A model generated the notes under the pieces. The model saw only the letters and a program-made list of their open reading frames with translations. It searched no databases and was not told where the DNA came from. Position numbers and translations under genes: made by a program. Below are positions 1 through 64,000 of a stretch of 64,000 bases of DNA, one piece after another (the stretch's first letter is position 1; each line of letters starts with the position of its first letter). This DNA is from Vicinamibacterales bacterium (GTDB taxonomy: Bacteria > Acidobacteriota > Vicinamibacteria > Vicinamibacterales > UBA2999): positions 23,032-87,031 of the forward strand of contig CAXNKG010000003.1 in assembly GCA_964202965.1 (NCBI GenBank). Reading direction: 5' to 3'.

Positions 1-2825
1 CTGGCAAACTGCGGCGTTTCGACCCCTGCCGTCAGATTGGCGATGTGGGTTCGGTTCGAGGCGCAATTGCCGCGATCGGCGTGTGGGTTGTCAGGGTCCG
101 AGAAGCCGCCAGCGGGCTGCTCGAAGCCCACTGAGATCACGTCGCCGAAGCAGTACGCCCATGTGTAGTTTCCGCTGAGGCTCACACCATTGGTGGCGCG
201 GCGGCGCATGGACAGCTTCAGGCCACGATAACTCTGCGTGCTGATGTCGACGAACTTATCAAGCGTGCCGATGAGCCGCCCCTCCTTCGGGTTCTCCAGC
301 GACAACTGGCGCCGCTCGTTCACGTTGGCGTTGTTGGTGCACGACGCGTAGAACACGCCGTTGAGCGTGCAGGGGCCGAGGCCCAGGAAGACGCCAGGGT
401 TCAAGGCCAGCTTGTTCCAGAAGCGGTCCGAGTACGTGCCCAGATAGCTTGCCGACACCCCCCAGTCCGTCCCAAGCTGCCGTTCGATGGTGACGTTCCA
501 CGACTGCACGCGGGGCGAATTGATGTCTCGGTCCACCGCGCCGAACGCTCCGTAGGGCGGAAACTGCACATCCGCACTGGCGACAACCGGGTGCGGGTCG
601 CCACCGAGGTGTCGATAGGGATTGTCAAACCCGCCCGGCGGATCTTCCAACCGGATGAGGCTGGCGAACGGCGGTGCTGCGACGTGGTGAAGCTGGAACT
701 CCGCGATCGGGAATGTATACGCGAGCGAGTAGGAGGAGCGCAGCGCCATGCGACCGTCCCCGGTCATGTCCCAGGCGATCCCGACGCGCGGAGAAAAATT
801 CCGCCATTGTGTGTCCATGCCCGTCTGGCCGTCAGGAAAGCCAGGGTCGCCTGTGTAGCTGAGACCGGCGGGCGCGTTTCGGTACACGGTGCTCTTGGCG
901 CCCTGTCGGAAGGCGTCGAGACTGAAATTGGAGATGGCGTTGTTCAACATCTTCTGCCCGAAGAACGGCTCCCAGCGAAGACCCGCGTTCACGGTCACCC
1001 GGTCCGTCGCCCTCCAGGTGTCCTGAGCGTACGTCCCCATGTAGAGTTGGGTCATATCCATGAGGATGGGTCCGCCGTGCTCCAAGACAGACACTCTACC
1101 CGCCATAAAGTCTGCGATCCCCAGGCCGGTGATCTGACCGCTGAAGGTCCAGTTGCCGCCGGACCGCGCGTGGGTACGCTGGTCGGACTCCCAATACGCC
1201 ACGTTCGCGCCGATGGCCATCTGGTGGCGCCCCCGAACCAGCGTGAGGTCGTCCGAGACCTGGTAGGAATTGGTCTCGAACAGGCCCGTGGCCGCCGTTC
1301 CCCCTGAAATGTTGAACCCGGTGGTCACCGCGATGACCGTGTGTCCCGGGTCGTAGGTGTACAGGTCGGAGCCCACCGAATAGGGATCGAGAAACGGCGG
1401 GTTGCTGCGATCGACGGCTGTCCGATTGAACACCACGCGCAGCGAGTTGACCCCGTTGGAGCCGAACACGGTCGTATCGCCCAGGGCCAGCGACTGGGCC
1501 AGCGTGTCCCGGCCTGCCACGCTCGTCGTCAGGATGTTATCCGTCTGGGAATAGGGCGGGGGCCTCTTCTCAAAGGTGGCCATATACCGCCCGAACAAGG
1601 TTCGATTGGCGCTCCATTGGAAGTCGACCCTGGCCACCGTCTGCCCCTCTTTCCCGTTCCCCGGCAGGCCGTACCTGATCTCACCACACGGATCGGTCGT
1701 GCTCGGCAGCTTCGCGACGGTCTTCACGGCGGCGGGGCTGAACAGCGCGGGATTGATCCGGTTATTCACGAACGGCGCGCGCAGGGTGATCTGCCGGCCG
1801 CTATTGCACGCGGGCGAGGCGAAGGCGGTAAAGTCGCCGGCCATCATGGCGGCGGTCGGCACGTAGGCGAGGTTGTCGGTGGGCGTCTGTTTGAGCCTCG
1901 TGCCCTGGTACGCGCCAAAGAAGAAGAGCCTGTCGGCGACAATCGGTCCGCCCAGCGTCCCGCCGAACTGGTCGCGCCGCAGACCGTCATCTCTGCGCTT
2001 GCCGCCCGGACCCAGGGCGGCGAACGGAGCGGTCGCGTTGAACCGCTTGTCTCGGAGGAACTCAAACAGATTTCCGTGGAAGGCGTTGGTGCCGGATTTG
2101 GTGACCGCGTTGACAGAAGCTCCTGTGTGCATTCCGCTCTCGGCCGACAAGCCGCTGGTCGCCACCCGGAACTCCTGGAGCGCGTCGGGGAAGGGGAGCG
2201 GCAGGTTCAGGTTGTCATGCGGATTGTTGTGCATCGCTCCGTCGAGCAGGTAGGCCACGCTGGCGCCCTGTCCGCCGGCGACGGCGACGGCCACGCCCCC
2301 GGTGATACTCCGGGCGGACGCGACGCCCGCCTGGACGGCCGCGCCGGCCAGCACGATGAGGTCCGTGACCTGGCGCCCCTGGAGCGGCAGTTCCACGATC
2401 CGCTCGTTCTCGACCACCTCGCTGATGCCGGCGCTCCGGACATCCACGAGCGGCGTGGCCGCTTCCACGGACACAGTCTCTTCCAGGCTCCCGACCGCCA
2501 GCACCGCATTGATGGTCGGCGACGCCGCGACCTGTAGCACGAGGCCGGTCTGGACGTAGGTGCGGAATCCCTGCAGCGACACCTCCAGCCGATACGGGCC
2601 GGTCGGCAGGTTCGGCAGCACGTAGGCGCCGTTCTCATCGGTCACGATGGTGCGCGTGAGCCCGGTGTCGGTCTGCGTCACAGTGACGGTGACGCCAGGT
2701 AGCACGCCGCCGCTCTGATCTCGGACCGTGCCGCTGAACTGCGCGGTGGCCTGCGCCCAGGCGGCCGCGCCGGTCAGCAGAACAATCTGCGCGCCGATGG
2801 CGCATACCCGTAGAATCCGTGTCAT
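1..2825 (-). CDS. TonB-dependent outer-membrane receptor with N-terminal carboxypeptidase-regulatory-like domain (3' end runs off the left edge)
   Basis: Absent from the ORF track because no stop is reached. My translation of the minus strand from ATG 2825 gives MTRILRVCAIGAQIVLLTGAAAWAQATAQFSGTVRDQSGGVLPGVTVTVTQTDTGLTRTIVTDENGAYVLPNLPTGPYRLEVSLQGF..., i.e. signal peptide plus CarboxypepD_reg-type beta-sandwich, then receptor-like sequence open to position 1. GGAGG lies about 8 nt upstream. The + ORFs 591..1307 and 1341..2537 are its antisense shadows. Confidence 0.85.
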   Translation of the reverse strand, partial: MTRILRVCAIGAQIVLLTGAAAWAQATAQFSGTVRDQSGGVLPGVTVTVTQTDTGLTRTIVTDENGAYVLPNLPTGPYRLEVSLQGFRTYVQTGLVLQVAASPTINAVLAVGSLEETVSVEAATPLVDVRSAGISEVVENERIVELPLQGRQVTDLIVLAGAAVQAGVASARSITGGVAVAVAGGQGASVAYLLDGAMHNNPHDNLNLPLPFPDALQEFRVATSGLSAESGMHTGASVNAVTKSGTNAFHGNLFEFLRDKRFNATAPFAALGPGGKRRDDGLRRDQFGGTLGGPIVADRLFFFGAYQGTRLKQTPTDNLAYVPTAAMMAGDFTAFASPACNSGRQITLRAPFVNNRINPALFSPAAVKTVAKLPSTTDPCGEIRYGLPGNGKEGQTVARVDFQWSANRTLFGRYMATFEKRPPPYSQTDNILTTSVAGRDTLAQSLALGDTTVFGSNGVNSLRVVFNRTAVDRSNPPFLDPYSVGSDLYTYDPGHTVIAVTTGFNISGGTAATGLFETNSYQVSDDLTLVRGRHQMAIGANVAYWESDQRTHARSGGNWTFSGQITGLGIADFMAGRVSVLEHGGPILMDMTQLYMGTYAQDTWRATDRVTVNAGLRWEPFFGQKMLNNAISNFSLDAFRQGAKSTVYRNAPAGLSYTGDPGFPDGQTGMDTQWRNFSPRVGIAWDMTGDGRMALRSSYSLAYTFPIAEFQLHHVAAPPFASLIRLEDPPGGFDNPYRHLGGDPHPVVASADVQFPPYGAFGAVDRDINSPRVQSWNVTIERQLGTDWGVSASYLGTYSDRFWNKLALNPGVFLGLGPCTLNGVFYASCTNNANVNERRQLSLENPKEGRLIGTLDKFVDISTQSYRGLKLSMRRRATNGVSLSGNYTWAYCFGDVISVGFEQPAGGFSDPDNPHADRGNCASNRTHIANLTAGVETPQFA

Positions 2826-3069
2826 CACAGGCCTCCTCATGTTCCCGATTCCCGACCGCGCGCGAGCATCGATGAGCCGACGGCAAGAGACTGATGGCAA
2901 GTATTTATGGCTGCTGTGCGCACGGGTAGTATCAAGCCGACATTTCCTATTTGGCTTCCGAAGATCGGCCACATCCTACAACCGTTCGCTCTGCCCTGCT
3001 CGATTGGAGTCGTGCTGGTTCCGGTGGCGATCCACAGAGACGCCGTGCCGCACCTGCTCAGAACGCAGC

Positions 3070-3396
3070 TCACTGTGCCGCGGTGATCGAGTCCACCTGG
3101 ATCGTCTTGGTCCTGCCGTCGAGCACGCCCGTGACCTGCACTTTTTGTCCCGCGAACTTCTCCGGCGTCTGCTGGTCGCTCAGCGTGTAGACGGTTGTGC
3201 CATCACGGAGCACGTACTGGGCGCCGTGCGCGATGACGCAGGCCACCGTGCACTCGGCGTCGGTCGGCCCCATGCGCATGGAGGCATGACCGGCCGTGGC
3301 GCACATGTCGTCGGTGATGACCCCGGTGAACGTCTGCTTCTCCTGCGCCGCCGACAGCGCGCCCACCGCGAGCAGGCCTACGATCAGATGCTTCAT
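3070..3396 (-). CDS. small secreted cysteine-containing protein (DUF5818-like, tentative)
   Basis: 108 aa with signal peptide MKHLIVGLLAVGALSAA. Conserved-looking FTGVITDDMCATAGH...CTVACV...YVL...VYTL...FAGQKVQVTG pattern. Confidence 0.6.
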   Translation of the reverse strand: MKHLIVGLLAVGALSAAQEKQTFTGVITDDMCATAGHASMRMGPTDAECTVACVIAHGAQYVLRDGTTVYTLSDQQTPEKFAGQKVQVTGVLDGRTKTIQVDSITAAQ

Positions 3397-3412
3397 GACG
3401 CCCTCCAGAACA

Positions 3413-3438
3413 CGTGCGCAGGCTCACGCCTGCGCACG
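3413..3438 (-). terminator. perfect GC-rich hairpin downstream of the 3459..4046 gene
   Basis: CGTGCGCAGGC-TCAC-GCCTGCGCACG: 11-bp stem, 4-nt loop, no U tract. Same core as the hairpin at 22187..22206. Confidence 0.45.
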
Positions 3439-3458
3439 GCACACTGGTGAAAACCGGA

Positions 3459-4046
3459 TCAATGTCCAGGAATCATGATGTGCGCGGTCGACGTCCCGGC
3501 ATTCATGATCCACGCACCGCCCATTTTCGGATTGTCGGGCAATCCCGTTGACTGGGTCGTCGCACCCGGTGTGGCGACGGTCATGTGTGGGCGCGCGCGC
3601 GCCTGGTCGGGTCCACTCAGGTTGTGAAACCCGGACCCGTACTCGGGCTTGACGCGGGTTCCGTCCTTTTCCGACGCGTCGAGCATCGCCTGTTTCTTGT
3701 CGCCCATGGCTTCGAATGTCAGATTCTGCGCGACACGGACGAGATTGGCGATGCTGGTGCACTCAATCGAGAACGCCGGCTGTCCGGCCTGTCCCGATCG
3801 GTCGTAGCACACCAGACGGTTCGTGCCCTTCCTCAGCGTGTCGTACGTGAAATCCGGTTTCCACTTGACGACCGTGGCCTGGTCGCGCTGGTTGGCGGGA
3901 GCCGCGAGCACGGCCTTGTCGACGTCGGCCTGCGACGCCCCCTGCTCCAGTGGCGGGAGCGGCGGGGCTGCGCCGCGGCCCTCCTGCGCAAAAACGCTGG
4001 TCGAAACGAGCAGCGCACCAACAATGAGAGTAACGAGACGTGTCAT
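3459..4046 (-). CDS. secreted hypothetical protein
   Basis: 195 aa with signal peptide MTRLVTLIVGALLVSTSVFAQ. Coding-like composition; no family recognised. Confidence 0.6.
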   Translation of the reverse strand: MTRLVTLIVGALLVSTSVFAQEGRGAAPPLPPLEQGASQADVDKAVLAAPANQRDQATVVKWKPDFTYDTLRKGTNRLVCYDRSGQAGQPAFSIECTSIANLVRVAQNLTFEAMGDKKQAMLDASEKDGTRVKPEYGSGFHNLSGPDQARARPHMTVATPGATTQSTGLPDNPKMGGAWIMNAGTSTAHIMIPGH

Positions 4047-4269
4047 GGCGTGACCTCCACTTGAATGGCTTGGAACGTTCTTGCCGGCGAGCGAACACTA
4101 TATCGTGGCGCACACTCGCCCGTTGCCGATTGTTGAGGAGCAACGGGCCGGCTCGATGACGCTACAATTTGCCACATTTCTCCCCGCCATCCAGGCGGCA
4201 AATTGCGCTACCCTTCCACCCCGAATTCGTACTGGACCGCGAACCCCACTGCGTCGCTGGAGGCACCCT

Positions 4270-5001
4270 ATGATGCGCACCGCCGCCTTCGTTATTACGT
4301 TCTTCGTTTCGACCGCCGGCCTCGCGGCGGCCCAGGAGTGGGCCGAGTTCCAAAGCATTCGGGACGGCTTCACGGTCACGTTCCCCGGTCAGCCGACCGT
4401 GAAGGACGCCACCTGGAAATCCCAGCAGAACTACGTCCTGCCGGCCCGGCAGTACACCGCCGACCGGGGCCGTGCCCACTACTCGATCACGGTGGTCGAC
4501 TACAGGGGCATCGAGCGGATGGCCCAGGAGCGCGTGAAGACGTGTCCGGCAGGCGCGCCGCTTTGTGTGGGCACCGCTCTGGGGGGATTCGGCATGTGGA
4601 AGCACGACGTGCGGGAGGCGCCTCTCTTCGCCACGATGCAGTTCCTTCAGCGCGACGCGAAGCTGACCGACCTCTCCTGGAGTCAGCACGACATGGTGGT
4701 GGGCCAGGAGTTGCAAATGCTCAACACCGACCAGTCGCGCACCTACGGCTATGTCGCCATGCACGACATGAGGCTCTACATCCTGGAAGCGACGATTCCC
4801 GCTGGGGATCCGCCCGCGACGCTGTTCCAGTCGTCGATGTCCTGGGTGGATGCCAGCGGCAGCGGCATCCGGTACCAGACGATGTACAGCAACGAGTTCC
4901 ACGGTCTGGGGGTGTATCCCGTGCCGGCACGGGCGCCGGCCGCCGTGGGCGCGCCGGCCGCCGCACCGCCGGAGCGGGGCGGCAACGCCGGGGCCCGCTA
5001 G
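4270..5001 (+). CDS. secreted hypothetical protein
   Basis: In-frame ATG at 4270 inside track ORF 4081..5001, preceded by GGAGG. Starts MMRTAAFVITFFVSTAGLAAAQEW (signal peptide). Pro/Ala-rich C-terminus. Confidence 0.6.
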   Translation: MMRTAAFVITFFVSTAGLAAAQEWAEFQSIRDGFTVTFPGQPTVKDATWKSQQNYVLPARQYTADRGRAHYSITVVDYRGIERMAQERVKTCPAGAPLCVGTALGGFGMWKHDVREAPLFATMQFLQRDAKLTDLSWSQHDMVVGQELQMLNTDQSRTYGYVAMHDMRLYILEATIPAGDPPATLFQSSMSWVDASGSGIRYQTMYSNEFHGLGVYPVPARAPAAVGAPAAAPPERGGNAGAR

Positions 5002-5057
5002 GCCAGCCGGCCATGACTACACCCGCCGGAAGGCGGTTACGAGAGGAGTTGCCCATC

Positions 5058-5576
5058 ATGCACAGCCGCCAGTTTCGGATTCGTGTCGCGACGATGACCC
5101 TGCTCCTCGGCCTGGCCTCGACGGCAATGGCGCGGGCGCAGCAGCCGGCGATGACGGACGCAGACGTCGCCCGGGTCAAGACCGAAGTGACCGCCGCCCT
5201 GGACACGTACTACGCCTACTTCTCGGCGCGCAACCTGAAGGCGCTGCCCGAGGAGATCTTCAACATCCCGTGGATCGTGATCGACGGGTCCGGACCGCAG
5301 GCGGATCTGACCAGGGAGCAGGCGCTGGCGCGATTCGAGGGCTCTGTGAAGACCCTGGTCGCCAGCGGCTGGGGCAAGTCGGTGTTCACCACCCAGAGCG
5401 TATGCGTGCTGAACGCCAGCGCGGCGATCGCCAGCGGCTACAATACGCGCTACAAGGCCGATGGCAGCGTGATGTCGGTAGGCGGCGTGTCGTACCTGTT
5501 CGGCCGGACGACGCAAGGATGGCGCGTGGTGTCCTACACGGGCCACGCCCGCGACAAGGTGGTGCGCTGTGACTGA
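5058..5576 (+). CDS. NTF2-like (SnoaL/DUF4440-type) secreted protein
   Basis: Only the last 172 aa of track ORF 4203..5576 look real. ATG 5058 follows GAGAGGAG. Signal peptide MTLLLGLASTAMARAQ, then an NTF2-fold-like sequence ending WRVVSYTGH. Confidence 0.55.
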   Translation: MHSRQFRIRVATMTLLLGLASTAMARAQQPAMTDADVARVKTEVTAALDTYYAYFSARNLKALPEEIFNIPWIVIDGSGPQADLTREQALARFEGSVKTLVASGWGKSVFTTQSVCVLNASAAIASGYNTRYKADGSVMSVGGVSYLFGRTTQGWRVVSYTGHARDKVVRCD

Positions 5577-5656
5577 GTCGCGCTCCCGGCATGGATCGGC
5601 GCATCGGCCGCCGTCTGCAGAGAATGTGTGAGCAGGTTCACAACAGCAGGCCCGGG

Positions 5657-5959
5657 CTACTGACCGGCGCGGCGACGGACTTCAGCTAAGAGCGGGTCCT
5701 CGGCAGCTTTCGCACGGATGTTGAGATAGACGCGGTATGACTCGGCACACTCCGCGCTGTTGAGGCCCTGCCGGGCTCGGCCCTGGTAGTAATAGACCCA
5801 CGGGAGATACCCAAAGGCGGGCTCCTCGTCCAGGAACAGCTCGCCGCGGCTGTTGAGGCTCCGGTCACACTCGGAATCGGCCTGCAGGAACAGACCGGCT
5901 GCCACATACGCTCGCCCAAGGTCGAAGCGGCCAATCCATGTAGGGAACAGAACGTCGGC
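5657..5959 (-). pseudogene. remnant of the C-terminal TPR-like end of a larger protein
   Basis: Open frame ADVLFPTWIGRFDLGRAYVAAGLFLQADSECDRSL...YYYQGRARQGLNSAECAESYRVYLNIRAKAAEDPLLAEVRRRAGQ. It is bounded upstream by an in-frame TAG (5960..5962), with more similar-looking sequence beyond. No credible start or RBS. Confidence 0.3.
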
Positions 5960-7154
5960 CTACTCATCCTCGAGTCCCGCCTCCATGTTGAATCGTACCG
6001 GGGTCGCAAGAACAGGGACAAGACGAGAATCCGACCACCAGAGGCGCGCAACGACCGAGTTCCAGGCCCGCTCTAATGCCGTTGCTGGCGTTTATCGGCC
6101 TGGCGGCGGGCATCGCCTTCTCCGGGACCTACTACTACCTAAGAACCGAGCAGCGCTTCCGGCTTGCGGCAGAACAGGAACTCCTCGCCATCGCCGATCT
6201 GAAGGTGGGTCAACTGGTGTCGTGGCGTGACGAACACATCATGGATGCGAGGGTCCTGGGCACTGTGTGGGAGAGGGGCGACGCGGCGCGCTTCGTTGCG
6301 CAGCCGAACGACGCAGCCGCGCGACGTGCACTGACGGAGGTGCTGGAGCAGGTCACGGCAGCATACGGCTATGAAGAGGCTCAGGTGTTGGATAGCAAGG
6401 GGGTCTCGCTCCTTACCGTGCGCGCCGTGGGCAGCCAAGCAGACTCCACGCTGGTCCAGACAGCCACCGATGCCCTGCGGGCCGGTCAGGTCACGATTGA
6501 GGACCTTTACCGAAGCGACTCCGACCAGCAGATCTATCTGCGGGTGATAGCTCCGTTCTTCAGTATGGCGGATGCCAGCCAACCGCTGGGCGTGATCGCT
6601 CTGCGCCTGAAGCCGACGGCCTTCCTCTATCCGTTCATTCAGTCCTGGCCGGTGCCCAGTGAGACCGGCGAGACGCTGCTCGTTCGACGAGATGGAGACA
6701 GCGTCCTGTACCTGAACGACCTGCGGTTCCAGGCGCAAGCGGCCCTCAACGTGCGGGGCTCACTCCGAGGGAACGACCTCCCGGCGGCCCGGGCGGTCAT
6801 GGGGCAGACGGGAATCATGGAGGGAATGGACTACCGCGGCGTGCGGGTGATGGCCGCCCTGCGCATGGTTCCGGATTCGTCCTGGTTTCTGGTGGCGAAG
6901 AAGGACCTGGCGGAGGTGACTGCACCGGGCAGGGCGCTGCTGTGGCCGGTGGTCTTACTGATGGGCGTTACGATCCTCGGTGCCGGCCTCGGCGTGAATC
7001 TGTCCTGGCAGCGACAGGCTCTCCACCACTACCGGCAGCAGGCGGGGGCAGACGAAAAGATGCGCGACAGCGAGCTGAAATTCCGCACCTTGTTCGACAC
7101 AACGACCGACGCCCACATGTTGCTTGCCGACGGTCTCTTCGTGGACTGCAACGC

Positions 7155-7312
7155 CACGACGGCCCACTGGGAGGGGTGCTCAGCGCCGTGCTCCCTGACC
7201 ATCCGGATCGCCCGCTCTCGGACCTCCGGGGAATATCGACTCTGTCGTGCCATGGGCTCCATCCTCTCAAGGAATGAGCCCTCCCACGATCCCGGTACGA
7301 TTCAGAGAGTCA
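7155..7312 (-). mobile_element. IS3-family insertion sequence remnant (left end plus first ~30 codons of orfA)
   Basis: Minus-strand ORF 7029..7262 begins [34 protein letters not shown], typical of the IS3-family OrfA HTH N-terminus. It then runs into antisense kinase sequence. The outer end reads TGACTCTCTGAATCG... on the minus strand (TGA terminus typical of IS3 inverted repeats) and ends at 7312. The inner boundary is approximate. Confidence 0.55.
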
Positions 7313-7484
7313 CGTGGGCGAGTCCCCGGCGATCGTGCCCTGCGGATCGTACGTCATGCTTGCCATACGCGATTCCGGCGTCGGCATGGACGAGGCCACG
7401 CGCGCGCGCGCGTTCGAGCCGTTCTACACGACCAAGCCGCAGGGCAAGGGCACGGGGCTGGGGTTGTCTACCGTGTACGGCATC

Positions 7485-7526
7485 GTCAAGCAGAGCTCAG
7501 GCTTCGTCAAGCAGAGCTCAGGCTTC
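7485..7526 (+). repeat. perfect 21-bp tandem duplication inside the kinase ATP-binding domain
   Basis: GTCAAGCAGAGCTCAGGCTTC occurs twice back to back (7485..7505 and 7506..7526). This gives the in-frame [14 protein letters not shown]. Confidence 0.9.
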
Positions 7527-8082
7527 GCCTGGATCGACAGCACGGTCGGCCGCGGGACGACTGTCACGGTCTACCTGCCACGTGCGACCGGGGAGGCGCT
7601 GTCCCCCGGCGCGCCCAAAAAGACTGCAGCGCCCGGAGGGACCGCCGTAGCGCCACGCCCCGGCACCGGCACCATTCTCGTCGTTGAAGACAATCCCTCG
7701 CTTCGCAAGGTCGCCACTCGTATGCTCGAGTCCGGCGGCTACACCGTGCTTGGGGCCGGCACGGGGCCGGAGGCACTGAGCCTTCTGGCCCGCCAGGCAG
7801 GCCCGGTGTCCCTGGTGCTGACCGATGTGGTGATGCCCGGCATGAACGGGCGGGAACTCGCGGAGCAGATTGCGGAGTCCCACCCGGAGATCAGGGTGGT
7901 CTTCATGTCTGGGTACACCGAGGACGCCGTGTTGCTGCGCGGAGTGTCGGAGGCACACATGGCCTTCATCGGCAAGCCGTTCTCCAAGCCGCAGTTACTC
8001 GAGAAGGTTCACCAGGTTCTCAATTCGTAGACTGGCGCTGGCGTCCACCCCGCTTGAGTCGCACTCGGCTTTAGGCGTCGTC

Positions 8083-9345
8083 CTACTGCTTCTTGCCCTG
8101 ATCGTGCGGCACGACGACGCCCACGTTCGCCGTCGCCCTGTTGCCGGTGTCATCCGTGCACGTGACGGTCACCGTATACACCCGCCCGCTGCCATTGCCA
8201 CTGCGGGCCGCCCGCAGCCGAACGGACAGCGGACCGGTCACGGCGAGGTCGCCGGAGTCGCCCTCGTTGCTGGTCACTGACGTGACTTCGCAGGTCGGAT
8301 TGGCAGTGAAATCGTCAGTGGCGGTAACGGTGATTGAGACGTCCTTCATCGTGTCGTCTGGCGGCCACAGCGCATCGGGCGACGCCGACGTCGCCGTGAT
8401 CACGGGCGGCGTTGTGTCCACGACGCAGCCCTCAAAATCGCACGCCTGGTAGGCGGCGGTCTCGCCCGCCAGAGTGGAGATCATGTTGGGAGCATTGCCG
8501 CCGCTACGCCAGGCGATGAAGTTCGTGACCTTGTACGGCCCGTCGAGACCGCTCGAGCCGATGGCCGTACCGTCGAAGCGGAGGGGAAGGGTCCTCGCCC
8601 CAGCGGAAAAGAACCCACTGCCAGTCGCCATGCCGAGGTTCGTTCCGTCCGGAGCCTCGATCGCCGCGCTCCAGCGGTAGGTACCTGCTGCCGGATCTTC
8701 CAGGTTGACCAGGAAGCTGACGTCCAGATGCTCATACTTGCCATTGGAGTTCGTATCGACGCCGTGTTCGTCGATCCCGATCAGTGACATGCCGTGGCTG
8801 GTGGTCACCTCCTCCAGGATCAGGGCCGCCCAGTCGATGGCCGTGCACCAGACAAATTCTGCGTTGGCCGTATCGATCTCGATCGTCACGTCATTGCTCA
8901 CCGCTCCTGAGCCGCCGGTCGGAAACACGACCTTCGCGATCGGCACGTAGAACGAATTCAGGGTCCAGGCGTTGTTGATGCCCAGAAGATGTCCCAGGTT
9001 GAGCCCATTGAACGAGACGATGTCGACCTCCGGCTGGTAGCCAGGCACGTTCGCCTTGTCATCGACATCGAACGCCGGCATCAACAGTTTCGCGGTGGCC
9101 GGCAGGACGCTCGGGAGGCTATCGACCGGGATCTGAATGCGGAGCGGACTGCCATTGCGGAAGGTGCAGCCGGTATCGAGCCCGCCGCCGGAATCAATCA
9201 CGAAGACGTTGTTCGAGGGATTGGGCGGATCGATTGGCGCACTGCCGCTATGCGCTGCCCAGACGACGGCTGGCAGCGCCATCGTGAGAGCCGCGATACC
9301 GGCGAGTATCGACCTCGAAAGGGTCCTGCTTGCGAGTATTCGCAT
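8083..9345 (-). CDS. secreted protein with C-terminal Ig-like module
   Basis: ATG 9345 (MRILASRTLSRSILAGIAALTMALPAVVWA) follows AAGGAGG. The C-terminus carries the recurring LWPPDDTM...SNEGDSGD...LRAARSGNGSGRVYTVTVTCTD...VVVPHDQG module seen in many secreted bacterial proteins. Confidence 0.7.
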   Translation of the reverse strand: MRILASRTLSRSILAGIAALTMALPAVVWAAHSGSAPIDPPNPSNNVFVIDSGGGLDTGCTFRNGSPLRIQIPVDSLPSVLPATAKLLMPAFDVDDKANVPGYQPEVDIVSFNGLNLGHLLGINNAWTLNSFYVPIAKVVFPTGGSGAVSNDVTIEIDTANAEFVWCTAIDWAALILEEVTTSHGMSLIGIDEHGVDTNSNGKYEHLDVSFLVNLEDPAAGTYRWSAAIEAPDGTNLGMATGSGFFSAGARTLPLRFDGTAIGSSGLDGPYKVTNFIAWRSGGNAPNMISTLAGETAAYQACDFEGCVVDTTPPVITATSASPDALWPPDDTMKDVSITVTATDDFTANPTCEVTSVTSNEGDSGDLAVTGPLSVRLRAARSGNGSGRVYTVTVTCTDDTGNRATANVGVVVPHDQGKKQ

Positions 9346-9430
9346 CGGGAAATCCTCCTTACTCCTCAGATTGGCCACGCCGTAATACAGATTGCCACGG
9401 TACACCGTAAGTTATCGCTCTAAACCCGCC

Positions 9431-9949
9431 CTATTGCTTCTTGGGCAGCTCTGCGTCGCCCCGCTTGAGCACTTCGCGCATGTCCAGCGGATTCTGCATG
9501 GCGCCGTCGGGGCCGAGGGGTGAGGCCTTGGTTGCGGATCCGGCGTGGCTCTGCGGCTCGGCAGACGGACGCACCTTCAGCTGACCGGCCGCGCGATCGA
9601 GCGCCTGCTGCAGGAGGGCCGTGTCAAACGGCTTGGTCACGTACGCGACCGCGCCCATGAGCCGGCTCGTGCGAATCGTCGTGGGGTCGTCCCGGCCGGT
9701 GCTCATGACGACCGCCGTCTCAGGCCAGCAGGTCTCCACCTGCTCGACCAGCCACAACCCGTTGTACTCCGGCATGTTGATGTCGCAGAGCAGAATGTCG
9801 GCCGGGTCGGCCTTCATGGCGTCCATGGCGTCCATGGCGCTACCGACAGCCCGGACGTGTCCATATCCCCAACTCGTGAGCCAGCGCGACAGAAGCTGGC
9901 GAACCTGCGCCTCATCGTCGACGATCAGTACCTTCTTGTCGTGGGACAT
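9431..9949 (-). CDS. single-domain response regulator (REC) with C-terminal extension
   Basis: KVLIVDDEAQVRQLL..., phospho-acceptor context ILLCDINMP, and YVTKPF. Confidence 0.85.
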   Translation of the reverse strand: MSHDKKVLIVDDEAQVRQLLSRWLTSWGYGHVRAVGSAMDAMDAMKADPADILLCDINMPEYNGLWLVEQVETCWPETAVVMSTGRDDPTTIRTSRLMGAVAYVTKPFDTALLQQALDRAAGQLKVRPSAEPQSHAGSATKASPLGPDGAMQNPLDMREVLKRGDAELPKKQ

Positions 9950-9991
9950 CGTTTCTCCTCCAGCCTCCGGCGCGGCGCGTCACCGGCCGGC

Positions 9992-11593
9992 TCAGGCCGA
10001 CTGCCGTCCTTCATCGGATGTGCCGCCGCTGCGCGAGCGCAACTGGCGGATGCTCTGTTCGATACGCTCGGCCAGCTCCCGTTCCTGGCTCAGCATGCGC
10101 AGCGTGTTCTGCGCCTCCTGCATCACGAACTGCACGCTCGACAGCTTCTCGGTGAGATGGTCGACCATCGCCTTCTGCTCGCCGACGGTCTCGAGATTAA
10201 CCCGGACGTCCTCGAGCAGGTTGGTGATGAGCGCAGTCTTCGACTGGACTTCGTCCACGTCGCGCCGGCGCGCCTCGATGGACGCGATCGCGTCGTCGGC
10301 GGCGGTCGCCAGCGCGAGCAGTTCCTGCACCTGCCGCCGGAGCCCCGTGACCTGGTCGCGGTGGTCGGTGACGAACAGCAGATCCTCGCGGCTCTTCGCG
10401 CTGATCGCGTGTACGGCCTCAAGCTCGGTGCGCACCGACGCGAGGACCGCTTCGCGGTCCGCGAGCCCCTTGAGCCGGTCGTCGATGTCGGTGGACGCCT
10501 GGGCCAGCTCGGCCATCTTCATCTCGACGCCCGAGAGCTTCTTCTCCGAGAAGGCCAGCTGGGATCGGCGCTGCTCAAGCTGGCGGTACATCGCGTCAGC
10601 GCGCCGCAGCTGCTCCTCGACGGTCTCGGCCTGTGCCACCGCCTCGCGCTGCCGCGCCTGGATGCGGGCGAGATCACCGAGGAGTTCCTCCTTGACGGCG
10701 CCGGAGCGCTCCAGCTCCTGCCGCAGCGTCTGCATCTGCTTCATGCGGTCGTCGGCCTCGTCCGCCAGCGCGCGGCTGGTATCGGACAGCTCGATGAGCC
10801 GCGCCTCCTGTTGCGCGAGGGCCTCCTCGTCGCGCTGGACGTCCTTGACGCGCGCCCCGGTCTTCTCGACGCGGTCTTCGAGAATCGACATGCGCACATC
10901 GAGCGGCGCGAGCTTTGCCTGCGACGCGATGACGGCATCGACCTTCTGCTGCGCGTCCAGCATCTGCGTAATGACGCCGTCGCAATCGGTCCTGAGCGCG
11001 TCGAGCTCGGCGCGCCGTTCCAGCTGCGTCGCAAGCCTGCGGTCCACCTCGCTCGCGACCTCATGGAGGCCGTTGAGGCGCCCCTCCACGGCCTCGACGA
11101 ACTGGATGCGCTCGGATACACGGACGACCTGGCCTTCAAGCGCGACCGACATCTCCGCCAGGCGCGAGGCGTGACGGAGGCCGTCGTCAATCTCCCCCAG
11201 CCGCCCGGTGATGGCGGTCATGGTCGCCTCGAGCTCCGGCGTCCGTGCACGGAATGACGACACACGGTCGGCGAACGATTCGAGCGCCGCCCGATCCGCC
11301 GTCAGCCGGTCGCGCAGCTGGGCGGCCTCCGCGTAGGACTGGTGGAAATCCTGGATCTCCTTGCGGAGCGTTTCGAGATCCGCGCGGCTCTGGCGCAGGC
11401 TCTCGTGCTGCGCCGCGGTCTTTGTGGACATGTCCTGCACGAGCGCGAGATGTTCGCGCAGCGATTCCAGGCTGGCCTGCCGCTGGCCCAGCTCGTCGGC
11501 CTGCTCGAGCAGGCGCTGAAACATGACGCTGAACTCCCCCATGCGGGCCGGGAGGTGCGACAGCTGGCGCTCGCGGGCCGCCAGCGTCTCCAT
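9992..11593 (-). CDS. large coiled-coil protein
   Basis: 533 aa, E/R/L/A/Q-rich heptad-like sequence throughout. Coiled-coil-like sequence continues upstream of the first ATG in the same frame. Confidence 0.7.
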   Translation of the reverse strand: METLAARERQLSHLPARMGEFSVMFQRLLEQADELGQRQASLESLREHLALVQDMSTKTAAQHESLRQSRADLETLRKEIQDFHQSYAEAAQLRDRLTADRAALESFADRVSSFRARTPELEATMTAITGRLGEIDDGLRHASRLAEMSVALEGQVVRVSERIQFVEAVEGRLNGLHEVASEVDRRLATQLERRAELDALRTDCDGVITQMLDAQQKVDAVIASQAKLAPLDVRMSILEDRVEKTGARVKDVQRDEEALAQQEARLIELSDTSRALADEADDRMKQMQTLRQELERSGAVKEELLGDLARIQARQREAVAQAETVEEQLRRADAMYRQLEQRRSQLAFSEKKLSGVEMKMAELAQASTDIDDRLKGLADREAVLASVRTELEAVHAISAKSREDLLFVTDHRDQVTGLRRQVQELLALATAADDAIASIEARRRDVDEVQSKTALITNLLEDVRVNLETVGEQKAMVDHLTEKLSSVQFVMQEAQNTLRMLSQERELAERIEQSIRQLRSRSGGTSDEGRQSA

Positions 11594-11667
11594 CCGCTGC
11601 TCGGCCTGCTGGACCGAGCCGTCGAGGACACCCAGCTCGGCGTGGAGAAGAAGGGGCTGGAGACGCT

Positions 11668-11886
11668 TCAGCGTGTGGCAAGTGCCTCGAGGCTGCTGGT
11701 CGCCTCCGCCGCTTTCCTGTCGACCTGCTCGAGGGCCCTTCCGGTTTCGATCAGCGTCGCGCTACGCGTTGTGACCTGCGTGAGCATGGTGCTGAGCGCC
11801 GTCCGCTCCTCGCGCGCGGTCTTGATCACCGCGTCGAGCTCCTCGAGCTGTTGCTGGCGTTTGCGTCCGGTGAAGGCGTCGAGCAT
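11668..11886 (-). CDS. short coiled-coil ORF, possibly the detached N-terminus of the 9992..11593 protein
   Basis: ATG 11886: MLDAFTGRKRQQQLEELDAVIKTAREERTALSTMLTQVTTRSATLIETGRALEQVDRKAAEATSSLEALATR. This is the tail of track ORF 11668..12822, the rest of which is antisense to comM. Confidence 0.4.
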   Translation of the reverse strand: MLDAFTGRKRQQQLEELDAVIKTAREERTALSTMLTQVTTRSATLIETGRALEQVDRKAAEATSSLEALATR

Positions 11887-12039
11887 GCGACAAAGAATAC
11901 CTGCCGACGCGCCTAAGCTCAAGTGCTGATTGCAGTTACGAACACATCGAGGCGTGCGGGATGGTGACGATTCTGCGGTCCCGATGCGCGGCGGACCGGG
12001 AATGCCCGTGTTCGGCGCTGGCGGGCGCTGATCGCCATC

Positions 12040-13581
12040 TTGCATCCTCGAGGCAGTGTGCTCGCCAGTCTTTGCAGCGCCGCCGTCTTCGGCATCGATG
12101 CCTATCCGGTCCAGATTGAGATTGACGTGTCGTTCGGGCTGCCGAACTTCACGATGGTGGGCCTGCCGGACGCCACCGTCCGGGAAAGCCGCGATCGCGT
12201 CCGGGCGGCGATTCGGAATTCGGGGTTCGAGTTCCCCTCGCATCGGATTACCGTCAACCTGGCGCCCGCCGACGTCCGGAAGGCGGGATCTTCGTTCGAC
12301 CTGCCCATTGCGCTCGGCCTGCTCGCCACATCCGGCCAGCTGTCCCGCCGATCGATCGACGACACCATCGTTCTCGGCGAGCTCTCGCTCGACGGCGGAA
12401 TCAACGGCATTCGCGGTGTTCTCCCGATTGCCATCGCGGCCCGGCGCCTCGGGCTGCGCCGCCTGCTGCTGCCGCCGCAGAACGCGGCGGAAGCCTGCGC
12501 GGTTGAGGGGGTCGAGGTCTGCGTCGCGCGCTCGCTGCCGGAGGCGCTGACTGCGCTCAACTATCCGGACCGGGCGGAACGCGCGTCGGCCGGTCCCCCG
12601 CCGCCCCCGCCGTCCGCGATCGACAGTGCCGCCGACGGCGACCTCTCGGATGTTCGCGGCCAGGCGCTTGCGCGGCGCGCGTTGGAGGTGGCGGCGGCGG
12701 GCGGCCACAACCTGCTGATGTGCGGCCCGCCGGGCGCGGGCAAGACGATGCTGGCACGACGGCTGGCGGGTGTCCTCCCGCCCTTGAGTTTCGACGAGGC
12801 GCTCGAATGCACCGCGATTCATTCGGTGGCCGGCACGCTGCGCCCAGGGGCAGGGCTACTCACGGCGCGTCCCTTCCGTGCGCCGCATCACACGATCTCC
12901 AACGTCGCCCTCGTGGGCGGGGGTGCCATCCCGCGGCCTGGAGAGATTTCGATGGCACACAACGGGGTGCTGTTTCTGGACGAGATGCCGGAGTTCGACC
13001 GCCGCGTCCTCGAGGTGCTTCGTCAGCCGCTGGAGGAAGGACACGTGACGATCGCCCGCGCCGCGCGCACGGTCGCCTTCCCTGCCCGCTTCGTGCTCGT
13101 GGCGGCCATGAATCCATGCCCGTGCGGGTACCAGGGCGATACGCGTCGCCTGTGCCGCTGCACGCCACCGCAGATCGATCGCTATCGCGGCAGGATTTCA
13201 GGGCCGCTTCGCGACCGGATCGATCTGATCGTTGACGTACCCGCCGTTCCCCTCGCCGCGATCACGGACGGCCAGCCGGGCGAACCCACCCGCATCGTCC
13301 GTCAGCGCGTGTCCGCTGCGCGCAGTGCGCAGCAGGTGCGATACGAGGGACTGCCGCCGCGCATGAATGCGGAGCTCCGGGGTGCGCTGGTGCCGCGCTT
13401 CTGCGCGCCCACGGCGGCCGGGCGCGAACTCCTTCGCCGCGCCATCGATCGGCTCGGTCTCAGCGCGCGCGGCTACGACCGCGTTCTCAAAGTCGCGCGC
13501 ACGATCGCCGACCTTGCGGATTCGGCCGTCGTCGACAGCGATCACGTGGCGGAAGCGCTTCAGTATCGATCGCTCGAGTAG
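12040..13581 (+). CDS. comM: YifB/ComM family Mg-chelatase-like ATPase
   Basis: ChlI/MCM-type AAA+ core (NLLMCGPPGAGKTMLARRL, GVLFLDEMPEF) and a Lon-protease-like N-domain. TTG 12040 or GTG 12058 are possible starts. Confidence 0.9.
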   Translation: MHPRGSVLASLCSAAVFGIDAYPVQIEIDVSFGLPNFTMVGLPDATVRESRDRVRAAIRNSGFEFPSHRITVNLAPADVRKAGSSFDLPIALGLLATSGQLSRRSIDDTIVLGELSLDGGINGIRGVLPIAIAARRLGLRRLLLPPQNAAEACAVEGVEVCVARSLPEALTALNYPDRAERASAGPPPPPPSAIDSAADGDLSDVRGQALARRALEVAAAGGHNLLMCGPPGAGKTMLARRLAGVLPPLSFDEALECTAIHSVAGTLRPGAGLLTARPFRAPHHTISNVALVGGGAIPRPGEISMAHNGVLFLDEMPEFDRRVLEVLRQPLEEGHVTIARAARTVAFPARFVLVAAMNPCPCGYQGDTRRLCRCTPPQIDRYRGRISGPLRDRIDLIVDVPAVPLAAITDGQPGEPTRIVRQRVSAARSAQQVRYEGLPPRMNAELRGALVPRFCAPTAAGRELLRRAIDRLGLSARGYDRVLKVARTIADLADSAVVDSDHVAEALQYRSLE

Positions 13582-13632
13582 GGCCACAGAGGCGCGGGCT
13601 TCGTGTCTTCTGTCCGTATCCGCCCCTGGAGG

Positions 13633-14490
13633 CTACGTCCGGGAACTGGCTGACCGACGGCCGAACATGGCCTGCGCGGCACTCGCCGCGATGACGACCG
13701 CGCCTCCGAGGAGCGTCCAGCGGCCCGGCGTCTCGGCATGCACCAGCCATGTCCAGATTGGATTCAGCACGGGCTCCAGGAGAAGGAGCAGTGACAGTTG
13801 GAGTGCCGGCAGGTGGCCGACCGCGCTCGTCAGCAGGATGTACGCGAGGCCGATCTGGAACACGCCAAGGTAGACAAGCGTGGCCCATTCGGCGGGCGAC
13901 GCAGCCGGGAGGGGGAGCAATACCGGAATGCCCGACGCGAACGCGAACACGTTGCCCGCAATGACGGCCGCGAGGGCTGTGCCTGGCGCGCGCTGTTCGC
14001 CCCAGCGCAAGCCCAGGAGCGTGAACGCCCACGTGACACTGCAGGCCGCACCCAGCACATTGCCCAGGACCGGGTCAGGCGCGGTGGCCGTGGCTGCCGG
14101 CTGCCCGAGGAAGCAGAATGCGAGGCCGGCCGCCGCCGCCGAGACGAAGAGCAGGTCCCGCCGATCGAAGCGTTCGCGAAGCAGGAGAGGCGCCAGGGCC
14201 ACGATGAACAGCGGCGCCGTCGACTGCAGGAAGATCGCGCTGGCCGCCGTCGTGAGCTTCGTCGACGTGACAAACAGCACGAGGGTCGCGGCGTAGACGA
14301 TGGCGATCGGCAGGACGCGCCAGGACCATCGCGCCCCGCCCCGGATCCACAGGATGAGCGCCAGGGCGGCCACGCCGGACCTGAGCGACGCCACCTGCAT
14401 ACCCGAGAACGCGCCTGTCTTGATGGCCGCGCCACCCGTGGAGAACAACAGGGCCGCGCCGATGACGCGCCAGGCTGAGGATTGCCACAT
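13633..14490 (-). CDS. EamA/DMT-family transporter
   Basis: 285 aa, about 10 hydrophobic helices, two EamA-like halves. Confidence 0.85.
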   Translation of the reverse strand: MWQSSAWRVIGAALLFSTGGAAIKTGAFSGMQVASLRSGVAALALILWIRGGARWSWRVLPIAIVYAATLVLFVTSTKLTTAASAIFLQSTAPLFIVALAPLLLRERFDRRDLLFVSAAAAGLAFCFLGQPAATATAPDPVLGNVLGAACSVTWAFTLLGLRWGEQRAPGTALAAVIAGNVFAFASGIPVLLPLPAASPAEWATLVYLGVFQIGLAYILLTSAVGHLPALQLSLLLLLEPVLNPIWTWLVHAETPGRWTLLGGAVVIAASAAQAMFGRRSASSRT

Positions 14491-14574
14491 TCGTCTGATT
14501 TTCGCCTCCCCAGTTTCCTTTTGTCGAGCCGGGAACCCGTGTGGTAGCCTCGGGTTTTCCCTGCTCAGCTCCCA

Positions 14575-15510
14575 ATGAAGCCTTCAACGCGATACACGAT
14601 TCTTGTGGCCGATCGCACCAGCGGACTGGTGCGCCGAGCGACGATCGCCTCTCGGCCAGTCGCGGTCGCGGTGTCGGTCGTGCTCGCGACGCCCATTCTT
14701 ATCGGCTTTGGTGCGGCGTGGAAGGGCTGGAGCGATGTATCGGACCTCTACGCCAGCCACCGTGCGCTCGAGGTGGAGAACGCCAATTATCGGCAGGCCA
14801 CTGAAGCCCTCGCCGGCCAGATCAACTCCCTGCAGAGCGCCATCAGCAACCTGAGCGAAAAGTCGACGCTCGATCCGAACCTGGCGCGCGCGATGAGCCG
14901 CCTGCCCGCGATCACCAAGTCGCGCGCCATGGGTGGTACCACGACGGCGCCCTCCAAGGATCAGGAACTGTCGTACGCCAAGACCTTGTCCGCGCTGGCG
15001 GCACCGGACGACACATTCGGGCTGCTGCGGTCGGTGCTCGAAGGGCTCCAGGATCGTCTCAATGTCGTCGCGCGGAACGTCGATCGCCGGAATGCGCTCG
15101 CCAATGCTACCCCGTCGATGTGGCCGGCCTACGGCTGGCTGTCGTCCGGGATGGGCCCGCGTCGTGACCCGGTGACCGGCGGTCCGGACTATCACTCGGG
15201 CCTCGACATTGCCGGTGAGCGCGGCCAGCCCGTCTACGCGACGGCGGCGGGCACCGTGCGGCATGTCGGCTATCAGGGCGCGTACGGCAACCTGATCGTC
15301 CTCGACCACGGGTTCGGACTCGAAAGCCGCTACGGCCACCTCCTCAAGTACCAGGTGAAACCGGGCGCGAAGGTGAAGCGCGGCGACATCATCGGCCAGG
15401 TCGGCGCCACGGGCCGTGCGACCGGGTACCACCTCCACTACGAAGTGTTTGCCAACGGCCGCCTCATCAATCCGCTCCAGCTGCTCACGCAAAACCCGCG
15501 CGACCGATAA
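14575..15510 (+). CDS. M23 family metallopeptidase
   Basis: N-terminal TM and coiled coil. HSGLDIAGERGQPVYATAAGTV...YGNLIVLDHG...YGHL...GDIIGQVGATGRATGYHLHYEV matches the HxxxD and HxH motifs. Confidence 0.87.
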   Translation: MKPSTRYTILVADRTSGLVRRATIASRPVAVAVSVVLATPILIGFGAAWKGWSDVSDLYASHRALEVENANYRQATEALAGQINSLQSAISNLSEKSTLDPNLARAMSRLPAITKSRAMGGTTTAPSKDQELSYAKTLSALAAPDDTFGLLRSVLEGLQDRLNVVARNVDRRNALANATPSMWPAYGWLSSGMGPRRDPVTGGPDYHSGLDIAGERGQPVYATAAGTVRHVGYQGAYGNLIVLDHGFGLESRYGHLLKYQVKPGAKVKRGDIIGQVGATGRATGYHLHYEVFANGRLINPLQLLTQNPRDR

Positions 15511-15594
15511 CCTCCCTGCAATCTGCGGTCTCCTTGCCGGTTCGTAGCCTCGCGGCTAGAATCGGTGGATCCATCTCTCTCCGCCACTCAGGAC

Positions 15595-20134
<4,540 letters not shown>

Positions 20135-20169
20135 CCGGTAGTGAGTAGGCGGTAGGCGGAAGTCAGTAG
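20135..20169. repeat. heptanucleotide tandem array (5 units, NNNGTAG)
   Basis: CCGGTAG TGAGTAG GCGGTAG GCGGAAG TCAGTAG fills the gap between the convergent guaB and tsaE stops. It overlaps the tsaE stop. Confidence 0.8.
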
Positions 20170-20570
20170 GTTATTCGGCGCGAGGTCTCGTCCACAATCT
20201 CCATCGTCACCGTCGTCGCGCCCGCCAGCGTGTGAGAGAGGCGCTCGGGCCATTCAATCGCCAGCACGCCGTCCCGCACGCCCATCTCTTCCAGTCCCAG
20301 GTCGTTCGTCGCCGCACTGTCCAGCCGGTACAGGTCTACGTGATACAGCGTGAGCCGCCCGCCGCGGTACTCGTGAATCAGGGTGAAGGTGGGGCTGCTG
20401 ACTTCCCGTGTGTCGATGCCAAGGCCCGCAGCCAGGCCGCGGGCGAACGCGGTTTTCCCCGCTCCGAGGTTGCCCGACAGCAGCACGACGTCGCCGGCCG
20501 TGAGGGTGGCGGCGAGCTCGCGCGCCACCGCCTGCGTCTCGTCCTCGGACTTCGTGAGATGTGTGGTCAT
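20163..20570 (-). CDS. tsaE: tRNA t6A biosynthesis ATPase TsaE
   Basis: 135 aa; LSGNLGAGKTAFARGL, SPTFTLIHEY, LYHVDLYRL. Confidence 0.9.
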   Translation of the reverse strand: MTTHLTKSEDETQAVARELAATLTAGDVVLLSGNLGAGKTAFARGLAAGLGIDTREVSSPTFTLIHEYRGGRLTLYHVDLYRLDSAATNDLGLEEMGVRDGVLAIEWPERLSHTLAGATTVTMEIVDETSRRITY

Positions 20571-20596
20571 CTGCAGGTGGACCGGGAGGCCCGCCC

Positions 20597-22162
20597 CTAC
20601 GAGGTGGACTCTTCGTCGCAGAGCCGGCTGAGCGCCTTGCCGAGAAGCGCGGCAACGTCGGTGGCGGTCATGGACACCTGCCCTTCGGCCGTCTCGGCAA
20701 GATCGCCAGCGGCGCCGTGCAGGAACACCGCAAGGCGGCAGGCCGCCTCCGCGTCGAGGAGCTGCGCGAGCCAGGCGGTAATCATGCCGGTCAGCAGGTC
20801 GCCGGTGCCGCCGGTCGCCATGCCGGCGTTGCCGGTCGGGTTGATGAAGACGCGCCCCTCCGGCGTGGCGATGATGGTGCGATGCCCTTTGAGGACCACG
20901 TACACACGCCGTGTCGCGGCGAACGTGGAGGCGACGTCGATACGGTGTGCCTGCACGTCATCGACCGACGCGCCAATCAGTCGTGCCATCTCTCCCGGAT
21001 GCGGCGTGATGATGACGTCGCGCTCCTCCCTGCCGACCAGGCTTGACGGATCATCGGCAAGAACAGCCAGCGCGTCGGCATCGAGCACGAGCGGCACCGT
21101 GGAACGCTCGAGCAGCGCCCGTACGAACTCCCCGACCGACGACTCGCGGCCAAGTCCGGGGCCGCAGGCGATGACGTCGTGCCGCATGTCCAGGATCGCG
21201 GCGACCGACGCCGCGGTGACGCACCCCGCCTTCGAGTCGGCCAGCGGCTCGGTCATGAACTCGGCGCCCATCGACGCGATGATCGGCAGGCAGGACGCTG
21301 GCGTCGCGACGGTCACGAGGCCTGTCCCTGACCGGAGCGCGCCGACGGCCGCGAGAAACGCGGCGCCCGTCTTTCCGCGCGACCCGGCCACAATCGTCAC
21401 GCGCCCGAAATCGCCCTTATGCGAGTCGGCCGCCCGCGGTTCCACGAGGAGCTTGAGCGACTCGGGCGTCAGCAGCTCGATGTACGGCCCCTCCAACCCT
21501 TCGACGACCTCAGATGGAATGCCGATGTCGGCAATCACCACGTCGCCCGCATGCGTCTCGCCTGGCGGCAGCACAAGCGGCAGCTTGGGGGTCGCGAGCG
21601 TGACCGTCATCGACGCGTCAATGCAGTCGCCGATGAGATGCGGCGTATCGGCGGACAGGCCGCTCGGAAGGTCGATGGACACGATCGGGATCCCGGACGC
21701 ATTCACATCCGCGACGACCGTTTCCATCATGCCGGCAAGCGCCGACTTCAAGCCGGTGCCGAACATCGCGTCGACGATCAGCGTGCACTGCGAGATTTCG
21801 GAGAAATGCAGCTCCCAGGTCTGCTCGTCGCCGATCTCGACGACGGTCGCGCCGACGCGACCGAGGATGTCGAGATTCGAGCGGGCGTCCCCGCGGACGT
21901 CCGACACCGATCCCAGCAGGAACACCGCCACCTCGACCCCGCGCTGCATCAGCGTGCGGGCGACGACGAAGCCGTCCCCGCCGTTGTTGCCGCGCCCGCA
22001 CAGCACGGCCACGCGCCCCTCGAGGCGCGACTCGTACGCCGCTTCGAGCGCGGCGACGACCTGACGGCCGGCATTCTCCATGAGCACCAGCGACGGAATG
22101 CCGATGTCTTCGACTGTGAAGCGATCGGCCTCGCGCATCTGCGCGGCATTGAGGATCCGCAT
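20597..22162 (-). CDS. nnr: bifunctional NAD(P)H-hydrate epimerase / ADP-dependent dehydratase
   Basis: YjeF N-terminal domain (VLCGRGNNGGDGFV) plus a C-terminal carbohydrate-kinase domain (GTGDLLTG). Confidence 0.9.
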   Translation of the reverse strand: MRILNAAQMREADRFTVEDIGIPSLVLMENAGRQVVAALEAAYESRLEGRVAVLCGRGNNGGDGFVVARTLMQRGVEVAVFLLGSVSDVRGDARSNLDILGRVGATVVEIGDEQTWELHFSEISQCTLIVDAMFGTGLKSALAGMMETVVADVNASGIPIVSIDLPSGLSADTPHLIGDCIDASMTVTLATPKLPLVLPPGETHAGDVVIADIGIPSEVVEGLEGPYIELLTPESLKLLVEPRAADSHKGDFGRVTIVAGSRGKTGAAFLAAVGALRSGTGLVTVATPASCLPIIASMGAEFMTEPLADSKAGCVTAASVAAILDMRHDVIACGPGLGRESSVGEFVRALLERSTVPLVLDADALAVLADDPSSLVGREERDVIITPHPGEMARLIGASVDDVQAHRIDVASTFAATRRVYVVLKGHRTIIATPEGRVFINPTGNAGMATGGTGDLLTGMITAWLAQLLDAEAACRLAVFLHGAAGDLAETAEGQVSMTATDVAALLGKALSRLCDEESTS

Positions 22163-22186
22163 TCAAACAGTAGGATACTCGGTCAC

Positions 22187-22206
22187 GCGCAGGCTGACGC
22201 CTGCGC
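22187..22206 (-). terminator. perfect GC-rich hairpin right after the gcvP stop
   Basis: GCGCAGGC-TGAC-GCCTGCGC: 8-bp stem, 4-nt loop, one nt from the gcvP stop. No U tract. Confidence 0.45.
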
Positions 22207-22207
22207 T

Positions 22208-25087
22208 CTACTCAAGCGGTGGGCAGGAACAGAACAGATTCCGATCGCCGTAGGGATTGTCGATCCGCCCGACCGACGGCCAGAACTTCCTCTCCCGGAC
22301 AAACGGCAACGGAAAGGCCGCCTCCTCACGCGAATACCGGTGAGGCCACTCGGACGCGGAGACCGCTTCCGCGGTGTGCGGAGCGTTCTTGAGCGGGTTG
22401 TCCACCCTGTCCGCACGGCCAGACACGACGTCTTCGATTTCCTTGCGGATCTGAATCATCGCGTCGCAGAACCGGTCGAGCTCCGCCTTGTCCTCGCTCT
22501 CGGTCGGTTCGACCATCAGCGTCCCGGCCACCGGGAACGACACCGTGGGCGCGTGAAAACCGTAATCCATCAGGCGCTTCGCGACGTCCATCTCCTCCAC
22601 GCCTGCCGCCTTGAACTGGCGCAGGTCGAAGATCAGCTCGTGGGCGACGCGGCCAGTGTCGCGCGCGTACAGCACCGGGTAATGTGTCTCGAGCCGCGCC
22701 TTCACGTAGTTCGCGTTCAGGATCGCGTAGCGTGTGGCGTTTGTCACGCCGTCGGCGCCGAGCATCCGGATGTAGCCATAGGAGATCAGCAGGATGCTCG
22801 CGCTGCCCCACGGCGCCGCCGAGATCGCATGGATAGCACGCTCGCCGCCGGTCGCGACGACGGGATGGCCTGGCAGATACGGCGCCAGGTGCTTCCCTAC
22901 CCCAATCGGGCCCATGCCCGGACCGCCGCCGCCGTGAGGGATCGCGAAGGTCTTGTGCAGGTTCAAGTGGCAGACGTCGGCGCCGATCGACGCCGGACTC
23001 GTGAGTCCGACCTGCGCGTTCATGTTGGCGCCGTCCATGTACACCTGGCCACCCTGCTCATGCACGATGTCGCAGATCGCGCGAATCTCGTCCTCGAAGA
23101 CACCGTGCGTCGAGGGGTACGTGATCATCAGGCACGCCAGCCGGTCGCGATGCTCGGCGGCCTTCTTCCGCAGATCCCCGACGTCGACGTTGCCGTTGGG
23201 CGCCGTCGCCACGACGACGACGCGCCATCCGGCCATGGCCGCCGTCGCCGGGTTCGTGCCATGCGCGGACGCCGGAATCAGCACCACGTCCCGGCGCGTA
23301 TCGCCGCGGGCGTGGTGATACGCGCGAATCACCATGAGGCCGGCGAATTCGCCCTGGGCGCCTGAATTCGGCTGGAGCGAGATGGCCGCGAAGCCGGTGA
23401 TCGCACAGAGCGCGGACTCGAGGTCACGGAAGATCTCGGCGTATCCCTGTGCCTGATCGACAGGTGCGAAGGGGTGCAGGCGGCCGAAGTGCTCCCAGGT
23501 GACAGGCAGCATCTCGGTGGCCGCGTTGAGCTTCATCGTGCACGACCCAAGCGGGATCATCGAGGTATCGAGGCCGATGTCCTTCCGCTCGAGGCCGCGG
23601 ATATAGCGCATCATCTCGGTTTCGGACTTGTGGGTGTTGAACACCGGATGTGTCAGGAACGCGGAGGCGCGTTTCAGCCCTGACGGATATCGCGCGTCAG
23701 GAATCCGGTCGAGCCGCACATCGGGAGCCCGCTTTCCAAGCGCCTTTGCAAACACCCCAACCACGTCCCGAATGTCCTCGGTCGAGACTGTTTCATTGAG
23801 CGAGACGCCAATCGTCCGCCCGTCCGGATACCGGAAGTTGATGCCGGCGGCGAGTGCGGCCTCACGAACGGCCCCGGCGTCCGGGACGTCGGCGAGGACG
23901 GTGTCGAAGTAGTGCGCGTGCCGCTGCGTGAGTCCGAGCGCCTTCAACTGCGCTTCGAGAAGCGCGGCCAGCGCATGGACGCGGGTGGCGATCGCCCGGA
24001 GGCCGTCCGGTCCGTGATACACGGCGTACATCGCCGCCATGTTCGCCAGCAGCGCCTGCGCCGTGCAGATATTGGAGGTCGCCTTCTCGCGGCGAATGTG
24101 CTGTTCGCGCGTGGCGAGCGCCATGCGATACGCCCGCTTGCCGTGCACATCGACCGACACCCCGATGATGCGCCCGGGCATCTGGCGGACGAAGCTGCTG
24201 CGGGTCGCGAAGAAGGCTGCATGCGGCCCGCCGTAACCGAGCGGCACGCCAAATCGCTGGGAGTTGCCGAACACCACGTCGGCGCCCATGTCGCCAGGAG
24301 ACGTCAACAGCGCGAGCGCCAGCAGATCCGTTCCGACGGCCACCAGCGCGCCCGCGGCATGCGCCCGATCGATGATGGGGGTCAGGTCCTCGACGAGGCC
24401 GTCGGCGTCGGGGTACTGCAGCAGGACGCCGTACGGACATCGGCCGCCGCTCGGCTCGAACGACATCGTCCGGGCGGGCGCCACCTCGACGTCAATACCC
24501 AGCGGCTCTGCGCGGCCTTTGAGAAGGTCGATAATCTGCGGCAAGCACCGGTCGCTCGCCACGAACAGCGGACGCTGTCCGTCTCCCGCCTTCTGCGTCC
24601 GCACCCGATGCAGCAGCGTCATGGCCTCGGCGGCCGCGGTCGCCTCATCGAGGAGCGACGCGTTCGCCACCTCCATTCCCGTCAAGTCGGCGACCATCGT
24701 CTGGAAATTGATGAGCGACTCGAGGCGCCCCTGGGCGATCTCCGCCTGGTACGGCGTGTAGGGGGTGTACCAGCCTGGATTCTCCATGACCATCCGCAGG
24801 ACGACGCTCGGGGTAATGGTGTCGTGATAGCCGAGACCGATATACGAACGGAACGTCCTGTTGCGCCCGGCCACGCGGGTGAGCCGCCGGAGGTACTGGT
24901 GCTCGCTCTCGGCCGGGGGCAGCACCAGCGGCGTCTTCAGCCGGATCGAGGCGGGGATCGTCTCGTCGATGAGGGCGTCGAGCGACGCGGCGCCGATGGC
25001 GGCGAGCATCGCATCCCGTTCGTCTGGCGAGGGACCGATGTGCCGCGGCGCGAACCAGTCGTTCGCGTCGAGTGACGGATTAGCCAA
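22208..25087 (-). CDS. gcvP: glycine dehydrogenase (aminomethyl-transferring), single-chain P protein
   Basis: 959 aa, full-length P-protein similarity (FAPRHIGPS..., [35 protein letters not shown]). Confidence 0.97.
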
Positions 25088-25454
25088 GGAGCTCCTGATA
25101 CTGCTTGCTGTCGAGGAGCGCGCCCCCCTCGCCTGGATTCGACACCTTCACCTTGATCATCCAGGTGTCATGCGGGGCCGTGTTGACGACCTCCGGGTGC
25201 GCCTTGACGTGCTCGTTCACCTCGACCACCTCACCGGTAATCGGCGCGAACAGCTCGGAGGCCGCTTTGACCGACTCGATATTGCCGAACGACTGCCCGG
25301 CCGTGACCGTCGTGCCTGCGTCGGGCAGTTCGACGTAGACCACGTCGCCGAGCTGCTGCTGCGCAAAGTCCGTGATGCCTATCTCGGCCGTGTCGCCGGA
25401 GAGACGAATCCACTCGTGATCGTTCGTGTACTTGCGGTCGTCCGGATACGCCAC
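25080..25454 (-). CDS. gcvH: glycine cleavage system H protein
   Basis: GTG 25454 lies one nt after the gcvT stop and gives a 124-aa protein (V)[17 protein letters not shown]...[19 protein letters not shown] with the lipoyl-lysine motif. The longer track ORF to 25520 overlaps gcvT. Confidence 0.9.
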
Positions 25455-25455
25455 G

Positions 25456-26559
25456 TCACCCTCGCTTATAAAACGGCATCGGCACCACGCGCGCCTTGAG
25501 CGCGCGGCCGCGCACGTCAATCTCGATTTCGCTGCCCGCCTTCGACACGTGTGTCGGCACGTACGCCATGCCGATCGCCTTCTTCAGGAACGGCGTCTGC
25601 GTGCCGCTCGTGACCACGCCAACCGGCCGTCCGTCGCGGACGACCTGATGCCCGTGCCGCGCGATGCCGCGGTCGATCATCTCGAATCCCACGAGCTTCT
25701 TCGTGACGCCGGCATCCTTCTGCTTCTTCAGGGCCTCGCGGCCGATGAACTGTTCGTTTGTCCAGCCGATCATCCAGCCGAGACCGGCCTCGAGCACGGT
25801 CGTGGATTCGTCCATGTCGTTGCCGTACAGGCGCATCGAGGCTTCCAGCCGAAGCGTGTCGCGGGCACCGAGTCCGGCGGGCACGATGTCGACCGAGCGG
25901 CCGGATTCAAGGATGGCGTCCCAGACGCGCTCGGCGACGTTCGGCGGCACGAAGATCTCGAAGCCGTCCTCGCCGGTGTAGCCGGTTCGTGAGATCGTGG
26001 CGCGCGCGCCCGCCACTTCTCCATGGGCGAACCAGTAGTACTTGATGTCGGCGAGCGGCACGCCGGTGAGCGGCTGCACGACGTCGATGGCTGCGGGGCC
26101 CTGTACGGCGATCAAGGCGTAGCGGTTGCTGGAGTCGACGACGGCCGCGTCGGAGACGGCTTTGACCTGCTCGACGATCCAGGCGTAATCCTTCCCGGCG
26201 TTCGAGGCATTCACGACGAGCATGAAATGACTGGGCGCCATGCGGTAGACGAGCATGTCGTCGAGGAAGGTGCCGTCGGGCGTCAGGAGCCCCGCGAGAT
26301 GCGCCTGCCCGACCTCGAGGACGGACGGATCGCTACACGCGATGCGCTGGACCGCCCTGACGGCGTCCTTGCCGGCGATTTCAATCTCACCCATGTGGCT
26401 GACGTCGAAGACACCGGCGCACGTGCGCACGGCCATATGCTCGGCGGTGATGCCGCTGTATTCCACGGGCATGTCCCAGCCGGCAAACGGCACCATCCTG
26501 GCGTTCAGCGCGCGATGACGGGCGTTAAGCGGGGTCTTTCGGAGGTCGGCGGTGGTCAG
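25456..26559 (-). CDS. gcvT: glycine cleavage system aminomethyltransferase T
   Basis: Track ORF 25456..26496 starts at MVPFAGWDMPVEY. The conserved N-terminal LRKTPLNARHRALNAR lies upstream in frame, bounded by TAG at 26569..26571. The only plausible initiator there is CTG 26559. The minimal ATG start is 26496. Confidence 0.88.
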   Translation of the reverse strand: MTTADLRKTPLNARHRALNARMVPFAGWDMPVEYSGITAEHMAVRTCAGVFDVSHMGEIEIAGKDAVRAVQRIACSDPSVLEVGQAHLAGLLTPDGTFLDDMLVYRMAPSHFMLVVNASNAGKDYAWIVEQVKAVSDAAVVDSSNRYALIAVQGPAAIDVVQPLTGVPLADIKYYWFAHGEVAGARATISRTGYTGEDGFEIFVPPNVAERVWDAILESGRSVDIVPAGLGARDTLRLEASMRLYGNDMDESTTVLEAGLGWMIGWTNEQFIGREALKKQKDAGVTKKLVGFEMIDRGIARHGHQVVRDGRPVGVVTSGTQTPFLKKAIGMAYVPTHVSKAGSEIEIDVRGRALKARVVPMPFYKRG

Positions 26560-26593
26560 GCTCTTTGACTATAGTTTCGGCGCGCCGCCCTAT

Positions 26594-28024
26594 TCAAGCG
26601 CGATCGGGCGTCTGAGCCGACTCCCGCGCCCACGCCGGCACGCGCTTGCCTGCGGGACGCGGCGAATGCCCATATCGAAGGTAGGCGTCCAGCGTGTGAT
26701 AGCTGATGTCGAGCGTCTGGCTGGCGCGGCGCTTGTTCCGGCCGCATCGCTCGAAGACGATCCGGGCGTACCGGCTCGCCCACGCTCGCATGGAATGCCC
26801 GGCGGCGACCGACGGTGCGAGCACCTCGCCGTAGTCACCCCGCACATGTGGCGGCAGATCGTCGGGCTCGATGCGGCGCGAGTCCGCCAGCGCGACGGCG
26901 CGCTCGACCATGCGTTCCAGCTCCCGGACGTTCCCGGGCCAGTCATACACGCGCAGTGCGTCGAGGGCCGCCTCGGACATGGACAACTCGCTCCTCGACC
27001 GGTGGCGGGCCAGGAAATGGGCGGCCAGGTCCGGAATGTCGCCGCGACGCTCGCGCAGCGCCGGCACCTGAATCTCAACGCCGCCAAGGCGATAGAACAG
27101 GTCCGCGCGGAACATCTTGCGCGAGACGAGTTCCGCGAGCGGCCGGTTGGTGGCGGCGACGATCCGGGTATTGACCCGTCGCGTGCCGGTCGTGCCGACG
27201 CGCTCCACAGCCAGATCCTGAATCGCCCGGAGCAGCTTGGCCTGGGCCGAGAGCGACAGGTCAGATACTTCGTCGAGGAAGAGCGTGCCGCCGTCGGCGT
27301 GCTCGAACTTGCCCCGCCGCCCGCGAACCCCGGTCGCCGTCCGTTCTTCGATGCCGAAGAGTTCCGCCTCGAGCAGCGTTTCGACGAGCGCGGCACAATT
27401 CACCGGTACGAACGGCCCCTTCCGGCGCCGGCCGAGGTCGTGAATCTGCCGCGCCACGAGTTCCTTTCCGGTTCCGCTCTCGCCCTCGATCAGTACCGTG
27501 AAATCGGTCTGCGCCACCCGCGCGATCCGCTCGCGTAGCGCGGCGAGAGCGGGGCTGGAGCCGACAAGCGGCGTCGCCTGCACGGTCGCGCCTGGCGACA
27601 CCGGACGGGTTCGTGCCGCTTCGAGCACGAGGCCGCCGAGCTGAGCGGCGGCGGTCAGCAGTTCGAAGTCATGGTCGTCGAGGGTTCGCCCCCGATCGAA
27701 CGACGCCTCGAGCACGGCCTGCACAGTGGGATCGGCCGTCGGCACGCCGAGCACCACGGATTCGGCCGTCCGCGTCGGCGTCACGAGCCGCGCCTGGTAT
27801 CGCGACGGAATCTCCCGCAGGCGGATGGTGCGGACGGCCAGCAGCCGTTGCACGTGCTGCTCGAAGATCGCGGACAGGTGCCCCTCGACATACGGCTGTG
27901 CGAGGGCGGCGCTCACGGCGGCGACCACCTCGCGAAGGTCGGTGTTCGGCTGAGGATGCATAGGCGAGGGCATAACAAGTCTGATGCCACCGGCCGTCGT
28001 TGACTGGCCGCGCGTTTGTGGCAC
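26594..28024 (-). CDS. GAF-domain AAA+ enhancer-binding-protein-like transcriptional regulator (Fis-type HTH) with a degenerate GAFTGA loop
   Basis: Walker A GESGTGKE, GGTLFLDEV, RVYDWPGNVRELE, C-terminal HTH (NKRRASQTLDISYHTLDAYL). The start is uncertain: GTG 28024, ATG 27973 or ATG 27961. Confidence 0.85.
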   Translation of the reverse strand: MPQTRGQSTTAGGIRLVMPSPMHPQPNTDLREVVAAVSAALAQPYVEGHLSAIFEQHVQRLLAVRTIRLREIPSRYQARLVTPTRTAESVVLGVPTADPTVQAVLEASFDRGRTLDDHDFELLTAAAQLGGLVLEAARTRPVSPGATVQATPLVGSSPALAALRERIARVAQTDFTVLIEGESGTGKELVARQIHDLGRRRKGPFVPVNCAALVETLLEAELFGIEERTATGVRGRRGKFEHADGGTLFLDEVSDLSLSAQAKLLRAIQDLAVERVGTTGTRRVNTRIVAATNRPLAELVSRKMFRADLFYRLGGVEIQVPALRERRGDIPDLAAHFLARHRSRSELSMSEAALDALRVYDWPGNVRELERMVERAVALADSRRIEPDDLPPHVRGDYGEVLAPSVAAGHSMRAWASRYARIVFERCGRNKRRASQTLDISYHTLDAYLRYGHSPRPAGKRVPAWARESAQTPDRA

Positions 28025-28122
28025 GCCTGTCGCGCCAGACGCTCGGGCATGGGTATGGCGGGCATGACCTTCCCTTCGGCTGGGCGGCGATTGGCCCCCG
28101 GCCAGGGAATCCGCTACCCCGC

Positions 28123-28695
28123 TCAGAAGGAAGCGACCCAGCTCTTCGACGTCGCGTCGTATCGGAGGAGGCGGGTCCTTCCGGTTGAGCCGACCACGCG
28201 CAGCGCCAACTGCAACCCGTCACCGCCGCGGATGAAGATGGACCCTGGTGTCGCGGTTCCGAGCGGCGTAAACGACAGCAGGTTGGTGCTGCCGATTCGG
28301 ATCGGATCATCCCCATCGGCGGCGGCGATCGTCACGTCCGGGAAGAGGGCCGACAACGCAACCGGCTGGTCCAGGGGAACATCGACGCCCGCGGTGATAT
28401 CGGCATTCCGGACGCCGTTGCCGTTACCGTCCGCGAACATCTGAAATGTTGCGTCGGAGCCGGTCTCGTTGAATCGGATCGCGACGTTGGCGGAGCGGGT
28501 CACGGCATAGGTGCGCGTCATCGCCATCCGGCTGCCAAGATAGCGGGCCGCCGCGATGGTTCTGGAACGCGTGAGCGCCGCGTGTACCGCGGGCGCCGTG
28601 AACCCGGCCAGGATGGCCGCGAGGGCACCGACGAAGAGCAACTCGATGAGCGTGTAGCCGTGGGACCGCAGCAGCAGGCCGCCGCGGCCCCACAC
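28123..28695 (-). CDS. GspH/FimT-like pseudopilin with prepilin-type N-terminal cleavage/methylation signal
   Basis: GTG 28695 gives (M)WGRGGLLLRSHG/YTLIELLFVGALAAILAGF, a class III signal with Glu at +5. The rest of track ORF 28123..29061 overlaps comEA out of frame. Confidence 0.7.
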   Translation of the reverse strand: MWGRGGLLLRSHGYTLIELLFVGALAAILAGFTAPAVHAALTRSRTIAAARYLGSRMAMTRTYAVTRSANVAIRFNETGSDATFQMFADGNGNGVRNADITAGVDVPLDQPVALSALFPDVTIAAADGDDPIRIGSTNLLSFTPLGTATPGSIFIRGGDGLQLALRVVGSTGRTRLLRYDATSKSWVASF

Positions 28696-28700
28696 GTGGA

Positions 28701-29030
28701 TTACTGCGCGGCCGCGCGATCGGCGCGCGGCGCCGTGATCGCGATGAGCGCCTTCAGCTTCAGGAAGCTCACCTCGCCGATGCCCCGGACGTTCATCAGC
28801 TCCTCGACCTTCTTGAACCCGCCGTTCTGCTGGCGGTAGTCGACGATCCGCTGCGCGACCGCCGGGCCGATCCCCGGCAGCGTCTCGAGCTGGGCCATCG
28901 TCGCCGTATTGAGATTCACCGGCCCGGCAGCGACCGACGCCGCCGGTTTCGGCGCGGGACGGGCCTCCTGCGCCGCGAGGGTCGGAATTCCGAGAACGAG
29001 GACCAGCAGGGTCGCAACTATCATTCGCAT
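28701..29030 (-). CDS. comEA: ComEA-like helix-hairpin-helix DNA-binding protein
   Basis: ATG 29030 follows GGAGGAG. Signal peptide [21 protein letters not shown], then [48 protein letters not shown]. Confidence 0.8.
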
Positions 29031-29265
29031 CGCATCTCCTCCTGTGTTGAGCGATTGGCATGTGAACGCTCCCGACGGGCCGGTGCGGGCGAGGTCAGCC
29101 GCCAGCAGCCGGTTCACCCCGCCGGGACGCACCCGCAGGTGGCAAGGACGCCGCCGCGAGGCTGGTGGCGGAGCTGGCAGCCTAACGTGCTGATGTCGCA
29201 GGGGTTGAACGAATGGAAAGGAACGGCGAAGCGCGCGCGGCGCCGCGGCGCGTGAACTGGAGTAC

Positions 29266-30690
29266 CTACCGCGGCGCTTTCACCTGCGCCCGAATAGCAG
29301 ACGTCCGCTGAATGGCGGAGGCTCGTCGTCTTTCGGCGTCAGCAACCGAGCGTTGATGCGAGGCGATCTGCCGGGCGTTCGTCCGGGCGTCGGCTTCCGT
29401 GGCAGCCAGCTGCTCTACGGCCTTGGTCCCCGTCTCGATGGCGAGCGTGAAGCACTGCTCGGCATGCTGGAAGGCCGCAAGGCTGTCTTCCCACCGCCGC
29501 CGCTCGGCACGTGCCTCGCCAAGATAGAGCGCCGCTTCGCAGTAGCCGAAGTCGGCCGACAGCGCCGCTTCGAACTCGGTTTCCGCGAACGGCACCTGCT
29601 TCTCGCGCCACGCGATGACGCCCGACAGGAGCAGCGCGGCCGGCGATCGGAACCCGGCCTTCGAGCGGTCGACGTCAGCCCGGGCCGCCATGACGTCGTT
29701 CATCTGATACGCGTTCCACGCCCTCCAGTAGTAGGCGTCGGAGATGAACCAGCTCCCCAGCTCGATCAGGGTCGTCGCCGTCGCCATCGCTTCGGGATGA
29801 CGCGCCAGTCGCGACAGGCTGACGGTTCGCCCAAGCAGCGCGTCCCGGTGGGTGGGGACCGCCGCCAGCGCCGCATCGTAGGCCTCGAGGGCGTCCTCCC
29901 ACTCCTCCCGATCGTGGCGGACCGATCCGATAGCCGACGCGATCGTCGCCGATGCCGGAAACGCACGATGAGCGGCCGCGAATCGGCGCAGCGCGTCCTC
30001 GTGGTCAGCGCGTTCGCGCTGCAGCGCGGTCCGGCCCAGCTCGAACTCGGCATCCGCAAAGTCCGGGTCCCGCTGGAGAAGGTCGGTCAGCAGCGCCGTA
30101 CGGCCGCAGATCCCCACCCGGTACTGCACAAGCGCGGCATCCGGATGCAGGTCGAGCGCGGCGTCGGAGGCCACGTCACGCGCCTCGTACAGGAGCGGTC
30201 CGCAGGCCAGCGACAGGTCGAGATAGGTGCGCAGGAGGCTGCTGCCAGGGCCGGCGGCAAGGCCCCGCCGCCACTGCTCGAGGATCGGCCGCGACCGCCT
30301 CGTGGAGGCGTTCTCGATCAGCAGCGCGTCACGGTCCGCGCTGAAGGGATCGAGTGGAATGCTGAGGACGATGCCGATGAACGCCTCCCAGCCGGCGCCT
30401 GTCACGGGCACCGCTCCCCGCGCGGCCTCGATCCAGCGGGCATGCGGAAGCCCAAGCTCCTTCGCTCTGGCAGCCAGCAGGAGCGCGGATTCAAACGCCT
30501 GTTCGCGGAGACCGGCGGCCGCCGCCTTCGCGAACGCGGACTCCAGGCATCGGAAACAGCCCCGGGAGACGAGGCGCTCGACCTCGGCCGCCACCACCCG
30601 GGAGGTGTCGACAACGGGTGCCGGACGGGCAGCGCAGCCCCCAAGGACGCAGGCCGTCGTCAGAGCAAACGCCGCCAGGGCGCGAGTCAC
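29266..30690 (-). CDS. TPR-like repeat lipoprotein, function unknown
   Basis: Lipobox [19 protein letters not shown]. Helical-repeat sequence with TPR-like spacing. Confidence 0.6.
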
Positions 30691-30706
30691 TGAATCTCCC
30701 GCGAGG

Positions 30707-31186
30707 CTATTTCAGGTACTCAGCGACCTTCGCGATGCCGGCGTTGGCGCACTTCTCTTCGACCACTTGACCGCCCATCGCGCCGCTCAGGCCGACACCG
30801 CCAATCGTGTCCTCGCCGGCCTTGATCGGCATGCCGCCGCCGAGCGCGATGACATCCATCAGCTCTCGCTGGCCCGCATTGGCGGTTTCAGTCCGCTTGG
30901 CCCATTCAGACGACGGCGCCCGGAACGTGCGCGCCGTATACGCCTTGCGGCGTGCGAGCTCGGCGTTGTGGGGACTGGCGTTGTCGCCCTCGAGCAGGAC
31001 GCGCACGCGTCCCGCGCGATCGACAACCGCGATCGACGTGGTGTTGCCGCAGACCTCGAGCGCCGCCTGCGCAATCGTCAGCGCCATCTTCAGGGAGAGG
31101 TCGCGGTGGGTAATGAGCTGCGCGTGCGAGGTGTGGGGAACGCCCGCGAGAACCGCGGCCGCCAGGACCGCTACTCGAATCGACAT
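30707..31186 (-). CDS. GlcG/HbpS-like (DUF336) haem-binding-family protein, secreted
   Basis: Signal peptide, then AVVDRAGRVRVLLEGDNASPHNAELARRKAYTA...GGMPIKAGEDTIGGVGLSGA. Confidence 0.75.
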   Translation of the reverse strand: MSIRVAVLAAAVLAGVPHTSHAQLITHRDLSLKMALTIAQAALEVCGNTTSIAVVDRAGRVRVLLEGDNASPHNAELARRKAYTARTFRAPSSEWAKRTETANAGQRELMDVIALGGGMPIKAGEDTIGGVGLSGAMGGQVVEEKCANAGIAKVAEYLK

Positions 31187-31274
31187 AACACGCCCCTTTC
31201 GGGGCGGATTATGCCACGAAGGGTGTCAGGCGATGGGTTGACAGATCCGGGACAGGTGGCGTCCCCTAGCAGGG

Positions 31275-32162
31275 ATGAGGAAGCTGGCGGCAGTCGTCGC
31301 GGGCGTGACCGGAGCCATCGCCCTTCTGGTGGCGATACATTTTCCCTTCGACCGGGATGCGGTTGCCGATCCGGACGAGTGGTTAGAGCGTGCAGACTAC
31401 CGGCGCTTTTATGACTCGTTGTACGCTCAGCCTCGCGTCTCGTCCGAGAGCGACAGCGGGACGCACCTGTTCGACGGACCGGTAGGGGAGTTTGTCCGCT
31501 CGTATCGCCTCGAGCATGCCCGCGTGCTGGAAGTAGGAGCCGGCTCAGGCGATCTACAGGACGTTGTTGCCGACTATACAGGTCTCGACATTTCCGAGAG
31601 CGCGGGGCGCAACTTCCACAAGCCATTTGTTCGAGCCTCCGCTACCGCGATGCCTTTTCGCTCGGATGAGTTCGACGCGGTCTGGACGATCGATACGCTG
31701 GAGCACGTGCCCCGCCCTGAACTCGCGCTGAGCGAGATCAGGCGTGTCGTCAAGGACGGGGGCCTGGTGTACCTCAAGGCGGCGTGGCAATGTCGGCCCT
31801 GGGCGGCCCAGGGGTACCATGTCCGGCCCTACAGGGACCTCGAGATCGACGAGAAGATCGTCAAGTTGTCCATTCCGCTGCGCGAATCGGTGGCGTTTCG
31901 CGCTCTTTATACGTTTCCGATCCGCCTCATCCGCTTAGCGACCGCGCTCGCAAGCCCCCAGCCGACATCATTCCGGTACAGGAGGCTCGCGCCTAACTAC
32001 GAGCACTATTGGGACGCCGACAGTGACGCGATCAATTCGATGGATCCCTATGAAGCGATCTTGTGGTTTCGCAGCCGCGGTGACGAGGTCCTGTCTTTCG
32101 ACGGGCCAATCGCACCTCTCTGGGTGCACAGCGGGCCGATTGTGTTGAGGATTCAGAAGTGA
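31275..32162 (+). CDS. class I SAM-dependent methyltransferase
   Basis: VLEVGAGSGD (motif I), DEFDAVWTIDTLEHV, VVKDGGLVYL. Confidence 0.8.
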   Translation: MRKLAAVVAGVTGAIALLVAIHFPFDRDAVADPDEWLERADYRRFYDSLYAQPRVSSESDSGTHLFDGPVGEFVRSYRLEHARVLEVGAGSGDLQDVVADYTGLDISESAGRNFHKPFVRASATAMPFRSDEFDAVWTIDTLEHVPRPELALSEIRRVVKDGGLVYLKAAWQCRPWAAQGYHVRPYRDLEIDEKIVKLSIPLRESVAFRALYTFPIRLIRLATALASPQPTSFRYRRLAPNYEHYWDADSDAINSMDPYEAILWFRSRGDEVLSFDGPIAPLWVHSGPIVLRIQK

Positions 32163-32183
32163 CCGTCGCTCCGGACCCGGGCT

Positions 32184-33128
32184 TTATGCGGCAGTGCCCT
32201 GTGACGACCGGAACCACTCGACCGTCTGCTTCAACCCGGTCTGCAGATCGACAGTAGGCCGATAGCCGAGAATCCGCTCGGCCTTCTGAATATCGGCCTG
32301 CGAGTCCTTGACGTCGCCGGCGCGCGGTGCGGCGTAGATCGGCTCCGCCGTGGCGCCGGTCAACCCCTTGATCGTCTTGCACAGGTCGTTCAGCGAGATC
32401 CGGCCGGCCGTGGCGACGTTGATGACTTCCCCGCTCGCCTTCGGCGCCTGGCAGGCTCGCAGCACGCCGTCCACCACGTTCGCGACGTACGTGAAATCGC
32501 GGGTGTGCTCGCCGTCGCCGTAAATGGTCGGCTGACGGTTCTCGACGAGCGCGCTGATGAAGAGCGAGATGACGCCGGAGTAGGGCGACGAAGGATCCTG
32601 CCGCGGACCGAACACGTTGAAGTAGCGGATCGTCACCGTCTCGAGGCCGTAGAGCTGCGTAAAGAGCCGGCAATACTCCTCGGCCATGAACTTCTGCAGC
32701 GCATACGGCGACAGCGGCGATGCGCGCATCGTCTCGACCTTGGGAAGCGTCGGCGTGTTGCCGTAGGCGGACGAGGAGCCGGCGTAGACGACACGCGTCA
32801 CGCCGGCATCGCGCGCGGCAATGAGGACGTTGAGCGAGGCGTCCACGTTGGCGCGATGCGAGGTCAGCGGGTCCTTCACCGATCGCGGTACCGACGGGAT
32901 CGCCGCCTGGTGCAGCACGTAGTCGATACCCGCCACGGCGCGCTGCGCCACCGCCAGGTCGGCCAGGTCGCCTTCGATGAATTCGACGCCCGGGATATGG
33001 GCGAGGTTGCGCCGCTTCCCGGTAATCAGGCTGTCGACGACGCGGACGCGCTCCCCGCGCCGGACAAGCTCTTCGGCAAGGTGGGATCCGATGAAGCCCG
33101 CGCCGCCGGTGACAAGGTAATGAGACAT
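32184..33128 (-). CDS. NAD-dependent sugar-nucleotide epimerase/dehydratase (extended SDR)
   Basis: VTGGAGFIGSHL, catalytic YALQK, GalE/WbpP-like over the full length. Confidence 0.9.
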   Translation of the reverse strand: MSHYLVTGGAGFIGSHLAEELVRRGERVRVVDSLITGKRRNLAHIPGVEFIEGDLADLAVAQRAVAGIDYVLHQAAIPSVPRSVKDPLTSHRANVDASLNVLIAARDAGVTRVVYAGSSSAYGNTPTLPKVETMRASPLSPYALQKFMAEEYCRLFTQLYGLETVTIRYFNVFGPRQDPSSPYSGVISLFISALVENRQPTIYGDGEHTRDFTYVANVVDGVLRACQAPKASGEVINVATAGRISLNDLCKTIKGLTGATAEPIYAAPRAGDVKDSQADIQKAERILGYRPTVDLQTGLKQTVEWFRSSQGTAA

Positions 33129-33170
33129 TCCGACCGAAACCTCAGCGCAAATACTGCCGGGAGATAAGAA

Positions 33171-33589
33171 AAGCGTCGCAGCTTTCCGTAAGCCGAATCC
33201 TGTCCAGCCGTCGCGGCCTTGCGGCCGCTATGACCTGGACGACCATTCCTCTAGGCCCGCGATTGCTCGCGGGCTCAAGCGACCTACCCGGTGGCTTCGG
33301 ACGGGCCGTCCTCAAACGCCACCCTATTTGGTCTTGCTCCGTGCGGGGTTTTGCCTGCCACCCGTGTTGCCACGGGCGCGGTGCGCTCTTACCGCACCTT
33401 TTCACCCTTACCCACCATAGCGCCGAGGCGCGACGGTGGGCGGTATTTTTTCTGTGCCACTATCCGTCAAGTTGCCCTGCCCGGGCGTTACCCGGCGCAC
33501 TGCCCTCTGGAGTTCGGACTTTCCTCCCGCCTCCGCCGTTGGCCGTGAAGCCCGCGCGGAGACCGGCGGTCGTCTGGATTACTGCGACT
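33171..33589 (-). ncRNA. rnpB: RNase P RNA, bacterial type A
   Basis: The minus strand contains the universal cores GGAGGAAAGTCCGAACTCC, AAGGGTGAAAAGGTGCGGTAAGAGCGCACC and ACAGGATTCGGCTTAC. P1 pairing is GTCGCAG (33588..33582) with CTGCGAC (33181..33175). Only junk ORFs occur on both strands. The ends are approximate. Confidence 0.92.
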
Positions 33590-33594
33590 CCACG

Positions 33595-33600
33595 ATTATG
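33595..33600 (-). promoter_or_regulatory. candidate -10 box (CATAAT) for rnpB
   Basis: CATAAT ends 6-7 nt upstream of the predicted 5' end of the P1 helix. It lies between the regulator stop (33605) and rnpB. No good -35 was seen. Confidence 0.3.
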
Positions 33601-33604
33601 GCAC

Positions 33605-35038
33605 CTACCCGTCGAGTTCCTGCTTGATCCCGTGCTGTTCCAGCTTCTTGTACAGGTTGCTGCGGGGCGTATCGATCACCTCAGCCGTCTTCGAGATGTT
33701 CCAGTTGTTCTCCCGGAGCTTCTGCACGAGGAAGGCCCGCTCCGCCACATCCTTGAACTCGCGCAGGGTGCCGGCGCCCGTCCCCGCGATGTCCGCGGGC
33801 GCTGCTTCCGCCGGGGCTTCGAGCCGGCTGACGCCCGGCTCTGCATCAGCGTCCGGCGGGCGCGCCGCGCCCTCTCCCCTCATGTCCCGCGGCAAGTCCT
33901 CCGTGCGTACGCTGTCGCCCGCAGCCATGATCAGCACGCGCTCGACGGTGTTGCGCAGCTCGCGGATGTTTCCCCGCCAGCGGTACCGCTGGAGCGCCTC
34001 CAGCGCGCGCGCGTCGAAGCGCTTGGGCCGGAGGTTGTGCTCCTCGCTGATGCGCTTCGCGAAGTGCTGCACGAGCGCCGGAATGTCGGCCTTCCGGTCG
34101 CGCAGCGGCGGCACGACGATCGGGATGACATTCAGCCGGAAGAAGAGATCCTCACGGAACTCGCCCCGCGCGATCGCGTCCTCGAGGTCCTTGTTGGTGG
34201 CCGCGATGACGCGCACGTCCACCTTGATGGTACGCGCCGACCCGAGCCGTTCGACTTCCTGCTCCTGCAGCACCCGCAGGACCTTGGCCTGCGTCTTGGG
34301 GCTCATGTCGCCGATTTCATCCAGGAAGATCGTGCCGCGGTCGGCCTGCTCGAACTTGCCGATCTGCTTCTCGGTCGCGCCGGTGAACGATCCCCGTTCG
34401 TGCCCGAAGAGCTCCGACTCGATGAGTTCCTCCGGAATCGCCGCGCAGTTCACCTGGACGAACCGCTGCCCCGCCCTGGAGCTGTTCCGGTGAATCGTCC
34501 TGGCTACGAGCTCCTTCCCCGCACCGCTCTCGCCGAGCAGCAGCACGGTCGCATTGGTGGGGGCGGCACGTCTGACGTCCTCGAGCACCCGCCGGAGCGC
34601 CGGGCTGTCCCCGACGATCTCGTACTTCGCCTCCATCGCGAGCTTCAGCTCACGGTTCTCCTGCCGCAGATCCTGGGTCGCGAGCACGTTCTGGAGCGTG
34701 ACGATGACGCGCTCGCTGCTGAGGGGCTTGTCCAGGAAGTCGACCGCGCCGGACTTGATCGCGTCGACGGCGGTGCTGGTCGTGCCATGGCCGGAAATCA
34801 TCACCACAGGCATGGTGTCGTCGATGGCGCGGATCTGACGCAGCGTCTCCATGCCATCCATCCCTGGCATTTTGATGTCGAGCAGCACCACGTCCGGCCG
34901 TTCGCGCCGGAGGGCGGCGAGCCCCTCCTGCGCTGATCCCGCGCCGGTAAACCCGTAGTGTTCGTACTCGAGGATCATCCGCAACGAATCACGGATCGCC
35001 GGCTCGTCGTCGATGACCAGAATTTTGGGTTTCATCAC
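33605..35038 (-). CDS. NtrC-family sigma-54-dependent response regulator (REC-AAA+-HTH)
   Basis: KILVIDDEPAIRDSL...VLLDIKMPGMDG; GESGAGKE; near-canonical ELFGHERGSFTGA; GNIRELRN; C-terminal Fis-type HTH. Confidence 0.92.
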   Translation of the reverse strand: MMKPKILVIDDEPAIRDSLRMILEYEHYGFTGAGSAQEGLAALRRERPDVVLLDIKMPGMDGMETLRQIRAIDDTMPVVMISGHGTTSTAVDAIKSGAVDFLDKPLSSERVIVTLQNVLATQDLRQENRELKLAMEAKYEIVGDSPALRRVLEDVRRAAPTNATVLLLGESGAGKELVARTIHRNSSRAGQRFVQVNCAAIPEELIESELFGHERGSFTGATEKQIGKFEQADRGTIFLDEIGDMSPKTQAKVLRVLQEQEVERLGSARTIKVDVRVIAATNKDLEDAIARGEFREDLFFRLNVIPIVVPPLRDRKADIPALVQHFAKRISEEHNLRPKRFDARALEALQRYRWRGNIRELRNTVERVLIMAAGDSVRTEDLPRDMRGEGAARPPDADAEPGVSRLEAPAEAAPADIAGTGAGTLREFKDVAERAFLVQKLRENNWNISKTAEVIDTPRSNLYKKLEQHGIKQELDG

Positions 35039-35043
35039 AAACA

Positions 35044-35129
35044 GGTTCCGGGTTCCACGTTCCGGGTTCCGGGTTCGATCGCAACGCCGAACATGAACCT
35101 GGAACCCGGAACCTGGAACTCGGAACTGT
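35044..35129. repeat. inverted pair of heptanucleotide arrays (GGTTCCG units) forming a long imperfect hairpin
   Basis: GGTTCCG GGTTCCA CGTTCCG GGTTCCG GGTTCGA - tcgcaacgc - CGAACAT GAACCTG GAACCCG GAACCTG GAACTCG GAACTGT. It fills the gap between the protease stop (35136) and the regulator start (35038). Confidence 0.85.
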
Positions 35130-35135
35130 CGAAGT

Positions 35136-36617
35136 TCACCGTTCCAGTGTGACGGTTTCGAGCGTGCGCTGGCCGAGCTCGGGCTTGTAGACGTACATCG
35201 TGAGAATGTCGCCGGGCGAGACGCGGTCGGTCAGCCGCCGGTAGTCGTCCACGCCCGCCACGCGCTGGCGATTGATTTCGAGCACCACATGGCCGCGCTC
35301 GATGTCGGCGTCGAACGCGGGACTCATCGCCTCGACGCGCGACACGATGACGCCGCGCATGCCGTCCGGCAGGCGGTACCGGCCCGCTGACTCCTCGTCG
35401 AGTTCGCGGACCGACAGTCCGATCGGCGAACCTCGATACGTCGACGGCTCAGGCCGTGAGCCCTCCGTGGCCGGGCGATCCCGTCCCGGCCGCTCGGCGA
35501 GCTTCACCGTGACGTTCAGGGAGCGGCCGTCGCGCAGCACCTGCAGCGTCGCGGCCGAGCCTGGCTCGCGGGCCGCGATCAGCTGGATGAGCGAATCGTT
35601 GCTCTCAATGGAGCGGCCGTCCACCGCGACAATGACGTCGTAGGTCCGGATGCCGGCGCGGGCCCCTGGCGAATCGGGGGTCACGTCCTGGACGAGCGCG
35701 CCGGTGGCGGACGCGAGGTTCAGCGACTGCTGGAGGTCCCGATCGACGTCCCGGAGCGTCACGCCGATGTAGCCGCGCGACACCCGTCCCTTGTCGCGCA
35801 ATTGCGGCAGGATCTCGCTGGCCTGGTTGATCGGCACGGCAAAACCGATGTTCGCCGCGCGCGAGCTGATCGCCGAATTGATCCCGATGACGTCGCCGTC
35901 GGCATTGATCAGCGGCCCGCCGCTGTTGCCGAAGTTAATGGCCGCGTCCGTCTGGATGTAGCGATCCAGCGACCGGTCGAACAGCTTCCGGCCGATGAAG
36001 CTGACCACGCCCACCGTCACGGTGTGCTCGTACGCCAGCGGGTTGCCGATCGCGATGACCCACTCGCCTACCCGCAGCGCATCGGAGTTGCCCAGGGGCG
36101 CATGCGGCAGCGGCCCGGCCGCCTCGACCTTGACGAGGGCGATGTCGGTATCGGGATCCGAGCCGACCGTGGTGCCGCGCAGCTCGCGGCCGTCACTGAG
36201 GCGAACCATGATCCGGTCGGCGCCTTCGATCACGTGATGATTCGTGAGGATGAACCCCTCGGCATCGATGAGGAAGCCGGTCCCCGCGCCGCGGCGGGGT
36301 CCGTCAGGATCCTGAGGCTGTGGCCGCTGGAAGATGTCGGGCCCGTTCGGAAAGGGCGACGTCCGCCGCCGGCGCGGGGCCTCACCGCGGGTGGTCGCGC
36401 CGATGTTGACGACCGTCGGATTCAGGCGCTCGGCGACGTCGGCAAAGGACGCGGTCGCGATGGCTATGCGGGTCGCCGGCGTGTCGGCGACGCGCGGCGC
36501 GGGCGGCGTGGCGGAGATGGCCGGCGCGGGGGTCATGGAGCCCGCGACAACAAGGCCGACGAGAAACGCGACCGTCGCGGCCAACGCCGACGTCACCGCC
36601 AGGAACCGCCGGGTCAT
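35136..36617 (-). CDS. DegP/HtrA-family periplasmic serine protease with two PDZ domains
   Basis: ATG 36617 (MTRRFLAVTSALAATVAFLVG). Catalytic triad contexts TNHHVIEGA, DTDIALVKV, GNSGGPLIN. The upstream part of track ORF 35136..36731 overlaps ligA. Confidence 0.9.
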   Translation of the reverse strand: MTRRFLAVTSALAATVAFLVGLVVAGSMTPAPAISATPPAPRVADTPATRIAIATASFADVAERLNPTVVNIGATTRGEAPRRRRTSPFPNGPDIFQRPQPQDPDGPRRGAGTGFLIDAEGFILTNHHVIEGADRIMVRLSDGRELRGTTVGSDPDTDIALVKVEAAGPLPHAPLGNSDALRVGEWVIAIGNPLAYEHTVTVGVVSFIGRKLFDRSLDRYIQTDAAINFGNSGGPLINADGDVIGINSAISSRAANIGFAVPINQASEILPQLRDKGRVSRGYIGVTLRDVDRDLQQSLNLASATGALVQDVTPDSPGARAGIRTYDVIVAVDGRSIESNDSLIQLIAAREPGSAATLQVLRDGRSLNVTVKLAERPGRDRPATEGSRPEPSTYRGSPIGLSVRELDEESAGRYRLPDGMRGVIVSRVEAMSPAFDADIERGHVVLEINRQRVAGVDDYRRLTDRVSPGDILTMYVYKPELGQRTLETVTLER

Positions 36618-36627
36618 CGTCTGTCCA

Positions 36628-39686
<3,059 letters not shown>

Positions 39687-39704
39687 AGCCGTCGATTTTA
39701 GCAG

Positions 39705-40490
39705 CTACGGCTTGAAGAGCCGTACGAAGTTGTCGCGCGTGGCCGCGGCGATGTCGCCCGCCGTGGTGCCGCGGAGAGCGGCGACCGCGCTGGCGACGTG
39801 GATCACCCGAGCCGGCTCGTTGCGGGTTCCCCGGTGCGGCACCGGCGCCAGGAAGGGGCTGTCGGTTTCGATGAGGAGCCGATCGATCGGCACGAGCCTC
39901 GCGACGTCATGGAGCTCGTGTGCCCGCGGGAATGTCACGATGCCCGCCAGCGAGAGGTAGAAGCCGAGATCGAGCGCGCGCGCCGCCATGGCGCGGTCGC
40001 CCGTGAAGCAGTGCAGGACCACGCCGGTGTCGCCGGCGGATTCCTCCGCCAGTACGCGGAACGTATCCTCCTCTGCCTCCCGGGTATGGATGATGATGGG
40101 CAGCGCCAGGCGGCGGGCGGCGCGGATCTGTTCGCGGAAGACCGCCTGCTGCACATCGCGCGGCGCGAAGTCGTAGTGGTAGTCGAGCCCAATCTCCCCA
40201 AGTGCGCGGGCGGCGGGCCGGCCGGCGATGCGCGCCTCCACCAGGCGGGCCGCGCGGCCCGGGTCGTCCGCAAACTGCGCAGCGGCGTGGGGGTGGACCC
40301 CAACGGACAGCCTGATCGCGTCCCAGGCGGCGGTCACGACGTTGGCGCGCTCGTACTCCGCCTCGTCATCCGCCGCGATGATGACGAGCGCCCCCGTCAG
40401 CCCGGCGGCCCGGGCGCGCTCGATGACGGCTGGAAGATCGGCCTCGAACTCCTCGCCGGCCAGGTGGCAGTGCGAGTCAACGAAAGTCAA
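39705..40490 (-). CDS. tatD: TatD-family metal-dependent hydrolase
   Basis: TTG start giving (M)TFVDSHCHLAG; IIHTREAEEDT; LLIETDSPFLAP. Confidence 0.9.
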   Translation of the reverse strand: MTFVDSHCHLAGEEFEADLPAVIERARAAGLTGALVIIAADDEAEYERANVVTAAWDAIRLSVGVHPHAAAQFADDPGRAARLVEARIAGRPAARALGEIGLDYHYDFAPRDVQQAVFREQIRAARRLALPIIIHTREAEEDTFRVLAEESAGDTGVVLHCFTGDRAMAARALDLGFYLSLAGIVTFPRAHELHDVARLVPIDRLLIETDSPFLAPVPHRGTRNEPARVIHVASAVAALRGTTAGDIAAATRDNFVRLFKP

Positions 40491-40520
40491 AGGTCAAAAG
40501 TCAAAAGTCAAAAGTCAGGG
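40486..40520. repeat. heptanucleotide tandem array (GTCAAAR x5)
   Basis: GTCAAAG GTCAAAA GTCAAAA GTCAAAA GTCAGGG lies in the 38-nt gap between the metG stop and the tatD start. The tatD TTG codon lies in the first unit. Confidence 0.85.
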
Positions 40521-40528
40521 AGTCGGCG

Positions 40529-42493
40529 TCATCGAACTCGAGCACCTGGCGGCACGTCCTGCTCGAAGCTCACGAGAACAGGCTTCCCGCCGTCGATGCT
40601 CCCGGCGAGCACCATGCCGTTCGACTCGATCCCCATCAACGTGGCAGGCTGCAGATTCGCCACGATGACGATCGTCCGGCCGACGAGCTGCTCCGGCTGA
40701 TACGCCTCCGCGATGCCGGCGACAATCGTCCGCTGATCCTGGCCGGTGTCGACCGTGAGCTTGAGGAGCTTTTTCGATTTCGGGACAGCCTCGGCTGTGA
40801 GGACCTTTGCCACGCGCAGCTCCACCTTCATGAACTCGTCGATGGTGATGCGTGAATCGGCCTTGGGCACTGGAGGCGGAGCGCTGACAGGCGCCGAGTC
40901 AGTGGGTGAAGGTTGTGACGGTTGTTCGGGCGATGTCATAGCTCGCAGCTCCTCGACTGTCTTTTCAATGCGTGGAAACAATGGCTCGGTTGGACCGAGA
41001 CGTGTGCCCGGGGCAAGCGTCCCCGCCTTCAGGCCCGTCCACGGCTCCTGCGGGATCCCCAGCATCGTCCGAATCCGCTCGGCCGCCTGGGGCATGACCG
41101 GGTCGATCAGCGCCGCGGTCACGCGAAGCGCGTCGGCCGAGTGGTACAGCGTGGCGTCCAGCAGCGCCTTCGCGTCCGGCCGCTTGGCGAGGGACCAGGG
41201 CTCGCGCTTCACGATGTACTGGTTCACCGATCGAATCAGCTCCCACGTGTCCTGCAGCGCGAGCGTGATCTGAAACGTGGCGAAATTCCGAACGACGCCA
41301 TCAATGGCGCGCGCCAGCTGCATCTCGAGATCGCGGTCGAGCGGTCCACGGGCGGCCTCTGGCGAGTCGGGCACTATCCCGCCGCTGTACCGGTGGATCA
41401 TCGTTGTCGTGCGGCTGACGAGGTTGCCGAGATCGTTGGCAAGGTCCGCGTTGAACCGCGTCAGGACGCCTTCGTCCGAGAAGTTCGCGTCGAGCCCCAG
41501 CGGCATTTCGCGCATGACGAAATACCGCAGCGCGTCGAGGCCGAAGACGTCCACGTAGTCCTGATACCGGGCGACATTCCCCACCGACTTCGACATTTTC
41601 GCGCCGCCCATCAGCCACCAGCCATGTGCGACGACGCGGTCCGGCGGCTTCAGGCCGGCCGCCATCAGGAACGCCGGCCAGTACAGCGCATGCTGGCGAA
41701 GGATTTCCTTGCCGATCAGGTGCGTCACGCCGGGCCAGAACCGCTGCATGCGCGACTCTGCCTGGGGATCGCCGGATCCAAAGCCAAGAGCGGTGAGGTA
41801 ATTCGTCAGCGCGTCGAACCAGACGTACATGACGTGCGCCGGGTCGCCGGGAACAGGAATCCCCCACTGACACGACGTGCGGCTGATGCTCAGGTCCTGC
41901 AACCCGGCCTCTACAAACGCGCGCACTTCGTTGAAGCGGAAATCGGGCTGGACGAACGTCGGATTCGCCGCGTAGAAGTCGAGGAGCGGCTGCTGGTACT
42001 TCGAAAGGCGAAAGTAATAACTCTCCTCCTTCAGCCGCTCCACTTTGCTGCCGCAGGTTGGACACTTCCCTTCCACCAGCTGCGTTTCGGGGACGAAGAT
42101 CTCGTCAACGGTGCAGTACCACCCCTCGTAATCACCCTTGTAGATATCCCCCCGGTCCGCGACACGCTTCCACAATTCCTGCGCCGCCCGGTGGTGACGC
42201 GGTTCCGTCGTCCGGACGAAATCGTTGTTCGAGATCTGGAGGTCCCCGCACATCTGCTGGAAGGACGCCGCAACCTCGTCGGCAAAGACCTTCGTCGCCT
42301 GGTGTCCCGCCTTCTGCGCCGCCCGCTCCACCTTCTGGCCGTGCTCGTCGGTGCCGGTCAGGAAGAAGACGTCGTCGCCCAGGAGCCGGCGCGACCGCGC
42401 GATCGCATCGGCGACCATCGTCGTGTACGCATGGCCGATGTGCGGTCGGGCATTGATGTAGTAGATCGGGGTCGTGATGTAGAACGGTTTCAT
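40529..42493 (-). CDS. metG: methionine--tRNA ligase with C-terminal tRNA-binding (EMAP/Trbp111-like) domain
   Basis: FYITTPIYYINARPHIGHAYT (HIGH), KMSKS present, zinc knuckle CPTCGSKV, C-terminal VAKVLTAEAVPKSKKLLKLTVD. Confidence 0.97.
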   Translation of the reverse strand: MKPFYITTPIYYINARPHIGHAYTTMVADAIARSRRLLGDDVFFLTGTDEHGQKVERAAQKAGHQATKVFADEVAASFQQMCGDLQISNNDFVRTTEPRHHRAAQELWKRVADRGDIYKGDYEGWYCTVDEIFVPETQLVEGKCPTCGSKVERLKEESYYFRLSKYQQPLLDFYAANPTFVQPDFRFNEVRAFVEAGLQDLSISRTSCQWGIPVPGDPAHVMYVWFDALTNYLTALGFGSGDPQAESRMQRFWPGVTHLIGKEILRQHALYWPAFLMAAGLKPPDRVVAHGWWLMGGAKMSKSVGNVARYQDYVDVFGLDALRYFVMREMPLGLDANFSDEGVLTRFNADLANDLGNLVSRTTTMIHRYSGGIVPDSPEAARGPLDRDLEMQLARAIDGVVRNFATFQITLALQDTWELIRSVNQYIVKREPWSLAKRPDAKALLDATLYHSADALRVTAALIDPVMPQAAERIRTMLGIPQEPWTGLKAGTLAPGTRLGPTEPLFPRIEKTVEELRAMTSPEQPSQPSPTDSAPVSAPPPVPKADSRITIDEFMKVELRVAKVLTAEAVPKSKKLLKLTVDTGQDQRTIVAGIAEAYQPEQLVGRTIVIVANLQPATLMGIESNGMVLAGSIDGGKPVLVSFEQDVPPGARVR

Positions 42494-43686
42494 ACTGGCT
42501 GGGGACCTTGTCCCGCGCGCCGATCGAGGAAGGCCTTGATGGCAGCCGCGTGGACTTCCTTGACGGGTCTGCCGGCCGCGGCTGCGACGCGGACGCAGTC
42601 GTCGAATTCCGGTGAGGCGTTGAGAATCTCCCCATCACGCCGCGCCACTTTGACGGCCACCGGGCCGTACGGCGTCTGCACCGTCACGCTCTCGCGCTCG
42701 AGACATTCCCGCTTCATTTCGTGGTAGCGCACCCCGATCGTCGTCGTCTCCCGAAAGACGATGGAGGTCAGTGCTTCGCGTGCGCCCGGAGCCGCGACGA
42801 TCGACAGGAGCGTGCCCGGGCGGTTCTTCTTCATCTGAATGGACGTATAGAACACGTCCAGGGCGCCCGCCGCCAGGAGCTGGTCGATGAGCACCCCGAA
42901 GATCTGCGGGTTCATGTCGTCGATCTCGGCCTCGATCAGCACGACGCTGTGGGTGTGCGCGCGGTTCTCGGTCTGCCCCACCAGCACCCTGAGGACGTTC
43001 GGCGTGTCCTTGAAGTCACGCGACCCGGCGCCGTACCCCACGCGATCGAGGCGCATCGGCGGCACCGGACCATAGTGGCCGGCGTAGTGGGTAATCAGCA
43101 GCGCACCCGTCGGCGTGACAAGTTCGCCCTGCCCGCCGGCGTAGATGGGCGCCCCCGCCAGGAGTCTCGCGGTCGCCGGCGCCGGGACCGGATAGAGGCC
43201 GTGAGACGTCTGCACGGTGCCGCTGCCGACATTCAGCGGCGACGCAGACACCTCGTCGACGCCAAGCTGCTCCATGGCGAACACGGCGCCGACGATGTCG
43301 ATAATCGAATCAAGCGCGCCCACCTCATGCAGATGCACCTTCTCCACCGGCATCGCGTGAATCGCGGCTTCAGCCTCCGCCAGGCGGGCAAACAGGCCCT
43401 TGGCGGTGTCCCTCGCGGCCGGCGAGAGCGCCGACCCGTCAATCAGCCGGTAGACCTCGGCGACGTGACGATGGGGGTGCGCCTTCGTCTGTTCATCGCG
43501 CACCTGGAACTTCGTGGCGGATATGCCCGCGCGCGTCACGCGCTCGGTCCAGACCTCCTCATGCCCGATCGGCAGGCTTCCGAGGGCCGCGCGTACGTCC
43601 GCGAGCGGCACTCCGGAATCGAGCAGCGCGCCGAGGATCATGTCGCCGGATGCGCCGGAGAAGCAGTCGAAGTGCAGGTGGGTCAC
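42490..43686 (-). CDS. larC: nickel insertion protein LarC (DUF111 family)
   Basis: MTHLHFDCFSGASGDMILGALLD..., full-length DUF111 architecture. ATGA overlap with metG. Confidence 0.85.
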   Translation of the reverse strand: MTHLHFDCFSGASGDMILGALLDSGVPLADVRAALGSLPIGHEEVWTERVTRAGISATKFQVRDEQTKAHPHRHVAEVYRLIDGSALSPAARDTAKGLFARLAEAEAAIHAMPVEKVHLHEVGALDSIIDIVGAVFAMEQLGVDEVSASPLNVGSGTVQTSHGLYPVPAPATARLLAGAPIYAGGQGELVTPTGALLITHYAGHYGPVPPMRLDRVGYGAGSRDFKDTPNVLRVLVGQTENRAHTHSVVLIEAEIDDMNPQIFGVLIDQLLAAGALDVFYTSIQMKKNRPGTLLSIVAAPGAREALTSIVFRETTTIGVRYHEMKRECLERESVTVQTPYGPVAVKVARRDGEILNASPEFDDCVRVAAAAGRPVKEVHAAAIKAFLDRRAGQGPQPV

Positions 43687-43695
43687 ACCTGACCA

Positions 43696-44403
43696 TTATT
43701 CCCCGCAGGGGTGCAGGCGTCCAGCTTCGACGAGTGAAAAGTAGCGCTGATCGGCCAGGATCACGTGATCGACGACGTCGATGCCCATGATGGTCCCGGC
43801 ACTGACCATGCGCGTGGTGAGGACGAGATCGTCGGGGCTCGGCGTCGGATCCCCCGACGGATGGTTGTGGAAGAGGACGATCGCCGCCGCCGACGCGGAC
43901 GCCGCCTCCCTGAACACCTCGCGTGGGTGGACCACGGTCGCGTCGAGCGAGCCGATCGACACGATCTTGATGCGAATGACCCGATGCCGGGTGTCAAGCA
44001 TCACGATCCCGAACTGCTCGACACTGCCGCCGCCGTACTGCGGCAGCAGATACGCCGCGAGCTCCCCGGGGGTTGTCAGCCGCGGCCGCTCCGCGGCGCC
44101 GCGCACGAGCGTACGGCGGCCGAGCTCTACGGCCGCAAGGACTCTCGCCGCGCGGACCGGTCCGACGCCGCGCACGTTCCGGAGATGGTCGAGCCCGAGT
44201 TTGGTCAGGCCGTGAACGCCGCCGGTATGCTCGATGAGTTCGTTGGCGACGCCGAGCGCATTCAGGTCCCGCGATCCGCTGCCGATGAGGACGGCAATCA
44301 GCTCGTTGTCGCCGAGGCCGCACGCGCCGAGGCGTTCGAGCTTCTCGCGCGGCCGATCGTGTGGTGCGACGTCTTTCATCGACGCTATACTCAATCTGCT
44401 CAT
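43696..44403 (-). CDS. radC: RadC-family JAB/MPN domain protein
   Basis: DRPREKLERLG...NELIAVLIGSG and LFHNHPSGDPTPSPDD (JAMM-like motif). Start is ATG 44403 or ATG 44379. Confidence 0.85.
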   Translation of the reverse strand: MSRLSIASMKDVAPHDRPREKLERLGACGLGDNELIAVLIGSGSRDLNALGVANELIEHTGGVHGLTKLGLDHLRNVRGVGPVRAARVLAAVELGRRTLVRGAAERPRLTTPGELAAYLLPQYGGGSVEQFGIVMLDTRHRVIRIKIVSIGSLDATVVHPREVFREAASASAAAIVLFHNHPSGDPTPSPDDLVLTTRMVSAGTIMGIDVVDHVILADQRYFSLVEAGRLHPCGE

Positions 44404-44986
44404 GACGCGGTCGTACCTGCCTGCCGTTCTGCTCTGCGCCGCCCTGCTCGTCACACCCGGATGCGCCGCACCACCCAACAAAGAGATGGACATGGCCCAG
44501 GGGGCGATCGACGCCGCGCGCGCGGCCGGGGCGGAGCAGTACGCGACGCCGGAGTACACGGCCGCGACCTCGTCACTCCAGAGCGCCCACGAGGCGGCGT
44601 CCGCCGGCGATTACCGGCTCGCCCTGAACCACGCGCTGACGAGTCACGAGCGTGCCCAGAACGCGGCCCGCGAAACAGCTAACTCCAAAGCGGCCATGCG
44701 TGCCGGCGTCGAGCGCACCATCGCCGAGCTGGACATGGCCGTCGCCCAGGCGGAGACCCGGCTGACGGCGGCGCGGGGATCCCGGGTGCCGCAGCGGCTT
44801 CTGGCCGGGCCGGTCGAGGCGCTCGCCACAATCCGGACGGATGTGCAAGAAGCGCGCACGGCGGTTGGCGAGGGTAATTACCTCGCCGCCGAAAAGGGTC
44901 TGGAAGGAATACGCGCACGAATTGACGCGGTCCTGGCCGCGATCGCGGAGGCCTCGACACCACCAGCCGCGCGACGCCGTCGTTAG
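44402..44986 (+). CDS. DUF4398-like helical lipoprotein
   Basis: MTRSYLPAVLLCAALLVTPGC lipobox, then an Ala-rich helical domain (YATPEYTAATSSLQSAHEAASAGDYRLA). Confidence 0.6.
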   Translation: MTRSYLPAVLLCAALLVTPGCAAPPNKEMDMAQGAIDAARAAGAEQYATPEYTAATSSLQSAHEAASAGDYRLALNHALTSHERAQNAARETANSKAAMRAGVERTIAELDMAVAQAETRLTAARGSRVPQRLLAGPVEALATIRTDVQEARTAVGEGNYLAAEKGLEGIRARIDAVLAAIAEASTPPAARRRR

Positions 44987-45011
44987 GCAGTACGCCGGAA
45001 CGTCGTCAGCT

Positions 45012-45824
45012 TTACAGGGCGGGGCCTTTCGGACCCGCCAACCACCGGCCCTCGAACAGCACCTCGGCCCACCCGGTCAGAAAGATCCCCTCTTCGCGCC
45101 ATTCAACCCGCTGCGTGCCGCCAGGGGCAATGACGTCCATCTCCCGCGCGGCGCCGCCGTGGGCGGCCGCGGCGACCGCTGACGCGCAGGAGCCGGTCCC
45201 CGAGGAGGTGGTCGGCCCGACTCCCCGCTCCCAGATCGTGATGCGTACCCGGTCGGGCGCTTCCACCTGCACGAATTCGACGTTTGTACCCACCGGAAAC
45301 ATCGGGTGGGTGGCGATCGCGGGTCCAAGCCGGTTGAAACGCTCGGCGTCCGGGAGGGGGCCCAGCAGCACGCACTGGGGATTCCCCGTGCGGAGCACCG
45401 TGGCCGTGACCGTCTCGCCGCCGATTTGAATCTGCACCTGCCGGATATCTTCCGGGGCGCCCATGTCGGCACGGAACGTCAGGCGCTGACCTTCCCGGCC
45501 GCGCAGCTCGAGGCGTTTCGTGCCGGCGTCCGTCGCGATCGTGATGACGTCGCCCGGCTTCGAGTGCTGATCGCGGGCGACAAGCGCAGCGAGACACCGA
45601 AGCCCGTTTCCCGAGAGCTCGGATGGGCTGCCGTCGGCGTTGAGGAGCCGCATCGTGGCGCCGCCACGCTGTATCCGGTACAGCAGCAGGCCATCGGCGC
45701 CGACGCCGGAATGCCTGTGGCACAGGGCGCGCGCAAGCCGGGACTCGTCCGAACCCGCCAGGCCATCCTCGACGAGCAGAAAGTCGTTGCCGTACGCATG
45801 GGCCTTGACGACCGGGACGGGCAT
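45012..45824 (-). CDS. dapF: diaminopimelate epimerase
   Basis: KAHAYGNDFLLV; both catalytic Cys contexts are present (SGNGLRC and GSCASA-type). Confidence 0.93.
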   Translation of the reverse strand: MPVPVVKAHAYGNDFLLVEDGLAGSDESRLARALCHRHSGVGADGLLLYRIQRGGATMRLLNADGSPSELSGNGLRCLAALVARDQHSKPGDVITIATDAGTKRLELRGREGQRLTFRADMGAPEDIRQVQIQIGGETVTATVLRTGNPQCVLLGPLPDAERFNRLGPAIATHPMFPVGTNVEFVQVEAPDRVRITIWERGVGPTTSSGTGSCASAVAAAAHGGAAREMDVIAPGGTQRVEWREEGIFLTGWAEVLFEGRWLAGPKGPAL

Positions 45825-46669
45825 CAGGGGAACTGGAAGGCATTGAACACGTACGTGAAGCCCGCGGCAAAGCCTATTGTCGGGTCCGTCGTGGCCATGC
45901 CGAACATGATCGCCGCGTCGGCTCGAAACGCCCCGATGGTGTGCCGGGCGCCAAACCGGAGCATGCTGCGGGACTCGGTTCCCGGCGGCGGGTCGCCTTC
46001 GCGGGTGTCTTTCCGGCCGTTAATCTCGCCGACGACCTCGCTGTTTGCCGCAATGGCACGCGCGAACGAGACGCCGTACATGATGACGTCGTTCTGCCGG
46101 TCACCGCGCGTCGGGTCGCCCAGAATCCCAAGGCCGATGTTGCCCACGAACCGGACCGACTGGACCGTTTTGGCGACCAGCAGCGTCGAATAGAAGTCCA
46201 TCGTGTCGAGGCCGAGGCCCCTCTCGTTCCCGGCCATCGGCAGCCGGGTGGCCGATCGCAGCGCGATGGAGGGTCGCGACGTGCCTTCCGACACCAGGCG
46301 GACCTTGGTGCCGACGGTCATGTCCTCAACGTCGGTCGTGGTGCCACCAGGCACGACCAGGAAGTGTGAGAGCGGCGCCGGGCGCCGATCCGTGATCGTA
46401 AGCCGGTTGCGGAGGCCGCCGTCGATCTGCACTTCGCCGATCTCTCCGATCCCCATGCTCAACCCGATGAGCGGCGCCCGCAGCAGGTTGCCGCGTAATC
46501 CCGACGCTGGATAGTCCACGTCGCGGGCGTAATCAAACCCCGCTTCGATGAGCATCCGGCCGGCGCCGATCGTCTCCGGGTCCTCCGTCACGAGGGGCCG
46601 CTGCTGCGCGGCGGACGTCAGCGGCATGGCGCAGAGCGCGGCGGTCACGATTCCTGTTCGTAGAGACAT
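45824..46669 (-). CDS. outer-membrane beta-barrel protein (Phenol_MetA_deg-like transporter family, tentative)
   Basis: Signal peptide ending SAAQQ, RPLVTEDPETIGAGRMLIEAGFDY, alternating beta-strand pattern, aromatic C-terminus. Confidence 0.65.
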   Translation of the reverse strand: MSLRTGIVTAALCAMPLTSAAQQRPLVTEDPETIGAGRMLIEAGFDYARDVDYPASGLRGNLLRAPLIGLSMGIGEIGEVQIDGGLRNRLTITDRRPAPLSHFLVVPGGTTTDVEDMTVGTKVRLVSEGTSRPSIALRSATRLPMAGNERGLGLDTMDFYSTLLVAKTVQSVRFVGNIGLGILGDPTRGDRQNDVIMYGVSFARAIAANSEVVGEINGRKDTREGDPPPGTESRSMLRFGARHTIGAFRADAAIMFGMATTDPTIGFAAGFTYVFNAFQFP

Positions 46670-46673
46670 ATGG

Positions 46674-47126
46674 TCAGAACTGCCGTTTGCTGTCGATGAG
46701 GATCGTGACGGGACCGTCGTTCACCAGCTCGACGTGCATCATCGCCTGAAACTCACCGGTCGCCACCTCGAGCGGCACGTCGCGCAATTCTCTCACGAGG
46801 GATTCGTACAGCGATCGAGCCGACTCAGGCGACGCCGCCGCGTCGAACGACGGCCGGCGTCCCCTGCGCAGGTCCCCATAGAGCGTGAACTGCGAAACGA
46901 CCAGCACGGCCCCGCCGACCTCGGCGACCGACCGGTCCATCAGGCGCCCCTCGTCACCTTCGAAGACCCGTGCGTCGCGAACCTTGCCGACCACATACCG
47001 CACGTCCTCGCCCGCATCGTCCTTTGCGACCCCAAGAAGCACGACAAGACCGGGGCCGATCTGCCCGACAACCCGGTCGCCGACGCGGACGGAGGCGCCG
47101 GTCACGCGCTGGATGACGGCCCGCAT
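46674..47126 (-). CDS. dtd: D-aminoacyl-tRNA deacylase
   Basis: MRAVIQRV...VLVVSQFTLYGD...GRRPSF...LVNDGPVT. Confidence 0.93.
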   Translation of the reverse strand: MRAVIQRVTGASVRVGDRVVGQIGPGLVVLLGVAKDDAGEDVRYVVGKVRDARVFEGDEGRLMDRSVAEVGGAVLVVSQFTLYGDLRRGRRPSFDAAASPESARSLYESLVRELRDVPLEVATGEFQAMMHVELVNDGPVTILIDSKRQF

Positions 47127-47127
47127 G

Positions 47128-47955
47128 CTAGTGGCGGATCTGAATGAGGTTCGTGGCTTCCTCTTCGACCCGCAGCGCCGCGCTGTCGCGCAGTTCGCCG
47201 CTTGGATTGAGGCGGGTGTCGAGGAGGTGGCGTGGCATCACGTTGCCGAGCGCCTTCAGCATCGACGGCTTGACGCCCGGGTGCTCGCGCTCGAGATCGA
47301 GAATGAGCCGCTTCACGCGCTGGCGCTGGAGGCTCAGGTCGCCGCACGCGGGACAGCAGCAGCCGATGATCGGGAGGTTCGACTCCTTCGCGAACTGGCG
47401 CGCCTCGTCTTCGGTGACGTACACGAGCGGCCGGATGACGACGTGCTCGCCGTTATCGGACACGAGCCGGGCCGGCATGGCCTTGAGGGCGCCGGCGAAA
47501 AAGAGATTCAGCAGGAGCGTCTCGACGAAGTCGTCGAGATGGTGGCCGAGGGCGATCTTCGTGGCGCCCACCTCCCCCGCCAGGCGGTACAGCACCCCGC
47601 GCCGCAGCCGGGCACACAGCGAGCACGGCGTGGCATTCGCTGCGAGGATGTCGTCCATGACGTCGCCGATCGACGTGTGCTGGATTCGAAGCTCCCAGCC
47701 GCGCTCCTCGCACGTGCGGGCGATGACGTCGTGCTTGAAATCCTTGTAGCCCGAGTCGACGTTGACCGCGATGAGCGAAAAATCGATCGGCGCGCGCTGC
47801 CGCAGCAGGTCGAGTGTCTGGAGCAGCGCCCAGCTGTCCTTGCCGCCGGACAGGCCGACCATCACGCGGTCGCCGTCTTCAATCAGGTTGAAGTCGACGA
47901 TCGCCTTCGTGGTCTTCTTCGCGATACGGGATTCGAGCGGGGTCCGGTACGACAT
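47128..47955 (-). CDS. ttcA: tRNA 2-thiocytidine(32) synthetase
   Basis: PP-loop LSGGKDSW, with Cys clusters CSLCARLRRG and CCCPACG. Confidence 0.9.
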   Translation of the reverse strand: MSYRTPLESRIAKKTTKAIVDFNLIEDGDRVMVGLSGGKDSWALLQTLDLLRQRAPIDFSLIAVNVDSGYKDFKHDVIARTCEERGWELRIQHTSIGDVMDDILAANATPCSLCARLRRGVLYRLAGEVGATKIALGHHLDDFVETLLLNLFFAGALKAMPARLVSDNGEHVVIRPLVYVTEDEARQFAKESNLPIIGCCCPACGDLSLQRQRVKRLILDLEREHPGVKPSMLKALGNVMPRHLLDTRLNPSGELRDSAALRVEEEATNLIQIRH

Positions 47956-48089
47956 TCACAAGAGTGTAACAGCCACGAACGGCGTACCTGCCACGCCTCT
48001 CGTATCGTCGCTACTGCAACACGCGGTGCTCCCGTTCATGAGATCTTCAAGGTTCCGCGTCGGCACGTCACTGGCTTCGCCGTTCGACG

Positions 48090-48290
48090 ATGGTAGGATT
48101 GACCGGAGAACAGCGCCGAATGCTCATCGACAAGCTTCCTGACGCCGCCAACCTCGCGCTCGGCGGGCTCGTATTCGGACAGTTCCTCGGCGATCGCACG
48201 TTCTCGATCGCGATCGCGATTCTCGGAGTTGTCACGTGGAGCGCATTCATCGGTGGCGCCTTCGTCCTTGGCAGGAAGAAGGACGTATGA
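48090..48290 (+). CDS. small two-TM membrane protein, function unknown
   Basis: 66 aa with two hydrophobic segments. ATGA overlap with the next small ORF. Confidence 0.4.
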   Translation: MVGLTGEQRRMLIDKLPDAANLALGGLVFGQFLGDRTFSIAIAILGVVTWSAFIGGAFVLGRKKDV

Positions 48291-48409
48291 CCGGGCTGTA
48301 CATCATCTTTGGCGGAATGCTTCTCTTCGTCACGGTTGTCGTGACCTACGACCTCCTCGCGCGCCGCCAACACCGGCGGCAGCGCGAGCAGGAGCGCCGC
48401 TCGGCATAA
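48287..48409 (+). CDS. 40-aa single-TM peptide, function unknown
   Basis: My translation: MTGLYIIFGGMLLFVTVVVTYDLLARRQHRRQREQERRSA. Below the track size cutoff; coupled to the upstream ORF. Confidence 0.3.
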   Translation: MTGLYIIFGGMLLFVTVVVTYDLLARRQHRRQREQERRSA

Positions 48410-48427
48410 GGGCGGCGGTGAGTGACC

Positions 48428-48805
48428 TCAGCGCAGCCCCGACCAGTTCAGAAGCAGCGTGATTGGCGAGACCCCGGTATCACCGATCGATTTCGTCGTC
48501 AGGAAGCGTCCATCGGGCGCCACCGCGTAATTCGTCCGAGCGACCAACGCGAAGCTGATCCTCGTCTGAAAGAGCGCTGTGGCATGGAGGCGCGTGCCAT
48601 CGGGCGACCACACAGGGTCCGTTTCGGTGGTGCTCCCGAACGTAGCGCGCGCCGTGGCGATGGTCGGCCGTCTGCCCGCGCGCGTGCGCCGCCGCGAGTC
48701 CCTGAGCGATCTGCACCGCGTAGTCGATCGCCTTGCGCGGCCGCCGGCGCCCAGGGCGGACTGGATCTCACACGGGCCGAGACGTGTGCCTGCCGTCAGC
48801 GACAT
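48428..48805 (-). pseudogene. heavily deleted remnant of a Ser/Thr kinase - TolB-like beta-propeller gene
   Basis: It starts with the kinase N-terminus MSLTAGTRLGPCEIQSALGAGG. A second frame holds the catalytic-lobe fragment AIDYAVQIAQGLAAAHARG. The tail is propeller-like: TDPVWSPDGTRL...YAVAPDGRFL...PITLLLNW. About 125 codons survive of what is normally a very large protein. Confidence 0.55.
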
Positions 48806-48874
48806 TCGTGGGGAATACGAGCAGCGGAATTTATAGGCCGGTCCGCATGTCTCGGCGGTGGGACGATGCCACCA

Positions 48875-49636
48875 TCATGTGAAGGGCTCGGCGCCAGCCT
48901 CCAGGACCTGTTTCACTGTGTAGAGCCGTGAGGCATCGGTCGCCGAATCGATTGCCCGCCCCATCAGGCGGCGCAGGCCGATGATGTCGCGCAGCACACC
49001 GAACGTCCGCGACAGGCCGTACTTCGACCGGCCAGACCGGCGGGGGCGGTGATTCACCACGACCTCGGTCACCCGGCTTCCGAGCTGGCTGGCCAGCGCC
49101 GGCAGGTACCGGTGCATCCCGGGGGCGAGCTTCAACGGTTTGACGACGGCCGCCCGAAAGACCTTCAAGGAGCAGCCGTTGTCGTGGAGCCGGATGCCGC
49201 TGACGATGCCGAGCAGCCAGTTGGCGGCGACTGACGGGACGTGCCGGGTCAGGAACGCATCCTTCCGGTTCCTGCGCCAGCCGCAGACGATATCGTGCGT
49301 CCTGGCCAGGTCGAGCAGGCGCGGGATGTCCGCCGGGTCGTTCTGGAGGTCCCCGTCGAGCGTGACGATGAGCGTTCCGCGAGCATGCGCGAAGCCGGCG
49401 GCAAACGCCGCCGTCTGGCCGAAGTTCCGCTCGAACTGAATGACCCGCAGATGCGGGTCCCCGGCCTGCAGGCGGCGCAGCGTCGCGAACGTCGCATCCT
49501 CGCTCCCGTCGTCAATGAGGATCACCTCGTAGGGCCGGCCAATCGACTGCATGACGCCGGTCAGCTCGGTGATGAGCGGCTCGACGTTGCCCTCCTCATC
49601 GCGAAGGGGGATGACGATGGAGATGTCCGGGGCCAA
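48875..49636 (-). CDS. family 2 glycosyltransferase (polyprenyl-phosphate sugar transferase, ArnC/GtrB-like)
   Basis: ISIVIPLRDEEGNV, ILIDDGSED, VTLDGDLQNDP, and a C-terminal membrane-associated segment. TTG start. Confidence 0.88.
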   Translation of the reverse strand: MAPDISIVIPLRDEEGNVEPLITELTGVMQSIGRPYEVILIDDGSEDATFATLRRLQAGDPHLRVIQFERNFGQTAAFAAGFAHARGTLIVTLDGDLQNDPADIPRLLDLARTHDIVCGWRRNRKDAFLTRHVPSVAANWLLGIVSGIRLHDNGCSLKVFRAAVVKPLKLAPGMHRYLPALASQLGSRVTEVVVNHRPRRSGRSKYGLSRTFGVLRDIIGLRRLMGRAIDSATDASRLYTVKQVLEAGAEPFT

Positions 49637-50287
49637 TTAGGTGATTCTATCCGGCGGGTCCGCCGCTCGATGCGGCCGCGACTCGCGGCGAGACCCGCCC
49701 CACGCACCGAATCGCCGTACGAGCCACCAGGCGAAGGCGCCGGCCACGATCAGGCCTGCGAGCCAAAGCGCCACCTCCCGGCCGCGTGTGCGCATCACCT
49801 CCAGAGCCACGTCGCCGTACCAGACAGCCAGGAAACCGAGCAGCGTGTACCGGAAGCCGCGGGCGACCGCGATGGCGCCGACGAAATGCAGCGGCCGCAC
49901 GCCGGCGACACCGGCCATCAGCACGAAGAGCTTGAATGGCGCGGGCGGCGGCAGGAGCGCCGGCACGATCAGGGCGAGCAATCCGTACCGCCTGTAGAGC
50001 GCCAGGGCGCGCTCCGTATGGCCGGGCCGCAGGCGTTTCCTGAGGAAGGCGTCCCCGCCGCGCTCGGCCAGAGAGTAAATGACGTAGCAGCCGGCAATCG
50101 AGCCGAGGGTCGCCATCGCGACGTAGTACGGCATGAGCGCCTTGTGCTGCGTGACCATCAGCACCACGAGGATGTCGTTGATCTGGGGGAGAGACAGGAA
50201 GGACGAGTCGAGAAAGGCGATCGCCAGAAGGCCCGGCCCGCCGATGGCAAGGGCGAACCCGTACAGCCAGTTGATCAACGCCTTCAC
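49637..50287 (-). CDS. DedA/YqaA-family membrane protein
   Basis: 216 aa, multiple TM helices, SNARE-associated-type core. GTG start. Confidence 0.78.
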   Translation of the reverse strand: MKALINWLYGFALAIGGPGLLAIAFLDSSFLSLPQINDILVVLMVTQHKALMPYYVAMATLGSIAGCYVIYSLAERGGDAFLRKRLRPGHTERALALYRRYGLLALIVPALLPPPAPFKLFVLMAGVAGVRPLHFVGAIAVARGFRYTLLGFLAVWYGDVALEVMRTRGREVALWLAGLIVAGAFAWWLVRRFGAWGGSRRESRPHRAADPPDRIT

Positions 50288-50316
50288 GGAGCAGCTAGGC
50301 TACCTTAGGTCGCCCA

Positions 50317-50372
50317 CCTTTGACCTTTGACCTTTGACCTTTGACCTTTGACCTTTGACTTCTGACTTTTGA
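50317..50372. repeat. heptanucleotide tandem array (CCTTTGA x6 perfect, then 2 degenerate)
   Basis: CCTTTGA x6, CTTCTGA, CTTTTGA. It starts one nt after the stop of the 50374..51081 gene and ends 30 nt before the DedA start. It is the reverse complement of the unit at 40486..40520. Confidence 0.9.
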
Positions 50373-50373
50373 C

Positions 50374-51081
50374 TTAAAAACGAACCCCCACCGTCGCCTG
50401 ATACGTCCAGCCGCCCAGATCGATTCGCAGATCCGGATCGACGGCCGCGAACCGGTCACCGAGCGGCGCGTCGGCGCTCTGATACCGCACCTCGAATCCT
50501 CCGCTCAGCGCATCGCCGGCGAATCGCAGCCCGCCAAGGATGACGGGGCCGGTCGCGTTGCCTGAGGCGACATATTGCTGCCGGAAGATCGCGTTGCGGC
50601 GCTGGAAGTCGACGAACTCCCCGAATTCACTGTAACGCCACGCGACCACGCCGAGGCCGCCCCCGAGGTACGGCTGCACCGGCGACGTCTGGCCGAGCGG
50701 CAGCACGCGGACGGTGAAGGCGACTGGCATCAGCCGCATCCGCGACTCCTGGTCGATCTCTGTACCATCGTGATCGACGAACTCCGCGTACACCGACGGC
50801 ACCGTCCGCCGGGAGAAGGACACCCCGGCGCCCGCCTCGACGTAATTGCCGAGGGGCATCAACCACTCGACCCCAATCGAGCCGGTGTTGAACTCGCTGA
50901 TCTCGAATTCGCGGAAGTTACGGTTGTCGATGAGGACGTCGTGTTCGACGCGGGCATCCTCGCCCTGAACGGCGAAGTATCCGAACGTGAAGTTCAGCGT
51001 CTGCTGGGCGGCGGCGGGTGCGGCCGTGCCGAGGAGCAGGGCGGCTGCGGCCGCCGTGAGAGCTCGAGCGTATGTGCACAT
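50374..51081 (-). CDS. small outer-membrane beta-barrel protein
   Basis: Signal peptide ending AAAQQ, amphipathic beta strands, terminal ...ATVGVRF. Confidence 0.65.
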   Translation of the reverse strand: MCTYARALTAAAAALLLGTAAPAAAQQTLNFTFGYFAVQGEDARVEHDVLIDNRNFREFEISEFNTGSIGVEWLMPLGNYVEAGAGVSFSRRTVPSVYAEFVDHDGTEIDQESRMRLMPVAFTVRVLPLGQTSPVQPYLGGGLGVVAWRYSEFGEFVDFQRRNAIFRQQYVASGNATGPVILGGLRFAGDALSGGFEVRYQSADAPLGDRFAAVDPDLRIDLGGWTYQATVGVRF

Positions 51082-51113
51082 GCCTTGGCTGTGTGCACGG
51101 CGGGTGCCAGCGG

Positions 51114-51929
51114 TTATGTCCTGTCTGGAGCACGCTGGCCGCGGTATCCGGCGATCAGGCTGGTCATCTCGTCATGGATGTGTCCGTTGGAGGCGACGAG
51201 GTGCGCCGCGGCCGAATCGAAGGGAGTGCCGTCCATTCCAGTCACCCTGCCGCCAGCCTCCTCGACGATCAGCGCCCCCGCCGCCACGTCCCACGGTTTG
51301 AGGTGCTGCTCCCAGAAGGCATCAAAGCGCCCCGCGGCGACATAGCAGAGGTCCAGCGCTGCCGAGCCGAGCCGGCGGACCGCGCGGGATCGCGACAGGA
51401 AGAGCGCGAACAGCTCCACGAGCGACGTAGCGTTCTGGTGCACGTCGTACGGAAATCCCGTCACCAGAAGGGCCTCGCTGACCGCTGTGGTCGCCGACAC
51501 CGCGAGCGGCGTGCCGTTGAGAAAGGCTCCCCCACCGCGCTCCGCCGTGAACAGCTCGCGCCTGGTCGGGTCGTAGATCGCGGCCACTTCCCGCTGACCG
51601 TCACGCTCGAGGCCCAGCGATGAGCAGTAGATAGGCAGGCCGTGTGCGTAGTTCGTGGTCCCGTCGAGCGGGTCGAAGACCCAGCGCCAGCGGGACGGTG
51701 CGCGGTCGGTGGGGACGCTGCCCAGTTCCTCGGCGAGCACGTCGTGCTCCGGGAAGCGCTCGGCGATCACGGCGCGGCACATGCGCTCGCACTCGAGGTC
51801 GACCTCGGTGACCAGATCGATCGCGCTCTTCTTCGAGATGGTAAAACCGGACGCCTGGCGTGCGAGCTGAATCTCGCCGGCACGGAGCACGATGTCGACA
51901 GCTGTGGCGAGGAGGGCCGGATCGGGCAA
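51114..51929 (-). CDS. inositol monophosphatase family protein
   Basis: AEEL...WVFDPLDGTTNY, AALDLCYVAAGRFDAFWE. Confidence 0.88.
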   Translation of the reverse strand: MPDPALLATAVDIVLRAGEIQLARQASGFTISKKSAIDLVTEVDLECERMCRAVIAERFPEHDVLAEELGSVPTDRAPSRWRWVFDPLDGTTNYAHGLPIYCSSLGLERDGQREVAAIYDPTRRELFTAERGGGAFLNGTPLAVSATTAVSEALLVTGFPYDVHQNATSLVELFALFLSRSRAVRRLGSAALDLCYVAAGRFDAFWEQHLKPWDVAAGALIVEEAGGRVTGMDGTPFDSAAAHLVASNGHIHDEMTSLIAGYRGQRAPDRT

Positions 51930-52403
51930 TCAGGCGCTTTGGTGCTGGACTCGCTTGACCATCCGCAGTTCCATCCCGCCCTCGGAGGCGCGTTCGAGAA
52001 CGAATTCGTCCATGAAGCTGCGAATCAGGAAGATGCCGCGGCCGCTGCCCTTGAGGAGATTCTCCGGGGCCACGCAGTCCGGGAGCGTGGCGGGATCGAA
52101 CCCCGGTCCTTCGTCACGGACGCGAATGGCCAGTCCAGGCAGATCCTCGTTCTCGATAGGGGTGAACTCGACGAAGACGCGTTTGCGGACGTCGCCGCCG
52201 TTGCCATGCTTGATCGCGTTGATGACCGATTCGCGGACGGCGACGGCCACCCAGTGCAGCGACTCGTCGTCGAGTCCGGCCGCACGGCCAATCTGCTCGC
52301 TGACCGATTGCGCGACGTCGAGCATCTCAAGGGTGCTCGGGAACTCGAGGCGGACGGGGGCGCCGCGCGGCATCGTGTCCCCGATTATGACCTCACCCGC
52401 CAC
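51930..52403 (-). CDS. anti-sigma regulatory factor (RsbW/SpoIIAB-like HATPase kinase)
   Basis: 157 aa; ESVINAIKHGN (N-box), VRDEGPGFD, GSGRGIFLI. Confidence 0.75.
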   Translation of the reverse strand: MAGEVIIGDTMPRGAPVRLEFPSTLEMLDVAQSVSEQIGRAAGLDDESLHWVAVAVRESVINAIKHGNGGDVRKRVFVEFTPIENEDLPGLAIRVRDEGPGFDPATLPDCVAPENLLKGSGRGIFLIRSFMDEFVLERASEGGMELRMVKRVQHQSA

Positions 52404-52438
52404 TAATTAACCACCAACCACGAACCATTGCTATAGTC

Positions 52439-53752
52439 GTGGGCATGGCCAGCGTAGCGGCTGTCGTCCACCCCGCGCCGCGCGTGCGTGGCCGCGTTCG
52501 TCCTCCCGGCGACAAGTCCATCTCGCACCGCTATGCCCTGCTGGCCGCGATTGCCGACGGCCCGTCGCTGATTCGCGGCTACTCCACCGGCGCGGATTGC
52601 GCCTCGACGCTTCGGTGCCTGCGCGGGCTTGGCGTCAACGTGGAGCAGGCGACACGGCTGTCGGGCGATGGAACGGACGTCTGCATCACGGGACTTGGGC
52701 CGAGAGGCTTCCGGCGACCGGGCGGCGTGCTTGACGCTGGCAATTCCGGGAGCACCATGCGGATGCTGGCCGGGATCCTCGCGGCACAGCCCTTTCCGGC
52801 ATCGATCACCGGCGACGAGTCCCTGTGCCGGCGTCCGATGCGCCGCATCATCGTCCCGCTCGAGCGGATGGGCGCCCGAATCACGTCCCAGGACGGGCGG
52901 CCGCCCCTCACAATCGAGGGCTCTTCGGTGCTGGCCTCTCTTGATTTCACGCCTGAGGTGCCGAGCGCACAGGTCAAGAGCGCGGTGCTCCTGGCGGGGC
53001 TCCATGCGAACGGCACCACCCGCGTGCATGAAGCGATCACCACCCGGGACCATACCGAGCGCGCGCTGGCGACGTTTGGAGCGCGTGTCACGCAGGTGGA
53101 CGGAACGGTCGCCGTTGATGGCGGGCAGCGCCTCAGCGGCCGTGACCTTCTGGTGCCCGGTGATATTTCGTCCGCAGCCTTCTGGATGGTGGCGGCGGCG
53201 GCGCTGCCAGGCTCGGAGGTCGTCATCGACGAAGTGGGCCTCAACCCCACCCGGACCGGGATCATCGCGATCCTGGAGCGGATGGGTGCGGCGGTCTCGG
53301 TCGAACAGGGATCCGTCGAGGACGCCGGCGAGCCGATCGGCACGATCACGGTGCGCCACGGGGCTCTGCGGGCGACGCATATCGCGCCGGCCGACGTCCC
53401 GGGCGTGATCGATGAACTGCCGGTGCTGGCGGCGCTTGCGACGCACGGCGGCGCACTGTCCGTGAGCGGCGCCGAGGAGCTGCGGGTCAAGGAAAGCGAC
53501 CGCATCTCCGCCCTGGCGGATGGCCTGCGGCGGATGGGCGCGGATATCGATGAGCAGCCCGACGGATTCCACGTCCGCGGGACGCGGCGGCTGCGCGGAG
53601 GCGAGGTCGACGCGCAGAACGATCACCGGCTGGCGATGGCGTTCGCCATCGCGGCGCTCGGCGCCACGGGCCCGACAACCATCCACGACGCAGGCGCCGC
53701 GGCGGTTTCGTACCCGGAGTTCTTCTCCGTGCTCGAATCGCTTCGCGCGTGA
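52439..53752 (+). CDS. aroA: 3-phosphoshikimate 1-carboxyvinyltransferase
   Basis: PPGDKSISHRYALLAA, NSGSTMRMLAGIL, LRVKESDRI. Confidence 0.95.
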   Translation: MGMASVAAVVHPAPRVRGRVRPPGDKSISHRYALLAAIADGPSLIRGYSTGADCASTLRCLRGLGVNVEQATRLSGDGTDVCITGLGPRGFRRPGGVLDAGNSGSTMRMLAGILAAQPFPASITGDESLCRRPMRRIIVPLERMGARITSQDGRPPLTIEGSSVLASLDFTPEVPSAQVKSAVLLAGLHANGTTRVHEAITTRDHTERALATFGARVTQVDGTVAVDGGQRLSGRDLLVPGDISSAAFWMVAAAALPGSEVVIDEVGLNPTRTGIIAILERMGAAVSVEQGSVEDAGEPIGTITVRHGALRATHIAPADVPGVIDELPVLAALATHGGALSVSGAEELRVKESDRISALADGLRRMGADIDEQPDGFHVRGTRRLRGGEVDAQNDHRLAMAFAIAALGATGPTTIHDAGAAAVSYPEFFSVLESLRA

Positions 53753-54246
53753 AAACCGACAAGCTCTATCTGGTGGGCTTCATGGGAGCGGGCAAATCGA
53801 CCGTCGCCGCCGCGCTCGGTCGACGCATCGGCTGGCGCACGGAGGATGTCGACGCGCGCATCGAGGCGCGCGAGCGGCGCTCGGTGGCGGCGATCTTTAC
53901 CCAGGACGGCGAGCCGTATTTCCGCGACGTGGAGCGTCAGGTCGTGCGCGACCTGCTCCCGGAGCGGAACGTGATCGTCGCCGCCGGCGGCGGGACGTTT
54001 GCCGAGCCGGAGAACCGCGCCGCCATGCTCTCGGATGGCGCCGTCGTCTGGCTCGATCTCCCGCTGGACGAAGTCGTCAAGCGGGTTCCCGCGGACGGCC
54101 GCCGGCCGCTCGCCGCCGACCTCGTGCAGCTCGAGCAGCTGTACCTGCGCCGACGCGCCTCCTACCAGCAGGCCCATGTCCGCGTCGATGCGTCGAAGCC
54201 GGTCGCCGAAGTGGTCGAGCGGCTCCTCGAATGGATTGGGTATTAG
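53749..54246 (+). CDS. aroK: shikimate kinase
   Basis: LVGFMGAGKSTV, FRDVERQVV. GTGA overlap with aroA. Confidence 0.92.
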   Translation: MKTDKLYLVGFMGAGKSTVAAALGRRIGWRTEDVDARIEARERRSVAAIFTQDGEPYFRDVERQVVRDLLPERNVIVAAGGGTFAEPENRAAMLSDGAVVWLDLPLDEVVKRVPADGRRPLAADLVQLEQLYLRRRASYQQAHVRVDASKPVAEVVERLLEWIGY

Positions 54247-55016
54247 TGCGTTATCTCGTCATCAGCGACATTCACGCGAACCTGGAAGCGCTCGACGCGA
54301 CGCTGGCCGCCGCTGACGGCGCCTATGACCAGGTCCTCATGCTGGGCGATCTGGTTGGCTACGGCGCGGACCCGAATGCGGTGATCGACCGTGTCCGCGA
54401 GCTGCCCCTGGCAGCCGTCATCCGCGGCAACCATGACAAGGTGGCGGCCGGGATCGAGGGCACCGACGGCTTCAACGCCGTGGCCCGCGCGGCTGTGGCC
54501 TGGACGGCCACGGCGCTCACGCCGGCCAACCTCGCATGGCTGGCTTCGTTGCCGGCCGGCCCCGTCGTCATCGACGACAACATTGAAATCTGCCACGGCA
54601 CGCCTTACGACGAAGACGTCTACGTGTTTGACGACATGGACGCCTTTCAGGCGATCCGCGCCGCGGCGCGCCCCCTCTGCCTGTACGGCCACACGCACGT
54701 GCCGGCGGTCTTCCGGCTGATCGACGGATCCGCACCAGGGGACGACCATCGGGATCCGTCACTCGACTTGCTGGGGCCGACAGGCGGTCCCCGGTTCAAG
54801 GTCCAGATGGACGCTGACGCCAGGTTTCTGGTGAATTGCGGAGCGGTCGGTCAACCCCGCGACGGGGACCCGCGCGCGTCCTACGGCCTTGTGGACACCG
54901 ACGCGCGGCTCGTGACGATCGCGCGCGTGGAGTACAACATCCCTGTCGCGCAGAAGAAGATCATCAACGCGGGCCTGCCAGACGTCCTTGCGCGCCGGCT
55001 CGCTGTCGGCCGATAA
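54231..55016 (+). CDS. metallophosphoesterase family protein
   Basis: Only the tail of track ORF 53520..55016 is real. VISDIHAN, LGDLVGYG, GNHD, GHTH. Start is ATG 54231 or GTG 54246. Confidence 0.85.
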   Translation: MDWVLVRYLVISDIHANLEALDATLAAADGAYDQVLMLGDLVGYGADPNAVIDRVRELPLAAVIRGNHDKVAAGIEGTDGFNAVARAAVAWTATALTPANLAWLASLPAGPVVIDDNIEICHGTPYDEDVYVFDDMDAFQAIRAAARPLCLYGHTHVPAVFRLIDGSAPGDDHRDPSLDLLGPTGGPRFKVQMDADARFLVNCGAVGQPRDGDPRASYGLVDTDARLVTIARVEYNIPVAQKKIINAGLPDVLARRLAVGR

Positions 55017-55038
55017 AACGGGGTCCCCGACCCCGTTT
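55016..55038. terminator. bidirectional intrinsic terminator between convergent operons
   Basis: AAACGGGGTC-CCC-GACCCCGTTT, flanked by A/T runs. It overlaps the stop of the + gene (55014..55016) and the stop of the last ccm-operon ORF (55037..55039). Confidence 0.7.
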
Positions 55039-55183
55039 ATTTGGCGGAGGGTCTTGAGGCGCCCTGGCGGCGCGCCTGCGCGGCATAGGCATCCGCCGCG
55101 GCACGCGATCCGAGGATCCACCCAATCACGACCCCGAGAATCAGAATGCCCGGGATGTAAATGAAGTGGGCCGCGTTCGGCAT
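55037..55183 (-). CDS. 48-aa single-TM peptide, last ORF of the ccm operon
   Basis: My translation: MPNAAHFIYIPGILILGVVIGWILGSRAAADAYAAQARRQGASRPSAK. The ATG overlaps the upstream stop (TGATG). Below the track cutoff. Confidence 0.4.
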   Translation of the reverse strand: MPNAAHFIYIPGILILGVVIGWILGSRAAADAYAAQARRQGASRPSAK

Positions 55184-55467
55184 CAGGGGCGTCCGCCGCG
55201 CTTCAGATCCGACTCGAGACGCTCCAGTTCGCGCTGCACCGTGGCCATACGGCGGGCCACCGAGACGACGTAGGCGAAGAGCGCCAGCGCCACGAACGAG
55301 TACGCGGCAACCAGGAGCGGCGCGGCCGGGAGCTGATCCTGCGCAGGCAATTCGTCGATCGGGACGAATTCCTCCTGCTGCTGCGGCGCCTGTGCATAGA
55401 GCGCGGCGGAGCCGACGGCTAGTGGAGATATCACGGCCAGCAGAGCGATCAGTCCGAGTGTTCGCAT
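55183..55467 (-). CDS. ccmD: alternative-type CcmD-family membrane protein
   Basis: ATG 55467 (MRTLGLIALLAVISPLAVGSAALYAQ). TM plus basic/coiled tail LLVAAYSFVALALFAYVVSVARRMATVQRELERLE, typical of the alternative CcmD family. It lies directly after ccmC. Confidence 0.55.
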   Translation of the reverse strand: MRTLGLIALLAVISPLAVGSAALYAQAPQQQEEFVPIDELPAQDQLPAAPLLVAAYSFVALALFAYVVSVARRMATVQRELERLESDLKRGGRP

Positions 55468-55468
55468 T

Positions 55469-56125
55469 CTAGTTATCCGCGGAAAGATACAGGGCATCGA
55501 GCCGTGTCCGCTGCTCCTCGAGGCGCACGCGCATCCGCAGCAGCAGCACGAACATCAGCAGGAACGTCACCGCACTGAACCAGAGCGGCAGTCCGAAGGA
55601 GGTCGGCAGCGTCGGCACGACGCTGGTCGTCGGGTGAATCGTCCGCCAGTAGTTCACCGAAATGTAGATGAACGGCACGTTCGCCATCCCGAACATCGCG
55701 AGGCCGGCCCCGAGCTTATCCGACCCTGGCCCGCCGTACTTTCGCAGCAGCATGTAGGCAACCGCGACCATCCATCCCATCAGGCTGGACGTCAGCCGGA
55801 CGTCCCATTGCCACCAGACGCCCCACGCCTTGCGGGCCCACAGAGGACCGGTGATCAGCGTGATGGCTCCGAACAGCACGACCAGCTCCGCCGCAGCCCA
55901 CGCCGTTCGGTCATGGCGCGGGTTGCCCCCGAAGAGATACCGGACGCTCGCAATGCCGCAGACGATGGCCGACAGGAGGAAGACCCAGGCGGACGGAAGA
56001 TGCACGTAGAAGATCTTCTGCACGAGCCCCATCGTGGACTCGTACGGCGCCTGGGCGATGAGCACCGGCGCAACCGCGAACATCAGGCCGCAGACGACCG
56101 CGGCAGGAGTGAACCATGTAGGCAT
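55469..56125 (-). CDS. ccmC: haem exporter / haem lyase subunit CcmC
   Basis: ATG 56125 (MPTWFTPAAVV). WWD-type motif WGVWWQWDVRL and conserved His contexts. The extra N-terminus in track ORF 55469..56185 is translated repeat DNA. Confidence 0.92.
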   Translation of the reverse strand: MPTWFTPAAVVCGLMFAVAPVLIAQAPYESTMGLVQKIFYVHLPSAWVFLLSAIVCGIASVRYLFGGNPRHDRTAWAAAELVVLFGAITLITGPLWARKAWGVWWQWDVRLTSSLMGWMVAVAYMLLRKYGGPGSDKLGAGLAMFGMANVPFIYISVNYWRTIHPTTSVVPTLPTSFGLPLWFSAVTFLLMFVLLLRMRVRLEEQRTRLDALYLSADN

Positions 56126-56126
56126 A

Positions 56127-56204
56127 GGCTTTGGGCTTTGGGCTCTGGGCTTTAGGCTTTGGGCCGGCCAAGGGCCGAGAGCCAAAAGCCTAGCGCCTAG
56201 AGCC
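56127..56204. repeat. inverted pair of heptanucleotide arrays (GGCTTTG units) around a GGCCGGCC centre
   Basis: GGCTTTG GGCTTTG GGCTCTG GGCTTTA GGCTTTG GGCCGGC | CAAGGGC CGAGAGC CAAAAGC CTAGCGC CTAGAGC. It fills the ccmB-ccmC gap up to 1 nt from the ccmC ATG. Confidence 0.85.
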
Positions 56205-56207
56205 CTT

Positions 56208-56885
56208 TCAGTCTGTCATCAACGGCTCGAACGTCCAGAGCGCCAGTGTCACGAACACCACGTCGAAGCATGCCAGTAGCGCCAGCCAGAAGCCGATGAT
56301 GCTGGCGTCCACCTCTGGCTGCAGCAGCGCGGCGGTCGCGCGAACCCCGGCAATGATGACCGGAACGGTGATCGGATACAACAGCACCGGCAGCAGCACG
56401 TCGCGGCTGCGGGCGCGCACGAGCATGGCGGCGAACAGCGTGCCGACGGCCGCGAAGCCAATCGTCCCGAACACCAGGACGATCGCCAGCCAGCCCGGCC
56501 TCTCAAGCAGCGGCGCCTGGAACAGCAGCGCAACGAGCGGCACCAGGATCATCTCTGCGCCGATGAGCAGGACCACGACGCCGAGCAGTTTGCCGACATA
56601 AATCGCAGGCCGGGACGCCGGCGCCAGCAGAAGCGCGCGCAGCGTCTCGGACTGGCGCTCGCGCTCGAACGTCCGGCCCAGCGCCAGCGTCCCCGCAAAC
56701 GCGATCGCGATCCAGAGGATGCCCGCGGCGCCACCCTCCGGCGCGCGTCCCTCCTGGACCAGCGCGAACGCGAAGATCAGGACGCAGGAGACGGCGAAGA
56801 AGAGCATGGTGTACGCGATCTCCAGGCTCCGGACCTCCACCGTGAAGTCCTTGCGCAGCACCAGCCACACGATGCGCCCGAACAC
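56208..56885 (-). CDS. ccmB: haem exporter permease CcmB
   Basis: 225 aa, six TM helices, CcmB-like over the full length. Confidence 0.9.
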   Translation of the reverse strand: MFGRIVWLVLRKDFTVEVRSLEIAYTMLFFAVSCVLIFAFALVQEGRAPEGGAAGILWIAIAFAGTLALGRTFERERQSETLRALLLAPASRPAIYVGKLLGVVVLLIGAEMILVPLVALLFQAPLLERPGWLAIVLVFGTIGFAAVGTLFAAMLVRARSRDVLLPVLLYPITVPVIIAGVRATAALLQPEVDASIIGFWLALLACFDVVFVTLALWTFEPLMTD

Positions 56886-57586
56886 TACGTCGCCATCACT
56901 TTCCGGTACAGCGTCCTGAGCTCTTCAGGCCGGTCCGCCGAGCCCACCATCCGCCCATCCCGCAAAAAGATCGCGTGGTCGAGCAGGTCGCCCGCCAGAT
57001 CGAGGTCGTGCGTGGCGAGCACGATGATCGCGCCGGAATCGCGGAGCGCACGGAGTCGCGCCAGCAGCGCCGACCCGGACGCATCGTCGAGACCCGTGAA
57101 CGGCTCGTCGAGCAGCAGCAGCGTCGGCCGGTGAATCAGCGCGCGCTCCAGCGCCAGCCGCTGGCGCATCCCGCGCGAGAACGTCGACACCGGATCATCA
57201 GCGCGCTCCCCCAGGCCGGCGTGCGCCAGCGCCTCGGTGGCGGCGGCACGCGCATCCGGCACGCTGTAGAGCCCCGCGAAGAACTCCAGGTTCTCCCGCG
57301 CCGTGAGCTCGGGATAGAGGAAGAGGTCGTGGCCGAGCACGCCGATCGACCCACGAAGGGCCGCGCCATCCTGCCGGGGGTCGATCGTGCCGTAGCTGAT
57401 CAGCCCGCTCGTCGGACGAAGCAGGGTCGCCAGCATCGCAAGCATCGTCGACTTCCCTGCTCCGTTGGGACCAAGCAGGCCCAGGATGGTGCGACGGGGG
57501 ACGGTGAATGTGACATGAGAAACGGCCCTGCGGCGGCCGAAGTGGCGGGAGACGTCGTCAACCTGGAGCTCGTCGAAGGCGCTCAC
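56885..57586 (-). CDS. ccmA: haem exporter ATP-binding protein CcmA
   Basis: GTG 57586 overlaps the upstream stop (GTGA). Walker A GPNGAGKST, signature FSRGMRQRL, Walker B LLLLDEP. Confidence 0.9.
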   Translation of the reverse strand: MSAFDELQVDDVSRHFGRRRAVSHVTFTVPRRTILGLLGPNGAGKSTMLAMLATLLRPTSGLISYGTIDPRQDGAALRGSIGVLGHDLFLYPELTARENLEFFAGLYSVPDARAAATEALAHAGLGERADDPVSTFSRGMRQRLALERALIHRPTLLLLDEPFTGLDDASGSALLARLRALRDSGAIIVLATHDLDLAGDLLDHAIFLRDGRMVGSADRPEELRTLYRKVMAT

Positions 57587-58812
57587 GCGGCGACGTCCCT
57601 GCCGCCTCCCCTCGGGCCTGGATCGACATGATCCAGCTCGCCATAAATCTGTTCGAGTTCGGCAACGATGCGCTGGTGCCGCGCGTCGTCGGATCCGGAA
57701 GGCGCCCGTCGCCTCCGTTTGTATTCGAGCCCCGCAAGCTCCGCGAGGAGCTTCTCTCGTCGCGCGGCCAGGCGGCCTGCGGACCCATCCACGCGCGTGC
57801 GCCCGCTGAACCCGAGCCACAGGCCTCCCGCAATGACGAGGCCTGCGATCCCGAGCGCGGTGAACACGGGCGTGCGGCTATGCACCGGCAGGTCGGACAG
57901 CTCCATCGTCAGCGTCGAGCCAGCGGGCATCGCGTTGCCGCTGGCCAGGAGAAACGGCGTGCCCGTTTCTGGCGCCGTCACATCACCCACCGTCGAAAAT
58001 TGCGGCGACGATATCGAGACGGCTCCGACCTTCTCGATGGCGACGCTCAACTGCTCCAGCGCGACAGGCCAGGCCTGTTCAACGGTGATGTCCGCACTGG
58101 TGTACGGAAGCTGAAAGCCGACCTGGACGGACGTGAGCCCTGCGGCGAACGGTCCGACGACGGTCACGACGTCCCCGCTGATCGTCGCGCTGGGCGAAGA
58201 TCCTTCGAGCGTCGACGCGCCCGCCGCGCCCGTCGGGAGCTGCAGGATCAATGGACCACCGATGTCAACGCGCGCACGCGCGTTATTGACGATGTCGAAA
58301 ATGTAGAAGACGCGCAGCGTGTCGTCCCGGAACTCCATGAGGATGCGCGAATTCGGCCCAAGGACGACCGAGCCTTTGACGGGCGGCGCCGCGGCAGCCG
58401 CCGCGTCCTCCTGCGATTTTCGCGCGGCGGCGTCTTTCATCCCCGCCACGAGAATCACGCGGAGACCACCGGTCGCAGGCACCGTGAAGGAGTCGGAGGT
58501 CAGCGCCTCGCCGCCGATCGTGGCGTCGGCGCGCACTTCCGCGCCGGCTGTCAGGCCGGGAAACTCGGCACGGCCCTCCGCATCGGTCGTGGCTGTGCGC
58601 GGCTGTCCGTTGACCGTGAGGCGGACGCTCTGGCCGGTGATGTTGTTGCCGATGGCTTCACGGACGACGCGGACGGTCACCGTGCCTGGAGCGAGATCGC
58701 CCGCCGGGATCGCCCGGCCGTGAATCAACGACGGATCCGGCATGGCAATCTGGGCGAACAGCACCCCAAATCCCAGAAGCCACATCCCACAACCCAAAAC
58801 GACCCGCGTCAC
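57583..58812 (-). CDS. uncharacterised exported protein with CarboxypepD_reg-like N-domain, C-terminal TM anchor and cytoplasmic coiled-coil tail
   Basis: 409 aa. Signal-like N-terminus, GTVTVRVV...GQSVRLTVNGQPRTATTDAEGRAEFPGL beta-sandwich, TM ALGIAGLVIAGGLWLGF, then RREKLLAELAGLEYKRR...IVAELEQIYGELD. GTGA overlaps on both sides. Confidence 0.6.
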   Translation of the reverse strand: MTRVVLGCGMWLLGFGVLFAQIAMPDPSLIHGRAIPAGDLAPGTVTVRVVREAIGNNITGQSVRLTVNGQPRTATTDAEGRAEFPGLTAGAEVRADATIGGEALTSDSFTVPATGGLRVILVAGMKDAAARKSQEDAAAAAAPPVKGSVVLGPNSRILMEFRDDTLRVFYIFDIVNNARARVDIGGPLILQLPTGAAGASTLEGSSPSATISGDVVTVVGPFAAGLTSVQVGFQLPYTSADITVEQAWPVALEQLSVAIEKVGAVSISSPQFSTVGDVTAPETGTPFLLASGNAMPAGSTLTMELSDLPVHSRTPVFTALGIAGLVIAGGLWLGFSGRTRVDGSAGRLAARREKLLAELAGLEYKRRRRAPSGSDDARHQRIVAELEQIYGELDHVDPGPRGGGRDVAA

Positions 58813-59348
58813 GCTTTCACCAGTCCGCCGCCACAGTTCTTACAGAACCGCGCGTCGACTTCGTTCGCGGTCCCGCAGCTCGCGCAGGTCGGAATCGCGG
58901 GCGCGGTGACCCGCCTGGCGAGTTCATCCTCGATCTGCTGCCGATAGCTCGCGCCGGCGTCGAGTTGCCGCAGGAGGCCGGCAGCGCGGAGGCGGAGCCG
59001 CGCGCCCATCTCCGCACAATCCTTCTCCGAGACCTTGCCCATGGCGCGGTCGAATTCCAGATCCTTGATGGCCCGCAGCACGAGCGTCTTCTCGCGCTCG
59101 AGCGCCGCACGGGTACGGCCGCCGAGCATCTGCGGTGCCATGGGATCCTCCGCGCTGCCGAACGGCGCGAACGTGCGCCAGGCCGCGTAACCCACGAGCG
59201 CCGCGCCAAAAATAATCAGGCTGAGGAGGATGACGCCGGCAGGCGTCTCGCCGCGGGACATGAACACGACGACCGTCGCACCGATCAGGCCGGCGAGGGT
59301 GAAGAGCTGCCAGGGTTGAAACGCGTCAGTCGAGGTTTCGGAGCTCAT
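58809..59348 (-). CDS. uncharacterised two-TM protein with coiled coil and C-terminal zinc ribbon
   Basis: ATG 59348 (MSSETSTDAFQPWQLF...), overlapping the end of ccmF-H by 23 nt. Two TM helices, LEREKTLVLRAIKDLEFDRAMGKVSEKD, C-terminal CASCGTANEVDARFCKNCG. The rest of track ORF 58809..59738 is out-of-frame overlap. Confidence 0.6.
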   Translation of the reverse strand: MSSETSTDAFQPWQLFTLAGLIGATVVVFMSRGETPAGVILLSLIIFGAALVGYAAWRTFAPFGSAEDPMAPQMLGGRTRAALEREKTLVLRAIKDLEFDRAMGKVSEKDCAEMGARLRLRAAGLLRQLDAGASYRQQIEDELARRVTAPAIPTCASCGTANEVDARFCKNCGGGLVKA

Positions 59349-61788
59349 CGTCGAGACGGGCGCTCGTGGTCGCGTCCATTCCGGCGTCGCCGGCGGCCGC
59401 CGGAACCGCGCGCGTCGACCAGCGGCGCGCAGTGACGAAGATGCCGGCGAGGGCGGCAAGCGCGACGAGATACGGCACAATCCAGGCGAGGCGATTGAAC
59501 CCGCGATCAATCGGCGCGGCCAGGATGGCCTGGCTCCCGAACTCCGCGGCGAACGCGTCCCGAACCTCGTCATAGCCCTTGCCTTCCGCGAGGAAGGCTT
59601 CGAGCCGCGCCGCCTGCTGATCGTAGTGCCCGCAATTCGGGCGCATCGGGCAGCTGCCCATCGGCGACTGGCAGCCGCAGGTGCACATGATGTCACCCTC
59701 GAGCTGCCGATGCAGCTCGCTGCGCTGGTTCGGGGCAACGGTTTCGGTGGTTTGCGCGATCACCGACGCCGGCCACAGGAGCAGCGAGAACAGCAGCAGC
59801 GATGACGTGACGGCATTCGACGGCACCTTCGCCAGCGCGAATCCGAGCGCCGCTTCCGGCAGGAGCGCGATGCCGGTGCCGAGCGCAAGAATGCCGAACC
59901 CGGCCCACACCCAGTTCACCAGGGGGTTGACGACAATCTCCATGCTGGCGCTCTGCTCCTGCAGGTCGAACGCGGGCAGGACGAGGTAGAGGTCTTCAGA
60001 GAACGTGCGGCGGATCGCCACCTCGGTGGTGGGCTGATCCTCATGCTTCCGGAAATACCACTTCGCCGGATACATCTTCCCGATCTCTTCCCCGTCGCGG
60101 AACACGGTGGTGTGCGCCGTGATCATCTGCTTCTGGCCGTCGTCGGTGACGCGGACGGTGTCGAGGCGGACGGTGAAGTCGCCGACCTGGGCCTGCTGCC
60201 CGGGTTTGAGCAGTAACTGCTCGTCCTGCTTGAATCCCTCACCCGCGAAGCCCAGGAACATCAGAACGATGCCGATATGGACGATGTAGCCGCCGTACCG
60301 GCGCTTGTTGCGTGCCACGAGGCCGATGAGCGCCGTGAAGACGTCCGTGCCAGTGGCGTCCTGGCGAACCCGGGCGCCGCGCCAGAACTCCTGGCCGATC
60401 GTTCCCACGACGAAGCCGCAGAGTGCAAAGCAGATCCCAGAGGTCCAGACGCGCACGCCGAGCGCGACGAGCGCCCCGCCGACGACGAGCGCGGTCGCCA
60501 CGGGAATGAGGAACTGCTGCCGCAGATTCGTCACCGTCGTCTTCCGCCACGCGAGCAGCGGGCCCACGCCCGTGAGCACGAGCAGGATGAGGCCGACCGG
60601 GAGCATCCACTTGTTGAAGAACGGCGGACCCACGGTCAGCCGTTCGCCCGTGACTGCCTCACTGATCGTCGGAAAGAGCGTCCCGAACGCGATGAAAAAC
60701 GCCGAGAAGAGCAGGATCCAGTTATTGGCGAGAAAGGCGGCTTCGCGCGACATCCACGAATCGAGCTCGTTCCGCGCCCGCAGCAGCGGCAGCCGGTAGA
60801 TGACGAACCCGAAACTGACGGTCAGGATGGTCACCATGAAGATGATGAACATCCGGGCAAGCTCGGGGTCTTCGCCAAACGCATGGACCGACTGCACGAT
60901 TCCCGACCGCGTCAGGAACGTGCCGAAGATCGTCAGGAAGAACGTGAGGATGACGAGCGTGACGTTCCAGACGCGCAGCATGCCGCGCTGCTCCTGCACG
61001 CGCACCGAATGCAGGAACGCGGTCGCAGTGAACCACGGCAGCAATCCCGCGTTCTCGACCGGGTCCCAGCCCCAGTAGCCGCCCCATCCGAGCTCTTCGT
61101 ACGCCCAGATCATCCCGAGCCCGAGTCCGACCGACAGGAACAGCCACGAGATCATCGTCCAGCGGCGGACGGCGCGCAGCCACGAGTCGTCCAGATACCC
61201 GGTGATGAGCGCCGCCATGCCGAACGCGAACGGAATCGTCAGGCCGACGAACCCCGTGTACATGGTGGGCGGGTGAATCACCATGTAGAAGTTCTGCAGC
61301 AGCGGGCTGAGGCCGGCGCCGTCGGTGGGGCTCTCGGTCAGGTACGTCGAGAACGGGTTGTTGTGGACGATCATCAGGAACAGGAAGAACATCTGAACCG
61401 TCGAGATGACCGCCACCACATACGGGATCAATTCCCTGTGGCGTTCCCTGTTCACGAAGACCGCGGCGCTGCCGAAGCAGGACAGCAGGAACACCCAGAA
61501 CATGATCGAGCCGTCGAGCCCGCCCCAGTACGACGTGATCTTGAAGAAGAGCGGCTGGACCGAATCCGAATAGCGCTGGACGTACTTGATCGAATAGTCG
61601 CCGACGACGAAGGCGTAGACGATGATGGCTGACGCGGCCGTCATGATGGCCGCAACGAAATAGAACGCCCCGATACCGCTTTCAATCAGTCGTGTGGAGC
61701 GCCGGCGTGCGCCCGCGACCGATGCCGCGAAGGCATACGCGCACACCACGAACGCGCTGAGAAGAAGGTAGTAGCCGAGGGATGCCAT
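59326..61788 (-). CDS. ccmF: cytochrome c haem lyase CcmF fused in frame to a CcmH-like domain
   Basis: 820 aa. CcmF core with WGGYWGWDPVENA. The last ~165 aa have a signal-like segment SSLLLFSLLLWPASVIAQ, IMCTCGCQSPMGSCPMRPNCG, LAEGKGYDEVRDAFAAEFGSQAILAAP and a TM helix, which is the CcmH/NrfF-like layout. Confidence 0.9.
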   Translation of the reverse strand: MASLGYYLLLSAFVVCAYAFAASVAGARRRSTRLIESGIGAFYFVAAIMTAASAIIVYAFVVGDYSIKYVQRYSDSVQPLFFKITSYWGGLDGSIMFWVFLLSCFGSAAVFVNRERHRELIPYVVAVISTVQMFFLFLMIVHNNPFSTYLTESPTDGAGLSPLLQNFYMVIHPPTMYTGFVGLTIPFAFGMAALITGYLDDSWLRAVRRWTMISWLFLSVGLGLGMIWAYEELGWGGYWGWDPVENAGLLPWFTATAFLHSVRVQEQRGMLRVWNVTLVILTFFLTIFGTFLTRSGIVQSVHAFGEDPELARMFIIFMVTILTVSFGFVIYRLPLLRARNELDSWMSREAAFLANNWILLFSAFFIAFGTLFPTISEAVTGERLTVGPPFFNKWMLPVGLILLVLTGVGPLLAWRKTTVTNLRQQFLIPVATALVVGGALVALGVRVWTSGICFALCGFVVGTIGQEFWRGARVRQDATGTDVFTALIGLVARNKRRYGGYIVHIGIVLMFLGFAGEGFKQDEQLLLKPGQQAQVGDFTVRLDTVRVTDDGQKQMITAHTTVFRDGEEIGKMYPAKWYFRKHEDQPTTEVAIRRTFSEDLYLVLPAFDLQEQSASMEIVVNPLVNWVWAGFGILALGTGIALLPEAALGFALAKVPSNAVTSSLLLFSLLLWPASVIAQTTETVAPNQRSELHRQLEGDIMCTCGCQSPMGSCPMRPNCGHYDQQAARLEAFLAEGKGYDEVRDAFAAEFGSQAILAAPIDRGFNRLAWIVPYLVALAALAGIFVTARRWSTRAVPAAAGDAGMDATTSARLDDELRNLD

Positions 61789-61800
61789 GTCAGCCCTCGG

Positions 61801-62316
61801 CTAGTACGACGTACTAGGGGTTCCTGAAGTTCCTAGGGTTCCTGAGGTTCCTAGGGTTCCTGAGGTTCCTAGGGTTCCTGAGGTTCCTAGGGTTCCTGGG
61901 GTTCCTGGAGTGCCTGAAGTTCCTGGGGTGCCGCCGACCTGGGGCTCGTATTTCGACGGGCACTTCGCGGTCATGCTGGTCGCGTGGAAGCCGTCCTCCG
62001 CGAGCGTGCCCTGAAGCACCACCTCAGACTCGTTCTTGAACGTGTCGGGAACGACGCCCGTATACGTGGCGCGTACCACGTGCCCCTTGCTGTGCATCTC
62101 GAAGCTGTAGTCGAGGGAGTCGCGCTTGCGGCGGATGTCCCTGGCGTAGCCGTGAATCTGGAGCGGCTTGCCGTACCAGGGTGCCGGCTGGACCATCACT
62201 TCCTCGACGTGCTTGTAGTACTGCGCGCTCTCGCCGAGCGTGGAATAGAGCAGCCCCCCGAAGGCGAGGGTCAGCACCACGCCGGTGATCCCGATTTTCG
62301 CGGCTTTGTGACTCAT
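61801..62316 (-). CDS. ccmE: haem chaperone CcmE, CxxxY variant with Gly-Thr-X repeat tail
   Basis: ATG 62316 ([23 protein letters not shown]). OB-fold core. MTAKCPSKY aligns where canonical CcmE has the HxxxY haem-binding motif. The tail is [43 protein letters not shown]. Confidence 0.88.
61818..61934. repeat. 13 tandem 9-bp units (GGTTCCTNR) inside the ccmE 3' end
   Basis: The 18-bp unit GGTTCCTGAGGTTCCTAG occurs about 4 times, flanked by degenerate 9-mers. It shares the GGTTCC core with the array at 35044..35129. Confidence 0.9.
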
Positions 62317-62345
62317 AGGTAAGGACTTCTGCCCCTCAGGTGCCC

Positions 62346-62909
62346 TCAGGATACCAATATTCCCGCGTTCTTGCACAGGTCGTAGACAAGGCCAACCGGC
62401 AGCCCGACCACATTCGTATAGGGGCCGGAAATCGTCGTCACAAAGCGCGAGGCCAGCCCCTGGATCGCATACGCGCCCGCCTTGTCCGAGGGCTCGCCAG
62501 ACGCCACGTACCAGTCGATGTCCCCGTCCGTGAGCGGCGCGAAGTGGACGGTGGTGGATGCGATCTCCGTCTGGAGCGCCCCAAACGCGAGGCAGACCCC
62601 CGTCAACACCACGTGCGCTCGCCCCGACAGCATCCGCAGCATCCGCTTCGCGTCCGCTGCGTCAGCCGGCTTTCCGAGAATGTCGTCCCCGCAGACGACC
62701 ACCGTATCGGCCCCGAGCACCGGCCGCCCCGCTGCCCTGTCAATCACCGCGCGTGCCTTGGCTTCGGCGAGCCGCGCGACGTAGGCGTCCGCAGCTTCGC
62801 CGTCGCGCCGCGTCTCGTCGACGTCCGCCGTCAGCACGTCGAACGCGATGCCCGCCGCGCGGAGCAGCTCGGCTCGTCTGGGTGACGCCGACGCCAGGAC
62901 TAGCCGCAC
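62346..62909 (-). CDS. maf: Maf-family nucleoside triphosphate pyrophosphatase
   Basis: [29 protein letters not shown]. Confidence 0.9.
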
Positions 62910-62919
62910 CGTCGCACCA

Positions 62920-64000
62920 CTACCGTGCCGTGTCTGGCGTCCAGTTTTGGATGAGCGTGATCGGTGCGGTCGCCTCGTCCAGGCCCGTGTTGATCAGGAT
63001 CCGGCCGTCCCGGGCGATGTCGTAATTCGTTCCCACACCCAGGTCCGTGCCGACCCCGACGATCCGGGTCCGAAAGAGCGCCACCGGCCGGCCGGGTTCC
63101 AGCGTCGCGCCGCGGACGGCGATCGGCGCCGCCATCAGGGTCCCATCCGGCGCGAGGTACAGGATCTCCCTGCCCCCGGGCCCCCACCGGGGAGTGATCC
63201 CGCCCGTCGTCGACACCTGCCACTGCCCGCCGCCGCGTCCTTCGGCCGCGCCTGGAGCGGCGGGTCCCGAAAAGGGCCGCACATGAATCTCAAACCGTCC
63301 CGATTCGTTCGACTGATACGCCACCCAGCGCCCATCCGTGGAAAACTGGGCCCGCCGTTCATCGAACGGCGTCTTCAGCCACACCACCGGCGTGCGATCG
63401 CCGGCCAGGGGGACGACCCAGAGGTCCCACGATGTTTGCGGATCGAGGCTGTGATAGAGGAGGAACCGGCCGTCGGACGACCAATCACTCGCAGACTTGT
63501 CCTGCGGCGATGCCACCAGCAGGTCGTCGCTCCCGCCGCCGCTCGCGAGCTTCTGATAGAGATCGCGGCGGCCCGTCCGATTCGAGTCGAAGACGATCCG
63601 GCTCCCATCCGGCGACCAGAGGGGAAAGAGATCGAGACTGGGGTCGAAGGTGACGCGGGTCGTCCGGTCCGCGTCCAGGAGCCAGATGTCGATGTTACCC
63701 TGCACCCTGCGGCGAACCACCACCCGGCGGCCGTCGGGGGACAAACGCGGATTCAGGAGACCGTTCTCATCCGGCGCGCCCACTGTGCCCAGTACCTGGC
63801 CCGCGCGGTCGAACCAGGTCAGTTGACGCCGGGTGCTCCCGCCCGACCGGTACGCCACCAAGCCGGTCGCCGAAACCGACACGGCTCTGGCAAGAGAATT
63901 CCCGTCGATCGCGATCTGGTCGGCCACGGTGACCGGATCGCCGGTCAGCGCCCGCCGCGTCAGGTCCAGGCGCTGGGCCAGCAAGGTGCCGCCGCGGACA
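62920..64000 (-). CDS. TolB-like beta-propeller C-terminal region of a large protein (5' end beyond the right edge; probably a Ser/Thr kinase fusion)
   Basis: Repeated PxxSPDGxxxxF blades ([40 protein letters not shown]). C-terminal PITLIQNW as in the remnant at 48428..48805. The frame stays open to position 64000. Confidence 0.8.

Follow-up and report, generated by a model that had tools for sequence, protein, structure and literature searches.

A conserved CcmF-CcmH gene fusion with a five-cysteine loop in an apparent System I* operon of Vicinamibacterales

The 64,000-nucleotide stretch of Vicinamibacterales DNA analysed here (the window) carries on its minus strand, at 59326..61788, one 820-residue open reading frame that begins with ATG, encodes a protein of 90.7 kDa and unites CcmF and CcmH in a single gene. 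A Pfam search places PF01578, PF16327 and PF03918 all within this protein. On that strand the gene encodes, in order, a CcmF haem-lyase core (aa 1-645, 59854..61788; PF01578 at aa 88-295, PF16327 at aa 316-642), a short, presumably cytoplasmic linker AALGFALAKVPSN (aa 646-658, 59815..59853), an extra hydrophobic helix AVTSSLLLFSLLLWPASVIA that resembles an internal signal peptide and has an AxA-type end (aa 659-678, 59755..59814), a periplasmic CcmH-family domain predicted to form a three-helix bundle (aa 679-766, 59491..59754), a C-terminal transmembrane helix preceded by a conserved GFNRLAW..P motif (aa 767-787, 59428..59490), and a putative cytoplasmic tail with a conserved RLDDELRNLD end followed by the stop codon (aa 788-820, 59326..59427). 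Embedded in the CcmH domain is a five-cysteine loop, CTCGCQSPMGSCPMRPNC (aa 702-719, 59632..59685), which contains C702, C704, C706, C713 and C719 together with an invariant M715. Two helices stand out in the hydropathy, one at aa 659-677 and one at aa 767-787, with positive charges after them, which suggests the signal/anchor, domain, transmembrane helix order of a CcmH protein. The earlier note on this DNA had proposed a CcmH-like domain in frame with CcmF, lying between a signal-peptide-like helix and a transmembrane helix. The reading frame, Pfam, AlphaFold2 and Foldseek agree on the domain, both helices are seen in the hydropathy, and the two peptide strings that the note quoted are present verbatim.

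The fused gene lies within a larger group of cytochrome c maturation genes, all on the minus strand. Upstream is a ccmE of the System I* type (61801..62316; PF03100; likely start ATG at 62316), whose haem-binding motif at 61948-61962 is CPSKY and not HxxxY, with Cys in place of His. Across the syntenic loci, an AKCPSKY CcmE adjoins every fused ccmF-H for which a ccmE was found. Downstream, the last 23 nt of the ccmF-H tail segment, including the stop, overlap the ATG of a gene for a 179-aa protein with two transmembrane helices and a C-terminal zinc ribbon (58809..59348; zinc-ribbon and DUF7577 matches). This is followed by a gene for a 409-aa secreted or anchored protein (57583..58812), to which Pfam assigns a weak CarboxypepD_reg-like domain; it has a C-terminal transmembrane helix, its mature part contains no cysteine, and a PDB sequence search with it returned no match. 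Both genes are uncharacterised and syntenic across two phyla, the zinc-ribbon gene in Vicinamibacterales and Myxococcota. In Terriglobales, ccmH is likewise followed by a gene of the 409-aa kind and by a 102-aa gene with weak similarity to the zinc-ribbon gene. A further syntenic group at 55183..57586 comprises ccmA (56885-57586; Pfam ABC_tran), ccmB (56208-56885; Pfam CcmB), ccmC (55469-56185; Pfam Cytochrom_C_asm; possibly starting at the ATG at 56125) and, at 55183-55497, a ccmD-like gene. The operon has no ccmG, and no open reading frame with a thioredoxin-like WCxxC motif occurs within the 64 kb window. Judged by its predicted CcmE, the operon is System I* under the published CxxxY criterion, of which CPSKY is the usual form (PMC3601427).

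The CcmF core has the hallmarks of a CcmF/NrfE haem lyase, namely the Cytochrom_C_asm and CcmF_C domains, a WWD motif, two transmembrane histidines and two periplasmic histidines. The WWD motif reads WGGYWGWD (aa 235-242, window 61063-61086), and its residues are invariant in an alignment of 58 sequences, as are His172, His260, His302 and His504, which we take to be the counterparts of E. coli H173, H261, H303 and H491. With these residues intact, the core is predicted to be functional. It falls short of the NCBIfam CcmF/NrfE cut-offs for TIGR00353 or TIGR03145 (415 bits against 569; 420 bits against 927) and is thus a divergent member of the family, below the curated thresholds. In a profile search, the match to Thermus thermophilus CcmF (6zmq) stops at the final core helix.

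What follows that helix is identified as CcmH by profile and fold. The last 166 residues match PF03918 with E = 3e-10 and 39.9 bits, above the curated gathering cut-off of 25, so the earlier note's expectation of a CcmH profile match is borne out; the score is 36.8 bits within the whole protein and 60.4 bits for a stand-alone relative from Terriglobales. An hhalign comparison of the domain with a relative that retains the canonical CxxC gives 99% probability, and in a profile search E. coli CcmH matches weakly (E = 0.18). For the same 166 residues, no NCBIfam family, CcmH/NrfF models included, was matched at E <= 0.01 and a single-sequence search of the PDB found nothing, the link to CcmH coming only from profile and fold searches. 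An AlphaFold2 model of this segment has a mean pLDDT of 84, with values above 90 across the domain, and predicts the three-helix bundle of CcmH, helix 1 and helix 2 being joined by the active-site loop. Its sole credible Foldseek matches in the PDB are the CcmH periplasmic domains 2kw0 (probability 0.94) and 2hl7 (0.96), the latter superposing with an rmsd of 2.1 Å over 61 columns. A model of the full-length protein, built with 58 homologues of 75-94% identity, reached a mean pLDDT of 51.5 and a pTM of 0.35, too poor for the CcmH domain to be placed on CcmF. Relative to the closest homologue, dN/dS is about 0.15 in the CcmH part and about 0.04 in the CcmF core; the CcmH part is under purifying selection.

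The fused arrangement extends well beyond this genome. The best 120 full-length homologues, which come from independent assemblies in NCBI, JGI and ENA and include some contigs of 1-5 Mb, are 762-827 aa long and are all fused, each with PF01578, PF16327 and PF03918. Species-representative genomes carry the fusion as well, both in Vicinamibacterales (loci L002-L010) and in Myxococcota (L016-L028, L032). In Terriglobales, the ccmF stop overlaps the start of the next gene, a stand-alone five-cysteine ccmH whose product begins with an N-terminal signal peptide; this separate, overlapping arrangement is likely the ancestral one. Within 6-10 kb of this Terriglobales gene pair there is no ccmE.

The loop itself departs from the canonical active site. 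In place of LRCxxC, the family has C-x-C-x(1,2)-C-x6/7-C-x(1-7)-C, and the loop of the window protein starts IMCTCGC, that is, CxCxC. The earlier note had described a CxCxC motif and two further cysteines in place of LRCxxC, and the loop does occupy the canonical LRCxxC position, between helices 1 and 2. All five cysteines are invariant in the fused proteins of Vicinamibacterales and in those that stand alone in Terriglobales, and five or more cysteines occur in 141 of the 142 cluster representatives. Spacing classes, taken from an hmmalign alignment of the homologues, are variable: one, two or four residues separate C2 from C3, and one to seven separate C4 from C5. C2 and C3 are still spaced as in CxxC (CxCxxC) in 11 of 104 relatives. 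Profile alignments pair C1 with the first canonical redox cysteine; C1 thus corresponds to the first canonical cysteine and C2 or C3 to the second, while C4 and C5 are an added pair. A relative from Chloroflexota has CxxC plus C4 and C5.

Several readings of the continuous gene and its protein have to be weighed against one another. That a stop or frameshift was missed between neighbouring ccmF and ccmH genes, the open frame being an assembly or sequencing artefact, might be suggested by the adjacent yet separate genes of Terriglobales and by a few relatives whose genes are split on long contigs. In the split cases, however, the break falls within the CcmF core and not at the junction, and the genes contain frameshifted stretches and lie on low-coverage long-read contigs (the contig name of L001, for one, includes '9.46x', a mark of low coverage). 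The core-internal breaks, together with the 120 independent full-length fused homologues, effectively rule out a missed stop or frameshift; the junction is also conserved as protein sequence, and we give this reading virtually no weight. The earlier note had named a stop codon in relatives between the two parts as grounds for abandoning the fusion, and the survey found none. On this comparative evidence, the fusion in the genome of this soil acidobacterium (Vicinamibacterales, Acidobacteriota) is real and conserved. The note had also pointed to an in-frame GTG at 59826 from which the CcmH-like part, a product of 17.8 kDa, might be translated on its own. This GTG (59824-59826, Val655) sits in the linker immediately upstream of the hydrophobic segment, but it is kept in only 2 of 11 loci, with TTG in 1 of 11; the closest relative (L002) has GTT here, and other relatives have ATT, ATA, ATC, GTA, GTC or GTT. 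In the sequence upstream, GCGCTGGCGAAG, no Shine-Dalgarno sequence lies at a workable distance from the GTG, and the linker is conserved at the protein level. We reject the internal start because the codon is not conserved, and regard separate translation as highly improbable. If a separate CcmH-sized product is made, a possible route is signal-peptidase cleavage, not internal initiation. The fusion would then exist only at the level of the gene and precursor, and a signal peptidase I cut at A678|Q679 would release an anchored CcmH of 142 aa (15.3 kDa) from a CcmF with an extra C-terminal helix (75.4 kDa). The conserved AxA-type end of the helix makes cleavage after membrane insertion plausible: 118 of 120 homologues combine an Ala at -1 with a Gln at +1, and 89 of those 118 have V, A or L at -3. 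In the Myxococcota fusions, the segment follows a longer cytoplasmic linker and has the textbook n(KK)-h-c(AxA) layout of a signal peptide; the signal peptides of the stand-alone Terriglobales CcmH also speak for cleavage. There is precedent in the FbcH precursor of Bradyrhizobium japonicum, which is processed at an internal signal sequence to yield cytochromes b and c1. On the other hand, the Gln found at -3 in 21 of 118 sequences is unfavourable for signal peptidase I, and the A-Q pair could be conserved for another reason, the packing of helices near the membrane surface. We put the chance of cleavage somewhat below even; the cleaved form is compatible with the fusion explanation and differs from it in the mature form alone.

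The chemistry of the loop is likewise subject to more than one interpretation. The most likely mechanism, we infer, is a thiol-disulfide role, in which the C1/C2/C3 triad would keep thiol chemistry on the CxxCH of the apocytochrome and would reduce or resolve apocytochrome disulfides ahead of haem attachment, with C4 and C5 forming a stabilising or relay disulfide. Alternatively, the loop could be a metal site (a Zn(Cys)4-type knuckle, Cu(I) or Fe-S) that stiffens the loop, or that serves to sense or deliver metal; oxidoreductase activity would have been lost, and the domain would do no more than dock or chaperone the apocytochrome on CcmF. Consistent with a metal site, five invariant cysteines are packed into 18 residues, the tolerant C2-C3 and C4-C5 spacings are typical of metal knuckles, AlphaFold2 predicts a small beta-bridge inside the loop, and the canonical CxxC spacing is gone in about 90% of members. 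The residue at C4+2 also varies by clade among metal ligands: Vicinamibacterales have Met there, Terriglobales have His, and in Myxococcota it is C5 itself. Yet C1 aligns exactly with the first redox cysteine and intermediates with an intact CxxC exist, tetrahedral coordination does not need an odd number of invariant cysteines, and neither Pfam nor synteny reveals a metal-handling gene in the operon. Cysteine-only metal sites are, moreover, uncommon in the periplasm, which counts against such a site in a periplasmic loop. We consider the metal reading the less likely of the two. A broader proposal is that the five-cysteine CcmH has co-evolved with the other parts of a System I* of a separate type, composed of CcmE(Cys), CcmF-CcmH(Cys5), the small helical/Zn-ribbon membrane protein and a secreted CarboxypepD_reg-like protein of about 420 aa. 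The loop would supply the redox capacity otherwise split between CcmG and CcmH, and may also maintain in the reduced state the CcmE haem-binding cysteine or the mixed disulfides that this cysteine forms with apocytochrome. This proposal is speculative and, in our estimation, quite unlikely to hold as a whole; if true, the five-cysteine loop would be a System I* 'compensatory feature' that earlier bioinformatics missed.

The best explanation, to which we assign a probability of about 0.7, is a genuine CcmF-CcmH fusion with a five-cysteine redox loop in a System I* operon. From the hydropathy, the CcmF core would end in the cytoplasm, the extra helix, formerly the CcmH signal peptide, would return the chain to the periplasm, and the three-helix CcmH domain would be followed by the final transmembrane anchor and cytoplasmic tail. 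Such a fusion would fix the CcmF:CcmH ratio at 1:1 and would hold CcmH at the site of haem attachment. The CcmH-family domain may nevertheless not be essential, because the System I* of Desulfovibrio works without any CcmH (PMC3601427).

Comparison with known systems places the fusion close to canonical System I in its parts and apart from it in their arrangement. The canonical systems of E. coli, Pseudomonas aeruginosa and Rhodobacter capsulatus (structures 6zmq, 2hl7 and 2kw0) share the WWD motif and four histidines of CcmF, a three-helix periplasmic CcmH domain between a signal/anchor helix and a transmembrane helix, cysteines in the helix 1-helix 2 loop, and the EGK...YG...P...W..P signature. 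Canonical CcmF and CcmH are separate proteins that cooperate at the haem-attachment step (PMC3601427, PMC10663686), whereas here they are a single polypeptide, at least as a precursor, with the five-cysteine loop in place of LRCxxC, Cys for His in CcmE, and neither ccmG nor ccmI in the operon. In its CPSKY CcmE and its want of ccmG, the operon resembles System I*. That variant is reportedly credited to Allen 2006 and Goddard 2010. As reviewed, System I* is the variant Ccm pathway of Desulfovibrio, other delta-proteobacteria, Chloroflexi and Archaea; roughly one in three System I* bacteria has a CcmH, no CcmH variants other than NrfF or absence are listed, and bioinformatics gave no sign of compensatory features (PMC3601427). 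In the operon described here, by contrast, CcmH is present, fused to CcmF and rich in cysteine, and is accompanied by two further conserved genes. A parallel for the altered motif is archaeal: CcmH-like proteins of Geoglobus, Ferroglobus and ANME-2d carry LX[S,N]C[E,D,H]C (PMC4600277, PMC9012536), and are likewise CcmH homologues from organisms with CxxxY CcmE, with CxC instead of LRCxxC and ccmF adjacent. Published descriptions set them apart, as they are encoded by stand-alone genes flanking a duplicate ccmF and have the CxC only.

Fusions between neighbouring parts of these pathways have been described before. Natural CcsB-CcsA fusions (CcsBA) occur in the System II of Helicobacter, Wolinella and Bacteroides, where they enabled purification and structures (PMC10663686). 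The likeness is that two cytochrome c synthase subunits form one polypeptide in some lineages and are separate elsewhere; the difference is that CcsB is a non-homologous partner from another pathway. E. coli CcmH is itself a fusion of the neighbouring Ccm parts CcmH and CcmI, read as a sign of physical interaction (PMC3601427), and there the C-terminus of CcmH is joined to the TPR protein CcmI, whereas here the N-terminus of CcmH is joined to CcmF. A search of the published literature for a natural CcmF-CcmH fusion or a cysteine-rich bacterial CcmH found none, and the five-cysteine CcmF-CcmH variant is apparently both widespread and undescribed.

CcmH is essential in E. coli, but certain System I* organisms do without it. 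That its two-cysteine site has become an invariant five-cysteine loop throughout a large, conserved clade, beside a Cys-type CcmE wherever this could be checked, offers a new handle on the role of CcmH and also bears on how Cys-linked haem is handled on CcmE. In addition, a natural single-chain CcmF-CcmH could ease expression, purification and structure determination of the System I synthase, as CcsBA did for System II. Current annotation labels the fused proteins 'CcmF/NrfE family' only, which hides the CcmH function, so that surveys of the presence or absence of CcmH miss the fusions. Since Vicinamibacterales, Terriglobales and Myxococcota are abundant in soil, the five-cysteine CcmH system is probably a common route to cytochromes c in soils.

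The minus-strand open reading frame ccmF-H (59326..61788, ATG start, 820 aa, 90.7 kDa) encodes a complete CcmF joined to a CcmH-fold domain, and this fusion is conserved. Both peptide strings cited in the earlier note occur verbatim in its translation, and the proposal that the CcmH-like domain lies in frame with CcmF is borne out by Pfam, which places CcmF and CcmH domains in one protein, far beyond chance: Cytochrom_C_asm at residues 88-295, CcmF_C at residues 316-642 and CcmH (PF03918) at residues 667-812 (36.8 bits in the whole protein). The PF03918 match also holds for the last 166 residues alone, at 39.9 bits (E = 3e-10; curated cut-off 25). Within the CcmF core (residues 1-645), WGGYWGWD at residue 235 and His172, 260, 302 and 504 are all invariant. 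The core is followed by a linker (residues 646-658, including Val655), a signal-peptide-like hydrophobic helix (659-678), the periplasmic CcmH-like domain (679-766), a transmembrane helix (767-787) with RRW directly after it, and a tail (788-820). Judged by hydropathy, the core would end in the cytoplasm and the extra helix would take the chain back to the periplasm. The tail closes on a conserved RLDDELRNLD (window 59329-59358), whose coding sequence runs 23 nt into the next gene and which, among the C-termini of the homologous loci L001-L032, is near-invariant from Acidobacteriota to Myxococcota (RLDDDLDDMD). The stand-alone CcmH of Terriglobales has a different C-terminus, FRRQAREETEL, and the constraint on RLDDELRNLD could stem from the overlapping genes or from an interaction of the protein.

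In our survey of relatives for fused versus separate genes, the fusion was kept in all of the best 120 hits of a whole-protein search. These proteins of 762-827 aa each contain CcmF and CcmH domains in a single chain, and were drawn from independent assemblies (NCBI, JGI and ENA), some with contigs of 1.2-5.4 Mb; P0121 denotes the window's own protein. Among species-representative genomes, a scan located 39 loci, with a single stop-to-stop frame of 820-851 aa in Vicinamibacterales and other Acidobacteriota (L002-L013) and of 860-1000 aa in Myxococcota (L016-L028, L032). Seemingly split ccmF-H genes occur at four loci (L001, L004, L015, L020) and for five homologous proteins (P0021, P0028, P0044, P0072, P0093), several of them on long MAG contigs. 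The breaks lie inside the CcmF core, never at the domain junction, and frameshifted stretches are visible; the contig name of L001 includes '9.46x', a low coverage, and the other split cases are isolates labelled 'MFD...'. These splits are likely indel errors and not real. Both parts of the fusion are under purifying selection, given dN/dS values against the closest relative, L002, of ~0.04 for the CcmF core and ~0.15 for the CcmH part. The acidobacterial-type ccmE-ccmF/H operon is also found at L012 (CALQBJ020000016.1), which is labelled 'MAG: Bifidobacterium breve'. Cytochrome c production is not expected in bifidobacteria, so this contig is probably mis-binned.

Profile and fold comparisons identify the C-terminal part as a CcmH homologue. 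A single-sequence search of the PDB with this part returned no match, and a 61-sequence profile matched Thermus thermophilus CcmF (6zmq) as far as the last core helix and E. coli CcmH (2kw0) weakly (E = 0.18). The AlphaFold2 model of the 166 residues has a mean pLDDT of 84, exceeding 90 through the domain, and a fold search of the PDB with this model gave credible matches only to the CcmH domains of 2kw0 (probability 0.94) and 2hl7 (probability 0.96, rmsd 2.1 A over 61 columns). hhalign aligned the domain profile to a Dehalococcoidia relative with a canonical CxxC at 99% probability. None of the NCBIfam CcmH/NrfF models matches the domain at E <= 0.01, and we therefore regard it as a divergent branch.

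The invariant five-cysteine loop of this domain occupies the canonical active-site position. The cysteine stretch, CTCGCQSPMGSCPMRPNC, spans residues 702-719 (window 59632-59685, minus strand) and contains C702, C704, C706, C713 and C719, here C1 to C5. The replacement of CxxC by CxCxC plus two further cysteines, as read from the sequence in the earlier note, extends well beyond this genome: all 104 first-round homologues covering the region have C-x-C-x(1,2)-C-x6-C-x(4,5)-C, with CxCxxC in 11 of them. The five cysteines are also invariant in a joint alignment of fused Vicinamibacterales and stand-alone Terriglobales sequences, at ~30% identity. A profile search run exhaustively against 1.84 billion cluster representatives gave 6,382 hits at E <= 1e-3, 2,041 at <= 1e-10 and 97 at <= 1e-30. 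At least five cysteines are present in 141 of the 142 best representatives covering the loop, where the arrangement is CxCxC-x6-C-x4-C in 108, CxCxxC-x6-C-x4-C in 10, CxCxxC-x7-CxC in 9, CxCxC-x6-C-x5-C in 8 and a rare other pattern in 7. The AlphaFold2 model puts the loop between helices 1 and 2, at the site of the canonical CxxC. C1 aligns with the first canonical cysteine and C2 or C3 with the second, C4 falls within a 4-5-residue insertion relative to canonical CcmH, and C5 stands where canonical proteins have 'DSNA'. In L037, a relative from Chloroflexota, CxxC occurs together with C4 and C5, and this protein looks like an intermediate. The residue two positions after C4 is Met in Vicinamibacterales, His in Terriglobales and C5 itself in Myxococcota.

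The earlier note also suggested that an in-frame GTG (59824-59826) could start a separate CcmH product, and this was not upheld. Here the codon encodes Val655, and only 2 of 11 loci have GTG at this position; the equivalent is GTT in L002 and ATT, ATA, ATC, GTA, GTC, GTT or TTG in others. No usable Shine-Dalgarno sequence precedes the GTG, and a product started there would be 17.8 kDa. A second route to two products would be proteolytic. At the helix end, Ala at -1 and Gln at +1 are shared by 118 of 120 homologues, 89 of which have V, A or L at -3, and the Myxococcota versions show a basic n-region, an h-region and AxA. The hydrophobic helix thus resembles a signal peptide that has been retained, and cleavage at A678|Q679, which would give products of 75.4 and 15.3 kDa, is plausible though somewhat less likely than not. 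An internal signal sequence is reportedly also where processing occurs in Bradyrhizobium japonicum FbcH, from which cytochromes b and c1 are made.

The fusion belongs to an operon with a CPSKY-type CcmE. This operon (55183-62316) lies wholly on the minus strand, bounded by maf and a metallophosphoesterase gene, and comprises, in order, ccmE (61801-62316), ccmF-H, two uncharacterised genes, ccmA, ccmB, ccmC and a ccmD-like gene. The two uncharacterised genes encode a 179-aa protein with two transmembrane helices and a C-terminal zinc ribbon (58809-59348), which begins with an ATG inside ccmF-H so that the two frames share 23 nt, and a 409-aa cysteine-free protein with a weak CarboxypepD_reg-like domain and a C-terminal transmembrane helix (57583-58812). 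The operon lacks ccmG, ccmI, ccdA and dsbD, and no WCxxC frames were found within the whole window. The window's CcmE contains AKCPSKY, with Cys in place of the haem-binding His, and such a CcmE adjoins every fused gene where ccmE was found, in two phyla. The operon is a 'System I*' by the definition of Stevens et al. 2011 (PMC3601427), in which CcmEs are mostly CPSKY and CcmH is present in approximately one third of the bacteria (PMC3601427). According to the same review, bioinformatic analysis had revealed no features that would compensate in System I*.

After CPSKY, the window's CcmE has a 45-aa (Gly-Thr-Ser/Pro/Leu)n tail (10-27 aa in relatives), encoded by 12.6 tandem copies of a 9-bp (or 18-bp) unit at the 3' end of ccmE (61817-61929, minus strand); the repeat in this periplasmic tail seems to have expanded recently. 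Myxococcota CcmEs (L016-L019, L022, L023, L025, L027, L028, L032) have an extra conserved Cys ~10-13 residues past CPSKY, mostly in RCSR[DE]S (RCIQE in L019, MCSRS in L027), which is absent from acidobacterial CcmEs. Elsewhere in the window, only two stop-to-stop frames of at least 80 aa contain CxxCH (16992-17687 and 21332-23362, both plus strand), and these may encode c-type cytochromes served by the Ccm system. The window also carries a bacterial class A RNase P RNA (Rfam RF00010, 287.8 bits; 33174-33585, minus strand) and, over its 64 kb, no tRNA genes.

The entire gene order, including the two uncharacterised genes, is common to Vicinamibacterales and Myxococcota. These two genes (57583-59348) always lie 3' of ccmF-H, and in Terriglobales their counterparts, the first of them shorter, come after ccmH (loci L002-L032 and L041-L044). 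Their products may have an accessory role in this form of Ccm system, perhaps one like that of CcmI. The Terriglobales order is ccmF (672-681 aa), a separate five-cysteine ccmH (~160 aa) that begins within or directly after the end of ccmF, a 102-aa gene and a CarboxypepD_reg-like gene (~430 aa), and probably represents the ancestral, unfused state. The 102-aa protein and the window's zinc-ribbon protein have a helical segment in common (pairwise E = 2e-6), and similarity between the larger ~430-aa and 409-aa proteins is marginal.

Among known systems, the System I* form of the canonical CcmF/CcmH complex is closest, and for the fusion the nearest analogy is CcsBA, which occurs naturally as a fusion in System II (PMC10663686). 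The closest published oddity is found in the archaea Geoglobus and Ferroglobus, whose CcmH-like proteins have CxC in place of LRCxxC and are encoded beside a second ccmF (PMC4600277; PMC9012536). Our literature searches found no paper on a natural CcmF-CcmH fusion or a five-cysteine bacterial CcmH. The fusion proteins are already in public databases, but are annotated only as CcmF; NCBI labels the homologues 'heme lyase CcmF/NrfE family subunit' or 'CcmF C-terminal domain-containing protein [Vicinamibacterales]'. The main rival to a thiol-active loop is that the five cysteines form a metal site, which we consider less probable but plausible. If the loop is thiol-active, the C1/C2/C3 triad would keep thiol chemistry on the apocytochrome CxxCH, and C4 and C5 may provide an extra disulfide or relay. 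The fusion itself would enforce 1:1 assembly and put CcmH at the site of haem attachment.

Follow-up and report, generated by a model that had tools for sequence, protein, structure and literature searches.

A predicted cysteine-type (System I*) CcmE of a Vicinamibacterales bacterium with a Gly-Thr-X tail encoded by a 9-bp coding repeat

The ccmE gene of a Vicinamibacterales bacterium raises a question with two sides: the predicted protein has a cysteine where canonical CcmE has its haem-binding histidine, and it carries close to its C-terminus 13 Gly-Thr-X triplets that are encoded by a short tandem repeat. Are these features innovations of a haem chaperone, or is the first a known variant and the second a product of nucleotide-level events that the protein tolerates? 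A preliminary description of the locus had called the tail collagen-like and had left two origins for it side by side, namely that an intergenic-type repeat prone to slippage was absorbed into the reading frame, or that the flexible tail is functional, for example as a spacer for haem delivery. Here we examine the gene, its homologues and its repeat within the 64,000-nt stretch of DNA that was analysed as a whole (hereafter the window).

The gene ends in a TAG stop codon at 61803-61801 on the minus strand (Table 1). The ATG at 62316 is the likely start, and is favoured because all ccmE homologues begin with MSHKAAKIG; a longer reading from a GTG at 62376 was rejected on the same ground and because it overlaps the upstream maf gene. 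That the product is a CcmE, as first described, is borne out by the Pfam CcmE model (PF03100), which scores 72.3 bits against a cut-off of 24.6 and covers residues 52-146 of the 191-aa open reading frame, and by Foldseek, in which the best PDB matches to the AlphaFold2 (AF2) model are the CcmE structures 8ce8_E, 1sr3, 1lm0, 1j6q and 2kct. NCBIfam CcmE models also match the protein, with scores below their equivalog cut-offs. The AF2 model, which was built on 35 sequences, has barrel strands at residues 33-36, 51-63, 69-76, 79-86, 98-106 and 109-118.

Table 1. Features of the ccmE locus, with positions numbered along the window
Feature	Position	Strand	Remarks
ccmE coding sequence, predicted cysteine-type (System I*) haem chaperone	61801..62316	-	171 aa + stop
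N-terminal membrane anchor, residues 4-30	62227..62307	-	AF2 helix; K4 and K7, then a hydrophobic stretch
Periplasmic OB-fold beta-barrel, residues 33-118	61963..62220	-	AF2 pLDDT mostly >90
Haem-binding motif CPSKY, Cys119...Tyr123	61948..61962	-	Alignment to CcmE structures; invariant in homologues
C-terminal tail, 48 residues, EPQVGG-(GTx)13-STSY	61804..61947	-	AF2-predicted disorder
13 x 9-bp units GG(A/C)-AC(C/T)-YYA, coding microsatellite	61816..61932	-	Encodes Gly-Thr-(Pro/Ser/Leu)
Perfectly 18-periodic core, 70 nt	61829..61898	-	52 consecutive matches at lag 18; GGAACCCTAGGAACCTCA x3 and a partial copy
17-nt palindrome CTAGTACGaCGTACTAG	61801..61817	.	Over codons P-S-T-S-Y-stop; judged incidental
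ccmF with fused C-terminal CcmH-like domain	59326..61788	-	Pfam Cytochrom_C_asm, CcmF_C, CcmH

In phmmer alignments AKCPSKY of the window protein lies opposite AKHDENY of 8ce8_E and 1j6q (E. coli and Shewanella-type CcmE) and opposite KCPLEH of 2kct (D. vulgaris CcmE), and Cys119 falls on His130 of E. coli CcmE (H130DENY134), which upholds the proposed replacement of the haem-binding histidine by cysteine. Canonical System I CcmE has HxxxY with the histidine at the covalent position, and Cys119 stands there instead; System I* CcmE has Cys at the position of His130 and Tyr at +4, and AKCPSKY has both. The CPSKY motif was present in all 147 homologues, which come from metagenome-assembled genomes (MAGs) of Vicinamibacterales/Acidobacteriota. 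Among variant (System I*) CcmEs it is the majority motif, the residue at +4 being Tyr or, rarely, Phe, and the cysteine form was first noted in archaea and Desulfovibrio (PMC3601427). The cysteine of CcmE is required in M. acetivorans and binds haem in D. desulfuricans (PMC9084895, PMC3884852). Judged from its sequence, the window CcmE is of the already described System I* cysteine type, the Cys variant is not new, and haem would be attached covalently to Cys119.

The ccm genes lie on one strand in the order ccmE, ccmF::ccmH, two conserved unknown open reading frames, ccmA, ccmB and ccmC, an order that is identical in the relative L051, and 12 nt separate the ccmE stop codon from ccmF::ccmH. 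The CcmH domain at the end of CcmF (residues 667-812) scores 36.8 bits against the Pfam cut-off of 25, and the fusion is kept in relatives. Absence of CcmH was part of the original description of System I*, and in this respect the window does not conform, since a CcmH domain is fused to CcmF; a later review, however, does not regard the absence as characteristic, and about one third of bacteria with a System I* CcmE also have CcmH (PMC3601427), so its presence here does not exclude System I*. The likeness to the System I* CcmEs of D. desulfuricans, D. vulgaris (2KCT) and Methanosarcina acetivorans takes in the exchange of Cys for His with Tyr four residues on, the CPSKY motif, the OB fold, the membrane anchor and the neighbouring ccmF and ccmABC genes. 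The window differs from them in phylum (Acidobacteriota, order Vicinamibacterales), in the fusion of CcmH to CcmF and in the Gly-Thr-X repeat tail, and its haem chemistry is a prediction. The locus adds the Vicinamibacterales, abundant soil Acidobacteriota, to the users of a cysteine-type CcmE, here with a CcmF-CcmH fusion.

Beyond the motif, residues 125-168 have a pLDDT below 50 and no secondary structure in the AF2 model. E. coli CcmE is likewise flexible from residue 128 to the C-terminus and carries its haem ligands on that part (PMC6204919, PMC10457321). In its structures (1SR3 and 8CE8 chain E) the architecture is the same, with the haem residue at the start of the flexible C-terminal region, and the roughly 30 residues after its motif are comparable to the tails of the present group; it differs in having His130 rather than Cys, and a non-repetitive tail without tandem-repeat encoding. 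A flexible C-terminal tail is a trait of the CcmE family.

The count of consecutive GTP, GTS and GTL triplets first given, 13, is exact; they are uninterrupted, with Pro, Ser or Leu as X, and include five GTP and four GTS. Tandem Repeats Finder (TRF) reports a period of 18 with 6.2 copies, 91% matches and a score of 175, and also a period of 9 with 12.6 copies. The near-perfect repeat said to occur four times was recovered as three perfect copies of the 18-bp unit GGAACCCTAGGAACCTCA and one copy with a single C>T change, and the 18-periodic core appears from its sequence to be the latest tandem duplication. Individual substitutions (ACT, GGC, CCT) mark the units. The array was said to run to about 15 nt from the stop codon; it does end close by, although the actual distance is 12 nt, made up of the codons S-T-S-Y.

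Relatives of the window CcmE show how such an array may have come about. The closest are 90-97% identical to it, and relatives carry one to four homologous 9-bp units between the same flanks (EPQVGG on one side and, on the other, STSY and the stop codon followed by the Shine-Dalgarno sequence and ATG of ccmF), which argues that the array arose by growth at this site rather than through insertion of foreign DNA. The literal form of the proposal that an intergenic-type repeat was absorbed into the gene does not hold against this, given that a homologous GT[LSP] tail occupies this position in the relatives; a weaker form of it stands, as the 18-mer does occur in non-coding inverted arrays and the unit is conserved at the nucleotide level (see below). 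Relatives with tails of differing length retain the reading frame and the final S-T-S-Y, from which we argue that the tail is translated. The prediction that copy number is polymorphic also proved right, in the sense of differences between close relatives: within clusters at 90% identity the proteins are 136 to 154 aa long, and P0126 carries an additional GTL. The exact window protein was absent from a collection of 15 billion proteins, and copy-number variants of the same allele were not found there. In-frame slippage or unequal exchange would account for the changes in array length.

We consider it likely that the window protein belongs to the System I* CcmEs and that its disordered tail is specified by a coding microsatellite, which tandem duplication has enlarged with probably little effect on function. 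The N-terminal helix would anchor CcmE in the membrane, with the OB-fold barrel in the periplasm; haem from CcmABC would be bound at Cys119 and Tyr123 of CPSKY, at the root of the flexible tail, and then passed to the CcmF-CcmH fusion as acceptor. In this lineage the tail would be encoded by a 9-bp coding microsatellite, GGN-ACN-YYN, which gives Gly-Thr-Pro/Ser/Leu and which in this genome would have reached 13 units, the latest step being a tandem duplication of the 18-bp unit. For haem delivery the expansion was probably neutral or nearly so.

The nucleotide composition of the array is unusual for this gene. GC3 is 0.31 in the array and 0.89 in the remainder of ccmE, and the array uses the rare codons GGA, CTA, TCA and CCA, which make up 10.5%, 1.3%, 2.9% and 5.2% of their codon families in the six neighbouring genes that served as reference; this codon usage counts against an origin by simple expansion. 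The 13 units give the position matrix G13 G13 A11 A13 C13 C10 Y Y A12, with GGA in 11 of them. In the tails of L001, L050, L058, L051 and L053 the units have the form GGC-ACN-NNN, and those of L059 and L060 contain four GGA-ACC-YYA units each.

In an alternative reading the array is a copy, or the product of ectopic conversion, of a dispersed Vicinamibacterales repeat family with the unit GGAACC-YYA, which also makes intergenic hairpins and which would have overwritten an ancestral GT-rich tail and then expanded, with the GT[PSL] peptide as a by-product. We regard this as unlikely. A scan of metagenome contigs for the 18-mer GGAACCCTAGGAACCTCA returned 11 stretches, six of them in arrays and five isolated, the latter being by our own estimate close to chance level in so large a collection. 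The identical 18-mer occurs in L039, L040, L042 and L048. L040 and L048 (Vicinamibacterales-like contigs, GC 63-66%) have it in inverted 9-bp arrays within non-coding spacers at gene ends, after a protease gene in L040 and between convergent genes in L048, where two copies make 36 nt identical to the window array. The TerC of L048 has relatives at 81-83% identity that are named Vicinamibacterales or Acidobacteriota, and the TerC locus of L054, 96% identical, has a single unit where L048 carries a 97-bp hairpin array.

In L039 the unit forms an in-frame array close to the 3' end of a biotin carboxylase gene. All orthologues of this carboxylase end in a conserved DPFxxLRGFRV, preceded by a hypervariable (GT[PSLAQ])n tract, and in four contigs that tract is encoded by GGA-ACC-YYA, despite only 44-68% identity at 4-fold sites in the gene bodies, in which the GGA codon is rare. 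The presence of the 18-mer (the 36-mer in L048) in non-coding hairpins and in the tail of another gene is a further point against expansion within ccmE as the whole account. Across 47 coding units conservation reaches 94%, 83% and 87% at the synonymous positions 3, 6 and 9; GGAACC and the final A are nearly fixed and only positions 7-8 vary, between C and T, which explains why X is Pro, Ser or Leu. The pattern is the reverse of what selection at the protein level would leave, and it is not predicted by simple slippage together with such selection, which speaks against the expansion that we favour. When the ccmE domain (369 nt) was placed in a neighbour-joining tree, both sub-clades of close relatives contained GGAACC-type tails; L059, of the GGA type, shares 97% identity in this domain with L051, which is of the GGC type and has a different tail sequence. 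Such tails in non-sister relatives speak for the dispersed family and against expansion in place.

Other evidence speaks against a copied array. At the same place in the gene L001, L050 and L058 encode PGTLGTSGT with GC-rich codons, so the peptide need not derive from the GGAACC form. The flanks are unchanged, a further period-9 array that could have served as donor was sought in the 64-kb window and none was seen, and the tree rests on 369 nt, with recombination between strains able to mimic recurrence. The window array does consist of tandem 9-bp GGAACC-YYA units and in that respect belongs to the family, which is defined here and unpublished. Within 400 nt on the ccmE mRNA strand, however, it has no inverted partner (GGTTYY) and is not a hairpin spacer; like the biotin carboxylase arrays, and unlike the hairpins of L040 and L048, it is single-armed and coding.

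A bolder reading of the same family goes further, and we put it forward tentatively, as a rather improbable possibility: GGAACC-YYA may be a lineage-wide Vicinamibacterales repeat kept at the nucleic-acid level, which builds intergenic hairpins and has repeatedly been written in frame into unrelated disordered tails (CcmE, biotin carboxylase), with YYA dictating Pro, Ser or Leu, the CcmE tail of the window being the largest coding instance known so far, which the protein simply tolerates. Such conservation might result from some sequence-specific process or from selection acting on DNA or RNA, such as protein binding to repeated AGGAACC. Besides these two, the pattern might be caused by ectopic conversion or by recombination between strains; putative CsrA-like binding to the repeated AGGA was considered as well. 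A literature search for tandem repeats in Vicinamibacter or for collagen-like CcmE returned nothing relevant.

The core of the ccmE array was also said to be shared with a non-coding array at 35044 in the window, and the GGTTCC hexamer is indeed present there, in a 7-bp hairpin array, (GGTTCCG)n/(GGAACCY)n, at 35044-35126. Its occurrence in the same window is in keeping with a dispersed family. By a rough estimate the hexamer would turn up in a random heptamer array in well under 1% of cases, and the two arrays may be the same phenomenon; the remaining heptamer arrays in the window and its relatives have unrelated units. GGTTCC as a word enriched throughout the window was rejected, with 35 sites against 33 expected. 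Lineage-specific short-period arrays are known from other bacteria, as over-represented heptameric intergenic simple sequence repeats (SSRs) in Xanthomonas and Nostoc (PMC4692102) and as TAACTGA repeats in Beggiatoaceae (PMC4679880). Those arrays likewise lie at gene ends, are sometimes inverted and vary in length and sequence between close relatives; the ccmE unit, by contrast, has a 9-bp period and is part of a reading frame, and the window's heptamer arrays form a separate, non-coding set.

To return to microsatellite expansion with little consequence for the protein, a different objection would be that the length of the tail matters. It might act as a flexible spacer of tuned length, or as a Thr-rich linker that is glycosylated, and so help the haem-loaded end to get to the CcmF-CcmH synthase; its expansion might have been selected. 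Alignment of orthologues, the check proposed at the outset, found a tail after CPSKY in every homologue, 7-31 residues long (median 16, 147 homologues) and rich in G, T, A, P and S. The last residue is biased: 67 of the 147 end in Y, 54 in N and 14 in F. Together with the frame and STSY end preserved among length variants, and with the place of the haem ligands on the flexible part of E. coli CcmE, this would agree with a role for the tail. The stretch between CPSKY and the final residues is not conserved in sequence, however, and tails of 7-48 aa occur among nearly identical domains. No one length is conserved; the tail of CcmE tolerates a seven-fold span, and at 48 residues that of the window is an outlier, the longest among the homologues recovered. 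We think selection for tail length very unlikely.

The same outlier, set against a maximum of 31 residues, could point to an error in the copy number, as tandem repeats are error-prone in assemblies and the true tail might have some 4-7 units, as in relatives. We give this little credence: the array, 117 bp long with a perfectly periodic part of 70 nt, falls short of the usual length of reads and k-mers and keeps the frame, and the substitutions within its units fit a real, ageing array.

The collagen-like character given to the tail at first is formal only. A collagen-type triple helix of (Gly-X-Y)13 that trimerises CcmE is hardly credible, and was rejected, for although the 13 uninterrupted triplets bring a weak Pfam Collagen match (E = 1e-4) and weak phmmer matches to collagen chains, the score of 22.4 bits for PF01391 is below the gathering score of 27.2, only five of the 26 X/Y positions are Pro, there is no trimerisation domain, the longest Gxx run in homologues is at most five triplets (one to three in 137 of 147), the tail is disordered in the AF2 monomer model, and a stable helix would need more than 13 proline-poor triplets. 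Bacterial collagen-like proteins such as BclA of Bacillus anthracis, with (GPT)n, and the streptococcal Scl proteins also have coding repeats of 9-bp period, Thr-containing Gly-X-Y and a copy number that varies between strains; they differ in their tens of triplets, in X positions rich in Pro and in having a trimerisation domain. In the window, by comparison, 13 proline-poor triplets sit on the tail of a monomeric chaperone and the periodicity is not conserved in orthologues.

The picture of cytochrome c biogenesis is little changed by this locus, and its wider interest is evolutionary and lies in the repeat rather than in CcmE. If the pattern of the repeat holds genome-wide, it would make a clear case of nucleotide-level dynamics that create and reshape disordered segments of bacterial proteins, and it could serve as a strain-typing marker for uncultured soil lineages.

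The near-palindrome of 17 nt reported at the stop codon is real but unremarkable. Perfect palindromes with 8-nt arms and spacers of 0-3 nt number 19 in the window, against about 10 in Markov controls, and four of the 19 have a 1-nt spacer. The one at the ccmE stop is due to the codons AGT ACG TCG TAC TAG, which are partly conserved in relatives, and a functional role for it was rejected, given how often palindromes of this kind occur in the window and its origin in the codons for S-T-S-Y and stop. Rfam models searched over the window matched RNase P only, and no known RNA family lies at the arrays. By eye, the biotin carboxylase genes suggest pairing of the GGAACC array with a GGUUCC close to where the following gene begins, in GGGTTCCGTG, which overlaps that start. 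Such an RNA hairpin was likewise rejected, as its folding z-scores are weak (-0.4 to -1.8) and the ccmE mRNA lacks a GGUUYY partner within 400 nt.

The GGAACC-YYA unit that encodes the Gly-Thr-X tail of the window's Cys-type CcmE recurs in the biotin carboxylase gene of Vicinamibacterales, where a hypervariable Gly-Thr-X tract, also written in GGA-ACC-YYA codons, lies immediately before the conserved C-terminus DPFxxLRGFRV. The complementary GGTTCC is found within the final codons of this gene (GGG TTC CGT GTC), which overlap the beginning of the following gene, whose product is a biotinyl-domain protein; RNA-fold z-scores are weak at these gene ends. In non-coding DNA, the 9-bp unit GGTTCCTRR/YYAGGAACC forms inverted arrays that directly abut stop codons. 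The arrays of L040 and L048, two contigs that carry an exact 18-mer of the ccmE array, have in common the outer end gtaGGTTCC and the inner end AGGTTCGT, and their neighbour genes are not the same. Contig L054 (TerC 96% identical) has one unit where L048 has a 97-bp array.

Coordinates of repeats, genes and RNA in the window and in compared contig loci (L-numbers) or homologous proteins (P-numbers)
Feature	Location	Strand	Detail
GGA-ACC-YYA coding tract, biotin carboxylase	L039 1028-1071; gene 3' ends in L055, L056, L057; proteins P0269-P0329		
Inverted 9-bp arrays, non-coding	L048 720-816; L040 225-332		
Single-unit site	L054 10889-10905		
Period-7 intergenic tandem arrays	window 35044-35126; 56127-56204; 50316-50373; 40483-40517		
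Period-7 arrays in relatives	L001-L038, near locus position 9500		
7-nt inverted repeat CCGAGGG / CCCTCGG	window 61775-61781 and 61794-61800		mRNA strand
CcmF with fused CcmH-like domain	window 59326-61788	minus	CcmH-like part, residues 667-812
Conserved ORF, about 179 aa	window 58809-59348	minus	C-terminal zinc ribbon (DUF7577)
Conserved ORF, 409 aa	window 57583-58812	minus	weak CarboxypepD_reg match, no other family
Bacterial RNase P class A RNA	window 33174-33585	minus	287.8 bits

Tandem arrays with a period of exactly 7 are frequent in intergenic DNA of the window and its relatives. The (GGTTCCG)n/(GGAACCY)n array at 35044-35126 is flanked by two minus-strand genes, and the ccmB-ccmC spacer holds (GGCTTTG)n with an inverted partner. 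Such inverted pairing is frequent, and the pairs would form long hairpins. In relatives, the arrays keep their locus position and differ in unit (TTTGGGA, AAATCCC/TTTGGGT, CAACTCC/TTGGGAG, AACTCCC/GAGTTGG); the sites are thus conserved and their units turn over. Intergenic heptameric SSRs are already known from Xanthomonas and Nostoc (PMC4692102); our literature search found no report of them for Acidobacteriota.

At the ccmE-ccmF junction, the two arms of the 7-nt inverted repeat make the Shine-Dalgarno sequence of ccmF complementary to ccmF codons 3-5, and the repeat is conserved in sequence in the loci L001-L003. Judged from this pairing, translation of ccmF could be coupled to that of ccmE. 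The CcmH-like domain of CcmF has the Cys-rich motif IMCTCGCQSPMGSCPMRPNCGH, whereas CcmH usually has LRCxxCQ; the fusion and its CxCGxC-type motif are kept across the Vicinamibacterales loci compared. This domain co-occurs here with a Cys-type CcmE, although Cys-type CcmE systems were first described without CcmH. The two ORFs that separate ccmF::ccmH from ccmA are unchanged in position in a relative's ccm locus (L051) and in the contig of homologous protein P0140, and may encode lineage-specific Ccm accessory proteins.

The nearest relative in the genome collection is L001 (CAMDNQ010000024.1), with a CcmE identity of 97%. Its record is titled Candidatus Sulfopaludibacter sp. SbA3, a label that is apparently inconsistent, because every other close match is labelled Vicinamibacterales.
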